Shown: positions 1 through 64,000 of the stretch, one piece after another
Layout of the letters: each line of letters starts with the position of its first letter
Numbering within the stretch: position 1 is the stretch's first letter
Origin: an uncultured virus (IMG/VR IMGVR_UViG_3300047539_000004)
Taxonomy: Duplodnaviria > Heunggongvirae > Uroviricota > Caudoviricetes
DNA length: 64,000 nucleotides
Strand: one strand, 5' to 3'
Virus record (IMG/VR): IMGVR_UViG_3300047539_000004
Made by a program: the position numbers and the translations under genes
Notes under the pieces: model-generated
Told to the model about the DNA's origin: nothing
The model's input: the letters and a program-made list of their open reading frames with translations, nothing else
Databases searched by the model: none

Positions 1-652
1 TACTGGTCAAGCGCTGCCAGTGACGCATGACCGGGGGAGACTCTGCCGGGTGGCTTCAAAAAAAGGGATGGTTGGGGACTTACTGATTCTAAAAGGTTTA
101 GCAGTTTTACAGTTAAACGGGAAAAACTGGCATTCGACGTGCTAGAGGGCTTGAAAACGTATGCATCAGTTTCGACCGGCTGTAAGTTGTTGATTTTAAT
201 GGAGGGTAACCCTCCATGTATACAGTACGTACTAATGTATACGTTTTGTCGAACGTCTAGGGGAAGGTGTAAAGTAAACTTGACACAAAAGCCTAATGTA
301 TGCTTAAACACATACTTAACATAGCATTGTGCATTACTAACGTATAGCTCTAGCGTATCGTTTACCCTGCTACCCTGCTAACTACCCAGTCGAGTCTATC
401 CATGCGTCCTATAGGCCATTCTGTGCTTTGTACGGTCTATCCTGTACTCGTCTCGGTATCGTTTACTCTGTTATTCGGTCACCAGCGCTCTAGGAGGCTA
501 GCAAGGGGCATAGTTCATATAAAGGTTTATCTGGACAAGTAGTGCTTTAATTCAAGCTGTAAACAATACATTTTCGTGGTCTGGGTCTGGGTCTGGGTTT
601 TCACGCCTCCTTATATAGTGTGATTTATTTTCGAGAATTCTCATAAAGTCTA

Positions 653-702
653 TTGACAAATACTATTTGGGCGAGTCTAATCACAATCAAGGAGAAAAAC
701 CA
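653..702 (+). promoter_or_regulatory. sigma70-like promoter plus RBS cassette, copy 1
   Basis: TTGACA at 653, then TAATCACA..AAGGAGAAAAACCA-ATG; near-identical cassette at 839-888. Confidence 0.55.
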
Positions 703-867
703 ATGATGATTCTAGCAATTGCGTTCGGAGTCATATTCTTTGTCGGAGCTATTATTTGCATAGACGGTGATGTGGATGCCGCTAAAGCGCATAATGCCGC
801 ATTACTTGCCAATGAACGTCGAATAGAGAAAATAGTTGTTGACAAAGTATCTCAGAAAATGCTTTAA
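703..867 (+). CDS. small membrane protein
   Basis: AAGGAG RBS before ATG 703; N-terminal hydrophobic helix. Confidence 0.65.
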   Translation: MMILAIAFGVIFFVGAIICIDGDVDAAKAHNAALLANERRIEKIVVDKVSQKML

Positions 868-888
868 TCACACTAAGGAGAAAAACCA

Positions 889-1083
889 ATGCTTTTCAAC
901 TTGACAGTAATCCTCATTGCAAGCGGCCTGAGTATCCTTGCAATCGCAGTAATCGAAATCATTCACCGCAACGTCAACAAAGCACAGCAAAAGCGCAACT
1001 ATGCACGTTTGCAAGCGCAATTACGCGCATCAGACAATGCAATTGCAGCCGAGATCGAATCTAACATGGTTTGGCGTGGGTGA
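889..1083 (+). CDS. small membrane protein
   Basis: AAGGAG RBS; N-terminal TM helix followed by a basic helical tail. Confidence 0.65.
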   Translation: MLFNLTVILIASGLSILAIAVIEIIHRNVNKAQQKRNYARLQAQLRASDNAIAAEIESNMVWRG

Positions 1084-1239
1084 TATGATGAATCCTGATT
1101 GCACCGTCAATCTCAAACTGCTTGTGTTAATCGTTCTGGCCGGACTGGTGTATGGTTTCTGTACCGGTCACTTAGTTGTGTTTCCGAACGGTATACCGTT
1201 CTAGTTGTTGTATAACCTTTGTGGACAAGTGAGGACTAT

Positions 1240-1476
1240 ATGAAATTGACAATGGAGCAAATTGGAATTGCGGCGTGTGAGAATATTCGAATCTGCGAAA
1301 GCGGGTTTGGCTATGATTACAAAAATCAGGCATGGATTGAAGAGGGCCGATACCTGAAATGTGATCACATTGTCGTGCCCGGTACAGTGTGCAATTGCTA
1401 CGGCTCACAGCATCAAGGTGAGCTAGTTACTTTTCTGTTTACCGCGAACCTATTCGCAGAATTGGGAGTGATCTAA
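1240..1476 (+). CDS. hypothetical protein (Cys/His, possible Zn binding)
   Basis: GAGG RBS; GYDYKNQAW..GRY..C.H....C.C.G..H motif; stop abuts the next gene. Confidence 0.6.
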   Translation: MKLTMEQIGIAACENIRICESGFGYDYKNQAWIEEGRYLKCDHIVVPGTVCNCYGSQHQGELVTFLFTANLFAELGVI

Positions 1477-1477
1477 C

Positions 1478-3046
1478 ATGACGTTTCTTTCTCAGTTTAA
1501 GGCCGCACGTCGAGTCAGTACCCCGCTAGTTGCCGTTCGCACATTCGATGCCAAAAGTACCGTTGACGCTGTAAAAACCCTATTCCCGCCAAAGAAAGAG
1601 GGCACCAAAGAAGTTTCAACTATCCCCCCCATGATACTGTGGGATTGCATTAACGGGTTCCGTTCCGTATCAGAGGCGGGAAAGGCAGCGCTTGCCAGCA
1701 TGATTGCATTGAGCCAGCTTGAGTCAGTGGAACTAACTATCCCTCTTGATTCGGCACTTCGTTTTATCACGAATTTTCCCGAGGATACGATTATCTTCAT
1801 TTCCAACATTCATCTCTTTTGGGGAGAAAAAGAGATAATCCAAGGGTTGTGGAATCTTCGTGATAGTTTCAAGGTTTCGGGCAATATGCTGGTAGCATTG
1901 ACGAATCAAGGTGCGATTCTTCCCATCGAATTGGCGCATGACTTTTTGGTATTGGATGAACCTTTGCCAACGTTGGAAGTACTTGAAGGTGTTGTCAAGA
2001 ATACGTTCGAGTATGCTAAGCTTGACGCCCCGTCGAAAGAGATTATGGAACAGGCAACCGGGGCTTTAATTGGTTTACCATACTTTCCCGCAGAACAGTC
2101 CACGGCAATGTGTCTCAACATTGCTAACGATAACGGAAAGGTTACGGGCACTCTTGACATAGAGGGCCTATGGGAACGTAAACGCCAAGCCATTAACGCA
2201 ACACAGGGGTTGTCAATTACCACTGGCAAAGAAAAGCTTGACGAGATAGGCGGATTAGAAACAGTCAAAACGTTTTTGCTTAGACTGTTAAACGGCAATG
2301 ACTCCCCACGTTGCATCATTTTCTCGGATGAAATAGAGAAAACTTTCGCCGGAACCGGAACCGATACATCAGGAGTAAAGACAGAATTAACCGGGTCCAT
2401 GCTTCAATGGACAACAAAACTTGATATGGCTGGAGTACTTGGAATTGGAGTACCGGGGGCGGGAAAGACCCAGATTATGAAAGCAATTGCGGCGGAAATG
2501 GGTATTCCGTTTATCACTTTCGATTTGGCTGGTATGCAAGGTTCGCTTGTAGGTCAATCGGGTGCCGCCCTACGTGCCGCACAGTCTATCATTGAAGCAG
2601 TTTCGGGTGGTCGCATCCTATGGGTGGCAACTTGCAATTCCATAGATGCTTTACCACCAGAATTGCAAGCCAGATTTAAGGATGGAACCTTTTTCTTCGA
2701 TGCGCCTACAATGGAAGAAAGAATTTCGATTTGGGCAATTCATCGCAAGGCTTTTAACATTCCTGAAACTGATACGTTGCCAATTGACAAGGGTTGGACG
2801 GGGCGTGAAATCAGGGAATGCTGTTCTAAAGCCTATCGCCTTAAGATGAATCTTTCGGAGGCGTCTCAGTACATCGTACCCGTTACGGTATCTAATGCGG
2901 GGATAATTGACAATCTCCGCCGTCAATCGTCTGGTAAGTATCTCTCAGCGTCTCACACTGGCATCTATCGCTATGAAGAAGAAGTAAAGCCATTTACCGG
3001 GCATGTTTTGAACGTTGAACAGGGGCGTAAAATGCGCGAGAGCTAG
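1478..3046 (+). CDS. Ycf46-like AAA+ ATPase with rearranged core
   Basis: IGGLETVK, Walker B IIFSDEIEK, Walker A GVPGAGKT, sensor WVATCN, LPPEL..RF, GWTGREI; degenerate N-terminal AAA domain. Confidence 0.85.
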   Translation: MTFLSQFKAARRVSTPLVAVRTFDAKSTVDAVKTLFPPKKEGTKEVSTIPPMILWDCINGFRSVSEAGKAALASMIALSQLESVELTIPLDSALRFITNFPEDTIIFISNIHLFWGEKEIIQGLWNLRDSFKVSGNMLVALTNQGAILPIELAHDFLVLDEPLPTLEVLEGVVKNTFEYAKLDAPSKEIMEQATGALIGLPYFPAEQSTAMCLNIANDNGKVTGTLDIEGLWERKRQAINATQGLSITTGKEKLDEIGGLETVKTFLLRLLNGNDSPRCIIFSDEIEKTFAGTGTDTSGVKTELTGSMLQWTTKLDMAGVLGIGVPGAGKTQIMKAIAAEMGIPFITFDLAGMQGSLVGQSGAALRAAQSIIEAVSGGRILWVATCNSIDALPPELQARFKDGTFFFDAPTMEERISIWAIHRKAFNIPETDTLPIDKGWTGREIRECCSKAYRLKMNLSEASQYIVPVTVSNAGIIDNLRRQSSGKYLSASHTGIYRYEEEVKPFTGHVLNVEQGRKMRES

Positions 3047-3141
3047 TACAGGGATTATGGGGGGGGGGGGGAGTATTGACAATCTCCCCTATTTCCTGTA
3101 ATGTATTTCACAGCAGTTAAACCAATGAAGGGAAGGGAAAT

Positions 3142-3567
3142 ATGTCAGAATATAGCGAAAACAAAACCCAGTTTAAGGATGCCGACACGCTGTGCGAGGC
3201 ATTGCACGAACTGGGTTTCGATGCGTCTATGATCGAACGGCATGAGAATGCAGTTTCGCTAGTAGACTTTCAAGGTCACAAAACACACTACTTGGATGAA
3301 AAGGGCGATAAAGCCGAAATAATCATCCGCAGAGTACATATCGGATCATCCGCCAATGACATAGGGTTTAAGAAAAACCCGGATGGGACAATCTCTGCGA
3401 TTATCTCAGCCTATGATTCGCACCGTTACGGTCAAGCTTGGCTTACTAAGCTTAAGGCAGCGTATTGCGAAAAGGGCTGTATGAAGCAAGGTAAAAAGAT
3501 GGGCCTTAGATTTGCGGGAAAGAAAATCGTAAATGGAAAGGTTCAATTGCAATTCCTGCAAGCCTAG
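3142..3567 (+). CDS. DUF1257 (Ycf35-like) family protein
   Basis: MS.Y...TQFKD...L..AL..LG and NDIGF....DG....I...YD pattern; usual neighbour of Ycf46 ATPases. Confidence 0.7.
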   Translation: MSEYSENKTQFKDADTLCEALHELGFDASMIERHENAVSLVDFQGHKTHYLDEKGDKAEIIIRRVHIGSSANDIGFKKNPDGTISAIISAYDSHRYGQAWLTKLKAAYCEKGCMKQGKKMGLRFAGKKIVNGKVQLQFLQA

Positions 3568-3615
3568 AACCTAGGCTCAAACACTCAACTTTTACCAGAA
3601 AAGAGGAATCGAAAA

Positions 3616-3810
3616 ATGGCGAAAATCGTAACCGTTACCATCAATCCTTCAGACGCATCATTTACCGTAGACAATACGGGTTTTCAAGGTAAGGGATGTG
3701 CCGCGATAATCAAGGCTTTCGCGGAAATTGGCGAAATCACCAAAGAAGTACATAAGCCGGAATACGACCGTCCAGTCAAAACAACCAATACGGTCACGGC
3801 AGGTAGGTAA
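3616..3810 (+). CDS. DUF2997 family protein
   Basis: I.V.I......V...GF.G..C.....KPEY pattern; synteny with DUF1257. Confidence 0.7.
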   Translation: MAKIVTVTINPSDASFTVDNTGFQGKGCAAIIKAFAEIGEITKEVHKPEYDRPVKTTNTVTAGR

Positions 3811-3819
3811 GGAGTTGAA

Positions 3820-4155
3820 ATGATCAATCGTGTAACCATCAGTATTGACGAAAACGGGGATTCTAAATGCCTAGTATCCCCGTTGGCAGTTTTCGCGGGG
3901 TTCGTTACCAGTGAGTCACTGGTGAGACGTGCTAGCCACGTGGAACCCGTCAATTGCGCTTTGAGAGTATTGTTTACCCTGCTACGGGGTTTAGTGACCG
4001 ATAAAAGCCGGATAGCAGCATGGACACGTATTTGGCCTTGTACATGGCGGGTCAATCTTTCACCAGTCAATGGGCCAATTATTCCGATTGATTTCGCCTC
4101 CAGGGAAAGCGCAATTGATTTCGAGATAGTTTGGCTTGAAAAGCATTTCCTGTAG
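3820..4155 (+). CDS. hypothetical protein of the AAA/DUF1257 module
   Basis: RRASHVEP...W..NLSPVNGP....F.SR..AI..E..WL; GGAG RBS. Confidence 0.65.
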   Translation: MINRVTISIDENGDSKCLVSPLAVFAGFVTSESLVRRASHVEPVNCALRVLFTLLRGLVTDKSRIAAWTRIWPCTWRVNLSPVNGPIIPIDFASRESAIDFEIVWLEKHFL

Positions 4156-4196
4156 TATACTTTTTAAGAAGTCAACCGTGTCGAGAGGCACAGAAA

Positions 4197-5120
4197 ATGA
4201 GGAGTATCATGGAATCAATTCTTGCAAAAACTACCAGTATTGCAGACAAGGTAACACTGGCAAAACTTTCTTTTGGAGTTATCGGCAATGTGCGGAAAAT
4301 CAAGCGGAACCAAATCAAGGGCTTTGTCGGGGATGAACTAGCACCAGTCAGTGCGAGTGCAACAAAGCACGAAAAGAAACTGCTAGACTCGCCCGAACTA
4401 CGTGCAATTGTTAAGGCCGACGGTGATTTGAAGCGCAACGTCGAACAACTTTCATTGCCGTATTCAATGGGCTTTCTCATGGTTCCTAATGAGAATCTAT
4501 CTCTTGTGAATGATTTAATTCTGACACATCTCGACACTCGCCCGTCATTGGTTGACGCTTTTATTGGAATGTACAAAACACGTCAAGATCAGGCCGAACT
4601 ATCACTCGGAACCTTGCACAACCCGTCCGATTATCTGACCGAATCGGGTGCGCGTGAAAAGTTTTATTTCGAGTATGCGTACCTTGCATTTGAAGTACCA
4701 GAGCAACTAAAGCTAAACGGATTGTACGAGCAAGAATCGGCCAAACTTCAATCCACAATTGCCAACGTTACGGATGAAATTACCATTCTCATGCGGGAAA
4801 GCTTACTTGAATTGGTATCGCATCTCAAGAGTGCTTTGGAGCCTAATGCAGATGGTAAGCCAAAGAGATTGTTTGCCAGCGCTGTGACGAATATTCAAGA
4901 TTTTCTTGATACGTTTAAATCACGTAACATAACAAACGATTCAGATTTGGAAAGCTTGACGGGCGAATTGGCAAAGGTTCTGCACCCTAACTTTGATGTG
5001 GCCGTCGTTAAGGCCGATAGTCAGTACAAGGATACAGTTCACACCAGCATGGCGGAGATTGCAGCCAAGTTGACGGCAATGATTGAAATTGTACCGGGAC
5101 GTAAGTTTAGACCGGAGTAA
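4197..5120 (+). CDS. DUF3150-like helical protein
   Basis: KKLLDSPEL, G..MVP, LG.L.NP.DY, RNITND..L pattern; ends PGRKFRPE. Confidence 0.6.
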   Translation: MRSIMESILAKTTSIADKVTLAKLSFGVIGNVRKIKRNQIKGFVGDELAPVSASATKHEKKLLDSPELRAIVKADGDLKRNVEQLSLPYSMGFLMVPNENLSLVNDLILTHLDTRPSLVDAFIGMYKTRQDQAELSLGTLHNPSDYLTESGAREKFYFEYAYLAFEVPEQLKLNGLYEQESAKLQSTIANVTDEITILMRESLLELVSHLKSALEPNADGKPKRLFASAVTNIQDFLDTFKSRNITNDSDLESLTGELAKVLHPNFDVAVVKADSQYKDTVHTSMAEIAAKLTAMIEIVPGRKFRPE

Positions 5121-5147
5121 TCCAACCTGCTACCCCGGTACACTCTT

Positions 5148-5178
5148 TCCCCTCTAAGCAATTAGAGGGGATTCTTTT
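5148..5178 (+). terminator. rho-independent terminator
   Basis: TCCCCTCTAA-gcaa-TTAGAGGGGA followed by TTCTTTT. Confidence 0.75.
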
Positions 5179-5633
5179 GGGTCAATATATCTCCCATAAA
5201 GCTTTTCTATAAACTATCTGGTAACAGGACTCTGTACCATCCCTCTGCAATAGATGGCATATTTGCCATGCTATCCCACCAGAAAGTTATAGACGTACCT
5301 TAAACGGCTAAGTAAAGCGATTTATCTCACAAGTTGTTGATTTCATTGAAGTTAGCTATAACATAGCTTACAGGAACCCGTATAAACGATTGTCTGAAAC
5401 TGGTATACCCTGATACCATCCCCGTCTATCTATCGTTTATAGGGGAAAGTACAGCGATTTATTAGCAGGGTTTTGATTCCTGTAAGATGTATCTGTACAA
5501 GTAAATAGTTCAGACAACGAACTAAATCTTTTGTTGCGAGTTCGAACTAATTCTTTAATTTGGGCTTCAAACTAATGTTTGGGTTTTCCGGTCTGGGTCG
5601 GTCTGGACTCTGCGGAGTTCATATAAGATATAC

Positions 5634-5728
5634 CTGAGTAAACTGTTTGGTACTTTGGTACTTGGTACTCCTGAGTAAACCGTTTGGTACTCTGAGTAAA
5701 CCATTTGGTACTTAGAAAGTTTTCCACA
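5634..5728 (+). repeat. three 21-bp direct repeats (CTGAGTAAACYRTTTGGTACT) plus a DnaA-box-like site; candidate origin or operator array
   Basis: copies at 5634, 5671, 5692; TTTTCCACA at 5720; lies in a ~680-bp intergenic region. Confidence 0.65.
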
Positions 5729-5746
5729 GGTATTTTAAAAAAGCGC

Positions 5747-5775
5747 TTGACAATCATTTATTGAAGGAGTACCTT
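5747..5775 (+). promoter_or_regulatory. sigma70-like promoter
   Basis: TTGACA-17-TACCTT. Confidence 0.55.
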
Positions 5776-5806
5776 TAGATCATCGAAGTTGGAGGGAGAG
5801 TTTTCA

Positions 5807-6596
5807 ATGGATATTAAGAACATTTACGACGCGGTAATCTTTACATCTGCTGCCGTTACGTTGCGAGACGCGGTAATGGATGCGATTAAACAGAAAATTA
5901 ACCTTAGCTCTGCGGACCTTAGCTCTGCGGACCTTAGCTCTGCGAACCTTAGCTCTGCGAACCTTAGCTCTGCGAACCTTCGCTCTGCGAACCTTACCTT
6001 AGCTCTGCGAACCTTCGCTTGCGAACCTTAGCTCTGCGAACCTTCGCTCTGCGAACCTTAGCTCTGCGGACCTTAGCTCTGCGGACCTTAGCTATGCGGA
6101 CCTTAACCTTCGCTATGCGGACCTTAGCTCTGCGGACCTTAGCTCTGCGAACCTTAGCTCTGCGAACCTTAGCTATGCGAACCTTCGCTCTGCGAACCTT
6201 CGCTCTGCGAACCTTAGCTCTGCGAACCTTAGCTATGCGAACCTTCGCTCTGCGATAAACATCACTGACAAGTTGGCAATTGCACAATTTCAATTCATTC
6301 CGACCGATGGCCCATTTATCGGGTGGAAGAAATGTCAGAACGGTGTTATTGTAAAACTTTGTGTTAGCAAATCAGCGCAAAGGAGTCACGGAACAGAAAG
6401 AAAATGCCGCGCGTCACAAGTTAAGGTGTTAGAAGTATTCGGCGCAAGTGAGGGCATTAGCTCTTATGACCCATCCGTGATCTATCGCAAAGGAAAGCTT
6501 GTCAAGTGTGTTGCGCCGTTCGACACAAACCGTTGGGATACTTGCGCGTCTGGCATACACTTCTATCTGACAAGGGAAGAAGCCGAAGCGCACTAA
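5807..6596 (+). pseudogene. pentapeptide-repeat protein with DUF5758-like C-terminus, frameshifted within the repeat
   Basis: A[DN]L[SR][SY] repeats from a 15-bp unit; C-terminal FIGWKK..RKCRAS..W..C..GIHFYLTR.EA lies in another frame. Confidence 0.75.
5900..6255 (+). repeat. 15-bp tandem repeat (aaccttagctctgcg and variants)
   Basis: directly visible, more than 20 units. Confidence 0.95.
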
Positions 6597-6644
6597 ATTG
6601 ACAACTTGTCCACAAACAGTTTACAGGAAACGAAAGGAGACGCA

Positions 6645-6833
6645 ATGGCAAATCGAACGAATGTTTCTCCCCGCGATATGCTTAAGGGCATAGGGGCAAA
6701 ACATATTAGGACGGGTAAGCATGAAGTATGGCGCTTACCTAACAATCGGACGGTTGTACTGTCGAGTACACCGAGTGATCGTCACGCCGAACAAAACCAA
6801 ATCAGGGATATTAAGAGGGAGATGGTAAAATGA
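6645..6833 (+). CDS. HicA-like (dsRBD fold) toxin-type protein
   Basis: RTGKHEVWRLPN...V..S.TPSD.....N...DIKR; AAAGGAG RBS. Confidence 0.6.
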   Translation: MANRTNVSPRDMLKGIGAKHIRTGKHEVWRLPNNRTVVLSSTPSDRHAEQNQIRDIKREMVK

Positions 6834-7132
6834 CTAATGACAACGAAAACCCGATGGAGCCGAACATACCGAACGAAGATGAAAAACCGTTCACGCACGT
6901 TGACAAGCTGAAAGCGTGTACGTTGCTGACAGCCGCATTGTATGACGGTACTCGGATGCTGGAAATGCTGCTGACTGCCGAGAACGTTATGACCAATGCG
7001 CTAGAGGAGCCAAAAGACTCTTTGTGGCAGTTGGGCAAGTTGCTGGTAGGTTTGATCAGGAAGTTGGAAGCGGAAGGAGTAGAAGAATCTCCCAAAGAAA
7101 ATGTGGAGAAGTCTGAAGCATCTCCCGACTAA
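6830..7132 (+). CDS. hypothetical protein
   Basis: start overlaps the upstream stop; GGAG RBS. Confidence 0.5.
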   Translation: MTNDNENPMEPNIPNEDEKPFTHVDKLKACTLLTAALYDGTRMLEMLLTAENVMTNALEEPKDSLWQLGKLLVGLIRKLEAEGVEESPKENVEKSEASPD

Positions 7133-7244
7133 CTTTGCTGCTGAAGCTGGCGAACAGCCGTCACAGGACGAAGTCAACGCGGAGATTGCGAGAATCGAAA
7201 GGCTTGCAAAGATAGCAGGGTAATCAACCAACGTATCATTTACC

Positions 7245-7273
7245 TTGACAGTATCGTTTGGTACTGATATGGT
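7245..7273 (+). promoter_or_regulatory. sigma70-like promoter inside an inverted repeat
   Basis: TTGACA-17-TATGGT; spacer contains TTTGGTACT. Confidence 0.5.
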
Positions 7274-7330
7274 ACTGTCAAGGCAGTAACAAAGCAGTAA
7301 GCAATCTCTGTAGGTTTATCTGGAGAAGTT

Positions 7331-7579
7331 ATGAAAACCAAACCAAATCCGATGGAGGATTTAATGGAAAACAATCTGGAGAAGTTTAAGACACCGAAAC
7401 CAACCGTTCAGCTAACTGGTGAGGATGGAAACGTCTTTGGCATCATTGGGCGCGTATCCAAGGCACTGAAGAGGGCCGGGATGCCTGAAGAGGCAATCGA
7501 GTTTACCACTAAGGCGTTCGCTTGCCATAGCTATGACGATGTACTGCAACTTTGCTTTGCGTATGTGGAGGTTGCGTGA
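7331..7579 (+). CDS. small conserved phage protein
   Basis: V.L.GEDGN.F.I.GRV..AL..AG...SYD..L motif. Confidence 0.7.
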   Translation: MKTKPNPMEDLMENNLEKFKTPKPTVQLTGEDGNVFGIIGRVSKALKRAGMPEEAIEFTTKAFACHSYDDVLQLCFAYVEVA

Positions 7580-8390
7580 TGGCATATTCCGAGCAATTCT
7601 CATGCGATCTTTGCAAAGCAATTCGCAACCCGCTGACCAATAACTGGTACCTTGCTAAACACGTCGAGAACTGCGGCATATTGATTACCAGTTTCGATAG
7701 TCTGATAGCGAAGCAGGGTACACACACAACACTCTGTAATGATGGATGTGTTGGCAAATACATCTATCAGAACACCAACCATTCTCTCAAAGAAAATCTG
7801 GAGAAGCCATGAGAAAGATCGACATTTACGTTAGGTCCGATGGCAAGGTGAGCTATTGGGGAAGTACCACCCGGTACCAGACTTGCAAGGATGCTATTGA
7901 CAGCGTACCCTATGGTACTCCGGGGCCGACCGGCATACAGCCGGGGCCGAGTGACACACTGGTTGCAAGATTCGATAAGAGGGGCCATAGATGATCAGCA
8001 CTGGTATGCAATGGGCGAATAAGGATGGAAAAGACTTTTGGTACGTTTGGGTAGACATTGCCGGAAATACTTTCAGGAGTGATCTATTCACCGATGAGAG
8101 TTGGGCCAAAGAACTATTGGCAGAAATCAAAAAGGAGTTGAACCAATGAAAAGCAAAGTTCCAATGCTCAATCTCTTGCTACTTGCTTTGGTACTCTTCG
8201 CAGTGTTTATGACCATGCGCGGGTGCAACAGCGGGGAGCCTCCACCCGACAGGTTTAGATTCTTGGTGAGTTTATGAAAAGTATTTCTGAAGAACTAGCT
8301 GCACTTCCTGTAGGAAGCTCTTTGGTACTTCGTGGCTCACTTATCCACAAGATTTCCACAGATACTTTCCGCGTAAATGATAAATTAACC

Positions 8391-8419
8391 TTGACAAGCC
8401 TATTCGGAGCATGTATTAT
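8391..8419 (+). promoter_or_regulatory. sigma70-like promoter
   Basis: TTGACA-17-TATTAT. Confidence 0.65.
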
Positions 8420-8493
8420 GATCGTAATGGATGAGACGTTTGGTACTCAGGATGGTACTCAGGATGGTACTCAAGGAGAGTAAAGGGGCTGGC

Positions 8494-9519
8494 ATGGTTT
8501 GCAAACATTGCGGATTGGAGATATTCCCGACTGAAGCTGGAGGAGGAGTGGAGAGTCATTGGCGTCATTCTGCGCACGTTGCCAATGGTGTTTCTCTAAT
8601 TGATTGGGCTTCGTGTGAGTATGCAGCCGGGTTAGAGGAATTGTCCGAACCTGCCCTATATGCCGAACCTTCCGACAACAAGTTTCTAATTGAGGATGTT
8701 CCGGTACCTGTGGCTAAGTTTAAGACAAAGAAAGCCAAGAAAACCACGAAAGTTGCTACCAAACATATCTGCAAGAACTGTGGCTTACCAGTAAAGCTAG
8801 CAGATAACGAAAGTTGGGAGCATGACAAAGAGCCTTACTTCTTTGGTTGCGATAACGCTAACGAAACGTCCGGTATATATAGTACAGTCGCAGAGCCGGG
8901 AGACTACCCTATTCTTGAGCAAGCGCCCATTCTTGAGCAAGCGCTTTCGAATCAACCTGTATGCAAGCATTGCGGATTGGGTATCCATCCTTGTGCAAAA
9001 AATGTTGGTGAAGGAAAGACTTCCAACAAAACAGGGTGGAAGCACAACGCAAACTCCAAGGGCGTAATGTATAACTGCTGTAAGTTTGCTGCTGGTAACA
9101 AAGCCTTCAGCTTCAAGTTGCAAGCCGAACCATCGACGATACTTGGACCAAACAAGATTCCCGAAGTAGTAGAGAAGTTAGTAGAGAAAGTAGTAGTCTC
9201 CGAAGTAACCGAGACGTGCATGTACTGCAATGCTCCTGTAAACCTTTTAGGCTCAGAAAGGGCTACTTTTCCGAACGATTGGACACACACGTCCACAGGA
9301 ATTGTGTCATGCTGGACTAGCATGACGCTAGACGGGAAAGATCATGCAGCAGATACACTTAACCAACAGAACGAATACAGCAAAGATGCTGACAAATCTG
9401 ACAGGACAGCATTTTTCCAATTCTTGAAGAATCATTTCAACACAGGTGGTCCGACTGTCCACGCATCTATTAACATTCACTCAGCACACGAAATTAACGG
9501 TAGAAAATTTAGGATTTAA
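8494..9519 (+). CDS. multi-Zn-binding repeat protein, paralogue 1
   Basis: repeated CK[HN]CG..W.H..C..AEP modules; C-terminal CMYC..PNDWTH domain; ends GRKFRI. Confidence 0.75.
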   Translation: MVCKHCGLEIFPTEAGGGVESHWRHSAHVANGVSLIDWASCEYAAGLEELSEPALYAEPSDNKFLIEDVPVPVAKFKTKKAKKTTKVATKHICKNCGLPVKLADNESWEHDKEPYFFGCDNANETSGIYSTVAEPGDYPILEQAPILEQALSNQPVCKHCGLGIHPCAKNVGEGKTSNKTGWKHNANSKGVMYNCCKFAAGNKAFSFKLQAEPSTILGPNKIPEVVEKLVEKVVVSEVTETCMYCNAPVNLLGSERATFPNDWTHTSTGIVSCWTSMTLDGKDHAADTLNQQNEYSKDADKSDRTAFFQFLKNHFNTGGPTVHASINIHSAHEINGRKFRI

Positions 9520-9520
9520 C

Positions 9521-10897
9521 ATGACTAAGATACCAAACACTTCTACATGTAAACACTGCGGGTTGCCTATTCACAATGGCAGCGGTGGACTGACAGGTTG
9601 GGCGCATGATGAGGGAGGTTGGTTGACGTGTGCATATGCTACAAATAATGTGGACAACGGCCAGTACAATCAGCTTATGAGCGCCGAGCCTGTGACATAT
9701 TTAGAGTATGTAATTGAATCCGTACCTGTACCGAAGACTAAGAAGCCGAAGAAGAAAATGATCACACCAAAACCTTTGGTACTTAACACGCCGAAGCCGC
9801 TTGACGATTGCGATGTAAGTATTTGCAAGAACTGCGGCACAGAGATACACCGAAATTTTGACGAGCAATACGAATGGGAACACAGCGAACAAGTTTACTG
9901 TGCAGAGGCCGAACCTATCTCCTGTGCGAGATGCGATGCACCCATGCGGGTATCGAACATGCCTGAGAAGAATACATGGATACATGTAGCAGGAATCACA
10001 AAACTTTCAGGTGGATGGTATTGCAATAAAAATACAGGCCATTCGCATCTCGACCATAGTTTTATGGCTGTGCGGTATTTATCTGAAGGCGAACCTAAGC
10101 CCCACAAGATTGAAGTTCCTGAGAAAGTTCCTGAGAAAGTCTCTGCCAAGAAGTCTAAACAGTCTGAGAAGCCTAAGAAGCCTAAGAAGCCTACCGAGAT
10201 ACCGGAGGGAACTCAGGCAACGTGTAAACATTGCGGGTTAGTGATTAGAAAAGCTTTTCCAGCAAATATCAGTAGTGTAAATGTTACCGGATGGCAGCAT
10301 CAAGAATCTGAATACAAAATGGCATACGACACTTGCTGGTACGCTATTGACAATACGGGCGTACCCGCGAAGCTGAATAAGTTTCAGGAGCCGACAGATA
10401 GTAACAAGAGCTATATAAGTGTAGAACAGGCCGAACCTACCGAAGAGTGGTTAGCAGAGTATGTAAAGAATTATGTTGGTTCCGTAAAGCCGGTACTAAA
10501 GCCGTTACTGATTCTTGGCGAACCTTTGTCACTACCGATGATTACCAAGTTTAAGGCGGGGATAAATCCTACGGCAGTACCAGAGGTAGTCGAGAGTTGC
10601 ATGTACTGTGATCAACCCGTTAGACTTTCATACAGTAGTTTGTGCCCGAACGATTGGACACATTACACGACAGACTATAGATGCGCAGTTGGCGCGACTC
10701 TTGATGGACAACCACATGTAGCAGATACGTTCAACACACCGAACGAATTCAGCAGAGAAGGCGACAGGGACCAGAGAACAGCATTCTTCGAGTTTCTGAA
10801 AAACACGTACCAGAAGAAAGCCGTTTTTCTCCCGGCGCATGATGGCACTTTCCCTATAGGTAGAAAATTCAGGTACGACAAAGTTGAAAAAGATTGA
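9521..10897 (+). CDS. multi-Zn-binding repeat protein, paralogue 2
   Basis: same modules and C-terminal domain as 8494-9519; GRKFR near the C-terminus. Confidence 0.75.
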   Translation: MTKIPNTSTCKHCGLPIHNGSGGLTGWAHDEGGWLTCAYATNNVDNGQYNQLMSAEPVTYLEYVIESVPVPKTKKPKKKMITPKPLVLNTPKPLDDCDVSICKNCGTEIHRNFDEQYEWEHSEQVYCAEAEPISCARCDAPMRVSNMPEKNTWIHVAGITKLSGGWYCNKNTGHSHLDHSFMAVRYLSEGEPKPHKIEVPEKVPEKVSAKKSKQSEKPKKPKKPTEIPEGTQATCKHCGLVIRKAFPANISSVNVTGWQHQESEYKMAYDTCWYAIDNTGVPAKLNKFQEPTDSNKSYISVEQAEPTEEWLAEYVKNYVGSVKPVLKPLLILGEPLSLPMITKFKAGINPTAVPEVVESCMYCDQPVRLSYSSLCPNDWTHYTTDYRCAVGATLDGQPHVADTFNTPNEFSREGDRDQRTAFFEFLKNTYQKKAVFLPAHDGTFPIGRKFRYDKVEKD

Positions 10898-10915
10898 AAT
10901 AGGGCAAGAAAAGAC

Positions 10916-10944
10916 TTGACAACGGAACGCAACACTGCTATAAA
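10916..10944 (+). promoter_or_regulatory. sigma70-like promoter
   Basis: TTGACA-17-TATAAA. Confidence 0.7.
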
Positions 10945-10968
10945 AGAAGGAGAGGTAAGAAAAAGAAT

Positions 10969-11181
10969 ATGAGCAATACATCGAACACAGCATATCCTAC
11001 GATTTCCCTTGGAACTCTGTTAACGGTCCTGTTCGTTGCACTAAAGTTGACAGGCGTAATCCATTGGAGTTGGTGGTTGGTGCTACTCCCGTTTTGGGGA
11101 CCGATTGCACTGATCCTAGGAATCCTTTTGGTAGTCGGGTTACTGTACCTTGTTTTTAGTAAGGAACTCGAAAACCTGTAA
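10969..11181 (+). CDS. small two-TM membrane protein
   Basis: LFVALKLTGVIHWSWWLVLLPFW motif, common in phages. Confidence 0.75.
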   Translation: MSNTSNTAYPTISLGTLLTVLFVALKLTGVIHWSWWLVLLPFWGPIALILGILLVVGLLYLVFSKELENL

Positions 11182-11226
11182 ACTTTCACAGCAAGTTAAC
11201 CAATTTATTCTTGAAAGGAATAAAAA

Positions 11227-11583
11227 ATGTCTAAGAAAAAGAGCAACACCGAAGTTGAAGTTTCTCAGGAAGTCTCTCAGGCAGTTCCTCCCGAAGTTGT
11301 TTCTGGAGAAATGACCGAAGCGACTGCACCAAAGGCAAATGTGTTTACCATTGACGAAGCCGAGATTCCCCAACGCGGTAGGACTATCATGCTGGCGTAT
11401 CCGGTTACCGAACTGACTCCCGGCTCTAACCAGTCTTTCTTGGTTCCGGCCACAGCAGATACCATCAAGTCCGTTATGACTTCTGTTCGCACGTTCGCCT
11501 ATCGCCACGGCGTGAAGCTTACCTTGCGCTTGGTTGATGGTGGAGTACGTGTTTGGAGAAAGGCTGACGAAGCCAAAGCATAA
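11227..11583 (+). CDS. putative small DNA-binding protein
   Basis: IP.R....YP...L..G.SF.VP...GVRVWR pattern. Confidence 0.55.
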   Translation: MSKKKSNTEVEVSQEVSQAVPPEVVSGEMTEATAPKANVFTIDEAEIPQRGRTIMLAYPVTELTPGSNQSFLVPATADTIKSVMTSVRTFAYRHGVKLTLRLVDGGVRVWRKADEAKA

Positions 11584-11616
11584 GAGAGGGGCGTAGCGAT
11601 ACGCCTCTTTTCTCTT
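11584..11616 (+). terminator. rho-independent terminator
   Basis: GAGGGGCGTA-gcga-TACGCCTCTT followed by a T-rich tail. Confidence 0.65.
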
Positions 11617-11667
11617 GTCTTAAAACATCTTGTAGCAACTAATCGGATAACCTAAGGAGAGGCAGTT

Positions 11668-11934
11668 ATGAAAAAGCTTGTTACAGTGGAAGAGATTGAA
11701 GGCGAAGGGCTAGAGGCCCTCCTTGGAGAAAATGTTTTGATTTTCTCTATGAACTATATTTATACCGGAAAGCTCGTCGGTGTAAATGAAAAGTTTATCA
11801 AGCTGGAAGATGCCAAGATTGTTTATGAAACAGGGCCATTTACTGACAAAAACTACAAAGATGCACAAAGTTTACCCACAAAAGATTGGTACATTCAGTT
11901 AACGTCCATTGAATCGTTTGGCATTGGAAAGTAG
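11668..11934 (+). CDS. Sm/LSm-like small beta-barrel protein
   Basis: L..LLGE.V......Y.Y.GKL.GV....I.L.DA resembles the Sm1 motif. Confidence 0.55.
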   Translation: MKKLVTVEEIEGEGLEALLGENVLIFSMNYIYTGKLVGVNEKFIKLEDAKIVYETGPFTDKNYKDAQSLPTKDWYIQLTSIESFGIGK

Positions 11935-11941
11935 GACAGCG

Positions 11942-12224
11942 ATGAGAAGTTGCAAACAAAAGTATCGTTATAGGTATGGGTCTTGGTCTGGGTATGGGTC
12001 TTGGTCTTGGTCTTGGGTCTGGGTCTGGGTCTTGGTCTTGGTCTGGGTCTGGGTCTGGGTCTGGGTCTGGGTCTAGGTCTAGGTCTGGGTATGGGTCTGG
12101 GTCTGGGTCTTGGTCTGGGTCTGGGTCTGGGTCTTGGTCTGGGTCTTGGTCTTGGTCTTGGTCTGGGTCTGGGTCTGGGTCTGGGTCTGGGTCTAGGTCT
12201 GGGTCTAGGTCTGGGTCTGTTTAA
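11942..12224 (+). pseudogene. low-complexity GS/WS/RS dipeptide protein with one extra base near 12015
   Basis: MRSCKQKYRYRYGSWSGYGSWS continues as GSGSGSWS..RSRS..SV after a +1 shift; hexamer NGGTCT array. Confidence 0.55.
11972..12218 (+). repeat. hexamer tandem repeat (G/T/A)GGT(C/A)T
   Basis: directly visible, about 40 units. Confidence 0.95.
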
Positions 12225-12270
12225 CAGTTCGGCACTGTGCATAAAATACCAAAATTGGAGAGAGGAATCT

Positions 12271-12681
12271 ATGGGAAAGAATTACAACAAGGCTAAGAAG
12301 AGTGACACGTACACGTTTACCACAAACGTTAATGACGACTACAGTGACCGGGTAGTTGCTGAAGCACAACCCACAACTAACTTTCTATTGTTGCGTGACC
12401 ATGACAGGAGAGATGGCAGCGAAGCTATTATAGTACTTGCTCGTAAGAGTGCATTAGAGAGCATACCAGATCAGTTTGACGACTTGTATTTGGGAGGGGC
12501 TACGATTGGCGAGTGGAAAGAACATCTTACCGAGTGTACCCTATATGACCCGTTCACAGGGCTTGTCACATCTGATGTAGAAGATGTGCCAAGAGAGTTG
12601 GAGAATCTTCGCCACGAGATACGCAGGATTAAAAACATCGTGGAAGAGAAGTACATCAAGGTTGCTGTAGAAAGTTTCTGA
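12271..12681 (+). CDS. hypothetical protein
   Basis: GAGG RBS before ATG 12271; the upstream GL-repeat extension in the ORF track is spurious. Confidence 0.6.
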   Translation: MGKNYNKAKKSDTYTFTTNVNDDYSDRVVAEAQPTTNFLLLRDHDRRDGSEAIIVLARKSALESIPDQFDDLYLGGATIGEWKEHLTECTLYDPFTGLVTSDVEDVPRELENLRHEIRRIKNIVEEKYIKVAVESF

Positions 12682-12691
12682 ACAACCCAGT

Positions 12692-12808
12692 TTGCCGTGT
12701 TTAAAGTGGGACAAAGTGGGACAAAGGTGTAACGGCTGTCACCGTTACATATACAAACCCCACGCTCTGACAGAGAGAAATCGGGTCGCTAAAGACTCGA
12801 CACGGCAA
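12692..12808 (+). ncRNA. candidate structured ncRNA upstream of tRNA-Leu
   Basis: closing stem TTGCCGTGT/ACACGGCAA enclosing three hairpins. Confidence 0.4.
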
Positions 12809-12826
12809 TAAACCTTTTGGTACTAT

Positions 12827-12911
12827 GAGGGTATGGCGGAACTGGCAGACGCGATTGATTTAAGATCAATTGTCGAAAGGCGTGGGGGTTCAAGTCCCTC
12901 TACCCGCACCA
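12827..12911 (+). tRNA. tRNA-Leu(TAA)
   Basis: cloverleaf, ATTGA-TT-TAA-GA-TCAAT, long variable arm, GTTCAAGTC, encoded CCA. Confidence 0.92.
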
Positions 12912-12933
12912 ACTTCTTAGAAAAGAGTTTAGC

Positions 12934-13359
12934 ATGAAGTATGTAGTCTATCTCGTAGCAGGACTGCTAGCAACGGCATTCGCTCAAGCACAAGCGGGAC
13001 CGAAACCGCCTAGTGATAAGATCGAGTGGACGCTACTAGCAGCCGATGCAAGTTCACGTGCCTTGGATGTATACAGTACCCATGAAATGTTGCTTAAAGG
13101 TGGGCATGAAGAGATTCTACCCAACTTTCTTGTGAAGAATACCGCAGTAATGGCGACCTATTCAGCCGGGACTGTAGCACTTGATTACTTTGTGACGCGG
13201 AGACTTGAGCAACATCACCACAGGAAGTTGGCGAGACTGATTACAGCAATTGATCTAGGGCAAGACTTGCCGTTTGCTGTACACAATCTCTTCCTTGAGA
13301 AAGAAACGCACTTGCCTTTACTCCCGGTTCATGGTACACTACCACCAGTAATTAGGTAA
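12934..13359 (+). CDS. secreted or membrane protein (signal peptide)
   Basis: MKYVVYLVAGLLATAFA/QAQA; D..ST....GG.E..P motif. Confidence 0.7.
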   Translation: MKYVVYLVAGLLATAFAQAQAGPKPPSDKIEWTLLAADASSRALDVYSTHEMLLKGGHEEILPNFLVKNTAVMATYSAGTVALDYFVTRRLEQHHHRKLARLITAIDLGQDLPFAVHNLFLEKETHLPLLPVHGTLPPVIR

Positions 13360-13379
13360 TCAGGTAATGAAAGGTTGCT

Positions 13380-13904
13380 ATGCAACATCTAACAATGGAT
13401 GAAATCAAGAGATTAGTCGAAGCTATACCGAATGCCCGTCAAAAACTAATGATATTGGTGGGGTTTGAGCATGGTTTGCGTGTCTCAGAATTGATAAATC
13501 TCACCAAAGAAGACATACGGGATGGCTACGTAAGTGTTCAGAGATTGAAGGGTTCTCTTAAAACTATTCAGCCATATGTTCGTCACCCAGACCCAGTGTT
13601 GAGTGAGGCCGAGGGCTTGACGAAACTGTTTGGTACTCTTAAATACAGAGAGAGACTATTCCCTATGACTAGGGATGGTGTCGCAAAGGTGATTCAAAGG
13701 GCCGGGGCGAGAGCAGGGTTACCGAGACACAAGTTACACCCGCATGTACTGAAACATTCCTGCGCTATGCTCACAATCAAACGCGCCGGAATAGAGCATC
13801 TACGGCAATACCTTGGGCACAAGTCCATAAAGAGTACAGGCGCGTACCTGAAGGTAAATGACGAAGAAGCTTCAGCGGCAATCGCAATGTCATTTGGTAC
13901 TTAG
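13380..13904 (+). CDS. tyrosine recombinase, catalytic domain only (FimB/Xer-like)
   Basis: GLRVSEL, RLKG, HPHVLKHS, LGHKSIKST..Y. Confidence 0.9.
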   Translation: MQHLTMDEIKRLVEAIPNARQKLMILVGFEHGLRVSELINLTKEDIRDGYVSVQRLKGSLKTIQPYVRHPDPVLSEAEGLTKLFGTLKYRERLFPMTRDGVAKVIQRAGARAGLPRHKLHPHVLKHSCAMLTIKRAGIEHLRQYLGHKSIKSTGAYLKVNDEEASAAIAMSFGT

Positions 13905-13935
13905 TAACTAAACTTAGTAACTAAAAGGAGAAGGA

Positions 13936-14417
13936 ATGGCAATTACAAAGAAAGCATTATCAATTCGCGCTTCAAAAGAAAAGGCCGAGACGACCAAGAA
14001 GAAGCGCACGCATTCACGCATCATTAGCACTTGGTTGAAAGCATTACGTGGACAACTTCCTACCAAGTATAAGAAGGTTACCGGCAGTTTGTGCAAGGTT
14101 ACTTCTACTGGTAAGGTAAAGGGTCACTGTTGCCTTGGTGTGTTAAGTGATTTAGCGGCGAAGGCCGGTATCATCGACATGCCAGATTTTTCCGAGATCA
14201 CGACATTGGTTATGACACAAGTGTTTGGTACGATGGTAGCAGTTCTGAGTTGTCCGTCACCGTTTTGCATTGGGCCGGTTTGAACGGTTTCCTTGGGGAG
14301 TTTATCAATTCCAAAGGAACTGAAACAAGCTTGGCAGAGTACAACGATAACGGTAAGTCTTTCAAGCAGATTGCCGACATTATCGAGTCGAAGCCAGAGG
14401 GTCTTTTCGCAGCTTAA
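13936..14417 (+). pseudogene. conserved phage protein, frameshifted near 14195
   Basis: WLKALR....CCLGVL N-terminus continues as WAGL...LAEYNDNGKSFKQIADIIE in another frame. Confidence 0.65.
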
Positions 14418-14442
14418 CAAAAGAGGGGCATGAAAATGCCCC

Positions 14443-14471
14443 TTGACTTTTTCCTCCGGGTCTGGTACAAT
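14443..14471 (+). promoter_or_regulatory. sigma70-like promoter (extended -10)
   Basis: TTGACT-17-TACAAT with TG at -15/-14; overlaps a terminator-like hairpin. Confidence 0.65.
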
Positions 14472-14488
14472 AGAGTCTGAGGATAAAA

Positions 14489-14707
14489 ATGTTCAACCAA
14501 TACAAACAAGATAAAAAGAATTTCATCAAAGCTGGCGCATCTGCATTTAGTGCGCGTATCCCATACTACAATAACCCTTACAACATCAATCCGTTCAGGA
14601 GCCTTTGGATTCGTGGATGGAAGGCCGCAGAAAAGGAGTTCTTCGAGATGGTGAAGAGAAGCAAGGCTATTCAGGAGACTCTTCCGCTAGATGAGGTAGA
14701 CGCATGA
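14489..14707 (+). CDS. small protein (Rmf/CrpP-like NPY...W..GW motif)
   Basis: G..AF......NPY......W.RGW. Confidence 0.55.
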   Translation: MFNQYKQDKKNFIKAGASAFSARIPYYNNPYNINPFRSLWIRGWKAAEKEFFEMVKRSKAIQETLPLDEVDA

Positions 14708-14904
14708 AGCCAGTTTCGGAATCAGTTCCTATAACACATCTTGTAGGAACTACCGTTAGATATTATGATGCAGGTTGGCACATGGGAACCCTAGACGAAA
14801 TCAAAAAAGGGCTGGCGTTGATAATCCCGACAGCAGCGTACAAAGCAGGGAAAAAGAAGCGCATTAGTATACCTGTTGACGATGTAAAACCACTGGAGAT
14901 TTGA
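14704..14904 (+). CDS. hypothetical SH3-like small protein
   Basis: coupled start and stop; beta-rich sequence. Confidence 0.5.
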   Translation: MKPVSESVPITHLVGTTVRYYDAGWHMGTLDEIKKGLALIIPTAAYKAGKKKRISIPVDDVKPLEI

Positions 14905-16025
14905 TGGAACTGGACAGCTTTATTGAAAAATTCGGGGGATTGACTGAGGAGTACACTTTCTATCAAGGGCAAGTGACTTTAAGGTATGACCCTAAAAAAC
15001 ACGTCTATCTTCTAATGACCGAGAACGGCCTAGAGGTACAAGATGGTGTAACAAGTATTTGTCATATTATCGACAAATCAATGGCACTTGTACCTTGGGG
15101 CTGTAAGATGATGGAGCAGAAGTTACTACTTACTACTCCTACAGCAAACGGTATGGTACTCCTACCTTTTAAACAGTACATGGACATTGTAGCAGCAGCC
15201 AAGACAGCGCACAAGGAGAAGCTTGAAGAAGCTGGCAACCTAGGAAAGATTGCCCATGCGTGGATTGAAGAGTATATCAAAGAGAAGTTGGACCCTAATG
15301 TAATAGTTCCCGATCTACCGATTGATGAACGTGCAAAGAATGCTTGTATTGCTGCTCTGACTTGGATGGAACGTCATAACGTTAGATGGTTGTTTACCGA
15401 GCGTAAAGTATACTCTAGGCATTATAAATATGCTGGTACTATGGACGGTCTTTGCAAAGTGGATTCCTGCGCCGACCCTAACTGTTGTCCAAATAAGTTT
15501 GTGGACAGGCTCACCATCGCCGATTGGAAGAGTTCGAACTACCTATATCCTGAGTACATGCTTCAGACAGCAGCGTACATGCAAGCGTACCGTGAGGAGA
15601 TGTGTGAGAACGTAGTAGATCGTTGGGTAGTTAGACTTGGTAAAGACGACGCAGCATTCGAAGCATGGCACCTTGAATGGGATACTTATGAAGTAGACTT
15701 TAAAGCGTTCACTGATGCGCTGGCGTTAAGCCGTAGCATGGCCACGATTGGTGAGAGACTTACCAAAGTAAAGAACACGTACAAGTTAGCCAAGAAAGCA
15801 GTTAAAACTGAGGCTTTAAAGTTGAAATGTAAAAAGGCAGATAAGTATAAGGGGCAGAGAAAATCGAATTGTGGATGCAAGTTCTGTGAAGATAAATATG
15901 CAGAAGTTCAGGCCAGCAAACCACCGAAGATCACCAAGGTAAAGAAGGCCAAGCTAATGAAGGTCGCAGCAATAATTGCACCGGACCTGATAAAATCTTT
16001 GCAAAGTTTGTTAGAAAAGCCTTGA
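14904..16025 (+). CDS. PD-(D/E)XK exonuclease (RecB/Cas4-like)
   Basis: GVTSI, G...H..IE, TE, YAGTMD, DWKSS, Y.LQ.AAY. Confidence 0.85.
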   Translation: MELDSFIEKFGGLTEEYTFYQGQVTLRYDPKKHVYLLMTENGLEVQDGVTSICHIIDKSMALVPWGCKMMEQKLLLTTPTANGMVLLPFKQYMDIVAAAKTAHKEKLEEAGNLGKIAHAWIEEYIKEKLDPNVIVPDLPIDERAKNACIAALTWMERHNVRWLFTERKVYSRHYKYAGTMDGLCKVDSCADPNCCPNKFVDRLTIADWKSSNYLYPEYMLQTAAYMQAYREEMCENVVDRWVVRLGKDDAAFEAWHLEWDTYEVDFKAFTDALALSRSMATIGERLTKVKNTYKLAKKAVKTEALKLKCKKADKYKGQRKSNCGCKFCEDKYAEVQASKPPKITKVKKAKLMKVAAIIAPDLIKSLQSLLEKP

Positions 16026-16050
16026 CAAATCGTTTGGTACTTGATACACT
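16022..16050 (+). promoter_or_regulatory. sigma70-like promoter
   Basis: TTGACA-17-TACACT; spacer contains TTTGGTACT. Confidence 0.65.
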
Positions 16051-16149
16051 GGTTATGTAAATCTTTATCGGCACAGGGTAGCGCATGAATTGGGTGATTC
16101 GGGGCGCTACCCTTCCGGGGAAACCAATGAAACAACTTAAAGGAGAATA

Positions 16150-17001
16150 ATGGGAACAGCATTGACAGTTTTAAACAACACACAATTAACCGAAGGTGGA
16201 CAAGGAATTGACTTTAACAGCCCCTTGTTTCGCATCAAGCCAGCGACAATTACTGTCGTTCAGAAGAACACACTTATTGAGGGAGCGATTCCCGGCAAGC
16301 TTCGCATTGGCGCTACAGGTGACCAGTACGATGAAATGTTCTGTACACTGCTTGTCATGCCGAATGAGTCTCGCTCATGGCATATTGGCAACCAAAACGA
16401 ATTGAACCGCACACCGGAAAACCTAATGTGTTTCAGCAGGGATATGATTAAACCTGATGTGACAGCCAAGATGCCACAGGCTATTACATGTGCTACTTGC
16501 GCGAAGTCAGATTGGAAGCCGTGGCAGGAACATAAGAAGGCCACAGGATTTGCTGACAAGAACCTTATACCACCCTGTGATCCTAGTTGGTATGCCGTCA
16601 TGTTAGATACGGTGTTTCAGTTGCCTCTACGCATGTTTATTAGAAGCAAGTCACGCGAACCGTTCGAGCAAGGAATGCAGAATCTAGCAAGAACCCTTGC
16701 TATTAGTAAGGCACAGGGCAAGAAACCAAACATCTTTGATGTGAAGTTTAGACTTGGTACTAAGATAATCACCACAGGTAAGTTCCAAAGCTATGTCCCA
16801 ACGTTCACCGACTTCAAGTACATTAGCGATGAGGAACGTGAAAAGTTTGGTGAGATTTATCTTGCCTACACTAATAAGGATCAGGGTAATCAACAGTCTG
16901 CAACCACAGCGGAGCTAGAGGCCGCAAATCAAGCAATTGACAGCGCGGTACTCAATTCTGAGTACGTAACCGAAGAATCAACCGGAGACATTATCATCTA
17001 A
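16150..17001 (+). CDS. putative ssDNA-binding or annealing protein
   Basis: follows the exonuclease; C.S.D...P....C..C...W...PPC motif; acidic C-terminal tail. Confidence 0.5.
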   Translation: MGTALTVLNNTQLTEGGQGIDFNSPLFRIKPATITVVQKNTLIEGAIPGKLRIGATGDQYDEMFCTLLVMPNESRSWHIGNQNELNRTPENLMCFSRDMIKPDVTAKMPQAITCATCAKSDWKPWQEHKKATGFADKNLIPPCDPSWYAVMLDTVFQLPLRMFIRSKSREPFEQGMQNLARTLAISKAQGKKPNIFDVKFRLGTKIITTGKFQSYVPTFTDFKYISDEEREKFGEIYLAYTNKDQGNQQSATTAELEAANQAIDSAVLNSEYVTEESTGDIII

Positions 17002-17381
17002 TGAGAGCCTTCCTCACAACGTTGTTAATCTTGGGCGGTCTGACTATGTTCCCTCAGACCGTTCACGCCGCTAAGAAACCAGTGAAAGTATCCGCTGAAC
17101 AACAGATAGACAAACAGTACGTAGTAACTTTACTTACTATGCGTGGGTACGAGAATACAGATTGCACCGACGCAGACTTTGTCGATGTTGCTCATAACTT
17201 CAGCGTAGCATTGAACGACTTAGGCAACATGTACAACGATCTACCGACTACATCTGTGGATTGGTGGAAGGATACATTTAAGTCTATCAATCTAATCACG
17301 GAGGCTAACTCAGCGATTGCGAAACAGGCCGAGTGCCAACGTGATGCAACCGATGGTAAGAACAAATCAGCAAAAATGTAA
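17001..17381 (+). CDS. secreted protein (signal peptide)
   Basis: MRAFLTTLLILGGLTMFPQTVHA/A. Confidence 0.6.
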   Translation: MRAFLTTLLILGGLTMFPQTVHAAKKPVKVSAEQQIDKQYVVTLLTMRGYENTDCTDADFVDVAHNFSVALNDLGNMYNDLPTTSVDWWKDTFKSINLITEANSAIAKQAECQRDATDGKNKSAKM

Positions 17382-17391
17382 AGGAGAAGGT

Positions 17392-18420
17392 ATGCTACTA
17401 TCAGAGTATTTGGATACAGACAAACTCGGACAGCACATTAACAGTGGTTTGGTACATGCATCTACCCACCCTGATAAGAACATACCTTTGGCTATTTACA
17501 CCTACACAAGAAAGGCGTTTTATACTGGTGTTTGGGACGATGTGATTAGAAAGTGTCGCGGTCTGATCGTAGATACTGAGACAGATTTCGTAGTATCTCG
17601 CCCGTTCCCTAAATTCTTTGGCATTAACGATGAAGCGCACCCGGAGACATTAGAGTGTAACCTTCCCATGCAGGAGCCAGAGATTAGCGAAAAGATCAAT
17701 GGCAATCTTGGCATCTTTTGGAAGTACGGTATACACTGGGGCATTGCCTCTAAGAGTTCCTTTACTTCTGACCATGCTAAGTGGGCAACCGAGTGGATGG
17801 AAGATCACGTAGAACATGATGGTAAGTTTATTTATCCACTAGGCTATACGCCACTGTTTGAAATGGTCTGTCAAGATATTCAGCTACATGCAGTAAAGTA
17901 TGACAGAAACGAGTTGGTACTTATCTCTTTGATTAAGAATGAAACCGGGGAAGAGGCCAGTCCGATTACCAATGCGTTCTATGCAAGCAACAACGGACTC
18001 AATTCTCCAGAAATACACTACAAGAAGTTAGCAGACGTGATTAACGAAGACAGGGAAGGGCATGAAGGATATGTGCTAACGTACAGACACTACAAGAACC
18101 CTCCTCTGAAGATCAAGATTAAGCATCCGTGGTTCCTGCAAGCTAGACAGGAGTTCTACGCGGCACAGAAGGATGTTACACATCTGGCATCTGAAGAGTT
18201 CAAAGGCACTCTGTACAAAGAAATCCTTTCGAAGTCAAGGCAAATTGTACTCGATGCATTAGCGTGTTGTTCAACACGTAAAGAGTACGCCGAGTGGTTT
18301 AACAAAGATGAAAACAAGCTGTACGCTACCATTTGCTTTGCAATGCTAGATGAAGATGGAAGCCACAAAGAAGCCATCAACAAGTTGATTGGCATTATGT
18401 CTGACATGGAGGTTAGATGA
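17392..18420 (+). CDS. T4 Rnl1-like RNA ligase
   Basis: CRGLI...RPF.KFF, motif I EKINGNLG, FE, EGYVL, KIK. Confidence 0.88.
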   Translation: MLLSEYLDTDKLGQHINSGLVHASTHPDKNIPLAIYTYTRKAFYTGVWDDVIRKCRGLIVDTETDFVVSRPFPKFFGINDEAHPETLECNLPMQEPEISEKINGNLGIFWKYGIHWGIASKSSFTSDHAKWATEWMEDHVEHDGKFIYPLGYTPLFEMVCQDIQLHAVKYDRNELVLISLIKNETGEEASPITNAFYASNNGLNSPEIHYKKLADVINEDREGHEGYVLTYRHYKNPPLKIKIKHPWFLQARQEFYAAQKDVTHLASEEFKGTLYKEILSKSRQIVLDALACCSTRKEYAEWFNKDENKLYATICFAMLDEDGSHKEAINKLIGIMSDMEVR

Positions 18421-18803
18421 AAGTTTACATTGCCGGAAGATACTCACGTAGAGATGAGTTTAGAGAGTATGCGAACTTATTAATTGGACATGGTTATGAA
18501 GTAACGTCTAGATGGTTGCTGGAAAATGAGCCATTGAATTCTAATATGGGTGACCATTCAGACGAGTTCTATGTCCATACAGCTAAGATTGACCTAGAAG
18601 ACGTAGACAGAGCCGATGCAGTACTTTTCTTTAGCGAAGACCCGAAAATCGGTATCCCACGAGGAGGGCGTCATGTGGAATTTGGTTATGCGCTTGGTAA
18701 GGGTAAGAAGATTTTAGTTTTTGGGCCTAGAGAGAACGTCTTTCATTACATTGACGGCGTAGCACATTACAACACTATTCAAGATTTTATGTATGGAGAA
18801 TAA
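18417..18803 (+). CDS. nucleoside 2-deoxyribosyltransferase-like protein
   Basis: KVYIAG, DL.DV.RAD, G.HVEFGYA...GK. Confidence 0.8.
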   Translation: MKVYIAGRYSRRDEFREYANLLIGHGYEVTSRWLLENEPLNSNMGDHSDEFYVHTAKIDLEDVDRADAVLFFSEDPKIGIPRGGRHVEFGYALGKGKKILVFGPRENVFHYIDGVAHYNTIQDFMYGE

Positions 18804-19468
18804 TGGAACCACTTTTGGTAGGAGAAGCAGTAGCTGGTGAAGCTGCTAGCGTAAGGAATGAATTAGAAGCATTAATCAAGAATTCCAACAGTAGTGCATT
18901 TGATATTGGTGAACTAGCCTACAAAGTTAAAAGTAACGCATTGTATACCGGCTTCACTACTTTTCAGGAGTATGGCAAGAGTCTGCCTATTAAGCTGAGA
19001 AAGCTGCAATATCTGGCAAGGATTGCAGAGGTAATGTCTATCATGGAGACTCCTAGAGCGACCTATGAGCCGCTAGGGATTGCGAAATTGAGGGAGATAA
19101 CCAGTCTTGATGTGGAAGGCTCATGGACGAACCCAGAGACTTCGGAGAAAGTTGATATAAAGACTTTTATAACAAGTTTCATAGCCAAAGGTCAGAGTAT
19201 GTCACTTGAGACTATAAAACAACATGTCCGTACCCTGAAAGGTTTAGTTGGTGAGAATAATATTGTAGTAGTCCACTTCGGAATAAAGCAGTCAGTGCTT
19301 GACAACGTGGTTCGTCCTGCATTAGACTTGGCAAAGGCTCAGTTAGGGTCTGCTAGTAAAGATGATGAAGGGGTATCGCACGATGCCTCAGACGGACGTG
19401 CCCTTGAAGTGGTAGCGATTAGCTTTCTAAACGATCCAGCCAATGGGATTTTGGCAGAAGGAGCGTAG
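18803..19468 (+). CDS. hypothetical protein
   Basis: translationally coupled; FDIGE...Y.GF.TF.EY. Confidence 0.7.
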   Translation: MEPLLVGEAVAGEAASVRNELEALIKNSNSSAFDIGELAYKVKSNALYTGFTTFQEYGKSLPIKLRKLQYLARIAEVMSIMETPRATYEPLGIAKLREITSLDVEGSWTNPETSEKVDIKTFITSFIAKGQSMSLETIKQHVRTLKGLVGENNIVVVHFGIKQSVLDNVVRPALDLAKAQLGSASKDDEGVSHDASDGRALEVVAISFLNDPANGILAEGA

Positions 19469-19764
19469 TATGCTGTTCATAGAACTCGTGGTGTTTTTAA
19501 TTGTAATGATGCTAGCCTTTGGGTTGTTGCTGTGTTTATTGGGCAAAGCATTTGCCGCACTCGATAACGAAAAGTACGGTAGAACGATGATCTATGGATT
19601 TCTCGTAGTTCTTTGGTTAGCTCTAGGGTTCTATACTGCAATCGAAATACATCGCAGTTCAACTAATTTACCGATTACACAGAGTGATTGTCAATGAAAG
19701 GATGGGTTAAAAACATGTGGATTAAATTCCAGTTGTTCATGTATACGTGGACTTGGCCGTACTA

Positions 19765-20025
19765 ATGCTTGATAAAACAGTATCTCATGCGGTATTTTTA
19801 CGCGATAATTTTAAGTGCCGACATTGTGGGGAACGCCGTCTACACCCTCACCATGTGATATTCCAGTCACACGGAGGGCTAGATACCTTGAATAACCTGA
19901 TAAGTTTATGCCCACAGTGTCACACAGCGTTGCATGACGGCAAGCTGAAAATAGAAGTACTTCAGTTGTATGAATATGATTTGAGTGTAAAGTTTACCAG
20001 AGTAGGGAAGTGGAAACCATGTTAA
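19765..20025 (+). CDS. HNH endonuclease
   Basis: RDNFKCRHCG...HH.....GG.D..NNL..LC..CH...H. Confidence 0.88.
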   Translation: MLDKTVSHAVFLRDNFKCRHCGERRLHPHHVIFQSHGGLDTLNNLISLCPQCHTALHDGKLKIEVLQLYEYDLSVKFTRVGKWKPC

Positions 20026-21659
20026 GACCGTACCAGAATGAAGCTATTGCCGCAATTCGCAAAGAACACGCTGTCGGAAACAACCGGCAGCTTCTTTGCA
20101 TGGCTACGGGTACAGGTAAGACTATTTGCTTCAGTAGTTTACCAGAAGAGACGAAAGATATTCTTCCGGGCCAAACACTTCTTCTACTGCACAGAGACGA
20201 ATTAGCAAAACAAGCTTTAGACAAATTTCATAAAATAAATCCTAATCTTAACATACAACAAGAAGCCGGAGAGCATGTAGCAGACCCCTCAATTGCAGAT
20301 GTAGTAATTGCGTCGGTTCAGACACTAGGTAGAAAGGGTACCAAGAGACTGGATAAGTTCAACTTTCAGAACTTCTCTAGATACATTGTGGATGAAGCCC
20401 ATCGTTCCGTTACAGATAGCTACATGAACGTATATAATGCAGCTAATCTTCTTGGTGCGAATGACAAAAGGCTTTTACTGGGTGTTACAGCAACGCCAAC
20501 AAGAGGCGATGGGACCGGATTAAATAGTGTCTACCAAACTATCTCCTATACCTATTCGTTACGCCAAGCAATTGATGATGGTTGGTTAGTAGACATTAAG
20601 GGCATCAGAGTTGACACCAAAACTTCATTGGATGAAGTCTCTACAAAGGGCGGTGACTTTGACCCGTTGGAACTGGCTTTGACAGTCAACACTCAACCGC
20701 GCAACCAACTTGTTGCTAAAGCTTATCTGGACACTTGCCACGGCAGACAGGCGATAGGGTTCGGTGTCGATATAGCACACTCTCAAGCCTTGGCAGCGGT
20801 ATTCCAGCACTACGGCATTAACGCGGAAGCTGTGTGGGGAGTAGACCCGGATAGAGCCGACAAGATACAGAGGTTCCGTGACGGCAAAATTGATGTTCTA
20901 TTTAATGCACAGTTATTGACAGAAGGCTTTGATCTTGATAGCATAGCTTGTGTGATCAATGCGGCACCAACCAAGTCTCCCGTTGTGTTCAGCCAGAGAA
21001 TCGGCAGAGGAACAAGGTTGAAGGAAGGCAAGACCGACACAATTATACTTGACATTGTGGATTCAACGTTGAGGCATAGCTTAGTAACTGTAACTTCACT
21101 TCTAGGACTGCCTAAAGACTTGGATTTAAAAGGCAAGTCTCTAATCAAGTCATTGAATGACGTTGAGAAAATGCAGTTAGAGTTTCCGACTGTAGACTTC
21201 AGCACGTTGAAAGACTTAGACAAGATCGAAGCGTTTATTGAAGCTGTCAATCTGTGGGAAGTAAAGTTCTTGCCAGAGGTACAGGAACACAGTGCATTTA
21301 CATGGTATCCATCAATTACAGGCGGCTACAGCCTGACCCTTGGAGAAAACGATTCGATCAAAATTGAACAGAATTTACTTGACTTTTGGGAACTGCGTGG
21401 TAAGATCAAAGGTAAGACATACAAAGGGGAGAGAGCAAGTTTAGCAGAAGCTTTCTCAGCAGCCGACAAGCTGGTACAAAACGTTGCAGGAGATTCCCTA
21501 ACCCTAGTTAAGAGGGAAGCACCGTGGCACAATTTACCCGCAACTAAGGGACAGCTTTGGAGAATACGCAGAATCCACAAGGGTAAGAAGATTCCACTAA
21601 CGTTGACTAGAGGAATGGCAGCGAAGATCATAGGAGCGGCGAAGGCCGGGAAGGGATAA
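20019..21659 (+). CDS. SF2 DEAH-box helicase
   Basis: LRPYQ, ATGTGKT, DEAH, TATP.R, LTEGFD, QRIGRGTR. Confidence 0.93.
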   Translation: MLRPYQNEAIAAIRKEHAVGNNRQLLCMATGTGKTICFSSLPEETKDILPGQTLLLLHRDELAKQALDKFHKINPNLNIQQEAGEHVADPSIADVVIASVQTLGRKGTKRLDKFNFQNFSRYIVDEAHRSVTDSYMNVYNAANLLGANDKRLLLGVTATPTRGDGTGLNSVYQTISYTYSLRQAIDDGWLVDIKGIRVDTKTSLDEVSTKGGDFDPLELALTVNTQPRNQLVAKAYLDTCHGRQAIGFGVDIAHSQALAAVFQHYGINAEAVWGVDPDRADKIQRFRDGKIDVLFNAQLLTEGFDLDSIACVINAAPTKSPVVFSQRIGRGTRLKEGKTDTIILDIVDSTLRHSLVTVTSLLGLPKDLDLKGKSLIKSLNDVEKMQLEFPTVDFSTLKDLDKIEAFIEAVNLWEVKFLPEVQEHSAFTWYPSITGGYSLTLGENDSIKIEQNLLDFWELRGKIKGKTYKGERASLAEAFSAADKLVQNVAGDSLTLVKREAPWHNLPATKGQLWRIRRIHKGKKIPLTLTRGMAAKIIGAAKAGKG

Positions 21660-21660
21660 C

Positions 21661-21864
21661 ATGGACACCAGAAATAGCAGGGTTCTTAGAGACTTCACTC
21701 AATACTGTTTGGAACATCCAGAAGAAAGATTCTGGCAAGCACTCAGGAATTGGAGTGGCTACCAAGCGGTTTTAACGGGGATACCCGATAATACAAAGGG
21801 TTTTGGGTATCAAATTGATAGGGATACTTTTTACTTTGAAGGCAGAGAAGGCGACAATCTATGA
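21661..21864 (+). CDS. hypothetical protein
   Basis: YC..HPEERFWQALRNWSG motif; operon context. Confidence 0.6.
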   Translation: MDTRNSRVLRDFTQYCLEHPEERFWQALRNWSGYQAVLTGIPDNTKGFGYQIDRDTFYFEGREGDNL

Positions 21865-22064
21865 AAAGCTTTGACAACATGGACCCATCCTTAAAAGCAA
21901 AAATTGATGCAATGAGCCATTATCAACTGTGTGAGCATTGGCGCTTCGCAAAGAGCGGCGATCCTTTGTTTCAAAGCGCAAACGGAGACTATTTCAAACA
22001 CAAGTTGTTTGATGAATATGGTGGGTTTACACCAGAAATTAGTAAACAGCTAGGATGGGCATAA
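21861..22064 (+). CDS. hypothetical protein
   Basis: ID.MS......WRFA..G.PLF...G.YF...ISKQLGW. Confidence 0.65.
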   Translation: MKSFDNMDPSLKAKIDAMSHYQLCEHWRFAKSGDPLFQSANGDYFKHKLFDEYGGFTPEISKQLGWA

Positions 22065-22071
22065 GGAGCAA

Positions 22072-24075
22072 ATGAATATTCCATCAAACTTTAATGGAAG
22101 TGCGGCATTTCAATTAATACAGTCGCAGGGTTGGAATTGGGAAGTAAAAGATTCCACTGAAGTCTTAATTAAAAAATGCTTTCAATGCGGAAAAGAAGAT
22201 CATTGCTACATGGAGATTCACGGCAATGAGTCTGAACAAAAACAAAGAGATGGACTCTGGATGTGCCAACATTGTTCCAAATCAGGCAACCTTTACGCCT
22301 TAAAGTCTCATTTAGGACTAATTGTCCCCGGAGTATCTTCACAGAAAGAATGGGGAAGCGACAAGAAATCAGACCCCCTGCCCGACGTAGAAGCTTGCCA
22401 CACGGCGCTTCTAGCAGATGGACAGGCTCTTGATTACTTACAGAACATCCGTGGGTTCTCCCTAGAGATTATCAAGAAACAAAAGCTAGGTGTTAAGCAA
22501 CATTTCTTTAGAGAGACAGGTGAAGTCAAAGCATTAGTAATTCCTTATTTACTAAACGATAATTGCATCTGGGCAAAGTACAGAACACTTCCCGACCCGG
22601 ACGATTTGAAGAAAATTCCCAAGGCGTTTGCATCCCCGAAGGGATGGGATGCAGTTCTCTATAACCTAGAGGCTTTAGCAGGAGTTACGGATATTGTTCT
22701 TGTCGAAGGTGAGTGCGATTGTATTGCAGCACTTGACAAAGGCGTTACAAACATCTGTGGAGTTCCCGGAGCCAACATCAAGAAGGCCGAGTGGATTCAG
22801 AAATTAGACACTCTTGAAAAGGTTTACATTCTCTATGACAATGACAAAGTAGGACAGAAAGCAGCACAGGACTTAGCTTGCAGAATTGGTATTGAGAAGT
22901 GTTGGAAAGTAACTCTGCCTAACTTCATGGTAACTACTGATGAAGGCGTAGAGCGCAAGGGCAAAGACATTAACGAATGGTTTATGCATGGCGGCACAGC
23001 AGAGTTATTCCAAGAGTTACTAGCTAGTGCTGTTCTCTTTGACGTAGACGGTGTAGCCGGATCGAGTGCAGCCATTGACGAGTTCACGGAGGAGTTAGAA
23101 GGCAAAGGAGCCGGTCAGAAATACATTTGGCCCCTAATCCAGAATCTAGTCCAGTTTGACGAAGGCGACATTATCGACATTCTTGCACCAGAGAAGATTG
23201 GCAAGACTACCTTTGGACTTAATCTTCTAGAGTACATGGTGGATACATATGGAGAAGACGGGCTAATCTTATGCACTGAAATGACCAGAGCTAGGTTAGC
23301 TAGGAAGTGGGTATGTCACAAGTCTGGTATTGCGGATAACTTACCTAAGACACCGGAAGAGGCAGTGTTCCTAACCAACCAGTTCAAGCAAGCTATCCCA
23401 GTAGTCAAGCAATTGATCACGGATAGAAAAGGTGACCTGTACTTCTGTTATCCCAAGTATCAAACGATGGACGACATTTACAAGCTTCTGGTAGATTGCA
23501 TCAGAAGATACGGGGTTAAGTGGATTATGGTTGACAATCTGCAAAGACTGTGCGATACTACTATTGGGAACCATAACAGAACGCAATGGCTCTCAGAGAT
23601 TAGTAAGAAGCTATCCCAGATTGCCAAAGACTACAACGTTCAGATGGTGCGTATTCTCCAGCCGCATAGAATTGCAGATAACAAATTAGCAACAAGTGAC
23701 AGTGTAGATGGAGCATCACAAGTCGCGAAGGATTGTGACGTGATGATTATATTGAACCGCAATAGAGTCGGAGAGGTTACCAAGGATGCGTTCGCACAGG
23801 GCGGCTTCATTGAAACCGATGGGTCGTTTGGACCTGAGCTACTTGTTAGCGCCGGTCTAAGTAGATATTCAGCGGGAGGAGCTACAACCCTCTATTATGA
23901 CGGCGCTACATCTACTATCCACAAGTTGACAGAAGGTAAGATTGCAGCCATGAACGCAAAGGCTAACCCGAACGTAGGTTATGAAAAGCAAGCAGCCGCT
24001 ATGAACTTACCGTTAATGTTACAGCAAGCGGTTTCAGAACCTGTTAATGAACCGGATGTTGACATAAAGATTTAA
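22072..24075 (+). CDS. primase-helicase (T7 gp4/Twinkle-like)
   Basis: Zn ribbon CFQCGK..C..C; TOPRIM VEGE.D, YDND..G, KDINE; DnaB-type domain APEKIGKTT, VDNL. Confidence 0.9.
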   Translation: MNIPSNFNGSAAFQLIQSQGWNWEVKDSTEVLIKKCFQCGKEDHCYMEIHGNESEQKQRDGLWMCQHCSKSGNLYALKSHLGLIVPGVSSQKEWGSDKKSDPLPDVEACHTALLADGQALDYLQNIRGFSLEIIKKQKLGVKQHFFRETGEVKALVIPYLLNDNCIWAKYRTLPDPDDLKKIPKAFASPKGWDAVLYNLEALAGVTDIVLVEGECDCIAALDKGVTNICGVPGANIKKAEWIQKLDTLEKVYILYDNDKVGQKAAQDLACRIGIEKCWKVTLPNFMVTTDEGVERKGKDINEWFMHGGTAELFQELLASAVLFDVDGVAGSSAAIDEFTEELEGKGAGQKYIWPLIQNLVQFDEGDIIDILAPEKIGKTTFGLNLLEYMVDTYGEDGLILCTEMTRARLARKWVCHKSGIADNLPKTPEEAVFLTNQFKQAIPVVKQLITDRKGDLYFCYPKYQTMDDIYKLLVDCIRRYGVKWIMVDNLQRLCDTTIGNHNRTQWLSEISKKLSQIAKDYNVQMVRILQPHRIADNKLATSDSVDGASQVAKDCDVMIILNRNRVGEVTKDAFAQGGFIETDGSFGPELLVSAGLSRYSAGGATTLYYDGATSTIHKLTEGKIAAMNAKANPNVGYEKQAAAMNLPLMLQQAVSEPVNEPDVDIKI

Positions 24076-24083
24076 AGGACGAG

Positions 24084-24593
24084 ATGAAGCTTGAGACGCT
24101 AGTTATCAGAGAAATAGCAAAGTACCAACCAGAAACGGCCAGTGAGTGCAGAGAACTCTGTAGCTTCAAGTTGCGTAAGTTAGGGGAAGGTATTTACAGA
24201 GAAGTCTACAAGGTTGTTGGAGCAGACTTGGTAATCAAGTTCCCGTTGAAAGAGGAAAAAACGTTCAAAGATCATTCACGCCTAGAGTATAGGGCATGTC
24301 GTAAAGTTCTTTGGGCACCCAAGAAACACCATGCAATCGTCAACTTTATACCGGAAATCCAGCACTATAACCCGACAACAGGCGTGTTAGTCATGGAGTA
24401 TTGCACCCCGATTAAGAAATCTGTACACACCAAAAGATGCAAGAAACTGATAGCGGGGTTAGTAAAGCTATTGATTGATGCCGTGTGGAAAGGCCATAGT
24501 AAGGGGGATGCAGACATGCATAGTGATAATCTAGGAATAAGCAAGGTAAACGGTCAGTTAAAGATCATTGACTTGGGTTACTTTTTCAACTAA
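24084..24593 (+). CDS. minimal protein-kinase-fold protein
   Basis: LGEGIYREVY, VIK, E, LVMEY, DMHSDN, IIDLG. Confidence 0.8.
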   Translation: MKLETLVIREIAKYQPETASECRELCSFKLRKLGEGIYREVYKVVGADLVIKFPLKEEKTFKDHSRLEYRACRKVLWAPKKHHAIVNFIPEIQHYNPTTGVLVMEYCTPIKKSVHTKRCKKLIAGLVKLLIDAVWKGHSKGDADMHSDNLGISKVNGQLKIIDLGYFFN

Positions 24594-24601
24594 AGGAAGG
24601 A

Positions 24602-24991
24602 ATGACAGCAAAAGAAAGGGCTAAAGATACTCGATTAAAGCGAGAGTATCACATAACACTCGAAGAACACAAGGCAGTCTTTAAGTACCAAGGCGGTGTT
24701 TGTGCAATCTGTAAGAAGATTCTTAGCAAGAAAAATGTACCACTTATTCTTGCAGTCGATCACAGCCACACACACCCGGCCATTGTAAGAGGGTTGCTCT
24801 GTTGGCCGTGTAACAAAGCGCTAGCTTATTTTCAAGATAGTGTTGACAAACTGAAGGCGGCTGTGGCATATTTAGAACATCCCCCCTTCACCGTAGTCCT
24901 AGGGGAACCAAGGCTTACAGCACCGGGCAGGATTGGGAGTAAGGCAAGGGCCAAGCTGCTAAAGAAGATGAAATCAGAGGAGAACCAATGA
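24602..24991 (+). CDS. endonuclease VII family
   Basis: Y.IT.......Q.G.CAIC...LAVDH.H....VRGLLC..CN. Confidence 0.88.
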   Translation: MTAKERAKDTRLKREYHITLEEHKAVFKYQGGVCAICKKILSKKNVPLILAVDHSHTHPAIVRGLLCWPCNKALAYFQDSVDKLKAAVAYLEHPPFTVVLGEPRLTAPGRIGSKARAKLLKKMKSEENQ

Positions 24992-25783
24992 CTGTGAAGA
25001 TATTTACCGGGGACAACATTGAAGTGTTACGCCGTGAGGTACAGGACAATTCAGTTCAGGTTACGGTTACCAGTCCGCCGTATGACAACTTACGGAAGTA
25101 TAACGGCTTTACGTGGGACTTTGAAGCCGTGGCGCGGGAGTTGTACCGTGTAACCAAGCCGGGCGGTGTTGTGGTGTGGGTGGTTGCAGACGCCACGGTT
25201 AACGGTAGTGAGACGGGGACGAGTTTCCGTCAAGCACTGTACTTCAAAGAGTGCGGCTTTAATCTCCATGACACGATGATTTGGAACAAAGGTGGCTTTA
25301 CCGCTCTGGGATCACTCGCAACCCGGTATGGTCCTGTTTTTGAGTATATGTTTGTCTTTCCAAGGGACCCGTGTTTAACCCGCTCAAAGACCGCCAAATA
25401 AGCACCAGGGCAAGTTACGCGCACGGTTTACGGCAACCGGACGGTACTCTAAGACCAATAAGTCAGGCGCGGGTAAGGTGGTTTTGGAGTTTGGGCAGCG
25501 GTTCAATATATGGGAAGTGTCAAACCCCGGCTTCCCGGTCAACTTGTCCACCCCGGCGGTCTACCCGGAGGCTCTAGCACGGGACCACATCATGAGTTGG
25601 AGTAATCAGGGTGATACCGTTTTGGACCCGTTTCTAGGGTCCGGGACAACCGGCAAAATGGCAGTCCAACTCGGACGGGTTTTTATTGGCATTGACATTT
25701 CACAAGAGTACACAGACATGGCGACAAAGCGCATTATGGATGCCGAACAAAGATTGCAGCAAACGGAGCAGAATGGTAACTAA
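24988..25783 (+). pseudogene. N4-C/N6-A DNA methyltransferase (beta class), frameshifted as assembled
   Basis: TSPPY, IW.K, NIW, P..LA...I..WSN.GD.VLDPF.GSGTT spread over more than one frame. Confidence 0.85.
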
Positions 25784-26213
25784 ATCGGAAAGATGGGCAA
25801 GAAATTCAGCAGCTTTTAGGGAAATCATTGGTGACCCTTTTAACAGGACAGAGGGCGAATCAGACCCAATACAAGGTCAGTACGCAGAGTTTAGAAGTAA
25901 CAGTACCGTAAAGGTGCAAGATATGGAGGCTATGTCGAAAGGCGGTTCAGCTAATGCAGCAAGACCTAATGCACTAGACTTCTTCTGTGATGTAGAGGCG
26001 GCAGTTAAAGATGGTTTAGCAAAGTTCGCACCAACATGGAGAGAACCAGACCAAGTAGAATTTGTATTCGTTACCACATACATAACAGAAGATTCCAAGT
26101 ACTACAGTTTCAATCAAAGTGAGAGAGCTAAGATTGAGCAAATCATTGGAAACATTTTTCTAGCCAGAAGTATTTCTCCTACGGGAAAATATTTCACAAC
26201 CGTAAGAAAGTGA
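25773..26213 (+). CDS. hypothetical protein
   Basis: GGAG RBS; long ORF in the operon. Confidence 0.6.
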   Translation: MVTKSERWARNSAAFREIIGDPFNRTEGESDPIQGQYAEFRSNSTVKVQDMEAMSKGGSANAARPNALDFFCDVEAAVKDGLAKFAPTWREPDQVEFVFVTTYITEDSKYYSFNQSERAKIEQIIGNIFLARSISPTGKYFTTVRK

Positions 26214-26219
26214 GAGAAT

Positions 26220-26779
26220 ATGACGCAAGCACTTAACACACCAGAGTTCGTTGATGAAGCTAAAGACGTTTCTCCTGAAGAGAAGATGATGTTACTTCAG
26301 AAGTATGGAATGATCGAACCCAAGTTAACCGAAGAAGAGAGGGAGCTATGCTCGAATCAGTCGGACCAGTAGACCCACTAGCAGAAAATCTAGAAGACAA
26401 GCAATATGACGTTGTGGACAGCGACGGCGTTCTTGTAGAACAAGCCGTTGATAAACCTGTAATCACAATGATGCCAAAACTTACCAAAGGGCAGTTAGGT
26501 AAGATTCGCAGAGTGCATGTTACAATTCAACACCCAATAGCAGCACAATGCGGCCATAGACTAGATTTAACCAAACAACCAAGAAATAGAAATTGCGAGA
26601 ATTGCTGGTTTAATTGGCTGAATCATAATGGCGCTGTCGTGCAAACAGCAGAAGAACTAATTGCTGGTGGTAATAGCAGAATGGTTGTTCAGCTACAAGG
26701 GCAAAAATTCTTGGACAATGTTTTGAAGTTCCTAAGTACTGTTGCAAACTTACAAAAACAAGAAGGAGCGGAAAAATAA
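26220..26779 (+). CDS. hypothetical Zn-binding protein (one-base frameshift near 26345)
   Basis: CGH......P..RNCENCW; the N-terminal part from 26220 is in another frame. Confidence 0.55.
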
Positions 26780-26834
26780 TGGTTGCAATCGTGATAGTAT
26801 TGCTTTGTGTATTTCTTATTGTTAGGAGAAGGTA

Positions 26835-27968
26835 ATGGCGAAAAACGCATTAGCAGAGTTAGGAGATGTTCTTGGTGTAGCGTTGGCGCAAGCTGTCGAG
26901 ACAGGCGTAGCAGCAACCAAGGAAGCCAAAGCAGCAAAGGCAGAGGTTCCGGTTACCAAGGCCGATAAGTTCGACATGCTTAAAGCGGTCGCAAAGACAC
27001 TTGATAAACAATTTAGTACCACCTTTTCAATTGTACGTTTAGGAAGTAAAGTTGGTGTTCCAATTCCTAGTATCCAAACCAACCTTCCCACACTAGACTA
27101 TGACGTACTCCAATGCGGGGGCATCCCCAGAGGGAGATTGGTAGAAATCTACGGACCAGAAAGCAGTGGAAAGACAACATTGTGCCTTCATATAATTGCT
27201 CAAGAACAGAAGAACACAGACAATCTTGTAGCAATTGTGGACGCCGAACACGCAATTGACGTATCCTATGCAGCCAAGCTAGGAGTAAATGTAGACGAAC
27301 TCCTGATTAGCCAGCCGAACTCGGGCGAAGAGGCACTAGAGACTGTAGAGGCGCTTGTGGATTCGAAGACTGTCAGTCTTATCATCGTGGACTCTGTGGC
27401 CGCACTGGTGCCAAGGGCCGAGCTAGACGGGGAGATGGGCGATAGCCATATGGGACTTCAGGCGCGTCTTATGTCGCAAGCCTGTAGAAAACTCGTAGCC
27501 AAAGCAGCGGCTAACCAAGTAACCATCATCTTCATTAACCAGTTGCGTGAAAAGATTGGCATAATGTTTGGATCACCAGAGACAACCACCGGAGGCAAAG
27601 CTTTAAAGTTCTATGCTTCAGTTAGACTTGATGTACGTAGAAAGGAAGTAATCGGTGAAAAGGAACATCCTATAGGACATATAATTAAGATAAAAGCTGT
27701 TAAGAATAAGTGTGGATGTCCGATGAGAGATACTTTAGTTGACCTACTGTATGAAACAGGTATTGACACGGTAGGGGACTTTGTGAAATACTGCGTCAAA
27801 ATTGGGGTCATTGCCCAAAAAGGGGCATGGTATTCTTTCAATGAAAAAAATATTGGAAATGGCTTGACAAACGTAAAAGATGCGCTTAAGCTGGATTCAG
27901 ATTTGTTTCAAGCCGTGATCGGCGCAAGTTGGAAAGTCAGAGAAGCACAAAAGGAGACAGCAGCATGA
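26835..27968 (+). CDS. recA: RecA recombinase
   Basis: GGIPRGR.VEIYGPESSGKTT, DAEHA, DSVAALVP.AE..G.MGD, NQLREKIG, GGKALKFYASVRLD. Confidence 0.97.
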   Translation: MAKNALAELGDVLGVALAQAVETGVAATKEAKAAKAEVPVTKADKFDMLKAVAKTLDKQFSTTFSIVRLGSKVGVPIPSIQTNLPTLDYDVLQCGGIPRGRLVEIYGPESSGKTTLCLHIIAQEQKNTDNLVAIVDAEHAIDVSYAAKLGVNVDELLISQPNSGEEALETVEALVDSKTVSLIIVDSVAALVPRAELDGEMGDSHMGLQARLMSQACRKLVAKAAANQVTIIFINQLREKIGIMFGSPETTTGGKALKFYASVRLDVRRKEVIGEKEHPIGHIIKIKAVKNKCGCPMRDTLVDLLYETGIDTVGDFVKYCVKIGVIAQKGAWYSFNEKNIGNGLTNVKDALKLDSDLFQAVIGASWKVREAQKETAA

Positions 27969-28249
27969 CTACTAAAAGCCTAAAAGTGACAACTGAAGAG
28001 TTGGCCGCTAAGTATAATGTACCGTTCACCATAATTGAATCCTTAGACAGATACGTGGACCATCGTGTACCGACTGGCGGCTTTCTGAACGCTGTACTCG
28101 CCAATGATTTGCGCGAATCCTGTGCTAGAGCCGATTGGGATAACAGGAGTCGCATCTTTGAGATAACTAATTTTTGTTATAATGAAATCCCTGCCATCTG
28201 TTGGGGTAGCTATGAGAAGGTGGACGAATGGCTAAAAAGGAAAAGCTAG
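27965..28249 (+). CDS. conserved phage hypothetical protein
   Basis: RY......GGFL.AVL.NDL.....RAD..N...WGS.EKV..W. Confidence 0.7.
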   Translation: MTTKSLKVTTEELAAKYNVPFTIIESLDRYVDHRVPTGGFLNAVLANDLRESCARADWDNRSRIFEITNFCYNEIPAICWGSYEKVDEWLKRKS

Positions 28250-28636
28250 AAAAGCTAGAAAAGAGCAAAGCGTTTGATACCTGTGACGAAGCCTTACGGC
28301 ACATAGATAAGCTACTTGCTGTAAAGAATCTTACAGGAAGGCTTCACGCACATAACGAAACAGGCCAGATCAGCTATTCATGGTCAGTGACTTGGAAGGA
28401 GAAAGCATGAGTTTTTTAGTATTCAACCTAATTAGTAAAGACACCAAAAAAGTAACCTTGGATTGGCAAGTGTGTAATGCCTCTACTGGTTATCAACTCG
28501 GTGTGGTTGGTTGGTATACTGGGTGGAGACGCTATGTTTACCATCCTTCTTGTCCACAGATGTTAGACGCCGGTTGTATGCGTGAGATTGCTGATTTTAG
28601 TGAAACAGAAACAAACAAAAGAAAGGAACAAGTTAA

Positions 28637-28867
28637 GTGAAAAAGACGTTTGTAAGTAATCCAGTATTCACCTATACTAGCGTGTGTTGCGGTAAGCCAG
28701 CACACAAGGAGCCATGCCAGAGGTCTAAAGAAGACCGTAAGGAGAACAAGATGAGTCAGTCTCCGCTCGGAACGTGGCGCTGTGGACAATGCGAACAAAA
28801 GACGAAAGTTATTCGCTCCAAGTTCAAGGAGGCTACGAATGTGGCGCAAACTCAAACTACGGTATAA
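28637..28867 (+). CDS. small Zn-finger protein
   Basis: SVCCG..A.K.PC...LG.WRC..C. Confidence 0.55.
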   Translation: MKKTFVSNPVFTYTSVCCGKPAHKEPCQRSKEDRKENKMSQSPLGTWRCGQCEQKTKVIRSKFKEATNVAQTQTTV

Positions 28868-29230
28868 ATGTTGGCTGTATGGTATCTGTTACATACACGG
28901 TACCCAAGGCAACATCTACAATAACTGTGAAATTTGCAATGCGATGAGGAGCGCAAGAAGGCTCATTGCCCCCAATGCTACGATGCAGGAATGGAACAAA
29001 CTGTTCAAGATATTAGGTGAAGAGGGGGTAATCCCAAGTGAAAATCCTAAGAAGACTGCTACTAAGGTATAGATGCTGGCAGTATGGACTGTGTTACAAA
29101 CATGGTTGCCATCTTATCATTCCAGCCTTCAGAAACGCACCGTATTGTTTAGAGTGCAAACAAGAAGTAGCTCGTCAACCGTCAATCAGGGAGAAGCTTC
29201 TAACTGATTGGGAAAGAGAGTTCAAACAAA

Positions 29231-29599
29231 ATGGCAGAATTCTTTAAGCAACTGACCGATGTAGGGACTAGATACACACACTACAGGGACTTGATGAGTG
29301 ACCTTGAAGATGGTGTAGAAGTCTTTAGGAGAAAGCTTGAGAACGTTAAGTACCAAAGGCCAGAGGATGCAAAGTCATACATCAAGCTGAGTCTCGCTCT
29401 AGAGGTAGTTTCGCAGATTGTAGACCTTGACGCTAACGTACTGGACAAGGATGAAAAATACAAGTTCGAAAGGGCGATTGAAGAGGTACATCTTGACAGA
29501 CATATTCTAGCAAGTCTTACTCCGTTCGTGTTGACTGAAGAGGCTGCTAAGAAGGCTGAAGAAACTAAGAAAACTGAGGAGAAGCATGGCACTGATTGA
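29231..29599 (+). CDS. hypothetical protein
   Basis: open frame in operon context. Confidence 0.55.
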   Translation: MAEFFKQLTDVGTRYTHYRDLMSDLEDGVEVFRRKLENVKYQRPEDAKSYIKLSLALEVVSQIVDLDANVLDKDEKYKFERAIEEVHLDRHILASLTPFVLTEEAAKKAEETKKTEEKHGTD

Positions 29600-29761
29600 T
29601 CTTGGTTGTATACGGATATTCAATGACAGCGGAGAGAAGATTAAGGTAGTGATTGACGCGGAGCCATACTTGAGCGCACAATACGATCAGGTAGAGGGGC
29701 ATGGAGAAACGTTCGCAGAGGCATTACAGAATTTGTATTTGGAAGTAGAGAGGATAACCGA

Positions 29762-30010
29762 ATGATAGCATCATTGATTTTGTATCTCGCATCAATCCCG
29801 TTGGCGTACTATATGTTCGTAACCTTCTGGATTTCTAACCGCAATTTGGAACTGGACGATGCAATTCTTCTAGGGATTTGTTCACTTATCCCTATAATGA
29901 ATGTGTTCTGTTCTTTGGTATTGTTTGTTCCAATGTTGGTCACGGAACTGTTCAGTATTAAGTGGGACAAGGTAATCATTAAAAAGAGGAGTAACGATGT
30001 TGAACTTTGA
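29762..30010 (+). CDS. membrane protein
   Basis: two hydrophobic segments. Confidence 0.55.
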   Translation: MIASLILYLASIPLAYYMFVTFWISNRNLELDDAILLGICSLIPIMNVFCSLVLFVPMLVTELFSIKWDKVIIKKRSNDVEL

Positions 30011-30341
30011 CACATATCAAGAACAAGCGTGGGAAACGGCACAGTATCCGCAATCAGGCGCTAACATGGTATACCCGGCTCTAGGACTAGCAGGAGAAGC
30101 CGGTGAAGTTGCAGAGAAGGTTAAGAAAGCATGGCGTAATCAGGGCATTACAAATGGCGCGTTAGTTTCTGATTCAGTTGCAATCGAAATAGCCAAAGAG
30201 TTATCAGACGTATTGTGGTATGTATCCGCGTTAGCTAAGGAACTAAACATCCCGTTGGCAGATGTTGCTCAAATGAATCTGGACAAGTTGCATGACAGAA
30301 ACAAGAGGGGCGTGATTAAGTCGGAAGGAGACAACAGATAG
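29997..30341 (+). CDS. MazG-like nucleotide pyrophosphohydrolase
   Basis: YQ..A..TA.YP...YPALGLAGEAGEVAEKVKK...KEL.DVLWY...N..KL..R..RG.I...GD.R. Confidence 0.9.
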   Translation: MLNFDTYQEQAWETAQYPQSGANMVYPALGLAGEAGEVAEKVKKAWRNQGITNGALVSDSVAIEIAKELSDVLWYVSALAKELNIPLADVAQMNLDKLHDRNKRGVIKSEGDNR

Positions 30342-30422
30342 GGTGTGTAGCTCAACGCATAGAGCATTGATCCTCTAACTAAAGGATCAACGATAAAGGT
30401 TGGACTCCTTCCGCACCCTCCA
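30341..30422 (+). tRNA. atypical tRNA-like gene (8-bp anticodon stem, 8-nt loop)
   Basis: acceptor GGGTGTG/CGCACCC plus T-CCA; D arm GCTC/GAGC; T loop TTGGACT; anticodon arm TTGATCCT-CTAACTAA-AGGATCAA. Confidence 0.65.
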
Positions 30423-30427
30423 CAAAC

Positions 30428-30464
30428 AAAAATAGCCCCCGGCCTAAACCGGGGGTATTCTTTT
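30428..30464. terminator. bidirectional terminator between the convergent genome arms
   Basis: A-run, CCCCCGG-cctaaa-CCGGGGG, T-run. Confidence 0.8.
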
Positions 30465-30573
30465 GCTCTAATTAGCTATGCTCCACAAATCGTGCGGTGA
30501 ATCCGAACCATATTCGCCGCAATATATGCGTATATTATCCTTGGAAATTTATTGGAATGATCTGATTTTTCTA

Positions 30574-33216
30574 TTAAGAGCCACACGTACCGCCTTTGGT
30601 TATGTCACAAATATCTGTACTCTCGACAAAAATTTGACCTTCGTGCTTCATGGCGGTTTTGTATGAAACTGTTGTTAGTGGCTGTCCTGATCTTGCACCA
30701 TCTGGGTAACAAGTAATCCCTCTTAACTTTGGAAGATACTTCATTAACATGTGTCCAAAGTCTTTCACTGTATCTTCGTTGTTTTTCTCTGTTCCCCATG
30801 CTGGAAGGTTAATAGTGCTGCTTATCCCATGATCGACATACTGTTGCAGCCATGCTTGGAAGGCAACACGCCTTTCCGGGTCAATCGAGTAAGCATCTTC
30901 AATATCTTCTGGCTTTACCCCTTCGTTCTCTATCAAACGTTTTGCAACAGTCTCTACAACGTATTGGTGTTCCCATGTGGTCTTGTTTAAATAGCGTCTC
31001 TTGAAGGCCACACAGAAGATTGGTTCACATCCGGTAGTTGTTTCAGCTACGATGCCAATTGTCCCGGTAGGAGCAATCGCCCTAGTCTTGACTGATTTGG
31101 ATAGGTTCCACTGATCCTCATACTGGTGGGCAAACTCTGTGCTGCGTTCGTAAATCTTCATGTACTCGGCAAGGTTATCATCGGGACCGTATAGTTTACC
31201 ATTATTGATTAGCCATTCATGTAGGCCCATTAGTCCTAACCCTAAGCGGCGGTTCTTCTCTCTGATTACCTTTACCTTAGCATAAGGCACATCTGAATAT
31301 TCAGTCCCGGCTACCAACATTGCTGTAGAGACTTTTACACAAACTTCCATATCTTCAAGAGTCTTTATACGGGCCATGTTTAAACTAGCAAGATTACAAA
31401 TGTCTGAGTCGTCATAGCTAGTCACTTCTGTACAGTTCCCAATTATAACTCCTTCTGCTTGAAATGAGTGTTCTTCTACTTTGACATCAGCACAATACAC
31501 AGGTTCTACTCCATCCTCAACTACCGATAAAACCTTCACCAAAGAATCTCTATACGCGGTATATCCTTCTAATTCTGGTTTTAGACGAATGGTAGGCATA
31601 AAGTTTGCTGCCTTTTGTGTGTATTCTGATGCAACGACTAACTGATATGTTTGCGCTTTTCCGTAAGTCGAGTGCCCAGTTTTTGATACATGGGACAGTA
31701 TTCCATATTGTTCAAATAATCTAGATACATTTTGTAAAAAACCTTCATGTTTGGAAGAAAGACGTAGACGTTTTTGTGTAGATTCCCAGTTTCCATCAGA
31801 ATCAAACAATCCCGCCAGAAAGCTTCCAGCTTGGTTATAAGACAGACTGTAAACTTCAATAGGAAACACATCTTTGCTTCTATCTTTCCAATACTCATCA
31901 ACTTTAAAATATGCCCTTTTATACCCACGTCCATCTTCTTCATTAATAGAAGACAGTAGGAAATGTTGACGAAAAGGTTCAATACATTTTTTAGATTCAT
32001 CTGTGCAAAAAGTTGCTTCCGCATTTCCGTTTACAGCAAATGTACCATCTCCATATACATACCCAAGAACATATAAATTGTTATCTATTTTTCTATTGGA
32101 AACAGCTTCTGGAAGAGACACATGAAGAATATCTCCATCTTCTAATTCATTTGCTGGTACCTTATCAATTGACTTTAATTTTCGCTTTGCACCTTTTCCT
32201 TGATACCGTTCTACTAAAAAGGGATGCCTCTTGTCACAGCGAATTGATCTTCCTCCCGTCATGTTGACTTGTACAATTTCCCCAAGGTCGCTTGTTTTAG
32301 TAAACACAACATCAGGTGCCCACTGTTTACCTGTCCAAACTTCTAAAGGTTTTCCAATAATATCCTTCACAGGTTGGTATCCATATTCCGTTAGAACTAA
32401 TGTATCAGCACAGATAGGAGCGTTTCGTAATGTTTCACCCTCATTTTCTCCTACATCAATGCTAAAACCCGGCTCACCCTTCTTCAACATCTGGTAAACG
32501 GTTTCCCAATATACTTGTTGGGCTAAACTATGCTTTGGATGTTTAGGGTTATTGTATGCTTTAAAGAATTCATCGTCAAGTCTTACCGAAACATTAGTCC
32601 CATCTAACGTAGCTGGAAAGTTGAAATCCTTGGCTTTCATGGCTCTGACTTCGTGCGACCAGTCTTTTATGTGGATAAACTCCAGAATATCGGCATGATC
32701 CCACCCCAGACCGGCCCAAATCGCGCTTCTACGGCTCCCGCCCTGCATAATGAACCTTCCCGCCTCGTTTGTCATTGCCATAAGAGCCAGCGGCCCTGTG
32801 GCCTCACCGCCAGTCCTTTTAATCAGGCTTCCTTTGGGTCTGATGTTCGAATACTCGTTGCCGATTCCTGCCCCGCTCATAAGCGCCATAGAGGAATCGT
32901 GCATTGTTTGCGCCCAACCTTCACGGCTGTCTTCAGGACGCATTAGAAGGCAATTCTGTACTTGGTGGTAATCTCTTCCGGCTGCGTATAGATAACGGCC
33001 TCCGGGGATGATCTGTCTAATGGTGATTCTATAGATAAGTTCGTCTACAAGTTCCTTTGGAGCATTGACTGTCTTAAATACATTTACAGCAACTCTTTTG
33101 GCTATCTGTGGCCATGTCTGAAGATCGTTTATGGTTGGATACTTCGCATATTTTTGGTTGATTACAGTAGTTGCTAGACTACCAAACTCCAGTAACTTTG
33201 GGTCTATTACCCGCAT
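30574..33216 (-). CDS. nrdJ: class II (AdoCbl-dependent) ribonucleotide reductase with intein
   Basis: PGGRYLY, NC, GGSRRSA, N-A-[intein]-C-T-E, CNL, RRLGLG, AIAPTGT, ISSTINLP, YPDG.R; no nrdB seen in the window. Confidence 0.88.
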   Translation of the reverse strand: MRVIDPKLLEFGSLATTVINQKYAKYPTINDLQTWPQIAKRVAVNVFKTVNAPKELVDELIYRITIRQIIPGGRYLYAAGRDYHQVQNCLLMRPEDSREGWAQTMHDSSMALMSGAGIGNEYSNIRPKGSLIKRTGGEATGPLALMAMTNEAGRFIMQGGSRRSAIWAGLGWDHADILEFIHIKDWSHEVRAMKAKDFNFPATLDGTNVSVRLDDEFFKAYNNPKHPKHSLAQQVYWETVYQMLKKGEPGFSIDVGENEGETLRNAPICADTLVLTEYGYQPVKDIIGKPLEVWTGKQWAPDVVFTKTSDLGEIVQVNMTGGRSIRCDKRHPFLVERYQGKGAKRKLKSIDKVPANELEDGDILHVSLPEAVSNRKIDNNLYVLGYVYGDGTFAVNGNAEATFCTDESKKCIEPFRQHFLLSSINEEDGRGYKRAYFKVDEYWKDRSKDVFPIEVYSLSYNQAGSFLAGLFDSDGNWESTQKRLRLSSKHEGFLQNVSRLFEQYGILSHVSKTGHSTYGKAQTYQLVVASEYTQKAANFMPTIRLKPELEGYTAYRDSLVKVLSVVEDGVEPVYCADVKVEEHSFQAEGVIIGNCTEVTSYDDSDICNLASLNMARIKTLEDMEVCVKVSTAMLVAGTEYSDVPYAKVKVIREKNRRLGLGLMGLHEWLINNGKLYGPDDNLAEYMKIYERSTEFAHQYEDQWNLSKSVKTRAIAPTGTIGIVAETTTGCEPIFCVAFKRRYLNKTTWEHQYVVETVAKRLIENEGVKPEDIEDAYSIDPERRVAFQAWLQQYVDHGISSTINLPAWGTEKNNEDTVKDFGHMLMKYLPKLRGITCYPDGARSGQPLTTVSYKTAMKHEGQIFVESTDICDITKGGTCGS
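31435..32418 (-). mobile_element. intein with LAGLIDADG homing endonuclease (328 aa, starts with Pro)
   Basis: PICADTLVLT...CDKRHPF...GYVYGDG...LAGLFDSDG...VYCADV...HSF...GVIIGN/C; AT-richer than the exteins. Confidence 0.88.
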
Positions 33217-33317
33217 TTCTTTCCCCTTTTGGTATACAATGACTGCCTTTTTGAGACAGAAAATGAGGGCTACCCAATCGGATAGCCCGTTGTGTTAAAG
33301 TCTATTGTGAGAACTTG

Positions 33318-33686
33318 TTAAGCGATAACCTGAAGGCGTCTGTCTCCAGATGCCCAGACTGCTTCACGGATAACTCTTGACATGATTATGCATCCTTCAC
33401 TTGCCGTTCCGGGCCTTAAAACGTTATCCCCATGCATAAGAAACCCGCTTCGGCCTTCCATGTCGTTTGATGCATCAGGAACCAACTGCATTACAAATGG
33501 TCCGTGAGTCGTTGTGTTATAAGGTGGTCCAGTGATTGTATAACAGCCGACTGGAATTGGACCTACATTCTGTACGAATTCCTCTGATGGATTGTTGTAC
33601 CCGATTCCTTGTGCGCCACTATAGCCGACGCTTACTACTCCGTTTGCGGCTGTGAGTTTCCCAGAACTTTGCTCGTATGTGAACAT
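33318..33686 (-). CDS. Tlde1/DUF2778 L,D-transpeptidase-fold peptidoglycan enzyme (candidate lysin)
   Basis: Y.QS.G.L...GYSG...GPIP.G.Y.I...GRSGF.MHGD....S.GCI. Confidence 0.8.
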   Translation of the reverse strand: MFTYEQSSGKLTAANGVVSVGYSGAQGIGYNNPSEEFVQNVGPIPVGCYTITGPPYNTTTHGPFVMQLVPDASNDMEGRSGFLMHGDNVLRPGTASEGCIIMSRVIREAVWASGDRRLQVIA

Positions 33687-33703
33687 CTTTTCCTCTTAAA
33701 GTT

Positions 33704-33778
33704 TGGCATGAGAAGTAGGATTTGAACCCACACTGCAAGACTTTGGAGGTCTGCCGTCTACCGTTGACTTATTCTCAT
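33704..33778 (-). tRNA. tRNA-Trp(CCA)
   Basis: AGAC-CT-CCA-AA-GTCT, GGTTCAAATCC, encoded CCA. Confidence 0.85.
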
Positions 33779-33779
33779 G

Positions 33780-33855
33780 TGGAGCTAGCGGAGAGGGTCG
33801 AACTCCCGACCTTTTGATTACAGATCAATTGCTCTACCAACTGAGCTACGCTAGC
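33780..33855 (-). tRNA. tRNA-Thr(TGT) with C33
   Basis: GCTAGCG/CGCTAGC, TTGA-TC-TGT-AA-TCAA, GTTCGA, CCA. Confidence 0.8.
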
Positions 33856-33948
33856 AAATATCGCGGGTGGATTTGTCTCACGACTGGGCTCCACCCTGCA
33901 CCCCTTTGCTACCTTTTACGCTCTTACAGCCGGATAGCAAAGCTTGTC

Positions 33949-34185
33949 TTACCTATTTAAAGTTGTGCGGTCTGTGTCGAAGTGGGTAAGTGAGCGAAAA
34001 CTTCCCCCCTGCCCCAACCAGAGTAACAATACTAACATTGCCGTCCAAATCATTTGCTGCGCAATCCAAATCAACTTAGCGTTATTTGGTCCATTAGGGG
34101 GCACGCCCGGTCCTAATATCGCATACAATACCAAGCCGACAATCAAAACGATGAATACAGTTAACAAATACTCTCCAGTGTTCAT
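33949..34185 (-). CDS. small two-TM membrane protein
   Basis: two hydrophobic helices; lies within the tRNA cluster. Confidence 0.5.
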   Translation of the reverse strand: MNTGEYLLTVFIVLIVGLVLYAILGPGVPPNGPNNAKLIWIAQQMIWTAMLVLLLWLGQGGSFRSLTHFDTDRTTLNR

Positions 34186-34204
34186 AGTTCAAGTGTTTCT
34201 ATCT

Positions 34205-34279
34205 TGGCACAGGGCCAGAGACTCGAACTCTGACAACAGGCTCCAAAGGCCCGTATTCTTCCAATTAAATTAGCCCTGA
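34205..34279 (-). tRNA. tRNA-Gln(TTG)
   Basis: CGGGC-CT-TTG-GA-GCCTG, GTTCGAGTC, G-CCA. Confidence 0.85.
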
Positions 34280-34351
34280 ACAAGAGCGCTGCCGTCATAC
34301 GTTAAGACCCCACGTGTGAAATAAGGCCATACGGCGTACAACAGCAAAATT

Positions 34352-34425
34352 TGGTGGACCTGTAGGGATTCAAACCCTAGCTCAAACCATGCAAAGGTCT
34401 TGTGCTCTCATTACACCACAGGCCC
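34352..34425 (-). tRNA. tRNA-Ala(TGC)
   Basis: G3:U70 pair, AGACC-TT-TGC-AT-GGTTT, A-CCA. Confidence 0.88.
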
Positions 34426-34759
34426 ACTAAAACCATCATACTCTACTTCTTGTTTTTTGGCAAGGGCTTTTCATCGTCTATCTTGAAAAAATCACCCGAC
34501 CATAGTTTACCGGCCCACTCCTGTACCTTTGTGTTCCAATTCTTGTTATCTTCTGGTGGAACCGGGAGTACAGCTACTTGGACCTTTTCTGTTTTTACAG
34601 CTTTTGTTTCTTTGACTGCTTTTGTTGCTTTACTTCTTTTTGCCACTTTTTACCTTCTTGGGTAAATTTTTACCCTTGGTTGGTTTAACCCATTCATTTA
34701 GTGCTTTCTTTTTCCCGCCAAACTTCTCAGGATGTTCCATGATAAATCCAATCTGTGAT

Positions 34760-35149
34760 CTACTCCTTGCTGGCATTGGTTCTCTCCTTAACCCAATCGT
34801 GCAATTCTTTTACCTTTTCTGGAAACGGTCCCTTGACACGATCATCAATCATTGTCCCGTTGGCCTGTGCATCCAAAAGAATACCTAGACAGGCTCTAGC
34901 GTGTCCGAGATGGTGTACGCCCGAATCTTCTGCCTTCTCTTCGCCTTCTAACCATGCATATAGGTGTCTAATAGCAGCATCTACATAGATTCTTGCCTGA
35001 ACCTTCTTGGCTCTCCAGTTCCTATATCCGTATTTTAGATCACCGTCCAACATAGCGCAAGCTTCGTGTGCAATGGCGATTGCAGGAACTTGCCCTAGTG
35101 GAACTTTCTTAGCACCTAACAAGTCTTTAGGATTGCTTTCCTCTGCCAT
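34760..35149 (-). CDS. dATP/dGTP diphosphohydrolase (DUF5664-like)
   Basis: NPKD..G.KK.PL, G..KYG..NWR, Y.DA..RHL.AW..GE...DSG.HHL.HA.AC. Confidence 0.85.
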   Translation of the reverse strand: MAEESNPKDLLGAKKVPLGQVPAIAIAHEACAMLDGDLKYGYRNWRAKKVQARIYVDAAIRHLYAWLEGEEKAEDSGVHHLGHARACLGILLDAQANGTMIDDRVKGPFPEKVKELHDWVKERTNASKE

Positions 35150-35506
35150 GTTTATTATTCCCTCCAGAATATAACAGCTTGTCTAAAAATGCGTCCCAAA
35201 ATGTCCAACGTTCCACGATGCATTTCACTGAATCTCTCTTAAGTAGAATGTATCGTTTACCGTCTTCGAATGTGAATATGTCTCCTATATTGTAGTTGCA
35301 TAGCGCCGAGCTAGGACGGATTTCCTTCATTGTGGCTCCCGAATATTTTGTCGTAAAGTTTATTATACCATCTGTACGGCACAATCGTTAGCACCGAGTG
35401 AACTTTCTTCGTTACTCTGTACACGCCATCTCTGTTAAATGCATCGTTCTTAAATCTGATAATGTCTCCGGCATTAATATACCGACAAGTATCCGAAGTT
35501 AGTTCT

Positions 35507-35896
35507 TTAATATTTTGCATTCTCCCTCCATAGAATTCTATGTGTATTAATATCTGCTGTGCCGTAACTTTTTATGACATTTGCTCTATGAGAAATTATG
35601 GCCACGTTGCCTTTTACATACCCCAAAGCAGGTATGAGACGATCTAAACTTGGGGAATCATCGGCATTAGCTTTCGAGTTAACTTTCAATTTTATGGACA
35701 ATATAGGGCAAACTTCTGGAATAACTATATCCGACACTTCAAGGTTAAATGGCAGGTTATGCAATCTAGCGCGTTGCTTTGCTGATGCGAGAATTAATTT
35801 TTCCGGTCTTAGTCTTTTATCTCGCACATAAACCGCCGTTCTATAGGCGTATTTATCCGGGTATGCATCATCATTGTGATAGATTTCTACACCCAT
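35507..35896 (-). CDS. HNH/His-Me endonuclease-like protein
   Basis: AKQRA....PF.L...IP..CPIL...SPSLDR..P.LGYVKGNV.IIS.RAN.IK. Confidence 0.75.
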   Translation of the reverse strand: MGVEIYHNDDAYPDKYAYRTAVYVRDKRLRPEKLILASAKQRARLHNLPFNLEVSDIVIPEVCPILSIKLKVNSKANADDSPSLDRLIPALGYVKGNVAIISHRANVIKSYGTADINTHRILWRENAKY

Positions 35897-35899
35897 TTA

Positions 35900-37192
35900 A
35901 TTCAACTGAATAAACTGCTATCAATCCTTCCTGATTGTTCCAGACATATGCTTCTGCGTTTCTTTGCTGTCCGATACAAACCGTGTTCTCGGAATGCCAA
36001 GCGTCTGGTGGTGATAGCTAGGCAGGAATTCTAACACGGACCCCATGAAACTCTTGGAGTTTAGTTTGGTGGATGTGTCCGGTGTGGATTTCGCGGAATA
36101 AGGTTTCTCCAAAATCTTTACTCCTTTCGGTTGCCATAAGCAACGGATAGTCGTCTCTCTTACCTTTGTCGCCATGAGTAAACATTAGAAGAACTTTTCC
36201 GTGACGAATATACTTACGCGAAGTTGGGTCATTGTTTACATGTACATCTGCATAGTTCTCAAAGATGCACTCTAACGAGTCTCCCAAATGCCACACACCA
36301 AGGTTGTCATGGTTGCCCGATACCATGATTACTTCTACGGGGGCAACCTTCCTCAATGTCTCAATAGCTTCCGTAATTGTCTTTCTGACAACACTAAATG
36401 TCTTCTGATACCTACAATCTGTACTTACAAATGTTCCCTTCGTAGTTCTTCCTAATTCATCATCTGAGTTGAGCAAATCGTTTCCTACTACAAACACTAC
36501 GCGGCTATAGTTGTAACCGCTAGCGCGTTTCACTAGCGAGTCTACGGCTCTCAAGAAGATAGCTGCTGCAATCGGAGTGTCGTAATTCTTGTCCCCAGTT
36601 TCCTTGCCCCAAGCCATCTTCCCAAAGTGCGAGTCTGGAATGTTTATCTCTAGAAGATTGTCGGACTCAGTTGCTGGTGTATATCTCCTAACAACTGGTG
36701 CTGATTTCTTAAACTCAGCTTTGATCTTGTCAATCTCTGCCTTAGCGTCTACAATCTCTTTGCGCTTGGCGAGTGTGGCTTTTACCTGATAGAGAGGCGT
36801 AACGTCTACACCACCATCAACTGATTTGGATGCCATTTCCCACTTGTTGACTATGAAACGCTCTACTTCCCAGACAGACAAGTCCACTTTACAATACTCA
36901 AGAAGTTCGGGCAGTGTGTGGATGCGTGTGTTTTTAATTGAGATGTTGTACGTATCATCTTGAATCTCATAAACTTCTTCTGAGAACTTGTTTTGGTCTT
37001 CTTATCTCCGCTTACTGCTGCTACAAAATCCTTGAATGTTGGGAAGTACTTGTTCCAAACTTTCTCAGGAAATGCTCCCTTCACTCTGTAGAAATCCCTA
37101 GATACACTGGAATGCTTGTCCAGCAATGAACGCATGTCTGAAATTAAAGCCTTTAGCTGTTTCTGTTCTGGTGTAAAAGATGGACTACCCAT
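35900..37192 (-). pseudogene. metallophosphoesterase-like protein, broken by indels as assembled
   Basis: D.H.GK, GND, GNHD, THGD, GHIH; reading continues LSPPDAWH..QRNAEAYVW past the stop at 36018; 36863-37192 is likely its N-terminus. Confidence 0.7.
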
Positions 37193-37224
37193 TCTCCTCC
37201 GTTTAGTTTCATCGACTTAAAACC

Positions 37225-37253
37225 ATTGTAGCACAGTCTCTAAGCCTTGTCAA
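37225..37253 (-). promoter_or_regulatory. sigma70-like promoter
   Basis: TTGACA-17-TACAAT on the minus strand. Confidence 0.65.
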
Positions 37254-37605
37254 CTGGCTTCTTTGTATTCTTTCGGCTGCGTACCGCGATATTAGCGTGT
37301 TGGTTTATCAGCATTGGTGCATAGAACGTTCTGAAGTCGGCCCTCATTTCTTTCGATTCCTCTACAATGGCAACAGTTTGACCCTTTAATTCGCTTACAA
37401 TCGAAGTATTGTTATTGTCCACACTGTCTTTGACCTTATTAATCGCAGCGTGTAGAATAATTACGTTGCTGTCGATGTTTATGAGTTTAAATTTGATCCA
37501 CTGGATTACTTTAAAGCAGCTAAACAAAGCGACACCGACAGGTAGCCATATTTTAACAATCTCTACAAGTACGGCTCCCATCGTTACTGAAATAGGGTCA
37601 ATCAT
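37240..37605 (-). CDS. holin-like membrane protein
   Basis: N-terminal TM, coiled coil, basic tail; adjacent to a cell-wall hydrolase. Confidence 0.45.
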   Translation of the reverse strand: MIDPISVTMGAVLVEIVKIWLPVGVALFSCFKVIQWIKFKLINIDSNVIILHAAINKVKDSVDNNNTSIVSELKGQTVAIVEESKEMRADFRTFYAPMLINQHANIAVRSRKNTKKPVDKA

Positions 37606-37620
37606 TTTTAGTCTCCTTAC

Positions 37621-38028
37621 TTAAATCAGCACTATCAAGGAGTTCATATCACAAACCTTTTTGTGCACGTCTAAGTCACCAAGTATCCTTTCTTTGAACC
37701 AAGGGTTTGTGACTTCTTTACTGCTGTCAAACCAATATAAACCGCCGTGGCTATAGTCCTGAGCACCTGAGTAGATAGCTTCGACTTCGTGAAGCAGTCT
37801 GACAAACTGCGGCTCCCATACTGAAGGAGTCCCGGATGGTTGTTCTATTGTAGCACACTTCTCCGGGATTCTATCAATTATTTCGGTCCACGTTCCCCAC
37901 CCTAGCTTTTGCCTGTTGGCTAGACAAGACATGATCATACCAGAACCTAAGTGGCCTCCGAACTCGTGTCCGTGTTTCCAACCTGCTAGAACTAATTGGG
38001 CCTTACAAAAATCATCTTGACGTAACGT
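37621..38028 (-). CDS. SleB/Hydrolase_2-like cell wall hydrolase (start uncertain)
   Basis: ..CLANR...GWG...I.....D.SHGGLYWF; frame stays open upstream of the tracked start. Confidence 0.5.
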   Translation of the reverse strand, partial: TLRQDDFCKAQLVLAGWKHGHEFGGHLGSGMIMSCLANRQKLGWGTWTEIIDRIPEKCATIEQPSGTPSVWEPQFVRLLHEVEAIYSGAQDYSHGGLYWFDSSKEVTNPWFKERILGDLDVHKKVCDMNSLIVLI

Positions 38029-38042
38029 ATTACTACCCTCCC

Positions 38043-40619
38043 TTAGTAAGACGGTGTATAGACTTTCTTATCAGTGCCATCGTTTACATATGCATGAGTT
38101 GCTGTAGCATATTTGTTAGCAGCGTCTTCGGTTTTAAAAATTCCTAGATGCTCATGCGTTTTGTCGTAGTACTTCGTGGCTTCGTCTTCTAATTTACCGA
38201 TTGACTCTTTGCCCTGCGGCATCTTACCATCCGGCGTTAGAAACTTTCCGTTAGCGATTGAAGGGACTAGCGCGTAATTCGCTATCTTTGAACTTCCCCA
38301 GTCCACCGAATGTCCTGTACTATCAACCGGGACTGTCATGGAAAATATGCCGCTATGTGAGCCATCGGCATTTGTAATGGATGGTCTGTGGTTTACATCT
38401 ATGTTTCCTTGCTGTACCATACCATCTACAGACTTACCCGCTAGTGGTCCGGTATCGTATGTCCCTAGCGGATTAGTTTTCGGGGAGCCATTGTCACTGC
38501 CTCCCAAGCTGCTTTGCGTACCATTCAAAGCCTGTCTGTTAGCCTGTTTAGCTGTATTTGAGGCCGCGTGGCTGTTAGCTATCGTTGTGAGGCAGCAACT
38601 TCACCGCCCTTACTAACCTGATTGACTGTGGATTCATAGGCTCTAAACTTGTTGAGAAGTCTCGCGCCAGCTTCCGGGTCAAACAAAATTCTGTCGGCAA
38701 GATTACCGGCAGGAATAGTTGCAATCTTACCGGCATTTAGCGGCAGTTGCTTTAACCATTCCAAGAATGTACTACCAGTTGTAGGCATCTTCAAAGCATT
38801 CACAATGTCATTGTAATTCTTTACGCCTTTACCACCAAGTAAGTCTGCAAAAGAACCTTCTCCATATTGTGTATCAAATTGTCTAGGAAGTGTTTCTAAT
38901 GCTCTTGGATGTAATGATGCTATGTCACCTTTGAACGTGTTTCCAGCTTCGGCCCCTTTGGTAGCAGCCCGCATCTTATCTGCGATGTAATCATACTTTA
39001 AACCTTTCGAGTAAACGCTGTTTGCAGCTTTCAATTCATCAGGGTTTACTACATCAGAGTGTTTAGTAGTAAAGTCTTTCATCTCCTGCTCATACTTTGG
39101 CAGGTTAGTAATCGCATTTTCTTTGTCTACTTGACTAGATAGTTTGCTACCAATCGTGCTCTTAGCACCGCTGATTTGATCTTGCAGTTGTGTAAACAGT
39201 TTCGGCTTATCTGGGATTGCTTCTCCCGGCGTCACAATAGGCTTACCGTTAGCATCTAGAAGAGTTGATGGTTGCTGCTTTGAAGCAGCCTTACCGTATT
39301 GATCTTCCCATGCTTGAATTTCTGGCTGTGCGGCATCGTCTAATTTTTGGTAAGTCGTCTTAGCTTCCTGCTTCATGTACTTTGCTATGTCGTCAACGGT
39401 TCCAAGTTGGGGTTGCTGTCCTGTTTCTGCGAACGATGGCGTACCTTGTGCCCCATGCAAATCATCTACAGCATCTAAAGCTGACTGTGTGAAGTTACTT
39501 TGTGTAGCTTTGACTGCTGCTGGTTGAACCTTAGTTGCTACAAAGTTTTTTGCGCCTTCTTTTGTTGCCGAACCTTTTATAAGGTGTGCGCCAAAATCAT
39601 CATTTTCAGGTAACTGTGGATGTGTGGCAGCTACAGGTATCTCTGTATCCGCAACATTAATTGACTTAGGCGATAAACTTTCGGCAGACCTTGCAACGTC
39701 ACCGATTGCAGCAGAGACTACACCTGTTCCGGCACCAAGCGCACCGGCTGTTGCACCGGCTTCTATAGCTGTCTTTGGGTCTTCAGTATGTATGTAACTC
39801 TGTGTACCAATCTTCAAAGCATCTGCACTGGCCTTTAGACCGATTGCAACTAACCCTGCTACTTTTGGGTTTGTCTTAAGTATTTTTGATAACTGACCGG
39901 CTTGTGCAACGTGTGCAGCCGTATCAAAAGTTTCAATAGCTTTTCCTGCTTCTACGGCTTTGGCCGGGGCAGAGGCTAGTTTTAGAAAACCTTCTCCACC
40001 GACCAATTCTAACATCTGCTCACCAACGGCTCCAACACTCTCCCAAAATCCAGTTGGTTGTCCAGAAGAATGTAACCAATTTGAAACTGCTTGAATTGTA
40101 GGACTCGGAGCCTTGTTAGGATTGCTAGCCGCTTTGTTTGCGATAGCGCTTATCTGTGCAGGGTTCGCTTCAGGGTGCGCATTCTTATATGCATCTACAA
40201 AAGTTTTTGGGTCAAACTGACTAACTCCCTCTCTAGGCGCGTTAATCATATCAAGAATACCGCCTAACCCAGATGCGGCAGATTTTAGGGCACCGCCAAT
40301 CATTCCACCAAGGACAGGCGATTCCCAACCGGGATCGTTTTGTCCTTCTACACTCCTCGACCGCATTTTGCAAACCTGTCTTAACTGGTGCGACTGTAGG
40401 TTTGTCCCATGTGATTCCGGCATCAGGGGAAGGGGTTGACATAGGCGCTTTGTCCCACGTAATCCCTTCAGATGGAGGATTGTTTACATCTGATACATCC
40501 CCACCATTCGGAGGATTTGACGTTCCGGTTAGCGGAGATGCAGCAGTAGGTTCCGGGGTAGAAGAAGCACTTGGAGAATTGACTTCAATGCTTTCATGTT
40601 GTGGCTGATTAGGATTCAT
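38043..40619 (-). CDS. internal virion (ejection) protein; probably one gene with two frameshifts (near 40365 and 38590)
   Basis: ORFs 40251-40619, 38579-40423 and 38043-38528 join through single-base shifts; Ala/Gly-rich; ITWDK repeats. Confidence 0.6.
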
Positions 40620-43510
40620 TATCTACCTTGTGGTGCGGCTTGTTGTGTAGTTGGTGGTGTAACTTTCTGGATAGTGCCGTTCGGAAGTTTCCAAGCTACA
40701 ATGTTACCTTTACCATCCCTTCCGGCGATTGCACCAGCTTGTGGGGGTTGGGGCTGTTGCGGTTGTTGTGGTGCGCCGTTCTTTGCCCACGGAGCTTCAT
40801 AACCGTACTTTTGAAACAAAGCGGTAACTTCAGGACGTACATTAGTAAGGTGTTCTCCGAGATTATCAAACGTGTTATAGTCGATAGAACTAAGTCTACC
40901 GGACATTAAGCCTGTGTAAGCCTTAATAACTCCTTCACGCTGTTCTGGTGAAGCGTTAACTGACAAAGTTTTCAAACCTTGTTCAATAGCTTCTTTGTAC
41001 GGAATCGTACCACCGGCTGCAACTTTCTCAACCTCTTGTGCCGCAATTTGTGAAATTGCTTGATAAGTCATTGCTGGTGATTGACCAATTTGTACGCCAA
41101 GTTGGTTTGCAAGTTGGTTAATTTTTTGTACGTCTCCGTTCTGTAGAGCATCACCCGCTTGCCTTAACAAGTCCAAGTGCTGTACAGCGGTACCGGCATT
41201 CTGAATAGCCTTACCGTTGTTATAATTGCCTGATGCATTCTCTGTACGAACTCTCTGTGCAGTGCCATACTTGGTAGCGTTATAGCCGGGATTGATGAAT
41301 TGTCCGATATAAGATACACCAGTTTGTGCATCCATTTCATCGGGTGAGCCTTTCTGCCATGTTCTAGCTGGAAGTGTGCCCGCTTCTGGTGCCATATAAT
41401 GTCCAACACGCCATAGTGCATCAAAGTTAGATGGTATCTTAACTCCTTGTGCTTGTAATGCTGCTCTAGCAGTAGGTGAATCTGATATTTGAACATCCGG
41501 GTTTATCTTATAATTGGCCGGTAACGATAGGAAACTCTGCAAATGCTGAGAAGCTTGCTGATCTAGGGCATTTTTTGCTGCTGCTTTCTTTTCGCTCTCT
41601 GCTTCTGCTTGGTCAAGTTTGACTTGTTCTTTTTGTGCCGTTACCATATCATCATGCGCTGAAATTTGATCTGCACCGCCCATGAAAGCCGATACATCTT
41701 TGGCAGCGGAAACCTGTGCAGGGTCTTTGCTACCAAGCATTGCTGCAATAGCTTTGCCATAACTTCCATCTGTATGTGCTAACTGTGATTGAAACAAATC
41801 ATTATCTTGAGGAAATGTTTGATGATCTTTGGTCCAATCGGCCATATTCGGTCTTGTAGCCTGTGACGCACCGGCAGTTCCAGTAGTTCCGGCTTGTGCG
41901 GCAGTAGTTGCTTGGTTGTTTGCCAAGCCTGCCAACTTAAACAAGTCATTAGCATATTTAGTAGTAACGTCAGCTTTTTGATCCTTCGTGTCTACAATGT
42001 TGCCCTTCGCATCAACTGCTCCCGGCCCTGCTGCATAAGCGGCGAAAGCCAATCTTGGGTCACCATTAATGTTTGGATGCTTGGTCTTATCTAGCAAATC
42101 TGCAAGATACTTTGTACCACCTTCAACGTTTTGTTGGATGTTAAAGGGGTCTGTAACTCCGTTGGACTTTGCTGTGCTGTCTATCAATTGCATTAGTCCT
42201 GAAGCAGTAGATGTTGGACTCTTTGCCTTCGGGTCACCGGCGCTCTCATGTTGAATAACGGCGTTGATCATTGATGCGGGAACGTTGTACTTCTTTGCGT
42301 TATTCGCTACAGCAGGAGCAATATCGGGGTTCTTAAAGGCAATTTTATCGCCTTCTCCTGTAGTTGCAGAAGACACAGACCCAGTAGGTGTAGTTCCTGC
42401 ATCCTTACCTTTCTCTAACATGTCAAAATATTTGTTGTAACTATCTTGGGAAGTTCCCCAACTAGTTAATTGTCCTTTGATATTTAGATAGTTAGATAAC
42501 TCCATCGGAGAATCAATGACTAAATCATTATCTGCCCATTTGTATCCCATTTGTTTTGCTGTAGCAAGATCATCCTTATTAAACAAACCGGAAAGTTTGG
42601 TTCCCGGTTTTACAGCATAGTAATTATCGTCATACTGCGGCACACCCCTAGAATCTAACACCTGATTGCCCTTGTCGTCTAATCTTGGAACGGATTCGAA
42701 CGGTATAACATTGTGTTCAGTAACGTTATACTTCGCAAAGTCGCTATACTTCAACGGTCCAATAAGACTTCCGGGTGCTTTAGCTTGTAATGTGTCTATC
42801 AAAGGTTTGTAATGGTCGATGTATGTTTGGTGTGTTGCTTCATCTTGTCTACCAACATTTCTAGCAATTTGCCACTGACGCATGTTTGTTTCTGTTACCT
42901 GTGCTTTACGGGCGTAATCTTGCTGTGCTTGTTGTTGGCTTTGTTGATTTTGAGACTGTCCTTGCTGTCTACCGGCTTGGAAACCAGCGGCTGCGGCTCT
43001 GCCTTCTACACCGGGACCGGGCTTGACACCAAGACCAGCAGCCATACCGCTTAATGCTTCCATAGCAATTGCTAATCCAAGGTGGGCACCGCTTACAGGA
43101 ACTTGCGTTTTCTGCATATTGCCTGTAGCATCGACGTTGTACTTATAACGTGGTCCACCAGCGAGTGCTTCCGCTACATCATAAAACCTGCTGGCTTTCT
43201 TTACAGCCGGGTCTACTGGGGGAGTAGTAGGCGCACCTGTAGGTTGTCCGGGAGTTGGCGTTTTACTTGGGTCTACTTTACCCGGAACGACAGCTTGTGA
43301 AGGCTGTTGCTGCCCCGGAGCGGGTTGCGGAGGCGCATTCCCGGCTTGTGGGCCGGGTGCGGGAGGCGCACTGGCAGGACTTGACACGCTTGCCGGGGAA
43401 GTAGGTTGCTGTGCGCTTGGCTGCGTAGCAGATAGAATTTGATCGTTAGGTAAACTAACATCCCCGCCGCTAAAGTTCGATGAAGTTGTACCGTCTGGTG
43501 TATCTGGCAT
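40619..43510 (-). CDS. internal virion protein with lytic transglycosylase (SLT) domain
   Basis: AVIQHES.G...A.S...ASGLMQL...TA...N..GG.KYL...AAY.AGPG. Confidence 0.85.
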   Translation of the reverse strand: MPDTPDGTTSSNFSGGDVSLPNDQILSATQPSAQQPTSPASVSSPASAPPAPGPQAGNAPPQPAPGQQQPSQAVVPGKVDPSKTPTPGQPTGAPTTPPVDPAVKKASRFYDVAEALAGGPRYKYNVDATGNMQKTQVPVSGAHLGLAIAMEALSGMAAGLGVKPGPGVEGRAAAAGFQAGRQQGQSQNQQSQQQAQQDYARKAQVTETNMRQWQIARNVGRQDEATHQTYIDHYKPLIDTLQAKAPGSLIGPLKYSDFAKYNVTEHNVIPFESVPRLDDKGNQVLDSRGVPQYDDNYYAVKPGTKLSGLFNKDDLATAKQMGYKWADNDLVIDSPMELSNYLNIKGQLTSWGTSQDSYNKYFDMLEKGKDAGTTPTGSVSSATTGEGDKIAFKNPDIAPAVANNAKKYNVPASMINAVIQHESAGDPKAKSPTSTASGLMQLIDSTAKSNGVTDPFNIQQNVEGGTKYLADLLDKTKHPNINGDPRLAFAAYAAGPGAVDAKGNIVDTKDQKADVTTKYANDLFKLAGLANNQATTAAQAGTTGTAGASQATRPNMADWTKDHQTFPQDNDLFQSQLAHTDGSYGKAIAAMLGSKDPAQVSAAKDVSAFMGGADQISAHDDMVTAQKEQVKLDQAEAESEKKAAAKNALDQQASQHLQSFLSLPANYKINPDVQISDSPTARAALQAQGVKIPSNFDALWRVGHYMAPEAGTLPARTWQKGSPDEMDAQTGVSYIGQFINPGYNATKYGTAQRVRTENASGNYNNGKAIQNAGTAVQHLDLLRQAGDALQNGDVQKINQLANQLGVQIGQSPAMTYQAISQIAAQEVEKVAAGGTIPYKEAIEQGLKTLSVNASPEQREGVIKAYTGLMSGRLSSIDYNTFDNLGEHLTNVRPEVTALFQKYGYEAPWAKNGAPQQPQQPQPPQAGAIAGRDGKGNIVAWKLPNGTIQKVTPPTTQQAAPQGR

Positions 43511-43519
43511 TTTTATCCT

Positions 43520-44353
43520 TTAACTGACTTCTGGTATCTGATATAAATTTTCGTCGCCTGTACTCATTTGCGAAGCATTCTGAGCGCCTGAAGTTACCGC
43601 CTCTGCCCAGTTTCCGGGAGACGTGGTTTCGCCAGTCCCACTGGCTGAACTAAAAAGTCCACCGCTAGCTGCCCCTCCGACTGCTCCTAATGCTCCGCTA
43701 ACCAATTGCATCCAACTGTTATTTTGTGATGCAATCTGGTTAGCTGTTGATGCAGCGGCTTGACCCGACCCTGTAGCAGCATTTGTTGCACCTGAAGCAA
43801 CACTTAACGGATTAGCAGCACCTGCTAGCCCTTGTACTGCGGTATCATAGTTGGCTCTACCAGTAGCATAGTTCTGTTGGGTGATACCGCTTAATTCACT
43901 TGCTGTCTGATTAGCAGCAGAAGAGGCCAGACTTGCATCCGTCCCTACACTAGCACCGCTCGGTAGCGGCATGTTGCCTCCACCTTGTGAGTTCTCTTGC
44001 GACTTTAGTGCTTCTGATGCATTCTTGTATGACTGTCCGGTTTGTGTAATGGCTTCTGAATTAAGGTTCGAGTTTTCCTGTGCCGAAAAACCTTCTTGAT
44101 TAGGACCGGCTGCAACAGTCGGAGCAAACGTGTTTTGCAATTGCTGAGACACAGCAGACGCTACGCCAAAGACTGCGGCTGATTGTGCGGCTGCTTGCGT
44201 ATAAGCGGCAGACTGCTGCGCTTCTATCTGATTTTGCTGTGAAGACGCACCACAGAGTCTTTCTATAGGGCCATTGTACTCAAAAGAATCTGCGTTGTCA
44301 AGTACGTATTGTGTACCATCCCATTTATATTCAAGCTTAGTGTATATACGCAT
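43520..44353 (-). CDS. ejection or pilot protein
   Basis: Ala/Gln/Ser-rich with a C-terminal Gly-rich hydrophobic stretch; synteny. Confidence 0.65.
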   Translation of the reverse strand: MRIYTKLEYKWDGTQYVLDNADSFEYNGPIERLCGASSQQNQIEAQQSAAYTQAAAQSAAVFGVASAVSQQLQNTFAPTVAAGPNQEGFSAQENSNLNSEAITQTGQSYKNASEALKSQENSQGGGNMPLPSGASVGTDASLASSAANQTASELSGITQQNYATGRANYDTAVQGLAGAANPLSVASGATNAATGSGQAAASTANQIASQNNSWMQLVSGALGAVGGAASGGLFSSASGTGETTSPGNWAEAVTSGAQNASQMSTGDENLYQIPEVS

Positions 44354-44777
44354 TATTCTCCAGTGGTCCTACTTCCTGTAAATACTTTACTAGCAACTCT
44401 GGGGTGTTCCAATGTTCCTCAAATCCAAGTCTTCGTATACAAAAATTCTTGAGAAGAGTTTGGGTTGTGTAGAACAGAAACGAAGTGAATCCATTTTCCT
44501 TGGCTAGTTTAGCTAATCGTGGAAAGCCTTCCAACATGGTTCGCATGTTTCGTTTGGCAGCGCGGTTGTCTAAGAATTGTATGTCTAAGATAACCGCTTG
44601 ACCAACGAATGAGCCGCGAACAAAAAGAACTATACCATCATCGTCCGAATATACAGAACACACTGTGTTAGGTTCTAGGAAGAACTCTAAACTAGTGTTG
44701 GAATGGTATTCATCCTTTTCTAAACTTTCTTTAAGGAGTGGGTAATCTTCCTCTTTTATAAACCTATTGGTTACCAT
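44337..44777 (-). CDS. GNAT-fold-like virion assembly protein
   Basis: position before the ejection genes; C-terminal RLGF motif. Confidence 0.45.
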   Translation of the reverse strand: MVTNRFIKEEDYPLLKESLEKDEYHSNTSLEFFLEPNTVCSVYSDDDGIVLFVRGSFVGQAVILDIQFLDNRAAKRNMRTMLEGFPRLAKLAKENGFTSFLFYTTQTLLKNFCIRRLGFEEHWNTPELLVKYLQEVGPLENNAYIH

Positions 44778-44786
44778 AGTTTCCTA

Positions 44787-45593
44787 TTAGATATAAACTT
44801 CATCCCATGTGAGTGTAGTCTGAACAGTTAGATCAGCGGGTGTACCACCTAATCCAAACAATGCAATACAGTTTCCGGGAGTAAGAATGACTGCTCCACC
44901 AATATCATCATGGACGCCACTAACTACATCGGCACCGGGAGTAGCTGTTCCTAAAGCCCATGCAGCAAGTTGACGAACAGCTACCGGAGCGACACCCAAC
45001 GTAGCTGAAACATATGCTTTAGCAACTGACGCTGCCCCGCTGCCTAATAGACAGTTCTGAGTAGCAATCGCAGTCCCTACGGTAGTTGGAAGTATTGCGG
45101 CGGCAGCAGTTGATCCTAATTGACTGGAGGTTGATCCGCCTGTGATATTGCCGCAGATTGTTCCTCCACCCGTGGACCCCGTGATCGTTAAAGCTGTGGT
45201 CTTTGTGGCTGTGACGTTGGCGTGGATCGCGAGGTTGGTCGCAGTGGCATAAGTAAACGCACCGCCGTTTGTGGCGTCCGTAGCGAGCGTTGTAGTCACG
45301 GTCACCGTACCGCAGACACCCGCACTTGCGCCTGTCGCAGCACCGGGGTCCACATTCACCGCAATGCCCGTGCAACCGTTGGCGTTTAGTACGTCACCAT
45401 TTGCGAAACTACCTACAGCGACTGGAGTTCCGGTAGCTACACACGAAGCTCCTTGAGTTGGGTACCATCCTGCTCCGCCAGTTGTGTAGTTGATGTTTTG
45501 GCTAACAAGCAGGTTGGCGTAATATGTCGTCGCCCACGCTGGGCATGAGCCCAGGAGCGCAATAAGGAGAAGAATGCGAGTTGCCGTTTTCAT
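44787..45593 (-). CDS. fibre-associated protein with signal peptide
   Basis: [23 protein letters not shown]; Thr/Gly-rich with several Cys. Confidence 0.7.
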
Positions 45594-47605
45594 TGTTGCA
45601 CCGCCAGTACCAGATTCCAGTTATCGCACGTTGCGGAGTTCACGTTTGCCATCAGCACATCGTTCTTAGCGATGGTTTTCCCTGTTGACCATCCGGTAAG
45701 CGTGGTGTCTTGATAGTATTTTGCCGTTGAGAGCGTAGGCAGGTCTGAGGCCGTGATGGTGTTCGTTACCGTGGGGATTGCCGCATTGACCTTCCACACG
45801 TCGATCACTGCCGAGCAATTCCCCGCGCTCAATGTTCCGGTCAGAGTCGCCGAAATGATAGTACCCGCGAAAGGCGCTGTGAAGGACGGGGTTGTGCCCG
45901 TTCCAACAGCGGTTCCCGCCGCCGCGCTGTTGCCGAAGGTAATGCTGGTGATTGAGACGCTGGCGACCAATGATGAGTTAGGAACTGTACCGCTATTGAT
46001 CTCAGAACCCGCGATACTCTTGTTTGTCAGCGTCTGCGTATCTGTGGTGCCGACAATGGTTCCAGCGGGGGCGGCCACTGAGGATGTAACGGTGGTTGCC
46101 GTGGCTGCAATAGGAATCTGGGTTGCTGTCATGCCAGACAAACCACTAGAACCGCCTGACCCATTCGCTGCCGCCGTAATTGACCCGTCTGCCGCAACAG
46201 TAATATTGGCGTTAGTGTAAGACGCTGCCGTTACTGCTGTTGCCGCGATGTTGGCGTGTGGCAGCAGTCCGGTCACATCCGCAGAAGCCAAATTCACCGC
46301 GCTTGATGTCAGCACCGATTCGTTTACGTTGTCGCCTGTAGCCGCCGCAGCCGCGTGCAGAATGCCAGCCGCAGCCGTAGCGGGGAGCTTGTACAGGAAC
46401 GATGTGCCGCCCGTAACAGGAGCCGCGAATCCAGCGCTGTTTGCTGCGAGTGCGGGGATGTTGCCTGTTCCTGCTGAAAGATAGAGGGAGTTTGGGGTCG
46501 TTCCGGTACCTTGGAAGCTGGAGCCACTAACCGCCCCTGTGCTGGCAACCGAACTTGGCGTAATTGCTCCAAGTGCAATAGTCAGCGCTGGTGTTGCCCC
46601 GCCTGACGATGTGCCGGAAACGCCGTTTGCCGATGCTATCGAAACCGCTGTGACCGTGCCAAGAGGAACCGCCGTATTGCAATTGAGCAGTGTCCCTGTC
46701 GCTGTGTAGGTACACATATCGCCGTCGGTGTATGTGCCTTTGAGCAGAGAAAGCGCCGATGTTGCCGTGGTTGCATTTCCGCTCAGCGCCCCGGTGAAGC
46801 TCGGTGCGCTCAACGCTACATTCGACGCGATGCTATTAGCCGCCCACGTCAGCGTTGGGGTGCCGGTATCGGCGCTTGCTATCGTGCCGCCTGCGAGGAG
46901 GGCAAGGTTTGTAAACGTCTGCGTAGCCGTCCATGTGTTCGCGTGGCCGAGAGCAAGAGACGCTATCACCGCGCCTGTAGTCGGCGAAACGGTCAACGTG
47001 CCGTCGGAATTGCTTGTAGACGAAACACCGCCACTGCTTCCATTTGCCGCAGCTGTCACGCTGCCATCTGCCGCAACGGTGATATTCGCGTTCGTGTAGC
47101 TTCCCGGAGTCACCGCAGTTGCCGCAATATTGGCGTGCGGGATGCCTGTGGGCAAGTCAGCCACAACCAGCGCGCGGAAAGTCGGTGCCGCTGCCGAGCC
47201 TGTAGTCGGACCAGCGAGGATAGTATTCGCGGTCTGCGTGCCGAACCCCGCGAGTATTTGAGCCGCGGTCGCAATCGAAGGAACGCCGGTCGCAGTGGTA
47301 TTGTAGAGAATGCCGGAGGCAAGCGCCGAGAGTTGCGTACCGTTGAGGCCCGTTACTGTGGTTGCACCGCCTGTCAATGTGCTGTGTGCATCGCCTGAGA
47401 GCGCCGTGAATGAACCCGACCCGCCTGTAAATGTGCAAGTAGTTCCTGTGCAAGACACACCAGAACCTGTAAATGTAAAATTGCCAGTAGAACTATTGAT
47501 AGACAGAACACCGCTAAGCCCTACTGGGCCAATGACAGGCGTCTGCGCGAACGCAGAAATAGTAAACAATACACTGGCAATTAGTACAAAAAGTTTCTTT
47601 ATCAT
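45590..47605 (-). CDS. tail-fibre-like protein with signal peptide
   Basis: [21 protein letters not shown]; fibre motifs [18 protein letters not shown] (x2), [18 protein letters not shown]. Confidence 0.8.
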
Positions 47606-47614
47606 TATACTCCG

Positions 47615-47848
47615 TCTCATTTTGTTGGGTTGTAAAGTCTATTCTGCGGGATTCTCGCACCTTGGTAAAATATTCGAAGAGTATCCCCATGTTGCATTAG
47701 ATAAGATTGGTAGTGGGCATCTTGTAAAACCAGTCAGACCCGGTTGAAAGTTGTCCATATTTGTTACTCCTACAGGAGTAGCACCAGCTTTGTCAACCGG
47801 ACCATAGTTACTTAAATCGAGTCCCCTAGACTGTTCTAATGAAGGCAT
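47615..47848 (-). CDS. small tail-region protein (frameshift near 47690)
   Basis: MPSLEQ...RCPLP continues as [13 protein letters not shown] in another frame. Confidence 0.5.
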
Positions 47849-47870
47849 TATAACCCCTTTGTTTTGTTCA

Positions 47871-50612
47871 TCATAGCTCTTGGCTGTAGGAACCAAATAT
47901 GGTCAAGGTATTTAGCTCGTTCTGCACCGTATCATATGGCGAAAACACAACCTGCATCTGTAAGTGGCGCATTGCCGGGATTTCATCGTTCATATTTGCA
48001 AGATAGAACCTTTGCGCGTAGAATGACTGACTCTCCGGGAAATTTGGAGGGTCTGCTTCCCAGTCTTTGATGTAATCAATCGGTCCCTTGTAATAAGGCA
48101 ATGCCTCATTGATAAGAAGACCCAGATACAACGGTGTTCCAATTCGGATAGAGTCTGTAGTGATAAAGGCTACTTCGGCTATCTGACCGGGTTGTGCAAG
48201 AACCGCTGAACCAATGGTTGCGTTAGCAGGATACGGTGTTCCATTATCTGTCCAAACACTCAAATTTCTTTCCAGAATAGGTCCGGTTCCGGTTGGTCCG
48301 ACTAATAGCCTGTGTACGCCGGGTGTAATCTCTACACTCTGTACGCAATTAGCACCACCAACAATCGTTGCGAAAGGTGCCCATGTATATCCCGGCCCTT
48401 CTGGAGAAGGTGTGGCGATTAGTTTGTACCAACCAAACTCACCATCGCAGACATACCAACCTTGGTCCATGCCTTGTACATGCCATGCGACATAGACATT
48501 GGCAGGATTCCAGTTTTGTCCGGGATTGCCGTTGTTGAGCAATAGCTGATCACCAATTGGCATACCCGCATAAGTAGTTCCGGCTGATGGGTCTAAAATC
48601 AAGAACTGGTTATCAGTTGTAAACAAACCGATAAGTGACCCGTTTAGATCAAGAGCATTGTAGCTTGATAACCCAATTCCCGGAAGAATAGCAAGTGCCG
48701 GTTGAATTGGACTCTGTGCAGTATTGCTACCTCCAATGAGAAAAATATCAGATACCGTGAAGACTAACATCCCGGCTGCAACCGGAACCAATCTAGTCAC
48801 AAGCGAAGGCAGTTCATCGAAGTTTAGTGGATTAGTACCGTTTACACCATTACCGACTGGAGTAAATGCACCCGAAGTCCAGTAAACCACGTTACCAATG
48901 CTGTACCAAATACTTCCAAGATGTAGTGTAAGATTGATAGCTCCAAAAGCAGGGGGCGTATTCTCAAGGTTTATTGGTGCTGAGATTAGGTTATTCAGTT
49001 GTGTATCTTGCGTTGTATCTAAATACCCCTGCACCATATATTCTTTAAGAGAAGTAGTCCATGTAGTGCCGTTACCGGGAATAAGAAATGGAGAAGCTTG
49101 CCCATCAGTAGTTCGAAAAATTGCAACATAATCCGCTTGCGTGTCCAGCGGAGTACCCCCCGCTCCGATAATTGGTAATCCGGCACCCGGCGGGATAAAT
49201 ATTCCCTGCAACCCAATAAAATTACCTGTAGGCAACGATAGTGGACAAACATTAGATACTGTATTATCAAGTGAGTTAACCAACCCAACACAATAGATAT
49301 AACCCCCGTTTTGAGGGCTAAGGGCGCTAGTCCATACACACACCCAAGTTACACTCCCATCTGTCGTAGTCTGTCCTAAAATTTGACTAAAATTAGGTGC
49401 GGCAAGTTGAGATGTACCACCAGCCGTAGTAAATTGGATGTTATTAAATTGGTCAACAATAGCCTGAGATGCAGGAACAGTAGCGCCCTCTACCCAAAAC
49501 GCTAAAGTTGCTCCCGTATACCCAAGTGGGTTGTGTCCGTTCAGTGCAGGTAGTAATGGCGCATTATTAGTGTTATCTATGCCCCAGTTCTCAATTGGTG
49601 ACCCATGATTGTACCAAATTGCACTGTTATCAATATAGTAGTTGCCATTATCGGTATCTACTAATACGCTAGGACCACCGTTTATGGTATTAACATTCGC
49701 AGATGCCCCAGTGCCACTATCATTTACTGGAATCGTTACACCTGTGACCGGGTTTCCGCCATTAAAAACTGAACCGTTAATAGATTCAATATCGGTAATC
49801 GGTAGACCGGGGAGTAAATAGTTCAATGGGTACGAAACAATCATACTTAAACCGCTGATACTAAGTACAGTGGCCTGTTGCCCTTCAAACTGCCATAGTG
49901 TCATTGTATCGGGAAAGGTAAGCGTGTCTCCTATGTTGATTAATCCAGCCAACGTCACCGTTGATGTAACAGTTACCACCGGACTTTGAGTAGATGTAGG
50001 TGCTGAGATGGTTATTTCACTAATTGGAAAATGTGTCCCAACTAGCTGTTGTATATTCCCTGCTGCATCAATCCAAAATGTGTTGAAAAATGGATACTTT
50101 GCGTTGCCAAGTGCTGTGCTAGCTGTCCATGTAAACAATGTCTGAAGATACTTCTTGTTATCAACACCATCACCAAAATACAATGAGTTGCCAATTGACT
50201 GCATGTAGGTCTGTCCTGCACCAGCAGACTTGGTAAATATAGCGGTTTTAACCCCACCGTACCATGAATACAGCGTGTTTGCTTGGTCAATCATCAGAAG
50301 AATCTTTTCAGTAGAAGCATTGAAAAGCTTGAACTCATAGAATCTATCTGGAGAAGTATAGGTATTGCTATCAAGTTCTGTGTGTCCCGGTCTACGAACC
50401 ATTGTCAGTTTGGTGCTAATCTCCACATTGTTACCGGCTATAAGTGCATCCCCGGCTTGTCCATAAAACTTTTCCACAATACGAGATGTAGTGGCGTCTC
50501 TAAGTGGGGAGCGATTAGTCCACAGACCGCTGAAGAAACGACTTGTAAAAATTGGAGCAAAGCGAACTTGCTTCTGAGCCTGTGAACCGGCCAACCCTAA
50601 ATTGTTAGGCAT
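47871..50612 (-). CDS. tail tubular/nozzle (gp10/TTPB-like) protein
   Basis: 913 aa, beta-rich; F.GL.TNRSPL, N.E......RRPG start; podovirus-type synteny. Confidence 0.65.
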   Translation of the reverse strand: MPNNLGLAGSQAQKQVRFAPIFTSRFFSGLWTNRSPLRDATTSRIVEKFYGQAGDALIAGNNVEISTKLTMVRRPGHTELDSNTYTSPDRFYEFKLFNASTEKILLMIDQANTLYSWYGGVKTAIFTKSAGAGQTYMQSIGNSLYFGDGVDNKKYLQTLFTWTASTALGNAKYPFFNTFWIDAAGNIQQLVGTHFPISEITISAPTSTQSPVVTVTSTVTLAGLINIGDTLTFPDTMTLWQFEGQQATVLSISGLSMIVSYPLNYLLPGLPITDIESINGSVFNGGNPVTGVTIPVNDSGTGASANVNTINGGPSVLVDTDNGNYYIDNSAIWYNHGSPIENWGIDNTNNAPLLPALNGHNPLGYTGATLAFWVEGATVPASQAIVDQFNNIQFTTAGGTSQLAAPNFSQILGQTTTDGSVTWVCVWTSALSPQNGGYIYCVGLVNSLDNTVSNVCPLSLPTGNFIGLQGIFIPPGAGLPIIGAGGTPLDTQADYVAIFRTTDGQASPFLIPGNGTTWTTSLKEYMVQGYLDTTQDTQLNNLISAPINLENTPPAFGAINLTLHLGSIWYSIGNVVYWTSGAFTPVGNGVNGTNPLNFDELPSLVTRLVPVAAGMLVFTVSDIFLIGGSNTAQSPIQPALAILPGIGLSSYNALDLNGSLIGLFTTDNQFLILDPSAGTTYAGMPIGDQLLLNNGNPGQNWNPANVYVAWHVQGMDQGWYVCDGEFGWYKLIATPSPEGPGYTWAPFATIVGGANCVQSVEITPGVHRLLVGPTGTGPILERNLSVWTDNGTPYPANATIGSAVLAQPGQIAEVAFITTDSIRIGTPLYLGLLINEALPYYKGPIDYIKDWEADPPNFPESQSFYAQRFYLANMNDEIPAMRHLQMQVVFSPYDTVQNELNTLTIFGSYSQEL

Positions 50613-50613
50613 G

Positions 50614-50961
50614 TTATACGTCTCCCGGTATCAAGGCTCCAAGAACAAATGGTGAAGGACTTGACAAAATCTGGTTACAATTTGGTCCCCAAACCAACTC
50701 CCCATTCGCAGTGTATGCAGAAATGAAATAGAAAGTTCCTGACGGAGTTAATACATCATTTGGCCATACACTGTAAGAAGGAGAAGTTACTACATTTCCA
50801 TTAACATCAAGTGGCACTTTAACTGTAAAATTTGAGCATACTCGCGTAGTCGTGTTTACAATGCAGTCTTGGCTGAGTTCAAGTAGAAGGTATCCATTGG
50901 CTAAAGGGTTGCCTTCATTGTCTTGGAAAGAGCCGCCGCTGATTTGGTTGATTATTGACAT
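50614..50961 (-). CDS. small tail adaptor-like protein
   Basis: FQD..GNP.A.G.L...L..D...LD.NG...W.N..L.P.GT.Y; paralogue of 57111-57401. Confidence 0.65.
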   Translation of the reverse strand: MSIINQISGGSFQDNEGNPLANGYLLLELSQDCIVNTTTRVCSNFTVKVPLDVNGNVVTSPSYSVWPNDVLTPSGTFYFISAYTANGELVWGPNCNQILSSPSPFVLGALIPGDV

Positions 50962-50973
50962 GTAATTCCTCTT

Positions 50974-53900
50974 CTACGGTAGGTTCTTAATATGGGTAAC
51001 GTTTATGCCGGGATGATACCCTTCATCAGAGTTGATTAGGATAATGTCTGACCCAGTTTGTGCAGTCCCCATTGTCCAGATATTTCCTGAAGCTGCTGGA
51101 TACTCTGACCCATCGCTAGGTGCCGGTAAAGTGAATCCATGCCCGAATTGACCTATGAACGTACCTGTTTCGCTATAGAGGAACCATTGCGAAGCATACT
51201 GTGCCCATTGTCCATCGTAACCTTGCAAGATATACTTCCCTTCGGAAGCGGCTGCAATACCACCATGCCCACCATAAGGCGGGTTGTCATTAAAGGTTCC
51301 CAGTCCATCGGGTAGAGTTAATAGCGCACCCGGTGCGGCTGTCCATGACCAGTTTGTACCACCAGCAAGCACAGCGCCTAAGTGTTTGTCTGAACCCGGC
51401 GTAGATACTGCGGTTTGGTAAGTTGGATAATAGTTGTTAGTTGTTGAGATAGGCGGGAACCACTGACCCCATCCCTGATAGCCGTTCGGTGTAGTAGTGG
51501 CACCAGTGTTCGGCACAGTGGCTACAACTGCCGCCGCTCCGTATGTCGGCCATCCACCAGAGTAACCAGTCAGTGGGGATGAATAAGCTGCTTGAACTGC
51601 CACACTGCTGATCGTCGTGAAATTCCAGTAAGCAAGGTTGCCGCTGTGATCGAAGAACTGAAATATGTAAGGCGTCGTTGTGAGGAACTGGCCACTGAAC
51701 ACCAGAGGGCCAGATGCAGGTAATTGCGTGAGTTCGTTGTACGGTCCGGCAGGGTTGTAGGTCATAGCGTAGGTCAGTCCGTTGGGGAGAGTCTGAACCT
51801 GTGCAAATCTAAACCCAAACTGACCTGTGTAACTAGAGGGAACACAAGCTGCCCAATTTCTAACGAGCGCCCATGCACCGCCGCTGCCATCACCCGGCAC
51901 TAATGGTATGGAATAATTGACTGAAAATTCTAGTGCATCTGCAAAGACTCTAGATGGATTTACGTGGTCAATTGCTACATAGTACAGGTACCGCATGAAA
52001 GAGATTTCCTCAATATACGAACCTGCTGATGAAATATGCAAGATACGAGCATTTCCGGGATCACCGACCCAGTAGGAAGAATCTGCCAAAACAGCAAGTA
52101 ACGTCTGTTTTGCGTAGCCTCTCCCGGCTGTGTCGTCAAGCCACAAGCGCGTCTTACTCACAGTTGGTGAGCAATCGGTATAACCACCAAGTACACCGTA
52201 AGTCGAAAGCAAAGTACCAGACGAAGAGAATGTTTTTACCTGCTGCGAACTCCCACCATCAGCGACAAGAACGTTCGAAGTAGTAGGGTCTATAGCCACT
52301 GTAAGCGGGGCTACAAGACCGGGAAGTGTAATAGTACCATTCGTTACTGTTACACCAGAAATATACCAAAGAACTCCAGCAGAATTATAAGCCATACGTC
52401 CCGGCGATGGAACGCTTAACGTAGAAAGCAATGCTCCACTGGTTTTGTTAAACAATAGGATTTGGTTTGCAGCAGTATGACTTATAGCAAGTGTATTGCC
52501 GCTAATCTGAACCGCCACTCCACCAGCAAGATTTCCATAGTCAACTGAACTTGGAACAGGGCTTCCATCGGTGGGAACTGTACCAGATGGGAAAGTGTAG
52601 TAGTTATTCGCTAGGATGTTCCACGCCATTACATAAGGAACACTTGCTGGCCATCCACTGCCTACTTGCGCGTAGTAAACGTTAATTCCGTCTGTAGCTA
52701 CGTACTGATCTTCGTCCAAGTACCCCGGACTCATTACCGCCGTAGGTTGCTGTGGGGTTGACAGTGAGAAGGTAGACGCATTCTTACCGCCTTCCGAGTA
52801 CGCATTGGCTGTATACGCTGTTGACCCTGTGATAGCAATGTCTACAGGTAGGACAGACTGTGCATCCCAACTATTCGGTGCGGTCCATGACGCAGACGTG
52901 TCACCAACTACTCCCCAATCATAAGCAACTGGGAGAGTAGAGCTAGAAAGAATATTCCACGCAGTTACCTGTACGGTTGGTTGTACAGGGCTTGCTGAAC
53001 TAAGCGGAATGAATCCAATAATCGCCGCTGACATTGGTTCTGATACAACTGTCAACGGTGTATACGTGTTAGAGTAGGCCGCTGGACTAGGGGCTAAAAA
53101 GTCATACGCTACTGAAAATGAGCATGTTGAATTTGTGAAATTACGGTAAAGAGTAACGTTTCCCGATTGCTGCGGGATACCGGAATCACATGGCCCACCC
53201 GTACCGGCGAATGCCTCAACTAATTCTTTACTATAAATAGTAGTAATGCCCCCGTCAGATACAGTAGTGCCAACATTGTTATTTCCGTTGGCCTGTGCTA
53301 CACCATTCGTAGCAGTGATTTCCAGCATACTCATGGTTTGTGTGCCAACATCTGTGCAGGACATTGTTACTACATCAGTTCCGCTCGTTGTTGGGTTGCT
53401 TACCCACACGGCGTAGTAGTCAGATGCAGTGCCGCCTTTTATCAGATTGAAAACGCTTCCAAGTGTATCCGCAATCGAAGGAACTCCACCTGTTGCTGAA
53501 CACCCTATCAGATTAAAGTTACCAAAAATTGCCAATCTATTTCCGGCTGTAATTGGTAACACAAATGTTTTAGAAATGCTTGTAGGACCGGGACCGGCAT
53601 TTCCTGCTCCCATTGTTTGAACTATTCTCGAACCTGTAAATGGAACAGTAGAAAATGCTGCTATACTTCCCCACCCTCTAGTTATAGTTCCTGAACTCGT
53701 GTAAGTAATGTTATACGTTCCTGAAGGAACAACTTCGTCAGTAGTCATACGAAGATAGCCAGTGAATGGACTTCCTTGATTCTGCTGAAACAAACCGTTG
53801 TGCTTGGCAAAACTTCCCGGCGTAATTGTGTACACATCAGATAAAGGTGTCGGAGTTACCAAATCACCTAACGGAGAATAAAGATAATACGTTGCTCCTG

Positions 53901-55758
53901 TCGGAAGGACTATACTAGAAGAAACAGTTGAATTAGTTGAACTCGTTGTCCAATTTGTGCCCATAGCTGAAGAATAAAGCGGATTAGTTGCGGCAACTCC
54001 GTGTACTTCGGTTAAATCAAGATCGAGTACCGTACCTCCGGGTGCCGACGGTAAGTTGACAGTAACAGTCTCAGTTCCACCCGGATTATTTGGTGCATAA
54101 AAAGTTGTCGCACTGCCTGTCTGATACTGAATATATGAATTAGGTATTTCTTGGAAGATCGTACCGTGATTGTCGGTAATTGTTGGTAAATAACTATCGA
54201 GTGTTTGCGCATCGAGATTGACATAGACAGTAGCTAACACCATATCTCCAGCTAGCACAGGCTGCGGCAACGTATTAGTTATGGTAGTCGATACGCCTGT
54301 TGAGGAGTTCCCTATCTGAGCATACTGCAAAGAGCCAACTGCCGGGATAACTGAACGGAACGCAACCATGACGCTTTGGTTAAACTGGTCTGCGTTGCAC
54401 TCTGCAAGTCCAACACTATTTGTCCATGTACCGGGAGCCCCAACTTGGTCAAAAAGAAAATCAATCGGCCTTGTACCATAGTATTGAACTTCTTGTGTGA
54501 ACCCGGCTGTAGGTATGGCGACAAGCGGTAAACCATCGTTCTGCCCTATATAACAATCCGCAATTGAATACAGTAAATCATTGGCACCAGCAGTTACTAA
54601 AGTAGACGCTACCGGGGTAGTTGCTGGAGGAGAAGCGATACTTACGTTCTCAGCCATGAATGTATGAGACAGTCCCGAATACTCCGAAATAAACATCGTG
54701 ACATTTTGCGGGAATGAAGATAAGTTACTCCATGTGACAACTGGTGAGCAAGCACCCGCTACAGCGTTTTGTGCATAAAAAATATCAATTTCGGTATTGG
54801 CAGTACTAGCATAATAGTTACTAGTAGCTTTGTACCATGTATCTCCGCATCCTGCAATCGTTGCGCTGTTGTTATTGCCGTTGTCGGTTCTTGCCATAAC
54901 GATAACGCCGTTTCCCGCTGTGATGGAAAAGGGTGCAGTGACATTATAAGCGAAAGTTCCTGACACTCCCGGATACGAGCTAGCTCCATCTTGTAAGTGA
55001 GCTATGCCAGAAGGCAAGGATGTTCGGAAAGCCGCAACTCCCGCGTTAAGACTTCTGTTAGTTCCGGTGTTGGTGACGGTGTTTGACCACGTTCCGGGTG
55101 CTACTCCAGATTGCTCCCACATAGCCATTTGAAAGTATGTACTTCCTGCTATAGTGTTTACAAGATTCCAGCCAGAAGTTGTGCCCCATGTTCCAGTGTT
55201 GTTGTAGTCACTAAACCCATAACTGATAACTAATTCGGAAGTTCCCGCCGTAGTGATAGAAGCTGCTGGTGCTGGTGAGGTTAAAGATGATTGAAGACTT
55301 GATTGGTCATAAGGATATGTTACAAGCAACCCGGCGTACTCTGTTACTGTAATGACTTGATACATATTACCGGACGCGCCGACCTGTGTAACCGTTACAG
55401 TATTCGCACCCGCATTACAATCCCTTGCATAAGCGATACATCCCGTAGTATATGGTCCCGAATGGATAATCTCACAACCAACCGTTACCCAAACATTACC
55501 TTGAGTATCGGCAACCGTGGCAACAGAGGGAGAGCTATCGCTATCTAGTCCAATAACCGCAATTAGCGTGTTACCTGCTGTATTATTGCTACCAAAAGCA
55601 ATGGCAGTCGTCGCGGAACTACCTATTCCTCCTCCACCTAACCCGGTGGTAGAAGCAAACTGTACACAAGTAGCCGGTAGAGTACAAGAAGCCGCATGTG
55701 CGAAGGTAGCAGCGAATGCCAATACAAACAGTATAATGAACTTTTTAATGTGTACCAT
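50974..55758 (-). CDS. large (1594 aa) adhesin or fibre-like protein with signal peptide
   Basis: MVHIKKFIILFVLAFAATFAHA/A; repeated beta-sandwich units (TAGN..., D..GN.W, EY.G); C-terminal NHL/propeller-like part. Confidence 0.8.
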   Translation of the reverse strand: MVHIKKFIILFVLAFAATFAHAASCTLPATCVQFASTTGLGGGGIGSSATTAIAFGSNNTAGNTLIAVIGLDSDSSPSVATVADTQGNVWVTVGCEIIHSGPYTTGCIAYARDCNAGANTVTVTQVGASGNMYQVITVTEYAGLLVTYPYDQSSLQSSLTSPAPAASITTAGTSELVISYGFSDYNNTGTWGTTSGWNLVNTIAGSTYFQMAMWEQSGVAPGTWSNTVTNTGTNRSLNAGVAAFRTSLPSGIAHLQDGASSYPGVSGTFAYNVTAPFSITAGNGVIVMARTDNGNNNSATIAGCGDTWYKATSNYYASTANTEIDIFYAQNAVAGACSPVVTWSNLSSFPQNVTMFISEYSGLSHTFMAENVSIASPPATTPVASTLVTAGANDLLYSIADCYIGQNDGLPLVAIPTAGFTQEVQYYGTRPIDFLFDQVGAPGTWTNSVGLAECNADQFNQSVMVAFRSVIPAVGSLQYAQIGNSSTGVSTTITNTLPQPVLAGDMVLATVYVNLDAQTLDSYLPTITDNHGTIFQEIPNSYIQYQTGSATTFYAPNNPGGTETVTVNLPSAPGGTVLDLDLTEVHGVAATNPLYSSAMGTNWTTSSTNSTVSSSIVLPTGATYYLYSPLGDLVTPTPLSDVYTITPGSFAKHNGLFQQNQGSPFTGYLRMTTDEVVPSGTYNITYTSSGTITRGWGSIAAFSTVPFTGSRIVQTMGAGNAGPGPTSISKTFVLPITAGNRLAIFGNFNLIGCSATGGVPSIADTLGSVFNLIKGGTASDYYAVWVSNPTTSGTDVVTMSCTDVGTQTMSMLEITATNGVAQANGNNNVGTTVSDGGITTIYSKELVEAFAGTGGPCDSGIPQQSGNVTLYRNFTNSTCSFSVAYDFLAPSPAAYSNTYTPLTVVSEPMSAAIIGFIPLSSASPVQPTVQVTAWNILSSSTLPVAYDWGVVGDTSASWTAPNSWDAQSVLPVDIAITGSTAYTANAYSEGGKNASTFSLSTPQQPTAVMSPGYLDEDQYVATDGINVYYAQVGSGWPASVPYVMAWNILANNYYTFPSGTVPTDGSPVPSSVDYGNLAGGVAVQISGNTLAISHTAANQILLFNKTSGALLSTLSVPSPGRMAYNSAGVLWYISGVTVTNGTITLPGLVAPLTVAIDPTTSNVLVADGGSSQQVKTFSSSGTLLSTYGVLGGYTDCSPTVSKTRLWLDDTAGRGYAKQTLLAVLADSSYWVGDPGNARILHISSAGSYIEEISFMRYLYYVAIDHVNPSRVFADALEFSVNYSIPLVPGDGSGGAWALVRNWAACVPSSYTGQFGFRFAQVQTLPNGLTYAMTYNPAGPYNELTQLPASGPLVFSGQFLTTTPYIFQFFDHSGNLAYWNFTTISSVAVQAAYSSPLTGYSGGWPTYGAAAVVATVPNTGATTTPNGYQGWGQWFPPISTTNNYYPTYQTAVSTPGSDKHLGAVLAGGTNWSWTAAPGALLTLPDGLGTFNDNPPYGGHGGIAAASEGKYILQGYDGQWAQYASQWFLYSETGTFIGQFGHGFTLPAPSDGSEYPAASGNIWTMGTAQTGSDIILINSDEGYHPGINVTHIKNLP

Positions 55759-56683
55759 GAATTCCTATTGTAATGTTTCCTAAAGTCAAATCTGCTGTTG
55801 CGGGTCCAATAAACTCCACAATATCCCCTGCTGACACAGTTCCACCGGCACCTGTAATAGTTGGCACAGTTCCTGATATTGCCCAAGTTAATGTGCAGAG
55901 CGTGGTAGAGGTATTTAAGTCTACTACAGTAAAGACTGTTGACGCGGTAGCAGATGCATACGCCTTTGCAACTGACCCAGTACAACTAGCCGGAACAGTA
56001 ACCGTGGCTCCAAGAGCATTAGAAACTAATCCTATGATCTGATTTGCAGAACTCGGTACACTTATATAATTCGTTGAAAACTGCATTTGTAGAATTGCAG
56101 CCGTGTAACACGGATTCGGAGAACCGCCCGTTGTGTACTCTACTAATTCCCCGTTAAGTGGGGTATATCCCGCACAAAACGGAACTCCATTAAGACCAAT
56201 AACCGTTTGACTTGTGCTTGACCCTGCAAGATCACCACCAGCGGTAAATCCACCGCCACTCCCACCGCCCGAAAAGAAGATCGTTCTCACATCCACGATG
56301 CTTGTGATTAGCCCACCACTTGCTACAACAATCGCAACAGGGAATTGACCGCTTGTAAAATTACTTGTGCTAGAGGCCGGTATTCCAGTGGTAGTGCTTA
56401 AAAACACATAGTTTGTACCGTTTACTAGCGTCAGTGTTCCACCAGCATAATTCTGAATAGTTGAATTAAAAAATGAAGTACCGGCACTCAGTGAAAGGAA
56501 TAGGTTCGTTCCTGTTGCGGTAGGCGCGAAACCAACAGACATGCCGTTTAGGTATCGTACATTTTCACGGACCAATGGCGTCAATGGTGGAAGGTCACTG
56601 GTCTGCATCTGTTGTGCAATGACCGGAGTTGCTATAGATAGTATTACAGCAAGTACCGAACCTAATAAGGCTTTAATGCTCAT
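55745..56683 (-). CDS. fibre-associated protein with signal peptide
   Basis: MSIKALLGSVLAVILSIATPVIA/QQ; ITSIVDVR; AGGDLAG. Confidence 0.75.
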   Translation of the reverse strand: MSIKALLGSVLAVILSIATPVIAQQMQTSDLPPLTPLVRENVRYLNGMSVGFAPTATGTNLFLSLSAGTSFFNSTIQNYAGGTLTLVNGTNYVFLSTTTGIPASSTSNFTSGQFPVAIVVASGGLITSIVDVRTIFFSGGGSGGGFTAGGDLAGSSTSQTVIGLNGVPFCAGYTPLNGELVEYTTGGSPNPCYTAAILQMQFSTNYISVPSSANQIIGLVSNALGATVTVPASCTGSVAKAYASATASTVFTVVDLNTSTTLCTLTWAISGTVPTITGAGGTVSAGDIVEFIGPATADLTLGNITIGIHGTH

Positions 56684-56697
56684 GTCTGTTTCCTTAA

Positions 56698-57099
56698 TTA
56701 CGAAGCCGGTGTTGATGCCGTCAGAATGCCATTGGTAAACGTCATGCTACCCTGTGCAGTTCCGAGCGATGCGGTAACAATTACAGCAGTAATGCCTGTA
56801 CTATGTGCGGCTGCTGTAACTTGCCCCTTAGCGTTCACTGTTATGTTTGCCGAAAGAAAAGAGCCGACATTGGCATTAACTACAGGCAAAGTTGCTACTG
56901 CTGAACCCGGCCCTGTAGCTGTTACATCACCTGTTAACGCCGTAATATCTCCGCCCGATCCTGAACCTACTTCCTGCCAACCGCTGCCAGAAGAAACGTA
57001 TAGATTGTTGTTTGTCACATCAACGCCTAGTGACGGTGATTTGATAGTACCGGGAGCGCCTGTCGTGGGTGGACCGGCAAAAACGTTATCAAAAGCCAT
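56698..57099 (-). CDS. short tail-fibre-like protein
   Basis: ITALTGDVT..G.GS..AT, ANITVNAKGQVTAA, FTNGIL; no signal peptide. Confidence 0.7.
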   Translation of the reverse strand: MAFDNVFAGPPTTGAPGTIKSPSLGVDVTNNNLYVSSGSGWQEVGSGSGGDITALTGDVTATGPGSAVATLPVVNANVGSFLSANITVNAKGQVTAAAHSTGITAVIVTASLGTAQGSMTFTNGILTASTPAS

Positions 57100-57110
57100 T
57101 GTGTTTCTCC

Positions 57111-57401
57111 TTAAAATTCGCTTACAGTGACAAGGTTAGGACCGGATACTAACTGTCCTGCTGCTGTGTAGACTGACTGTATATAATACGTTCCCGGAGG
57201 AGCTATATCTGCATTTGCCCAGAAGGTAGGACTTCCTGTAATGACTCCGCTAGAATTCAACGGTATGACAACCTTGTTAGATTGTATCTGCTCATTGTTT
57301 ACTGACCCGTCAATAACTAGTCTGAAAGTAAGATTACCGAGAGCAACCGGATTTCCGTCGGGAGTTTGAAATGTATTTACTGTAAGGGCTACTTTATGCA
57401 T
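57111..57401 (-). CDS. small tail adaptor-like protein
   Basis: FQTPDGNPVA.G.L.F.L..D...W.N....P.GTYY; paralogue of 50614-50961. Confidence 0.65.
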   Translation of the reverse strand: MHKVALTVNTFQTPDGNPVALGNLTFRLVIDGSVNNEQIQSNKVVIPLNSSGVITGSPTFWANADIAPPGTYYIQSVYTAAGQLVSGPNLVTVSEF

Positions 57402-58129
57402 TAGCTACTCTCGCGTCCTTTGTATCCAACTTGTATCGTGGATGGGAGTGTCTGCATTACTCCTGAAATAGTTTGCCAATCGTTAAGGAAAATGTTCCTC
57501 TCGGTGTCAGTCAAACCTTGATTTGCTGCTAAGAGATTTGCTACAAACTTCTGATTAGCGACAGCAAATCTTGCATCATCTGCGTACATGTAAAGCAAAG
57601 CTAACAAGCCCCAGTTATAGATATGACCATACTCGTCTGGAATAGGTGTCCATGTGCTGTTGACACTCGAAACAAGTACTGGCTTTTGCTGCACTGTGAC
57701 TGAGATAGGATAGATTTGGTCTGGGACCGGCATTAGACGGAAAGTGATGTTACCATTTAGATCATCAGCTTGTGCTGATATGCTATGGGGTCTGCTAGAT
57801 GCAGAGTCCAAAGCAAGGTCAATCTTCATGGCCATTTCTTTCCACTTCAAAGTGCTATCATTGGTGTCAAGCCACTGCACCGAAGCGTTCTCAATCCATC
57901 CAAGATTACAGGGCACTGTGTAATCTTGCTGTCCGATTACTGTGCTAAATGCTACAATCTGTCTATTCCATCTCCAACGAAATGGAGCGCCTAGCATTGT
58001 CTGAATGACTGTGTTTACGCTAGTGACAGCGGGTTCCAAAAAGTTTCCCATCGCTGTTGGACGTTGGAAGATGAAGCGTTTGCACCATTCGAGAGATTGT
58101 AAAACTGTCTTAGAGCTAGATGCTGGCAT
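57401..58129 (-). CDS. head-tail adaptor / tail tubular protein A-like
   Basis: PF.W.WNR, GQQDY, LGW.E.A, FRL.PVPD..Y, PIPD. Confidence 0.65.
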   Translation of the reverse strand: MPASSSKTVLQSLEWCKRFIFQRPTAMGNFLEPAVTSVNTVIQTMLGAPFRWRWNRQIVAFSTVIGQQDYTVPCNLGWIENASVQWLDTNDSTLKWKEMAMKIDLALDSASSRPHSISAQADDLNGNITFRLMPVPDQIYPISVTVQQKPVLVSSVNSTWTPIPDEYGHIYNWGLLALLYMYADDARFAVANQKFVANLLAANQGLTDTERNIFLNDWQTISGVMQTLPSTIQVGYKGRESS

Positions 58130-58147
58130 TGTTATTCCTTATACAAC

Positions 58148-58177
58148 AAAAAGGAGGCAGACATATGCCTACCTCCT
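58148..58177 (-). terminator. rho-independent terminator
   Basis: AGGAGG..CCTCCT hairpin followed by a T-run on the minus strand. Confidence 0.55.
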
Positions 58178-58198
58178 ATAATTTTGATTCTAAATAGT

Positions 58199-59557
58199 TT
58201 AGCTCCCCCAAGGACCATAAGGAGAAGAGGGGGTTGTTGTTCCGTAGCCAAAACTAGTCTCCATTACGATTGAACTTGGTACAAAGCCGAAGTCGTCAAG
58301 TTCCCTGTCAGCTTGACGTACAGCCTTATCAAGTGCTTCTAATGCCAGTTGTTGTTCTTGTGGAAACCTAGCTCTTACTTTCGGGTCTGGGTTTCTACGA
58401 TAGCATTGTGCGAAAAAGAGTTGCTTAAATGCCCACTCGAAATCATCTGGAATTGGATTCAAAAGCTGCTTCAAGTTGTTAAATCTTGGTGCTCTTATCT
58501 GTCCGACAGCTTGAATTAGCCATACAATACCTGATTGTGGGGGAATTGGATTTAGTCTGATTCCTTGCCCGACTGGGTTAATGGCGGTCCAGACACAAGT
58601 TCCATCGTCTACTGTGCTTGCGGCAACTCCCGGATTTCTGAATGTGGGATATGTAGGGGTTGCATTCCAAGCCGGTGCTGAAGAACCGCATGTACCAAAC
58701 GTAGTAAGCGCCCATAGGTTTCCGTTGGGGTCTGTAATACATGTGGTAGCATTTTGTGGAGTAATCAATACACCGAGAGGGTTAGTATAGATTACGCCCG
58801 GTCCCGGATTCTGTTGGCCGCTTTGGTTCGGTCCTGCTACAGTGGTCTGACCACTAGGGAATCCGGCTGTTGGGCCTTGTGGTGCAGCGCCCCATGTGCC
58901 GGTAATCAACATGCTATTTGGTAGCCATGAAATCTTACCTGTATAGGTTTGCTGATCGTTTGTTACTTGAAGGTCTTTATGTACTTCGAGTTGAAACTTC
59001 TGCTTAGGAATGGAGGTTTGGTTAATGTTTACTGCCCACGCGCTTTCTAACCAACCAAGGTTTACAAGGTTTGGAATGAAGTAGTCTTGCTGTAAACTAA
59101 TTGTGGGGAAAGGCGGGATGTTGTATCTGTTCCATTTCCAGTTGTACGGCTGTCCGATGTTTCCACCATTAATCATCGCTGCCATTGCATCGTTGGCGAT
59201 AGATAACGCCGGTGCCATGCTAGACCCACCAGTAGACAAAGCGGGAGCAACGTCCCCAAGGGTCCAAGCATCATCTACGACTTCCTGTAATCTAATTGTG
59301 GAGTTCCCCGGCACGATTGTGGGGCTAAATGGCGAAGCAGTTGCGTATACGAGTGCAAACCCAGTAATACCCGTATCTGAAGCAACTAAGTATAAATTGG
59401 TCGCATCGTACAGAACGGGCGATTGAAACCAAACTACACCGTCTGAGGTATATTCGAAAATAACCGATTGTGGAGTAACGCCCAGATTATGAGGTAATGT
59501 AAAGTTACCGGGCGCTGTTGTTGAAAATGCAACTGAAGTTGACACTGGCATGTACAT
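58199..59557 (-). CDS. adaptor-like virion protein, paralogue of 57401-58129
   Basis: PYNWKWNR, QQDY, LGWLESA, IRLNP.P, PIPDD. Confidence 0.65.
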   Translation of the reverse strand: MYMPVSTSVAFSTTAPGNFTLPHNLGVTPQSVIFEYTSDGVVWFQSPVLYDATNLYLVASDTGITGFALVYATASPFSPTIVPGNSTIRLQEVVDDAWTLGDVAPALSTGGSSMAPALSIANDAMAAMINGGNIGQPYNWKWNRYNIPPFPTISLQQDYFIPNLVNLGWLESAWAVNINQTSIPKQKFQLEVHKDLQVTNDQQTYTGKISWLPNSMLITGTWGAAPQGPTAGFPSGQTTVAGPNQSGQQNPGPGVIYTNPLGVLITPQNATTCITDPNGNLWALTTFGTCGSSAPAWNATPTYPTFRNPGVAASTVDDGTCVWTAINPVGQGIRLNPIPPQSGIVWLIQAVGQIRAPRFNNLKQLLNPIPDDFEWAFKQLFFAQCYRRNPDPKVRARFPQEQQLALEALDKAVRQADRELDDFGFVPSSIVMETSFGYGTTTPSSPYGPWGS

Positions 59558-59576
59558 TACCTCTTATTCTAAAATC

Positions 59577-60173
59577 TTAGATATATTTACCTAATGTGGT
59601 ATTCTCAGTTACTTCTCTGTAATACTCGCCATTATCTGAATAGCGGAAGGTATACGAACTTGAAGGAACATTTCTTGTCTGGAAGTCCTTTGCAATCTTG
59701 TATACTTCTCCTGCCATCTGGTAAGCTTCCTCACTCTTGTAGCTGCGTCTTACCGGAGGCTTCCATGTCTTACCGCAACGTAAACAGCGAATCCACATAT
59801 CACCGTTGGCGAATGTGTGCTTGAGTACGGCGTACTGTGAGTCGTCTCCTTGTCCAGCAACTACACCATTGGAACCTGTACCGCCCTTCTTATGGTTGCA
59901 ACGGCTCTGGTAGGCTTTCTCTGAGCTATTAAGAGCCTTGATAGTTTCACCATTAGTAAGACTTCTCTGACGCTTCGTTTCACGTTTTAGTTCACGCTCT
60001 TGAAGACGTTCCTGCAAATCCTGTAAATTAGCAGCCTTCTCTAATAGCTCTAGTTTCTTAGTCTCAACCTCTAATTGCTTTGATTCTAACTCCAAAGCTG
60101 CAATTTCTTTCTTGTTCGTGGGTTTGCCGTTGGACGCGCCTTCGGCATCTTCTAATAAATCTTGAACACTCAT
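59577..60173 (-). CDS. hypothetical protein (coiled coil plus Zn finger)
   Basis: C.HKKG...H......C.RCGK.W. Confidence 0.65.
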   Translation of the reverse strand: MSVQDLLEDAEGASNGKPTNKKEIAALELESKQLEVETKKLELLEKAANLQDLQERLQERELKRETKRQRSLTNGETIKALNSSEKAYQSRCNHKKGGTGSNGVVAGQGDDSQYAVLKHTFANGDMWIRCLRCGKTWKPPVRRSYKSEEAYQMAGEVYKIAKDFQTRNVPSSSYTFRYSDNGEYYREVTENTTLGKYI

Positions 60174-60193
60174 ATTCTCCTCTCTTTTTGTTA

Positions 60194-60844
60194 TTATCCG
60201 AGACTGCTTCCAGCATCACGAAACGCTTTCAGCAATCCATTGTATCTGTCGAAAGCCGCGTCTTGTCTTGGCTTTCCAAATTCTTTGTTAGCTTTCTCCT
60301 CAGTTATTACACCTTTAAGTATAGCTTGAAGCAAAACCGTCCTCCACCCGCGTCTCCTTTCAGCAAGCGGCACACCGTGATCATCAAAGTTCATAATTGA
60401 TAACTCTGGCATACTTCCAATCTGTGCCCACCCAACAATCTCTGAAGGAGAAAGCGCATCTTTCTGATAGTGCAGTACTGCTTTATCTACATGTGGATGT
60501 TGCGTATAGTGGCAGGTTACACCGGCCTTCCTAAGTTTAGTAATAAACTCAGCATGAGTCATTACCTTGCCTATTCTGGCCTCCAAGTCTTTGTATTCTT
60601 CTGGCTTAAGCCACTGATACTGAGAAGCAATCTCGTCATTACGCTCTTTCTCTTCTGCAAGGACTTCCTGAGACTCACTACTTAGTGGGGCATCTGCGTA
60701 TCTTTTACTAGCATACTCAGCTACTTGTGCAGATAGTTCTTCGGACATTTCCTGTTCGAACTCACTATCATACGTTTCCCACGGACCTTTCTCGGTGTTG
60801 AGTCTTGTACCTTGAAGTTTTTGGATTTCTGCTTGACTTGGCAT
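60194..60844 (-). CDS. hypothetical head-region protein
   Basis: MPE.S...D..G.P...RRGWRTVLL. Confidence 0.65.
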   Translation of the reverse strand: MPSQAEIQKLQGTRLNTEKGPWETYDSEFEQEMSEELSAQVAEYASKRYADAPLSSESQEVLAEEKERNDEIASQYQWLKPEEYKDLEARIGKVMTHAEFITKLRKAGVTCHYTQHPHVDKAVLHYQKDALSPSEIVGWAQIGSMPELSIMNFDDHGVPLAERRRGWRTVLLQAILKGVITEEKANKEFGKPRQDAAFDRYNGLLKAFRDAGSSLG

Positions 60845-61091
60845 AGCCCTCCAGCTATAAATACTGTCTGTTACTCGCTAATGCTTGTACAATGCAATTT
60901 ACCTAACGGTAACAGTGACTTCAAGCGGCTGCGCGGCCTAACTGAAGTCAAATATCTGCATACTTCCTTAAGAATTAGTAATCCACCTTTTCTTAATTCC
61001 CTACGCAGAAGAAACTTGTGGGAGTGTGTATGCCGGGGTAGGATATTCGGTCCCGCGCCTCAACTCCCTGCCCTCTGGCTTCAAGGGATTT

Positions 61092-61388
61092 TTATTCAGA
61101 ACTGTTGCCTTGGCTTATGGCTTGCTGCTTACCCAATGCTTCGAGTGCTAGCGCGACGATAGAATCATAATCCAATGGACCGCAATCTAACTCGCCAAGC
61201 GTCCACAGTTTTTCCAAAGCACGTTCGGATTCAGTCTCAGTTTCGCACAACTCTTGAAAGTTACTGTCTGCCTGATCCTGAGAGTTTTTTAGAGAGCGGC
61301 GTAGTTGCTTGTTGACACTACGCTGCACTCTGTTGTTTTTACGTAACACGAATACCTCTTCCGTCTCTTCCTGATACGTGCGTTCCAT
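61092..61388 (-). CDS. hypothetical protein
   Basis: AGGAG RBS; open frame. Confidence 0.55.
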   Translation of the reverse strand: MERTYQEETEEVFVLRKNNRVQRSVNKQLRRSLKNSQDQADSNFQELCETETESERALEKLWTLGELDCGPLDYDSIVALALEALGKQQAISQGNSSE

Positions 61389-61400
61389 TGTGTTCTCCTA

Positions 61401-62336
61401 TTAAGCAAGTACCTCAACGTTGACTGAAGCGTAAATCTTATTGATTGGCAAGCCATTCATAGGATTCCCGCTAGAAACAACATCACCAACACTGTTGTTA
61501 AATGTTGGGAAAGATACTTCAACTTCCACATGCCCAAGGGCCACTGCTGTAATCAAACCATCGGCACCAACTGTAGCAACTGCGGTGCTTGTCCCGGAAG
61601 GCTGATAGGTGTTACCTGTCAAGGTCTTTGAAGGATAAGCCACATAAGTTAGCTTGTTAGTTCCGCTCTCTTCTGAAGTTGCTGTTGCTGCATGTGTCTC
61701 AGCAATAGCATCAACGTTAACAAGAGTTAGGGTTGTTGCAGAAGATGCGGTAGCAAGGAAGGTTCCGTTGTTTGTGGGGTTAGTTACGAACCCGGCAATT
61801 GTGAAATCCTGTCCTGCAAGAGCATTAGAACCACCACCTGTGATTGTGCCTGTGTAAACTGCCACACCTTCGTCTGATGCGGCTGTAGCTGCATGTGTTT
61901 CTGCAACTGCTAGGTCCACAAGAGTCAAAGTTGTTGCAGAAGATGCTGTGCAACCAAACACGCCATTATTGGCCGCGTTTGTAAACCCGGCAACGGTAAA
62001 TGTATCTCCCGCAAATGCGTTAGAACCGCCGCCTGTAATTGTTCCGGTGAATACTGAATGAATTCCATCAGTAGAAGCAGCAACTGAAGTCAGCACTAAT
62101 ACACCGACTGAAGAAGCAGCAACTGAAGTTAGAGCCAATGCTGAACCTGTGTCAACCACCGCGCCTGAAACATCGGCAACTACGGGGTCAAGTTGAAAAG
62201 TCTCTGGGTAACCACCCACACCAGTCAATGACAACTTAACACCATTGTACCCCGGAGTTGTTTTGCCGGGATGAATGTTGCCAGTTGACAAAATCTGTGC
62301 TGCTACGCCAAGACCTGTAGTAGAATTAAATGCCAT
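61401..62336 (-). CDS. capsid decoration / Ig-like (Big_2) virion protein with an internal ~70-aa repeat
   Basis: VATV.ADGLITAVA.G; duplicated TGTITGGGSNA.AG..FT.AGF.N..NNG.F..TASSATTLTLV...AETHAATA. Confidence 0.7.
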   Translation of the reverse strand: MAFNSTTGLGVAAQILSTGNIHPGKTTPGYNGVKLSLTGVGGYPETFQLDPVVADVSGAVVDTGSALALTSVAASSVGVLVLTSVAASTDGIHSVFTGTITGGGSNAFAGDTFTVAGFTNAANNGVFGCTASSATTLTLVDLAVAETHAATAASDEGVAVYTGTITGGGSNALAGQDFTIAGFVTNPTNNGTFLATASSATTLTLVNVDAIAETHAATATSEESGTNKLTYVAYPSKTLTGNTYQPSGTSTAVATVGADGLITAVALGHVEVEVSFPTFNNSVGDVVSSGNPMNGLPINKIYASVNVEVLA

Positions 62337-62356
62337 TTATTTTCTCCATAGACGTC

Positions 62357-62381
62357 AAAGGAGAGTTTTTAGGCTCTCCTT
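62357..62381 (-). terminator. terminator-like hairpin after the capsid gene
   Basis: AAGGAGAG-cctaaaaa-CTCTCCTT. Confidence 0.55.
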
Positions 62382-62394
62382 CGATCAATTTGAA

Positions 62395-63773
62395 TTAGCT
62401 GATTGCGCTTGCGGCATCAATCTCACGGATTCTGATTGTTGTATCCTATTTGTTATCAATAACTTGCGTCATTGAGTTAGGTCATTTCTGCCTAACTCTC
62501 ATGGTTTTTGTTCCCATGAGAACGGACTATCGCATCACCTTTCGGTGCCCTCTCACTTAGTCTCTCACGCTGCCTTTCGGCTTGCGCCCTGTTAGCCATT
62601 TCAGCTTCCAAGTCAATCAGAGTGGGTTTATTACTCGCCCCAATACAATGTTTAGGGCCGAGCGAAGTTGTAAAATGAACTCTATCAATTTGTTATAATA
62701 TTTCCCAAATCTTTGGCTAAAGTATATATTTCTTCAAGCCTTTGTAAAACAACTTCTTGTGGAAGCTGTTTACCGTATGCGCGAGTCATGCTAGCTTCCA
62801 TCCAAGCTTTTAAAGTAAAGCTAGATTTGCTAGTCTGACATGATAAGAATCTGGTTTCTTCGTGTGTAGTGCAGCAAGGAACTAAGTTACCTTTTACATG
62901 GCCTATAGAGGAATTTAATCTATCTAATCCCCATACTTTACCATCTTCAGGCTTTCGTCCACAATAAGCACACACTCTAGGGTTTCCTTCACTATCTAAA
63001 TAGTAAGGAATAGCTTCAACAGGACTTGTAAATCCAAATTCCCGTTTTTCAAGTTTATCAGTCCACTTCATACTAGCGTAACGTTTCCGTATGCTCTTAT
63101 AATAACCGTTCGACATGGATTTAGCTTTTAAAACGCCTTCCATACCTTCCCGGTTAAAGTGAACTAGTTTACCTTGTTTTCTCCATTTCGCAGCCCATTC
63201 TTGAATAGTACCGATAGTTACGCCGGTTCTAGTTTGAATCTCTTTTTGACTACGATTTTTAGAAAGAAGTTCGAATACTTTATCTTCAGTTTCTTTATCA
63301 ATTTTTATCATGCATACCTTAGGAGATATTAGATTGAGCATTTCTGTCAATCTCTTATAGTTTTATTCCTATAAGATCGGACTATTACTTCAGCCGTTTG
63401 GCTGTCTTCTTGTTTAGTCTCTCACGGCGAAAAGAATTTGTCAAGTCTTTTCTTCCGCCTCGTTGCCGTTTCAGGTTTCGAGTCGATTAAAGAAGATTAC
63501 TGATATCCTGTTTAAAGGGTCAGCCCATATATGATATTCTTATATCATGTAATGTTTAGGAAGTCCATCCGGGGATTAGCCCTTCGGGATCGGCAACTGT
63601 CGGTTCCTGTTATTTAGTTGCCTACAACTTCTGAGAACGCCAAACCTTTTAAAATCAATAACTTACCAGCGTTCTGAACGATATTGCACTTGATGTTGCT
63701 CCATTCACCGTCACCAAAACCTGTATCGCCTTGCGCACCGAGTTTGATAGAGAAAATACCATCACGCCCGAAG
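62395..63773 (-). CDS. 3' part of the putative major capsid protein gene; exons 63668-63773, 63558-63606, 62654-62685, 62395-62445
   Basis: joined exons read in one frame FGRDGIFSIKLGAQGDTGFGDGEWSNIKCNIVQNA/EPTVADPEGLIPGWTS-Y-RVHFTTSLGP/DTTIRIREIDAASAIS*; upstream of the decoration protein; resembles N4-gp56-type capsid C-termini. Confidence 0.72.
62446..62653 (-). mobile_element. group I intron, 208 nt, no ORF
   Basis: exon U then intron AAACAUU...G; IGS UUGUAUU-GGGGCGAG pairs both exons; core GUGAGAGACUAA and GAUAGUCCG. Confidence 0.9.
62685..63350 (-). CDS. intron-encoded HTH plus HNH/His-Me homing endonuclease
   Basis: N-terminal HTH-like segment; CAYCG...GLDR.NSS.GH..GN.VPCC; the true start may be the downstream ATG (MIKID). 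Confidence 0.8.
   Translation of the reverse strand: MTEMLNLISPKVCMIKIDKETEDKVFELLSKNRSQKEIQTRTGVTIGTIQEWAAKWRKQGKLVHFNREGMEGVLKAKSMSNGYYKSIRKRYASMKWTDKLEKREFGFTSPVEAIPYYLDSEGNPRVCAYCGRKPEDGKVWGLDRLNSSIGHVKGNLVPCCTTHEETRFLSCQTSKSSFTLKAWMEASMTRAYGKQLPQEVVLQRLEEIYTLAKDLGNIITN
62686..63557 (-). mobile_element. group I intron, 872 nt, with endonuclease ORF
   Basis: splits a Tyr codon (U/AU); starts AAACAUU and ends G; core GUGAGAGACUAA and AAUAGUCCG. Confidence 0.88.
63607..63667 (-). mobile_element. 61-nt coreless group I-like mini-intron
   Basis: precise removal restores the frame; U/..G/ boundaries; P1 and P10 guide; ends UAACAG. Confidence 0.7.
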
Positions 63774-64000
63774 CTTGGATTGTTACTCGCTTTTTATAGC
63801 GGAGCAAGTCATTTCTGCTTGCTTCTTGGAGTTAAATTCTGTTATTAATTTGCAATGCTCTAGGAATGTAGTTTGTGAGTAGTTACTTTTGAATGAATTG
63901 CACACTCCGCAGCAAGCTACTGTATTCTCAGTTTGATAACCTTTTGCATTGTCTACTCTATCTACACCGTTATAGGTGTAACTATTTTGACTACCATAAC
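63774..64000 (-). mobile_element. 3' end of a further group I intron (truncated by the window edge)
   Basis: GCAAGCAGAAAUGACUUGC hairpin homologous to those in the other introns; ends UAACAAUCCAAG. Confidence 0.75.
63783..64000 (-). CDS. C-terminus of an intron-encoded HNH endonuclease (partial)
   Basis: YNGVDRVDNAKGYQTENTVACCGVCNSFKS. Confidence 0.8.
   Translation of the reverse strand, partial: YGSQNSYTYNGVDRVDNAKGYQTENTVACCGVCNSFKSNYSQTTFLEHCKLITEFNSKKQAEMTCSAIKSE

Follow-up and report, generated by a model that had tools for sequence, protein, structure and literature searches.

Group I introns are generally treated as self-contained elements, each equipped with its own ribozyme. An exon-final U opposite a G, a P1/P10 guide and a terminal G are recognition features specific to group I ribozymes. 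In Staphylococcus phage Twort, orf142 reportedly contains three group I introns and undergoes exon skipping, and its ribozymes are said to use the splice sites of neighbouring introns, so that there is already a known case of a core that works at the splice site of a different intron. The gene 60 of phage T4 is said to hold a 50-nt coding gap together with the mobE homing nuclease. In Euglena chloroplasts, group III introns are abbreviated group II introns that are thought to need trans-acting factors, and it has long been proposed that the spliceosome originated from group II introns via substrate introns with shared catalytic RNA.

Introns in capsid genes have also been reported. The accessible text of one paper describes the LittleE capsid intron and cites Tuc2009 (PMC3706429), and that of another gives the capsid gene of Faustovirus E12 12 introns, of which five were recognised as belonging to group I and none is shorter than 396 bp (PMC6247863). 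In trans excision-splicing ribozymes and "spliceozymes", according to the portions available of two reports, a group I core cuts out an internal stretch of RNA devoid of a ribozyme of its own (PMC2532722, PMC4094466). A natural group I intron without a core was not found in the open-access literature or on bioRxiv.

The window analysed here is a stretch of 64,000 nucleotides from an uncultured virus (IMG/VR record IMGVR_UViG_3300047539_000004). Judged by sequence comparison, the virus is an uncultured peat phage with Tunturiibacter phage Tunturi_3 as a relative, and the window ends within its gene for the major head protein. This gene lies on the minus strand, and positions 62395-64000 cover its 3' third, in which exon borders were set by alignment to Tunturi_3 gp6:

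64000..63774, minus strand: 3' part of intron A, full length 935 nt (8040..7106 in contig L082)
63773..63668, minus strand: exon E1, 106 nt, codons about 265-300, 91% identity to Tunturi_3 gp6 by tblastn
63667..63607, minus strand: mini-intron B, 61 nt, no catalytic core
63606..63558, minus strand: exon E2, 49 nt, 16 residues identical to Tunturi_3 gp6
63557..62686, minus strand: intron C, 872 nt, group I, family R1
62685..62654, minus strand: exon E3, 32 nt
62653..62446, minus strand: intron D, 208 nt, without an open reading frame (ORF), group I, family R1
62445..62395, minus strand: exon E4, 51 nt with the stop codon counted in, 16 residues identical to the C-terminus of Tunturi_3 gp6

The alignment bears out the exons of 106, 49, 32 and 51 nt, separated by four intervening sequences, that had been proposed from the letters of the window in the original prediction. 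Its identification of a capsid gene also holds: the contiguous homologue of the joined exons, Tunturi_3 gp6, carries the annotation "major head protein" and matches phrog_1357 at 1.2e-13 (PHROGs), while no Pfam match was obtained for this head protein. The joined peptide is identical to the homologue at 76 of 79 positions, and this identity, together with the exact joints in RNA contigs from three runs, indicates that the exon pattern is not due to chance. Downstream of B, 30 of 132 nucleotides differ from Tunturi_3, yet none of the 44 encoded positions is changed, which indicates that the exons 3' of B are read in frame.

The remainder of the gene was reached through L082, a metagenome contig that matches an exact 45-mer of the window (the same 45-mer has no match in IMG/VR) and is identical to the window across 7332 nt. 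It reveals two further introns upstream, I1 and I2, so that a gene of 343 codons is interrupted at least six times: by I1, A, C and D, which belong to one group I family (R1), by I2, which belongs to a second group I family, and by the mini-intron B. These two introns outside the window, and the fact that B is an unusual element devoid of a ribozyme core, had escaped the first reading of the sequence.

The four interruptions within the window are precisely removed from RNA. The data consist of assembled Logan contigs from three metatranscriptome runs of three studies, with one DNA run (X1) as control; such contigs cannot reveal strand or molecule ends, and the RNA and DNA runs are different samples. 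All three RNA runs have contigs in which the exon joints coincide exactly with the predicted borders and 61, 872 and 208 nt are skipped. None of these three joints occurs in the single DNA run, in which a contig spanning 62578-63676 holds B and C intact with no mismatch. At the 3' junction of intron A, RNA contigs of runs X15 and X16 pass as loose ends from 63773 directly into the upstream exon. The micro-exon E2 is retained in a joined contig (record 19 of X16), which has no mismatch to the window across E4, E2, E1 and the downstream flank. The spliced contigs have a depth of 153-385 and the intron-bearing contigs of the RNA runs one of about 60-70, contig depth being only a rough guide.

To judge from covariation, A, C and D are members of a single group I family, which goes unrecognised by Rfam at the gathering score. 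In an alignment of 14 members of family R1, 97.6% of the cells are paired and 32 of the 45 pairs show changes on both sides; no shuffle out of 500 reached the observed pairing, and slid controls gave 29.5-40.4% paired. The order of the core is P3-P4-P5-P6-P7-P3'-P8-P7'-P9-P9.1, including the P3 helix and the P7 pseudoknot, and P7 shows one G-C to A-U exchange alongside a skipped base that was read as a bulge. The R1 model matches C, D, A and I1, with 144.9 bits for C (at 63307-63524), 202.7 bits for D and 79 bits for A (at 7769-8029 of L082). The general group I model, whose use had been suggested as a check, was also run: Rfam Intron_gpI (RF00028) gives C 22.8 bits (E 0.0043), under the gathering score of 50, and has no match in D. 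Across the whole window, Rfam at the gathering score returns tRNAs only and no Intron_gpI, and a scan by E-value adds nothing further. Intron I2, which has its own ORF, reaches 27.6 bits, and an ORF-less intron of the I2 type in L134 reaches 55.0 bits, above the gathering score.

The sequence motifs said to be shared by the full introns are present where claimed:

63557 and 62653: AAACATT, in full introns C and D
63423 and 62566: GAGAGACTAA
63385 and 62530: ATAGTCCG
63817, 63346 and 62490: CAGAAATG

The three complete interruptions, B, C and D, likewise have an exon-final U before them and a G as their last base, as had been stated, and A ends in G too (at 63774). The P1 and P10 pairings comprise 5 bp with a U.G (plus 3 by eye past a bulge) and 7 bp in D, 4 bp with a U.G and 3 bp in A, 8+4 bp in I1 and 5+5 bp in I2. 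Intron C is an exception to this pattern, its best candidates for P1 being only 3+3 or 4+0 bp. Nuclease genes of a type typical of homing elements are found in three of the six interruptions. The window holds the C-terminal end of the ORF of intron A (63998..63783); the whole ORF has 245 aa and matches phrog_374 "HNH endonuclease" at 4.7e-25 (PHROGs). The ORF of intron C (63350..62685, 221 aa), whose stop codon straddles the 3' splice site, matches phrog_1035 "endonuclease VII" at 2.1e-08 (PHROGs). Both ORFs, which had been described as HNH nucleases, match phage nuclease families and are putative members of the HNH group; Pfam gives neither an HNH match at E<=0.01, only a weak HTH match. Taken together, core covariation, R1 scores and RNA joints substantiate the view that group I introns cut this gene into micro-exons, with the qualification that, within the window, only A, C and D are group I introns in full. 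The two outcomes named beforehand as refuting the original prediction, missing spliced junctions and a joined peptide devoid of a contiguous homologue, are both contradicted by these data.

The exception is B, which has no P3-P9 core and no P7 G-binding site and is matched neither by R1 nor by Rfam; without a core, it is not a full group I intron. Its parts, and the exon bases with which its tail pairs, are the following:

63646..63642, minus strand: P10 guide, 5 bp, contiguous with P1
63641..63634, minus strand: P1 guide, 8 bp, G opposite the exon-final U
63631..63621, minus strand: tether strand (Pt)
63607, minus strand: terminal G
62674..62664, minus strand: exon strand of the tether helix Pt, within E3

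All 61 nt are assigned: the loop takes up 21 nt, the guide 13, the linker 2, the tether 11 and the spacer 13, and the terminal G completes the piece. No shuffle out of 2000 reaches the observed P1 and P10. By these predicted pairings, B is shown to have kept no more of a group I intron than its substrate side, namely a guide to the end of E1 and the start of E2, and a terminal G.

Similar mini-introns occur in relatives. The survey covered 129 related IMG/VR contigs, of which 37 have an intron in the gene and 92 are intron-free. Mini-introns of 33-94 nt were found in 16 of the 129 and, with B, represent 14 distinct sequences at seven sites; a third IMG/VR harvest of 16 new contigs brought no new one (14 were uninterrupted and two had an intron at site 22). 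P1, P10 and the terminal G are present in all 14. Thirteen were scanned by script and the fourteenth (L134/L135) was read by eye. Each of the 13 has a G opposite the exon-final U, a P1 of 6-12 bp and a P10 of 4-8 bp, and shuffles match the observed P1/P10 in 0-27 of 2000 cases. In addition, homologous mini-introns show compensatory differences in P1 and P10.

The mini-introns keep company with full-length introns. They occur in 16 of the 37 intron-bearing contigs and in none of the 92 intron-free ones (Fisher p = 1.2e-10, a value for contigs that are not phylogenetically independent, the counts being inflated by shared ancestry). Every one has a full intron 26-103 nt downstream, and full introns at sites 318, 327 or 330 are preceded by a mini-intron in 11 of 11 contigs, L067 and L113 among them.

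A further pairing may link the two kinds of element. The tail of B can pair over 11 bp with bases of E3 that adjoin P1 of intron D (the last 9 nt of E3 form part of this P1), and a pairing between tail and exon next to the P1 of the following intron is found in seven of the 14 mini-introns, B included. The test was informative only when confined to the last 22 nt ahead of the following splice site; in an unrestricted helix search, shuffles did as well as the real sequence in 12-999 of 1000 cases. Lengths of the predicted tether helices, with the number of tail shuffles out of 5000 that reach them, are:

B: 11 bp, 4
L119: 9 bp, 16
L114: 10 bp, 15
L092: 9 bp, 14
L027: 11 bp, 5
L102: 11 bp, 0
L145: 9 bp, 33

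In the other seven (L117, L134, L120, L142, L067, L113 and L138) the tether is not significant. Where present, the helix stops 6-10 nt before the following 5' splice site. Upstream of the intron at site 327, five lineages keep 7-8 of the 8 core pairs, with changes on both sides at five positions, and the MFE fold, a model prediction, recovers P1 of B, the tether and P1 of D side by side. Visual inspection for a motif common to the tails, or for P9.0-type pairing of the tails with J7/9 of the helper, gave nothing convincing.

The best explanation of these observations, and probably the correct one, is that mini-introns are non-autonomous group I introns that use the ribozyme of a neighbour, a step that we infer. 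B would be excised by group I chemistry supplied by another intron, most likely the downstream intron D. With the tail of B on the exon bases adjoining P1 of D, two substrate helices would be held at one junction, near one core. In the window, C and not D is the nearest intron downstream of B, and as long as C is unspliced the tether partner is another 872 nt away. For the tether to form, C would need to be spliced out beforehand or be looped out. As to origin, an intron probably inserts at a similar site in the vicinity of another one, with loss of its core to follow. The full-length introns at mini-intron sites 20 and 53 are the sole documentation for such core loss; at sites 300, 302, 307 and 313 no full-length intron was found among the 129 contigs. 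Mini-introns would be maintained thanks to continued splicing by the neighbour. On balance, the data lean towards a division of labour in which full introns give the ribozyme and "satellite" introns of 33-94 nt give only guide, tether and terminal G.

The strongest alternative, although an unlikely one, is that B, still an intron of group I type without a core, is spliced in trans by whichever free group I ribozyme is present in the infected cell, for example excised I2, with no need of a tether in cis. Excised introns of this abundant transcript are candidates for such a role: the P1 guide of B has the same 8-9 bases as that of I2, and the ends of the two 5' exons are alike. Moreover, the mini-introns of L117, L134 and L120, which lack a significant tether, lie about 100 nt from the next intron, and engineered group I ribozymes can cut internal RNA segments in trans, as the available parts of two reports describe (PMC2532722, PMC4094466). 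However, a diffusible helper would need neither a full intron always within 103 nt downstream nor a covarying tether that adjoins the P1 of the next intron, and L119 shares the guide of B yet has no intron at site 91.

A different question is whether the introns act as a regulatory gate on capsid production, as the original prediction had suggested, rather than being tolerated selfish mobile elements. The introns sit in a late gene with high expression, and the constant presence of a mini-intron upstream of full introns at sites 318, 327 or 330 hints at functional coupling. Nevertheless, a gate seems quite improbable. More than two thirds of the related contigs (92 of 129) dispense with introns in this gene, and in the others their number and position vary over roughly 19 sites; half of the six interruptions carry genes for homing-type nucleases. 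The RNA gives no sign of poor splicing, the spliced contigs being deeper than the intron-bearing ones, and the proposal is thus unsupported.

It is very improbable that B is removed by a protein pathway, in which a phage or host RNA endonuclease and a ligase would recognise the splice-site helix without any ribozyme. The lack of a core in B would suit such a pathway. However, a protein has no reason to need the exon-final U opposite G, the contiguous P1/P10 and the terminal G found in all mini-introns, and genes that lack a full group I intron never contain a mini-intron in the contigs surveyed (0 of 92).

Equally little credence is given to the possibility that B is unspliced, the joined RNA contigs stemming from an intron-less variant or an assembly error and the window carrying a broken gene or encoding a truncated head protein. 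The limits of Logan contigs and the different origin of the RNA and DNA samples leave room for this reading, and relatives without B do occur in the same runs, where they are recognised by joints with replaced letters. These relatives, however, differ in sequence from the window, whereas record 19 of X16 does not; the three joints recur in three runs of three studies and are absent from the DNA run; protein positions 3' of B are unchanged despite the nucleotide changes; and B, read straight through, contains an in-frame stop. Finally, a bypass of the 61 nt by the ribosome, as in T4 gene 60 with its reported 50-nt gap, or a gene split into two separately translated pieces, is practically out of the question: although B has an in-frame stop and a length that is not a multiple of three, and the 35-nt mini-intron of L027 ends in a TAATG stop/start overlap, no matched take-off and landing codons yield the conserved protein, the E2 frame of the window has no start codon after the stop, several other mini-introns were read to lack such an overlap, and the RNA is devoid of the 61 nt.

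If mini-introns are indeed served by the ribozyme of a neighbour, one ribozyme can act on several substrates of a single transcript. Intron loss would then not need to be all-or-nothing, because a decayed intron could survive beside a working one. The change from self-splicing to shared, spliceosome-like catalysis would become testable in an RNA-only system made of a 61-nt substrate and a 208-nt ribozyme, and mini-introns with their full introns would be the group I counterpart of the step proposed to lead from group II introns to the spliceosome. There are also practical consequences, since gene callers truncate this capsid gene, a key viral marker, and without a search for the P1/P10 signature, inserts of 33-94 nt would be mistaken for frameshifts or pseudogenes.

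Set against known systems, the five full introns (A, C, D, I1 and I2) resemble described group I introns in their exon-final U, terminal G, core and, for some, homing-type nuclease ORFs, and resemble those of capsid genes in their location and their splicing from RNA. They differ from the single-intron systems in that six interruptions, not one, share a gene of 343 codons, and those of family R1 in the window fall under the Rfam gathering score. Twort orf142 and the Faustovirus E12 capsid gene likewise combine numerous introns with very short exons in a single structural gene. Phage capsid introns and dense capsid clusters being already known, the density that had been called unusual has precedents; the new part is the 61-nt piece B. 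Unlike the mini-introns, the Twort and Faustovirus introns have hundreds of bases each, and the accessible parts of the reports mention no core-less piece of 33-94 nt.

The gap of T4 gene 60 and B are both short non-coding inserts in an essential phage gene, associated with homing nucleases and absent from the protein, but the former stays in the mRNA, where the ribosome hops over it, whereas B is removed from the RNA. Group III introns are closer in kind: they too are short derivatives that keep splice signals, have lost most of the catalytic structure and occur alongside full-length relatives, and in both cases the helper is inferred, although group III introns differ from mini-introns in belonging to the group II class, with its chemistry, and to a eukaryotic organelle. 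With the trans excision-splicing ribozymes and "spliceozymes", as far as the available text describes them, B shares splice sites set by P1- and P10-type pairings. However, these are laboratory designs in which the guide is on the ribozyme, whereas B is natural, has its guide inside the excised piece and appears to be tethered beside the helper's own substrate helix.

The feature lies on the minus strand. When 61000-64000 was compared with phage genomes by blastn, two short pieces matched at 80.9% identity, both within gp6 of Tunturiibacter phage Tunturi_3, the major head protein gene (343 aa), where they are uninterrupted. Gp6 itself matches phrog_1357 'major head protein' in PHROGs (1.2e-13) and nothing in Pfam. 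Exon borders were set by alignment of the window with the gp6 gene; this reproduced the exon sizes of the original prediction (106, 49, 32 and 51 nt), whose quoted motifs are also present where it had placed them.

Exons (E1-E4, borders from the gp6 alignment) and intervening sequences (A-D) of the head protein gene
last base 63774, minus strand: intervening sequence A, 5' part beyond the window end
63773..63668, minus strand: exon E1, 106 nt
63667..63607, minus strand: intervening sequence B, 61 nt
63606..63558, minus strand: exon E2, 49 nt
63557..62686, minus strand: intervening sequence C, 872 nt
62685..62654, minus strand: exon E3, 32 nt
62653..62446, minus strand: intervening sequence D, 208 nt
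62445..62395, minus strand: exon E4, 51 nt including the stop

The peptide of the joined exons has a contiguous homologue, as had been anticipated: 76 of its 79 positions are identical to gp6. Downstream of B, 30/132 nucleotides differ from gp6 but 0/44 positions, and these exons are therefore translated in frame. Directly after the head protein gene lies a repeat-rich 311-aa ORF (61401..62336, minus strand), with no match in Pfam or PHROG, at the position of Tunturi_3 gp7, which is annotated as a tail fiber protein. The window also contains six tRNA genes (12827-12908, 30341-30419, 33707-34425), including a minus-strand cluster of four.

Window DNA was found in 20 public runs, six of which are metatranscriptomes, and three RNA runs from three studies were compared with one DNA run over 61400-64000. 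The predicted junctions are present in RNA: all three RNA runs have contigs, at depths of 153-385, from which D (208 nt), C (872 nt) and B (61 nt) are precisely absent. In addition, a 764-nt RNA contig without mismatches comprises the downstream flank, E4, E2 and E1, with an E3-sized gap between E4 and E2; it continues from E1 into the upstream exon, and A is therefore spliced too. None of these joints occurs in the DNA run, in which one contig spans the 5' part of D, E3, C, E2 and B mismatch-free; the main limit of this evidence is that it consists of assembled contigs with a single DNA control run.

No exact copy was found in IMG/VR. Among metagenome contigs, L082 matches the window without a difference over 7332 nt and extends 2.5 kb beyond it. 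It supplies the full A (935 nt, with a 245-aa ORF) and two further interruptions: codon 22 is followed by I1, of 394 nt, which holds the remnant of an ORF (54 aa), and codon 91 by I2, of 626 nt, whose ORF has 178 aa. The head protein gene, whose first nine codons lie beyond the end of L082, therefore contains at least six intervening sequences. In PHROGs, the ORFs of A, C and I2 match 'HNH endonuclease' (4.7e-25), 'endonuclease VII' (2.1e-08) and phrog_5046 (1.9e-14), respectively; in Pfam, the best result for the intron ORFs was a weak HTH match. The 54-aa ORF of I1 (L082:9493-9657, minus strand) is inserted at P8 of an intron that is otherwise typical of its family (R1, below), and resembles what is left of a nuclease gene; it has no PHROG match and only a weak, sub-threshold Pfam match, Vir_act_alpha_C. 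The stop codon of the C nuclease ORF (62685..62687, minus strand) straddles the 3' splice site, its final base being the first of E3. By eye, this ORF (62685..63350, minus strand) resembles a free-standing one on the related contig L067 (3215-3838, plus strand), directly downstream of the head protein gene and beside an ORF-less intron after codon 330, so the same nuclease type may occur both intron-borne and free-standing next to an intron.

At the gathering score, Rfam detects no group I intron in the window. In E-value mode, C and I2 score 22.8 and 27.6 bits, and an ORF-less relative of I2 in L134 reaches 55.0 bits, above the threshold of 50. When D is aligned with 13 relatives that lack an ORF, taken from related contigs, the helices follow the canonical order P3-P4-P5-P6-P7-P3'-P8-P7'-P9-P9.1, with 97.6% of cells paired and both-side changes in 32/45 pairs; 0/500 shuffles reach the observed value, and slid controls are 29.5-40.4% paired. 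P7 shows a single G-C to A-U exchange, and the skipped base beside it is read as a bulge. The covariance model built on this alignment, R1, scores D at 202.7, C at 144.9 and A at 79 bits, and the halves of I1 at 89 and 85; over the 64-kb window it matches nothing besides the head gene introns. The guide pairings with the 5' exon end (P1, with a U.G wobble) and the 3' exon start (contiguous P10) measure 8+4 bp in I1, 5+5 in I2, 4+3 in A and 5+7 in D; C has only weak candidates.

Six relatives carry R1 matches of 172-174 bits outside the head protein gene, about 4 kb upstream and presumably in another gene:

L015:1923-2130, R1 intron
L016:665-872, R1 intron
L017:1923-2130, R1 intron
L018:1923-2130, R1 intron
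L035:1720-1934, R1 intron
L037:1874-2086, R1 intron

Five contigs (L083, L092, L096, L097, L098) have inserts of 1005-1202 nt after codon 30, which R1 does not match and whose best-scoring borders depart from the pattern of exon-final U and terminal G; these may be a different kind of element, or their borders may be misplaced.

B cannot hold a ribozyme core in its 61 nt, and neither Rfam nor R1 matches it. Read through, it would introduce an in-frame stop and a frame shift. As judged from its pairings, B does carry a complete group I guide: eight internal bases pair with the last eight of E1, with a G opposite the exon-final U (P1), the five bases just 5' of this guide pair with the first five of E2 (P10), and the terminal base is G. 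The observed value was reached by 0/2000 shuffles. B is removed from RNA at borders set by a group I-type guide.

Three IMG/VR harvests, each limited to the best 80 of 220-271 matches, gave 129 distinct contigs with the head protein gene, of which 92 are uninterrupted; the other 37 contain full-length introns, spread over roughly 19 sites. Mini-introns, here meaning short inserts of 33-94 nt, are present in 16/37 genes with a full intron versus 0/92 without (Fisher p = 1.2e-10, although this treats non-independent contigs as independent). With B included, the minis comprise 14 different sequences at seven sites (after codons 20, 31, 53, 300, 302, 307 and 313). All 13 scanned by script have the exon-final U opposite G, a P1 of 6-12 bp, a contiguous P10 of 4-8 bp and a terminal G; 0-27 of 2000 shuffles do as well as the real sequence. 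The remaining one, 41 nt long and present in L134/L135, is closely related to the L117 mini and was read by eye. Same-site minis show compensatory P1 or P10 changes (L027 vs L102; L067, L113 and L138; L092 vs L114; B vs L119). Each mini is followed, at a distance of 26-103 nt, by a full intron, which in L113 is cut by the contig end. Conversely, where a full intron occupies site 318, 327 or 330, as it does in 11 contigs, a mini always lies upstream. Minis were seen only in the neighbourhood of full introns.

An 11-bp helix forms between the tail of B (63631..63621) and a stretch of E3 (62674..62664) that a single base separates from the exon strand of P1 in D. When this helix, the tether, was sought in the last 22 exon bases upstream of the following intron, with the tail shuffled 5000 times, it was significant in 7/14 minis (shuffles reaching the observed value: B 4, L119 16, L114 15, L092 14, L027 5, L102 0, L145 33) and not in L117, L134, L120, L142, L067, L113 and L138. 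Between its end and the next 5' splice site there are always 6-10 nt. In five lineages upstream of a site-327 intron, the exon varies at synonymous positions and the mini tail follows, so that 7-8 of 8 core pairs persist and five positions have changed on both sides. Pairing with the exon that adjoins the neighbour's substrate helix is seen in half of the minis. Folded without C, the stretch from the end of E1 through B, E2 and E3 into D has a minimum-energy structure in which the tether and the P1 helices of B and D lie side by side.

We infer that B is most likely excised by the ribozyme of a neighbouring intron. This ribozyme, probably that of D once C has been spliced, would dock B's P1 in place of its own and perform both steps with guanosine and B's terminal G, while P10 would prevent skipping of E2. 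The main alternative is a diffusible helper, in favour of which the guide of I2 is nearly the same as that of B. As to origin, the guides of site-300 minis match the site-91 intron family, and sites 307 and 327 have exon bases around the splice site in common, which suggests landing at look-alike sites followed by core loss. Full-length introns occur at two mini sites, 20 and 53; none was found at sites 300-313 among the 129 contigs (best 80 per harvest).

The fragmentation of the capsid gene is thus confirmed, and its interpretation is partly supported: capsid gene and group I cluster stand, and gating of capsid production has no evidence in its favour. Phage capsid-gene introns were already known (PMC3706429), and a Faustovirus capsid gene has 12 introns, the shortest of 396 bp (PMC6247863), which makes the cluster itself one more case of a known kind. 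The same source terms seven introns of the Faustovirus E12 capsid gene 'spliceosome-like', with AA...TG as the commonest borders (PMC6247863). An AA start and a G end are also the look of the group I family described here, and these might be unrecognised group I-type introns.

The word 'intron' appears nowhere in the text of the Tunturi phage paper. Together with the 13 other minis, B represents a novel group I intron variant; removal from RNA was seen for B only, and the catalyst is one that we infer. The short group III introns of Euglena are one of the nearest comparisons to the minis. Searches of the open-access and bioRxiv literature, including a 2014 review (PMC3984707), found no description of a natural core-less group I-type intron, and the nearest systems there are engineered trans-excision ribozymes and 'spliceozymes' (PMC2532722, PMC4094466).

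Follow-up and report, generated by a model that had tools for sequence, protein, structure and literature searches.

In the window, the whole 64,000-nt stretch of viral DNA analysed here, the major head protein gene is interrupted on the minus strand by a 61-nt insert that has a group I-type guide and no ribozyme core, which raises the question of whether the insert leaves the RNA and, if so, what removes it. Excision of exactly 63607-63667 yielded VQNA-EPTV, the same junction as in gp6 of Tunturiibacter phage Tunturi_3, the uninterrupted homologue on which the intron position (A300/E301) is numbered, and retention gave a frameshift followed by a stop. The frame restoration by removal of 61 nt that had been claimed in a sequence-only reading was therefore borne out, and the sequence statements of that reading held on the minus strand. 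The boundary has a 1-nt ambiguity (G/G), and its placement after U, with the insert ending in G, follows the same reading. From 5' to 3', the part of the gene in the window is arranged as follows:

63774..64000, minus strand: 3' part of intron A (935-nt RNA joint in 3/3 runs; nhmmer match to the 3' part of the profile)
63668..63773, minus strand: exon, 106 nt, FGRDGIFSIKLGAQGDTGFGDGEWSNIKCNIVQNA (tblastn to P0001; RNA joints)
63607..63667, minus strand: mini-intron, 61 nt, in the major head protein gene at codons A300/E301 (uninterrupted gp6 homology; RNA joints)
63558..63606, minus strand: exon, 49 nt, EPTVADPEGLIPGWTS plus 1 nt, from the mini-intron to intron B
62686..63557, minus strand: intron B, full-size and group I-type, 872 nt long, separated from the mini-intron upstream by 49 nt (872-nt RNA joint in 3/3 runs)
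62654..62685, minus strand: exon, 32 nt, (Y)RVHFTTSLGP
62446..62653, minus strand: intron C, 208 nt, full-size group I-type without an ORF (208-nt RNA joint in 3/3 runs; covarying core)
62395..62445, minus strand: last exon, DTTIRIREIDAASAIS plus stop

We found the exons joined, with exactly 61 nt gone, in contigs of all three peat metatranscriptome runs (X15, X16 and X17), which is the spliced junction that the sequence-only reading had asked to see in RNA. The joint lies at 2543->2605 (1 nt ambiguous) of L090, an independent public record with 100% identity to the window over 2938 nt, and corresponds to window positions 63607-63667. Contigs of the joined form reached depths of 253 in X15, 384.5 in X16 and 152.9 in X17, 3-10x those of the intron-containing RNA contigs (36-70), and their exons were letter-identical to the window. 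In one 764-nt contig from X16, intron C, intron B, the mini-intron and intron A were all spliced together; as the RNA data are assembled contigs, the order of splicing and its intermediates are invisible at this level. DNA run X10, which is not flagged as a source of the window, covered the insert without a gap (record 4) and had the joined form in none of its contigs (0/1 DNA run). The gap-free coverage in X10 and the identity of L090 ruled out the objection that the short insert reflects an assembly deletion. The further objection that the capsid gene is dead was ruled out by the codons downstream, of which 8 were identical to Tunturi_3, 18 differed synonymously and 0 non-synonymously; the corresponding counts were 12/24/0 in L027, 18/20/0 in L139 and 11/25/0 in L083, the pattern of a gene under selection. 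The 61-nt insert is a real intron, present in DNA and precisely absent from RNA in which the exons are joined.

The features by which the insert could be recognised as a splicing substrate are the following:

63668..63675, minus strand: 5'-exon strand of P1, AGAACGCU, whose last nt is the splice-site U
63634..63641, minus strand: P1 strand of the internal guide, GGCGUUCU; each of its 8 nt pairs with exon 63668-63675, the pair at the splice site being U.G
63642..63646, minus strand: P10 strand of the internal guide, GGUUU, abutting the P1 strand on its 5' side
63602..63606, minus strand: 3'-exon strand of P10, GAACC, 5/5 paired with 63642-63646
63607..63607, minus strand: omega-G, the 3'-terminal nt of the mini-intron (G at this place in 13/13 mini-introns)
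63616..63622, minus strand: tail segment GGCAACU, an optional extra helix with the 3' exon at +9..+15 (63592-63598)

The contiguous 13-bp guide was equalled in length by 4/20000 shuffles of the 61-nt insert. Its P1 strand, GGCGUUCU, is common to all 6 of the mini-introns at this site (site 1), and site-1 relatives have compensatory changes in P10 (GGCUU/GAGCC, GGUGU/GCACC and GGCUC/GAGCC), so that the complete guide claimed earlier, with 8/8 pairs and U.G in P1 and 5/5 pairs in P10, was upheld. Only 27 nt are left after the guide. An nhmmer search with a profile of the full-size introns found no catalytic core in 63607-63667 and 3 cores elsewhere in the window, in agreement with the claim that the group I core is missing. 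The MFE fold of the insert with its flanks includes P1 at an energy that is ordinary for shuffled sequence (z -0.43). For the optional pairing of the tail with the 3' exon, RNAduplex gave -11.6 kcal/mol in the window, a value that 52/1000 shuffles attained; the proportions were 13/1000 for the mini-intron of L088, 28/1000 for that of L085 and 13-99/1000 among the mini-introns in which such a helix is suggested, and by the same comparison it is missing from others. A P9-like hairpin (AGUUG/CAACU) that had also been proposed can form in the window but is not conserved, with a 3-bp remnant in two relatives and nothing in the others (by eye). The reading of this tail hairpin as a relic of P5 gained no support, as 287/300 shuffles aligned equally well.

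We count the insert among 13 distinct members of a mini-intron family, each 32-61 nt long, which in 10 related contigs occupies 7 sites of the major head protein gene (CDS nt 60, 66, 161, 900, 906, 911 and 940), three of which (900, 906 and 911) fall within 11 nt. In 13/13 the nucleotide just before the 5' splice site is a U paired with G, the intron ends in G, and P10 and P1 form one contiguous guide; the intron boundaries were placed by homology and, in the window, also by the RNA joints. The guide is 11-16 bp long (P10, 4-8 bp; P1, 6-8 bp), a length reached by 0-50/20000 shuffles, and its sequence changes with the site and, at site 1, with synonymous changes in the exon, which it compensates. 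Guides were longer in the mini-introns than in the full-size introns (median 13 versus 9 bp, p 2e-5), as would be expected if a substrate has no core to help keep its helix together. The 3' ends favour UG or AG, as do those of full-size introns. Since the tails after the guide are short (15-39 nt) and share no k-mer beyond chance across the 13 members, the family has no ribozyme core. Significant homology between a tail and the full-size introns was found for 1/13: the L088 mini-intron (nt 66) aligns to their J3/4-P6 region, with 6/300 shuffles as good.

Full-size introns occupy 3/7 of the mini-intron sites in other contigs. At site 1 there was none in viral_contigs, where a pattern anchored in the exon context returned 4 matches, all of them mini-introns; the loose pattern CAGAACGCT..GGCGTTCT matched at least 118 stretches, mostly by chance, with 4 in capsid context among the matches listed. 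The guide region of the window's mini-intron is near-identical to that of the intron following codon A91, where the exon context is alike. Intron-less relatives account for 73/95 loci; the analysis kept the best 80 of 263 relatives, a selection that favours uninterrupted genes.

The ends of the family members were also compared with those of other intron classes. A spliceosomal GU-AG intron was rejected for the insert: it does contain GUAAGU..CAG, yet the GU..AG segment is 60 nt and leaves the frame unrestored, whereas the RNA loses 61 nt. The remaining 12 mini-introns do not start with GU (by eye). Group II and III introns have the consensus 5' GUGYG and 3' AY and a domain VI with a bulged A; the 13 mini-introns have no common 5' GUGYG and 13/13 end in G rather than AY (by eye), and this assignment was rejected as well. 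A bulge-helix-bulge intron was set aside by eye on the MFE fold.

As self-splicing group I introns are familiar from phages, among them T4 td and the three introns of Twort orf142, we compared the mini-introns with these and with introns A, B and C of the window. All share the U.G pair in P1, a P10 that abuts P1, the terminal G and exact ligation in vivo, whereas the mini-introns differ from full-size group I introns in having no P3-P9 core or G-binding site, in length (32-61 nt, versus 196-1264 nt for the full-size introns here) and in their longer contiguous guide (median 13 versus 9 bp). Intron A is 935 nt in L090 and extends beyond the end of the window; its part within the window holds the C-terminus of an HNH endonuclease ORF (63783-63998), and its circle junction was seen in X15 RNA. 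The core of intron B lies at ~63331-63498 (nhmmer E 2.8e-27), and the intron carries an HTH/HNH-like ORF (62685-63350). Across 13 full-size introns compared, P3-P9.1 (with the P3/P7 pseudoknot) is paired in 94.3% of cells, versus 34-43% when slid, and 29/42 core pairs have compensatory changes, which 0/500 shuffles matched. Judged by this covariation, which establishes it, the neighbouring full-size introns have a group I-type ribozyme core. Rfam gave no group I match in the window at gathering or E<=1, nor for intron C alone at E<=10; since Rfam is silent even on the full-size introns, its result is uninformative for the mini-introns of this lineage. In related phages the same intron family extends to further genes, with cores at the start of L015-L018 and L037.

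The mini-introns and the full-size introns are not distributed independently along the gene. Every mini-intron is followed, 27-107 nt downstream, by a full-size intron, and all 10 mini-bearing contigs also carry full-size introns, with 0 having mini-introns alone. A full-size intron within 36 codons downstream was found for 12/12 mini-introns versus 2/27 full-size introns (Fisher 2e-8, or 7e-6 with one mini-intron per site), although relatedness among the contigs, with shared intron-rich lineages, makes these tests overstate independence. The 13th mini-intron, in the L176 contig, has a full-size intron 27 nt downstream. An equally close full-size intron upstream was present for only 3/12. The introns cluster in the C-terminal conserved region, and clustering in conserved stretches could account for part of this proximity; three N-terminal mini-introns, found regardless of their neighbours, obey the same downstream rule. 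No pairing between mini-intron and helper of a kind that would recruit the substrate was seen by eye.

These data lead us to propose, with a probability of roughly 60%, that this 61-nt intron derives from group I, acts only as a substrate and is spliced by a neighbouring full-size core, and that the mini-introns are derivatives of full-size introns through loss of the core. The mini-intron keeps the elements by which a group I active site locates and joins the exons, namely the U.G P1, the abutting P10 and the terminal G, but nothing of the catalytic core (P3-P9, with the G-binding P7) is left. With its P10 strand abutting its P1 strand, a single guide could align both exon ends. Both transesterifications would then fall to a full-size intron of the family that the transcript also carries: its folded core would dock the preformed P1/P10 helix and terminal G of the mini-intron instead of its own. 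The likeliest helper would be the next intron downstream, in the window intron B, 49 nt away; catalysis is thus probably borrowed from the full-size intron just downstream, and what was read as splicing in trans may in fact be a cis reaction with the following intron of one transcript. Mini-introns would be expected to persist only where a helper follows closely.

To our knowledge, action of a natural group I ribozyme on a foreign P1 helix is known only from in vitro work. Trans-acting group I ribozymes to which P1 helices are supplied in trans were reportedly built by Cech, Doudna and Szostak. In such engineered ribozymes the core docks a P1 duplex that is not covalently its own, which is the chemistry proposed for the mini-introns; those are laboratory constructs, whereas the mini-introns would be natural, under selection and in an essential gene. 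In its logic the closest analogy is found in euglenoid chloroplasts, whose group III and mini group II introns are streamlined to ~100 nt among full-size relatives, have lost most catalytic domains and are suspected of being spliced by catalysis in trans (PMC8393795). These introns use group II chemistry with a branch-point A and domain VI (PMC8393795), whereas the phage mini-introns have group I hallmarks. Nothing on coreless group I mini-introns in phages turned up in the literature searched, which lay largely outside the subscription journals.

Other explanations place the catalyst elsewhere or dispense with splicing. A core that is not adjacent, either that of an excised family intron or a host ribozyme, might act in trans, with the closeness downstream a by-product of an intron hot-spot. 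Intron RNA does persist, as seen in the contig depths of 36-70 and the intron A circle, members of the family occupy other genes of related phages, and introns do cluster in the C-terminal conserved region; we nevertheless consider this unlikely, since it does not predict a close downstream neighbour in 12/12 mini-introns versus 2/27 full-size introns, the lack of enrichment upstream (3/12), or adherence to the downstream rule by the three N-terminal mini-introns that were found blind to their neighbours. Less likely still is a protein machinery in which an endonuclease cuts both sites and an RNA ligase seals them, the P10-P1 guide being a mere splint. A member of the T4-type RNA ligase 1 family is indeed encoded at 17317-18420 of the window (PF09511, E 1.8e-19), and a contiguous P10-P1 guide would keep the exon ends as a nicked duplex. 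A precedent may exist in degenerate group I introns of lichen-fungal rDNA, which average 233 nt, keep a group I-like fold, do not self-splice in vitro and are fully removed in vivo, and which are thought to require an unknown machinery (PMC8527467). Like the mini-introns, they are group I-derived and were shortened by losing catalytic parts, but the mini-introns keep no fold, and the lichen introns lie in nuclear rRNA with a machinery that is presumably protein (PMC8527467), whereas the mini-introns lie in a protein-coding phage gene with intact ribozymes adjoining. The ligase was rejected as the splicing enzyme because its presence is not associated with mini-introns: its gene is present in 3/3 relatives that have none and absent from the L176 contig (rated 100% complete), which has one. 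Moreover, the U.G and final G in 13/13 and the guide layout, which is that of the full-size introns, fit the needs of group I splicing rather than those of a nuclease and ligase, and such a machinery would not account for the constant full-size intron within 107 nt downstream.

That the mini-intron splices itself, through a novel minimal catalytic fold or with assistance from the exons, appears very improbable. All substrate elements are present, and some members can form the helix between tail and 3' exon (in the window, L088 and L085, at the shuffle frequencies given above), but group I chemistry requires the G-binding site in P7, and the 15-39 nt after the guide share no motif beyond chance, the smallest member is 32 nt in all, and shuffles fold just as stably (z -0.43). 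We give hardly any credence to the idea that there is no RNA splicing at all. DNA of an intron-less variant might enter the libraries, as RNA libraries may contain DNA and intron-less relatives exist (73/95 loci), yet the joined form is missing from DNA run X10, and in the RNA runs it is 3-10x deeper than the intron-bearing contigs and letter-identical to the window in its exons. The alternative form of this idea is a ribosome bypass like that of T4 gene 60, whose 50-nt gap is kept in the mRNA, skipped in translation and flanked by matched codons. Both that gap and the mini-intron are short, frame-breaking inserts in an essential phage gene from which full protein is still made; the gene 60 gap stays in the mRNA, however, whereas here the RNA itself lacks the 61 nt and the take-off and landing codons are unmatched (GCU before the gap versus CAG as its last triplet), and bypass was rejected.

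On the preferred reading, splicing by a neighbouring core, an entire ribozyme is apparently dispensable for splicing provided that a guide presenting both exon ends is kept, and the mini-introns separate the role of substrate from that of catalyst in group I splicing. They offer a natural test case for ribozymes that act on other introns, for which there were previously only in vitro work and the group II/III analogy. Mini-introns escape Rfam and intron finders, so that essential genes which contain them seem frameshifted or truncated, as in the 13 cases from one capsid gene family described here, and in-frame mini-introns containing stops would be annotated as split genes. The positional rule, with a helper no farther than ~100 nt downstream, points to one selfish element depending on another inside a single gene; if the dependence on a helper holds, a guide-only excisable cassette of 32 nt would be a very small conditional splicing module. 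More tentatively, and at somewhat less than even odds, the capsid gene may house a two-tier intron system in which autonomous full-size group I introns coexist with non-autonomous, guide-only mini-introns, which would be spliced by a neighbour's core working as an enzyme on a second substrate. With their long P1/P10 guides, such mini-introns may in addition spread to new sites. Such colonisation could explain the three sites within 11 nt (CDS nt 900, 906 and 911) and the near-identity of the window's guide to that after codon A91. If true, the two-tier system would be the first in nature in which one intron is processed by the group I ribozyme of another, and it would parallel, for group I, the division into catalyst and substrate introns invoked in the case of group II introns and the spliceosome.

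The 3' part of the major head protein gene lies on the (−) strand and runs past the window end. Among annotated relatives, Tunturiibacter phage Tunturi_3 (PP885686.1) has the closest gene, gp6, which is uninterrupted and ends C-terminally in ..CNIVQNAEPTVADPEGLIPGWTSYRVHFTTSLGPDTTIRIREIDAASAIS; comparison with this homologue delimited the following pieces:

63774 onwards (−), intron A, 3' part, running off the window; 935 nt in the public metagenome record L090
63668–63773 (−), exon
63607–63667 (−), 61-nt insert (mini-intron)
63558–63606 (−), exon
62686–63557 (−), intron B, 872 nt, with an HTH/HNH-like ORF inside
62654–62685 (−), exon
62446–62653 (−), intron C, 208 nt
62395–62445 (−), last exon

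L090 is 100% identical to window 61063–64000 and reaches 2191 nt beyond, showing two further upstream introns, one after codon A91 and one after D22. Endonuclease-like ORFs occur in intron B (62685–63350, (−)), with an HTH domain, Cys/His motifs and a stop codon that overlaps the 3' splice site, and in intron A (63783–63998, (−)), as the C-terminus of an HNH-like protein. Elsewhere, the ribonucleotide reductase large subunit (30574–33216, (−)) has a LAGLIDADG domain mid-protein, probably an intein and another selfish element of the same phage.

The sequence-only reading had proposed that the insert is a coreless intron with a guide pairing to both exons. Compared with Tunturi_3 gp6, excision of exactly 63607–63667, a boundary uncertain by one G, gave ..VQNA/EPTV.., and the frame was lost if the insert was kept. 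The proposed P1 was borne out: every nt of an 8-nt guide at 63634–63641 pairs (8/8) with the final 8 nt of the 5' exon, the splice-site pair being U.G. So was the proposed P10, in which the 5 nt directly 5' of this guide are fully paired (5/5) to the opening 5 nt of the 3' exon. Such a contiguous 13-bp guide was matched in 4/20000 shuffles of the insert, whose last nt is G. Its predicted fold includes P1, with a stability at shuffle level (z −0.43). The absence of a core was likewise upheld: the capsid gene contains all three cores that a profile of the full-size introns detected in the window, and the insert contains none. Rfam returned six tRNAs and zero intron matches on the window; the tRNA genes lie at 12827–12908, 30341–30419 and 33707–34425, four of them forming one cluster.

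The stretch was found in 20 public runs, 6 of which are peat metatranscriptomes. Contigs of the RNA runs X15, X16 and X17, from three studies and possibly a single campaign, and of the DNA run X10, which is not flagged as the source, were aligned to L090:1200–5129. Joints omitting 208 nt (intron C), 872 nt (intron B), 61 nt (the insert) and 935 nt (intron A) were present in 3/3 RNA runs and not in X10, whose DNA spans the insert gap-free (record 4, L090 2460–2644). The 61-nt joint (L090 2543->2605, 1 nt ambiguous) equals window 63607–63667 and had depths of 253, 384.5 and 152.9 in the three RNA runs. In X16 the 626-nt intron after A91 was likewise skipped, and a single 764-nt X16 contig had C, B, the insert and A all spliced out. 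These data are assembled contigs rather than reads and report the presence of splicing, not its order or efficiency. The 61-nt insert is thus an intron spliced in vivo, as the sequence-only reading had proposed. Since the joints occur in RNA only, ribosomal bypass and DNA heterogeneity were ruled out. Truncated circles are typical of group I introns, and one was found for intron A in an X15 RNA contig, where its 3' end is joined to 3 nt inside its own 5' end (going back 932; L090 ~2712–3643). An X10 DNA contig, from another sample, carries a 22-nt insertion within intron C (L090 ~1534), and there is therefore strain-level variation inside an intron.

Relatives carrying short inserts were found in IMG/VR and JGI metagenomes using protein-level anchors flanking the site and a variable gap, and additional mini-introns (minis) came from two guide-based scans. 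When 95 capsid loci were surveyed by tblastn, with several contigs represented twice, more short inserts turned up elsewhere in the gene. In total, 13 distinct minis of 32–61 nt occupy 7 sites in 10 contigs.

Mini-introns by site in the capsid gene (L numbers are related public contigs; lengths in nt)
CDS nt 900, after A300 (site 1): window 61, L139 51, L087 52, L088 48, L176/L213 43, L082 39
CDS nt 906, after P302: L027 35, L083 34
CDS nt 911, in the V304 codon: L085 32
CDS nt 940, in the W314 codon: L067 36
CDS nt 60, after Y20: L087 42
CDS nt 66, after D22: L088 53
CDS nt 161, in the M54 codon: L085 47

L085 and L087 form a reciprocal pair: nt 60 holds a full-size intron in L085 and a mini in L087, and nt 161 the reverse. 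At sites 1–3, 55 anchor matches among the examined loci were uninterrupted; the best 80 of 263 relatives were used, a set that favours uninterrupted genes.

In 13/13 minis the last nt of the 5' exon, as placed by homology, is a U that pairs with the guide's first G, the intron ends in G, and a P10 strand (4–8 nt) directly abuts the P1 strand (6–8 nt), for 11–16 bp in total. Shuffles matched the observed guides in 0–50/20000 cases. At site 1, P10 tracks synonymous and amino-acid changes in the 3' exon (GGUUU/GAACC, GGCUU/GAGCC, GGUGU/GCACC, GGCUC/GAGCC), and in L139 it is extended to 8 bp. As the 5 minis that are in frame nevertheless contain stop codons, all 13 need removal. Codons 3' of the minis differ from Tunturi_3 almost exclusively by synonymous changes (synonymous/non-synonymous: L027 24/0, L139 20/0, L083 25/0, window 18/0); L082 and L088 have more non-synonymous differences because their alignments extend into introns.

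Rfam 15 gave no match to the full-size introns of the capsid gene, including intron C searched alone at E<=10. As Rfam was blind to them, we made our own alignment of 13 ORF-less full-size introns and counted pairs across it for hand-drawn P3, P4, P5, P6, P7 (pseudoknotted with P3), P8, P9 and P9.1. Pairing was found in 94.3% of cells versus 34–43% with the partner slid, and 29/42 pairs had changes on both sides, a covariation result equalled by 0/500 shuffles; because the structure comes from one of the aligned sequences, these counts are biased somewhat in its favour, but the compensatory counts are large. The full-size introns also share the layout of P10 abutting P1, after U and ending in G, at 31/34 junctions, the 3 exceptions being poorly resolved boundaries. 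Judged by this well-covarying core, the neighbouring full-size introns are group I-type ribozymes, and they are a lineage missed by current covariance models. Same-family cores at L015–L018 (positions 7–108) and L037 (positions 1–61), which precede uninterrupted capsid genes by ~4 kb, indicate that the family also occupies other genes of related phages. The intron after A91 (L090:4168–4793, (−), past the window end) and the 61-nt mini have, by eye, the same guide region over 12 nt, and similar 5' exons (GAGTACGCT vs CAGAACGCT); this may be the trace of ectopic insertion at a look-alike site, or of exon-forced convergence.

Group I chemistry requires a G-binding core, and since the minis have none, an outside catalyst is required. 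Minis and full-size introns occurred together in 10/10 mini-bearing contigs, with 5 contigs holding full-size introns only and 0 minis only. Downstream of every mini lies a full-size intron, after an exon of 27–107 nt (49 nt in the window). A full-size intron stood <=36 codons downstream of 12/12 minis versus 2/27 full-size introns (Fisher test, 2e-8; 7e-6 when each site contributes a single mini), and equally close upstream of 3/12 minis only, statistics confounded by related contigs, intron-rich lineages and conserved hot spots. The minis have a longer contiguous guide (median 13 bp vs 9 bp in full-size introns, p 2e-5) and P10 (5 bp vs 3 bp, p 8e-5). At 3/7 mini sites, other contigs carry full-size introns (nt 66: L139, L013, L023, L080; nt 161: L087; nt 60: L085), and the L088 mini at nt 66 aligns with their J3/4–P6 region (6/300 shuffles). 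Co-occurrence, the downstream intron, guide length and shared sites together suggest that the catalyst is a full-size intron of the same transcript. We put the probability that the adjacent full-size intron's ribozyme splices the mini at about 0.6.

That a different full-size intron does so in trans is unlikely. A nuclease plus a ligase could conceivably remove the minis, as a T4-type RNA ligase 1 homologue is encoded in the window (17317–18420, (+); PF09511, E 1.8e-19), but this gene occurs in 3/3 relatives without minis, is found in intron-free relatives, and is missing from L176, a complete contig that has a mini. Self-splicing of a 32–61-nt RNA has no support from conservation: the 15–39 nt remaining after the guide share no k-mer above chance across the 13 minis (best 4-mer 6/13, equalled by 187/500 shuffles). 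For mini splicing, the mechanism with the most support is dependence on a neighbouring ribozyme.

The minis fit what defines a group I intron on the substrate side, but not what defines it on the ribozyme side. The nearest named kind is the 'degenerate' group I introns of lichens, which, unlike the 32–61-nt coreless minis, are longer (233 nt on average) and retain their fold (PMC8527467). The closest analogy is offered by the group III introns of euglenoids, in group II chemistry (PMC8393795). The full-text literature searched, mostly outside subscription journals, yielded no phage or bacterial counterpart, and a 2025 phage-intron survey held none of the terms sought for such intron sizes or trans action. 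The minis form a recurrent class of group I derivatives reduced to the guide, without a core. They would arise as full-size introns shed their core, and would survive only where the next intron's active site accepts a mini's terminal G along with its preformed P1/P10 helix; an upstream helper may fold and depart before the mini is transcribed, which would produce the downstream bias.
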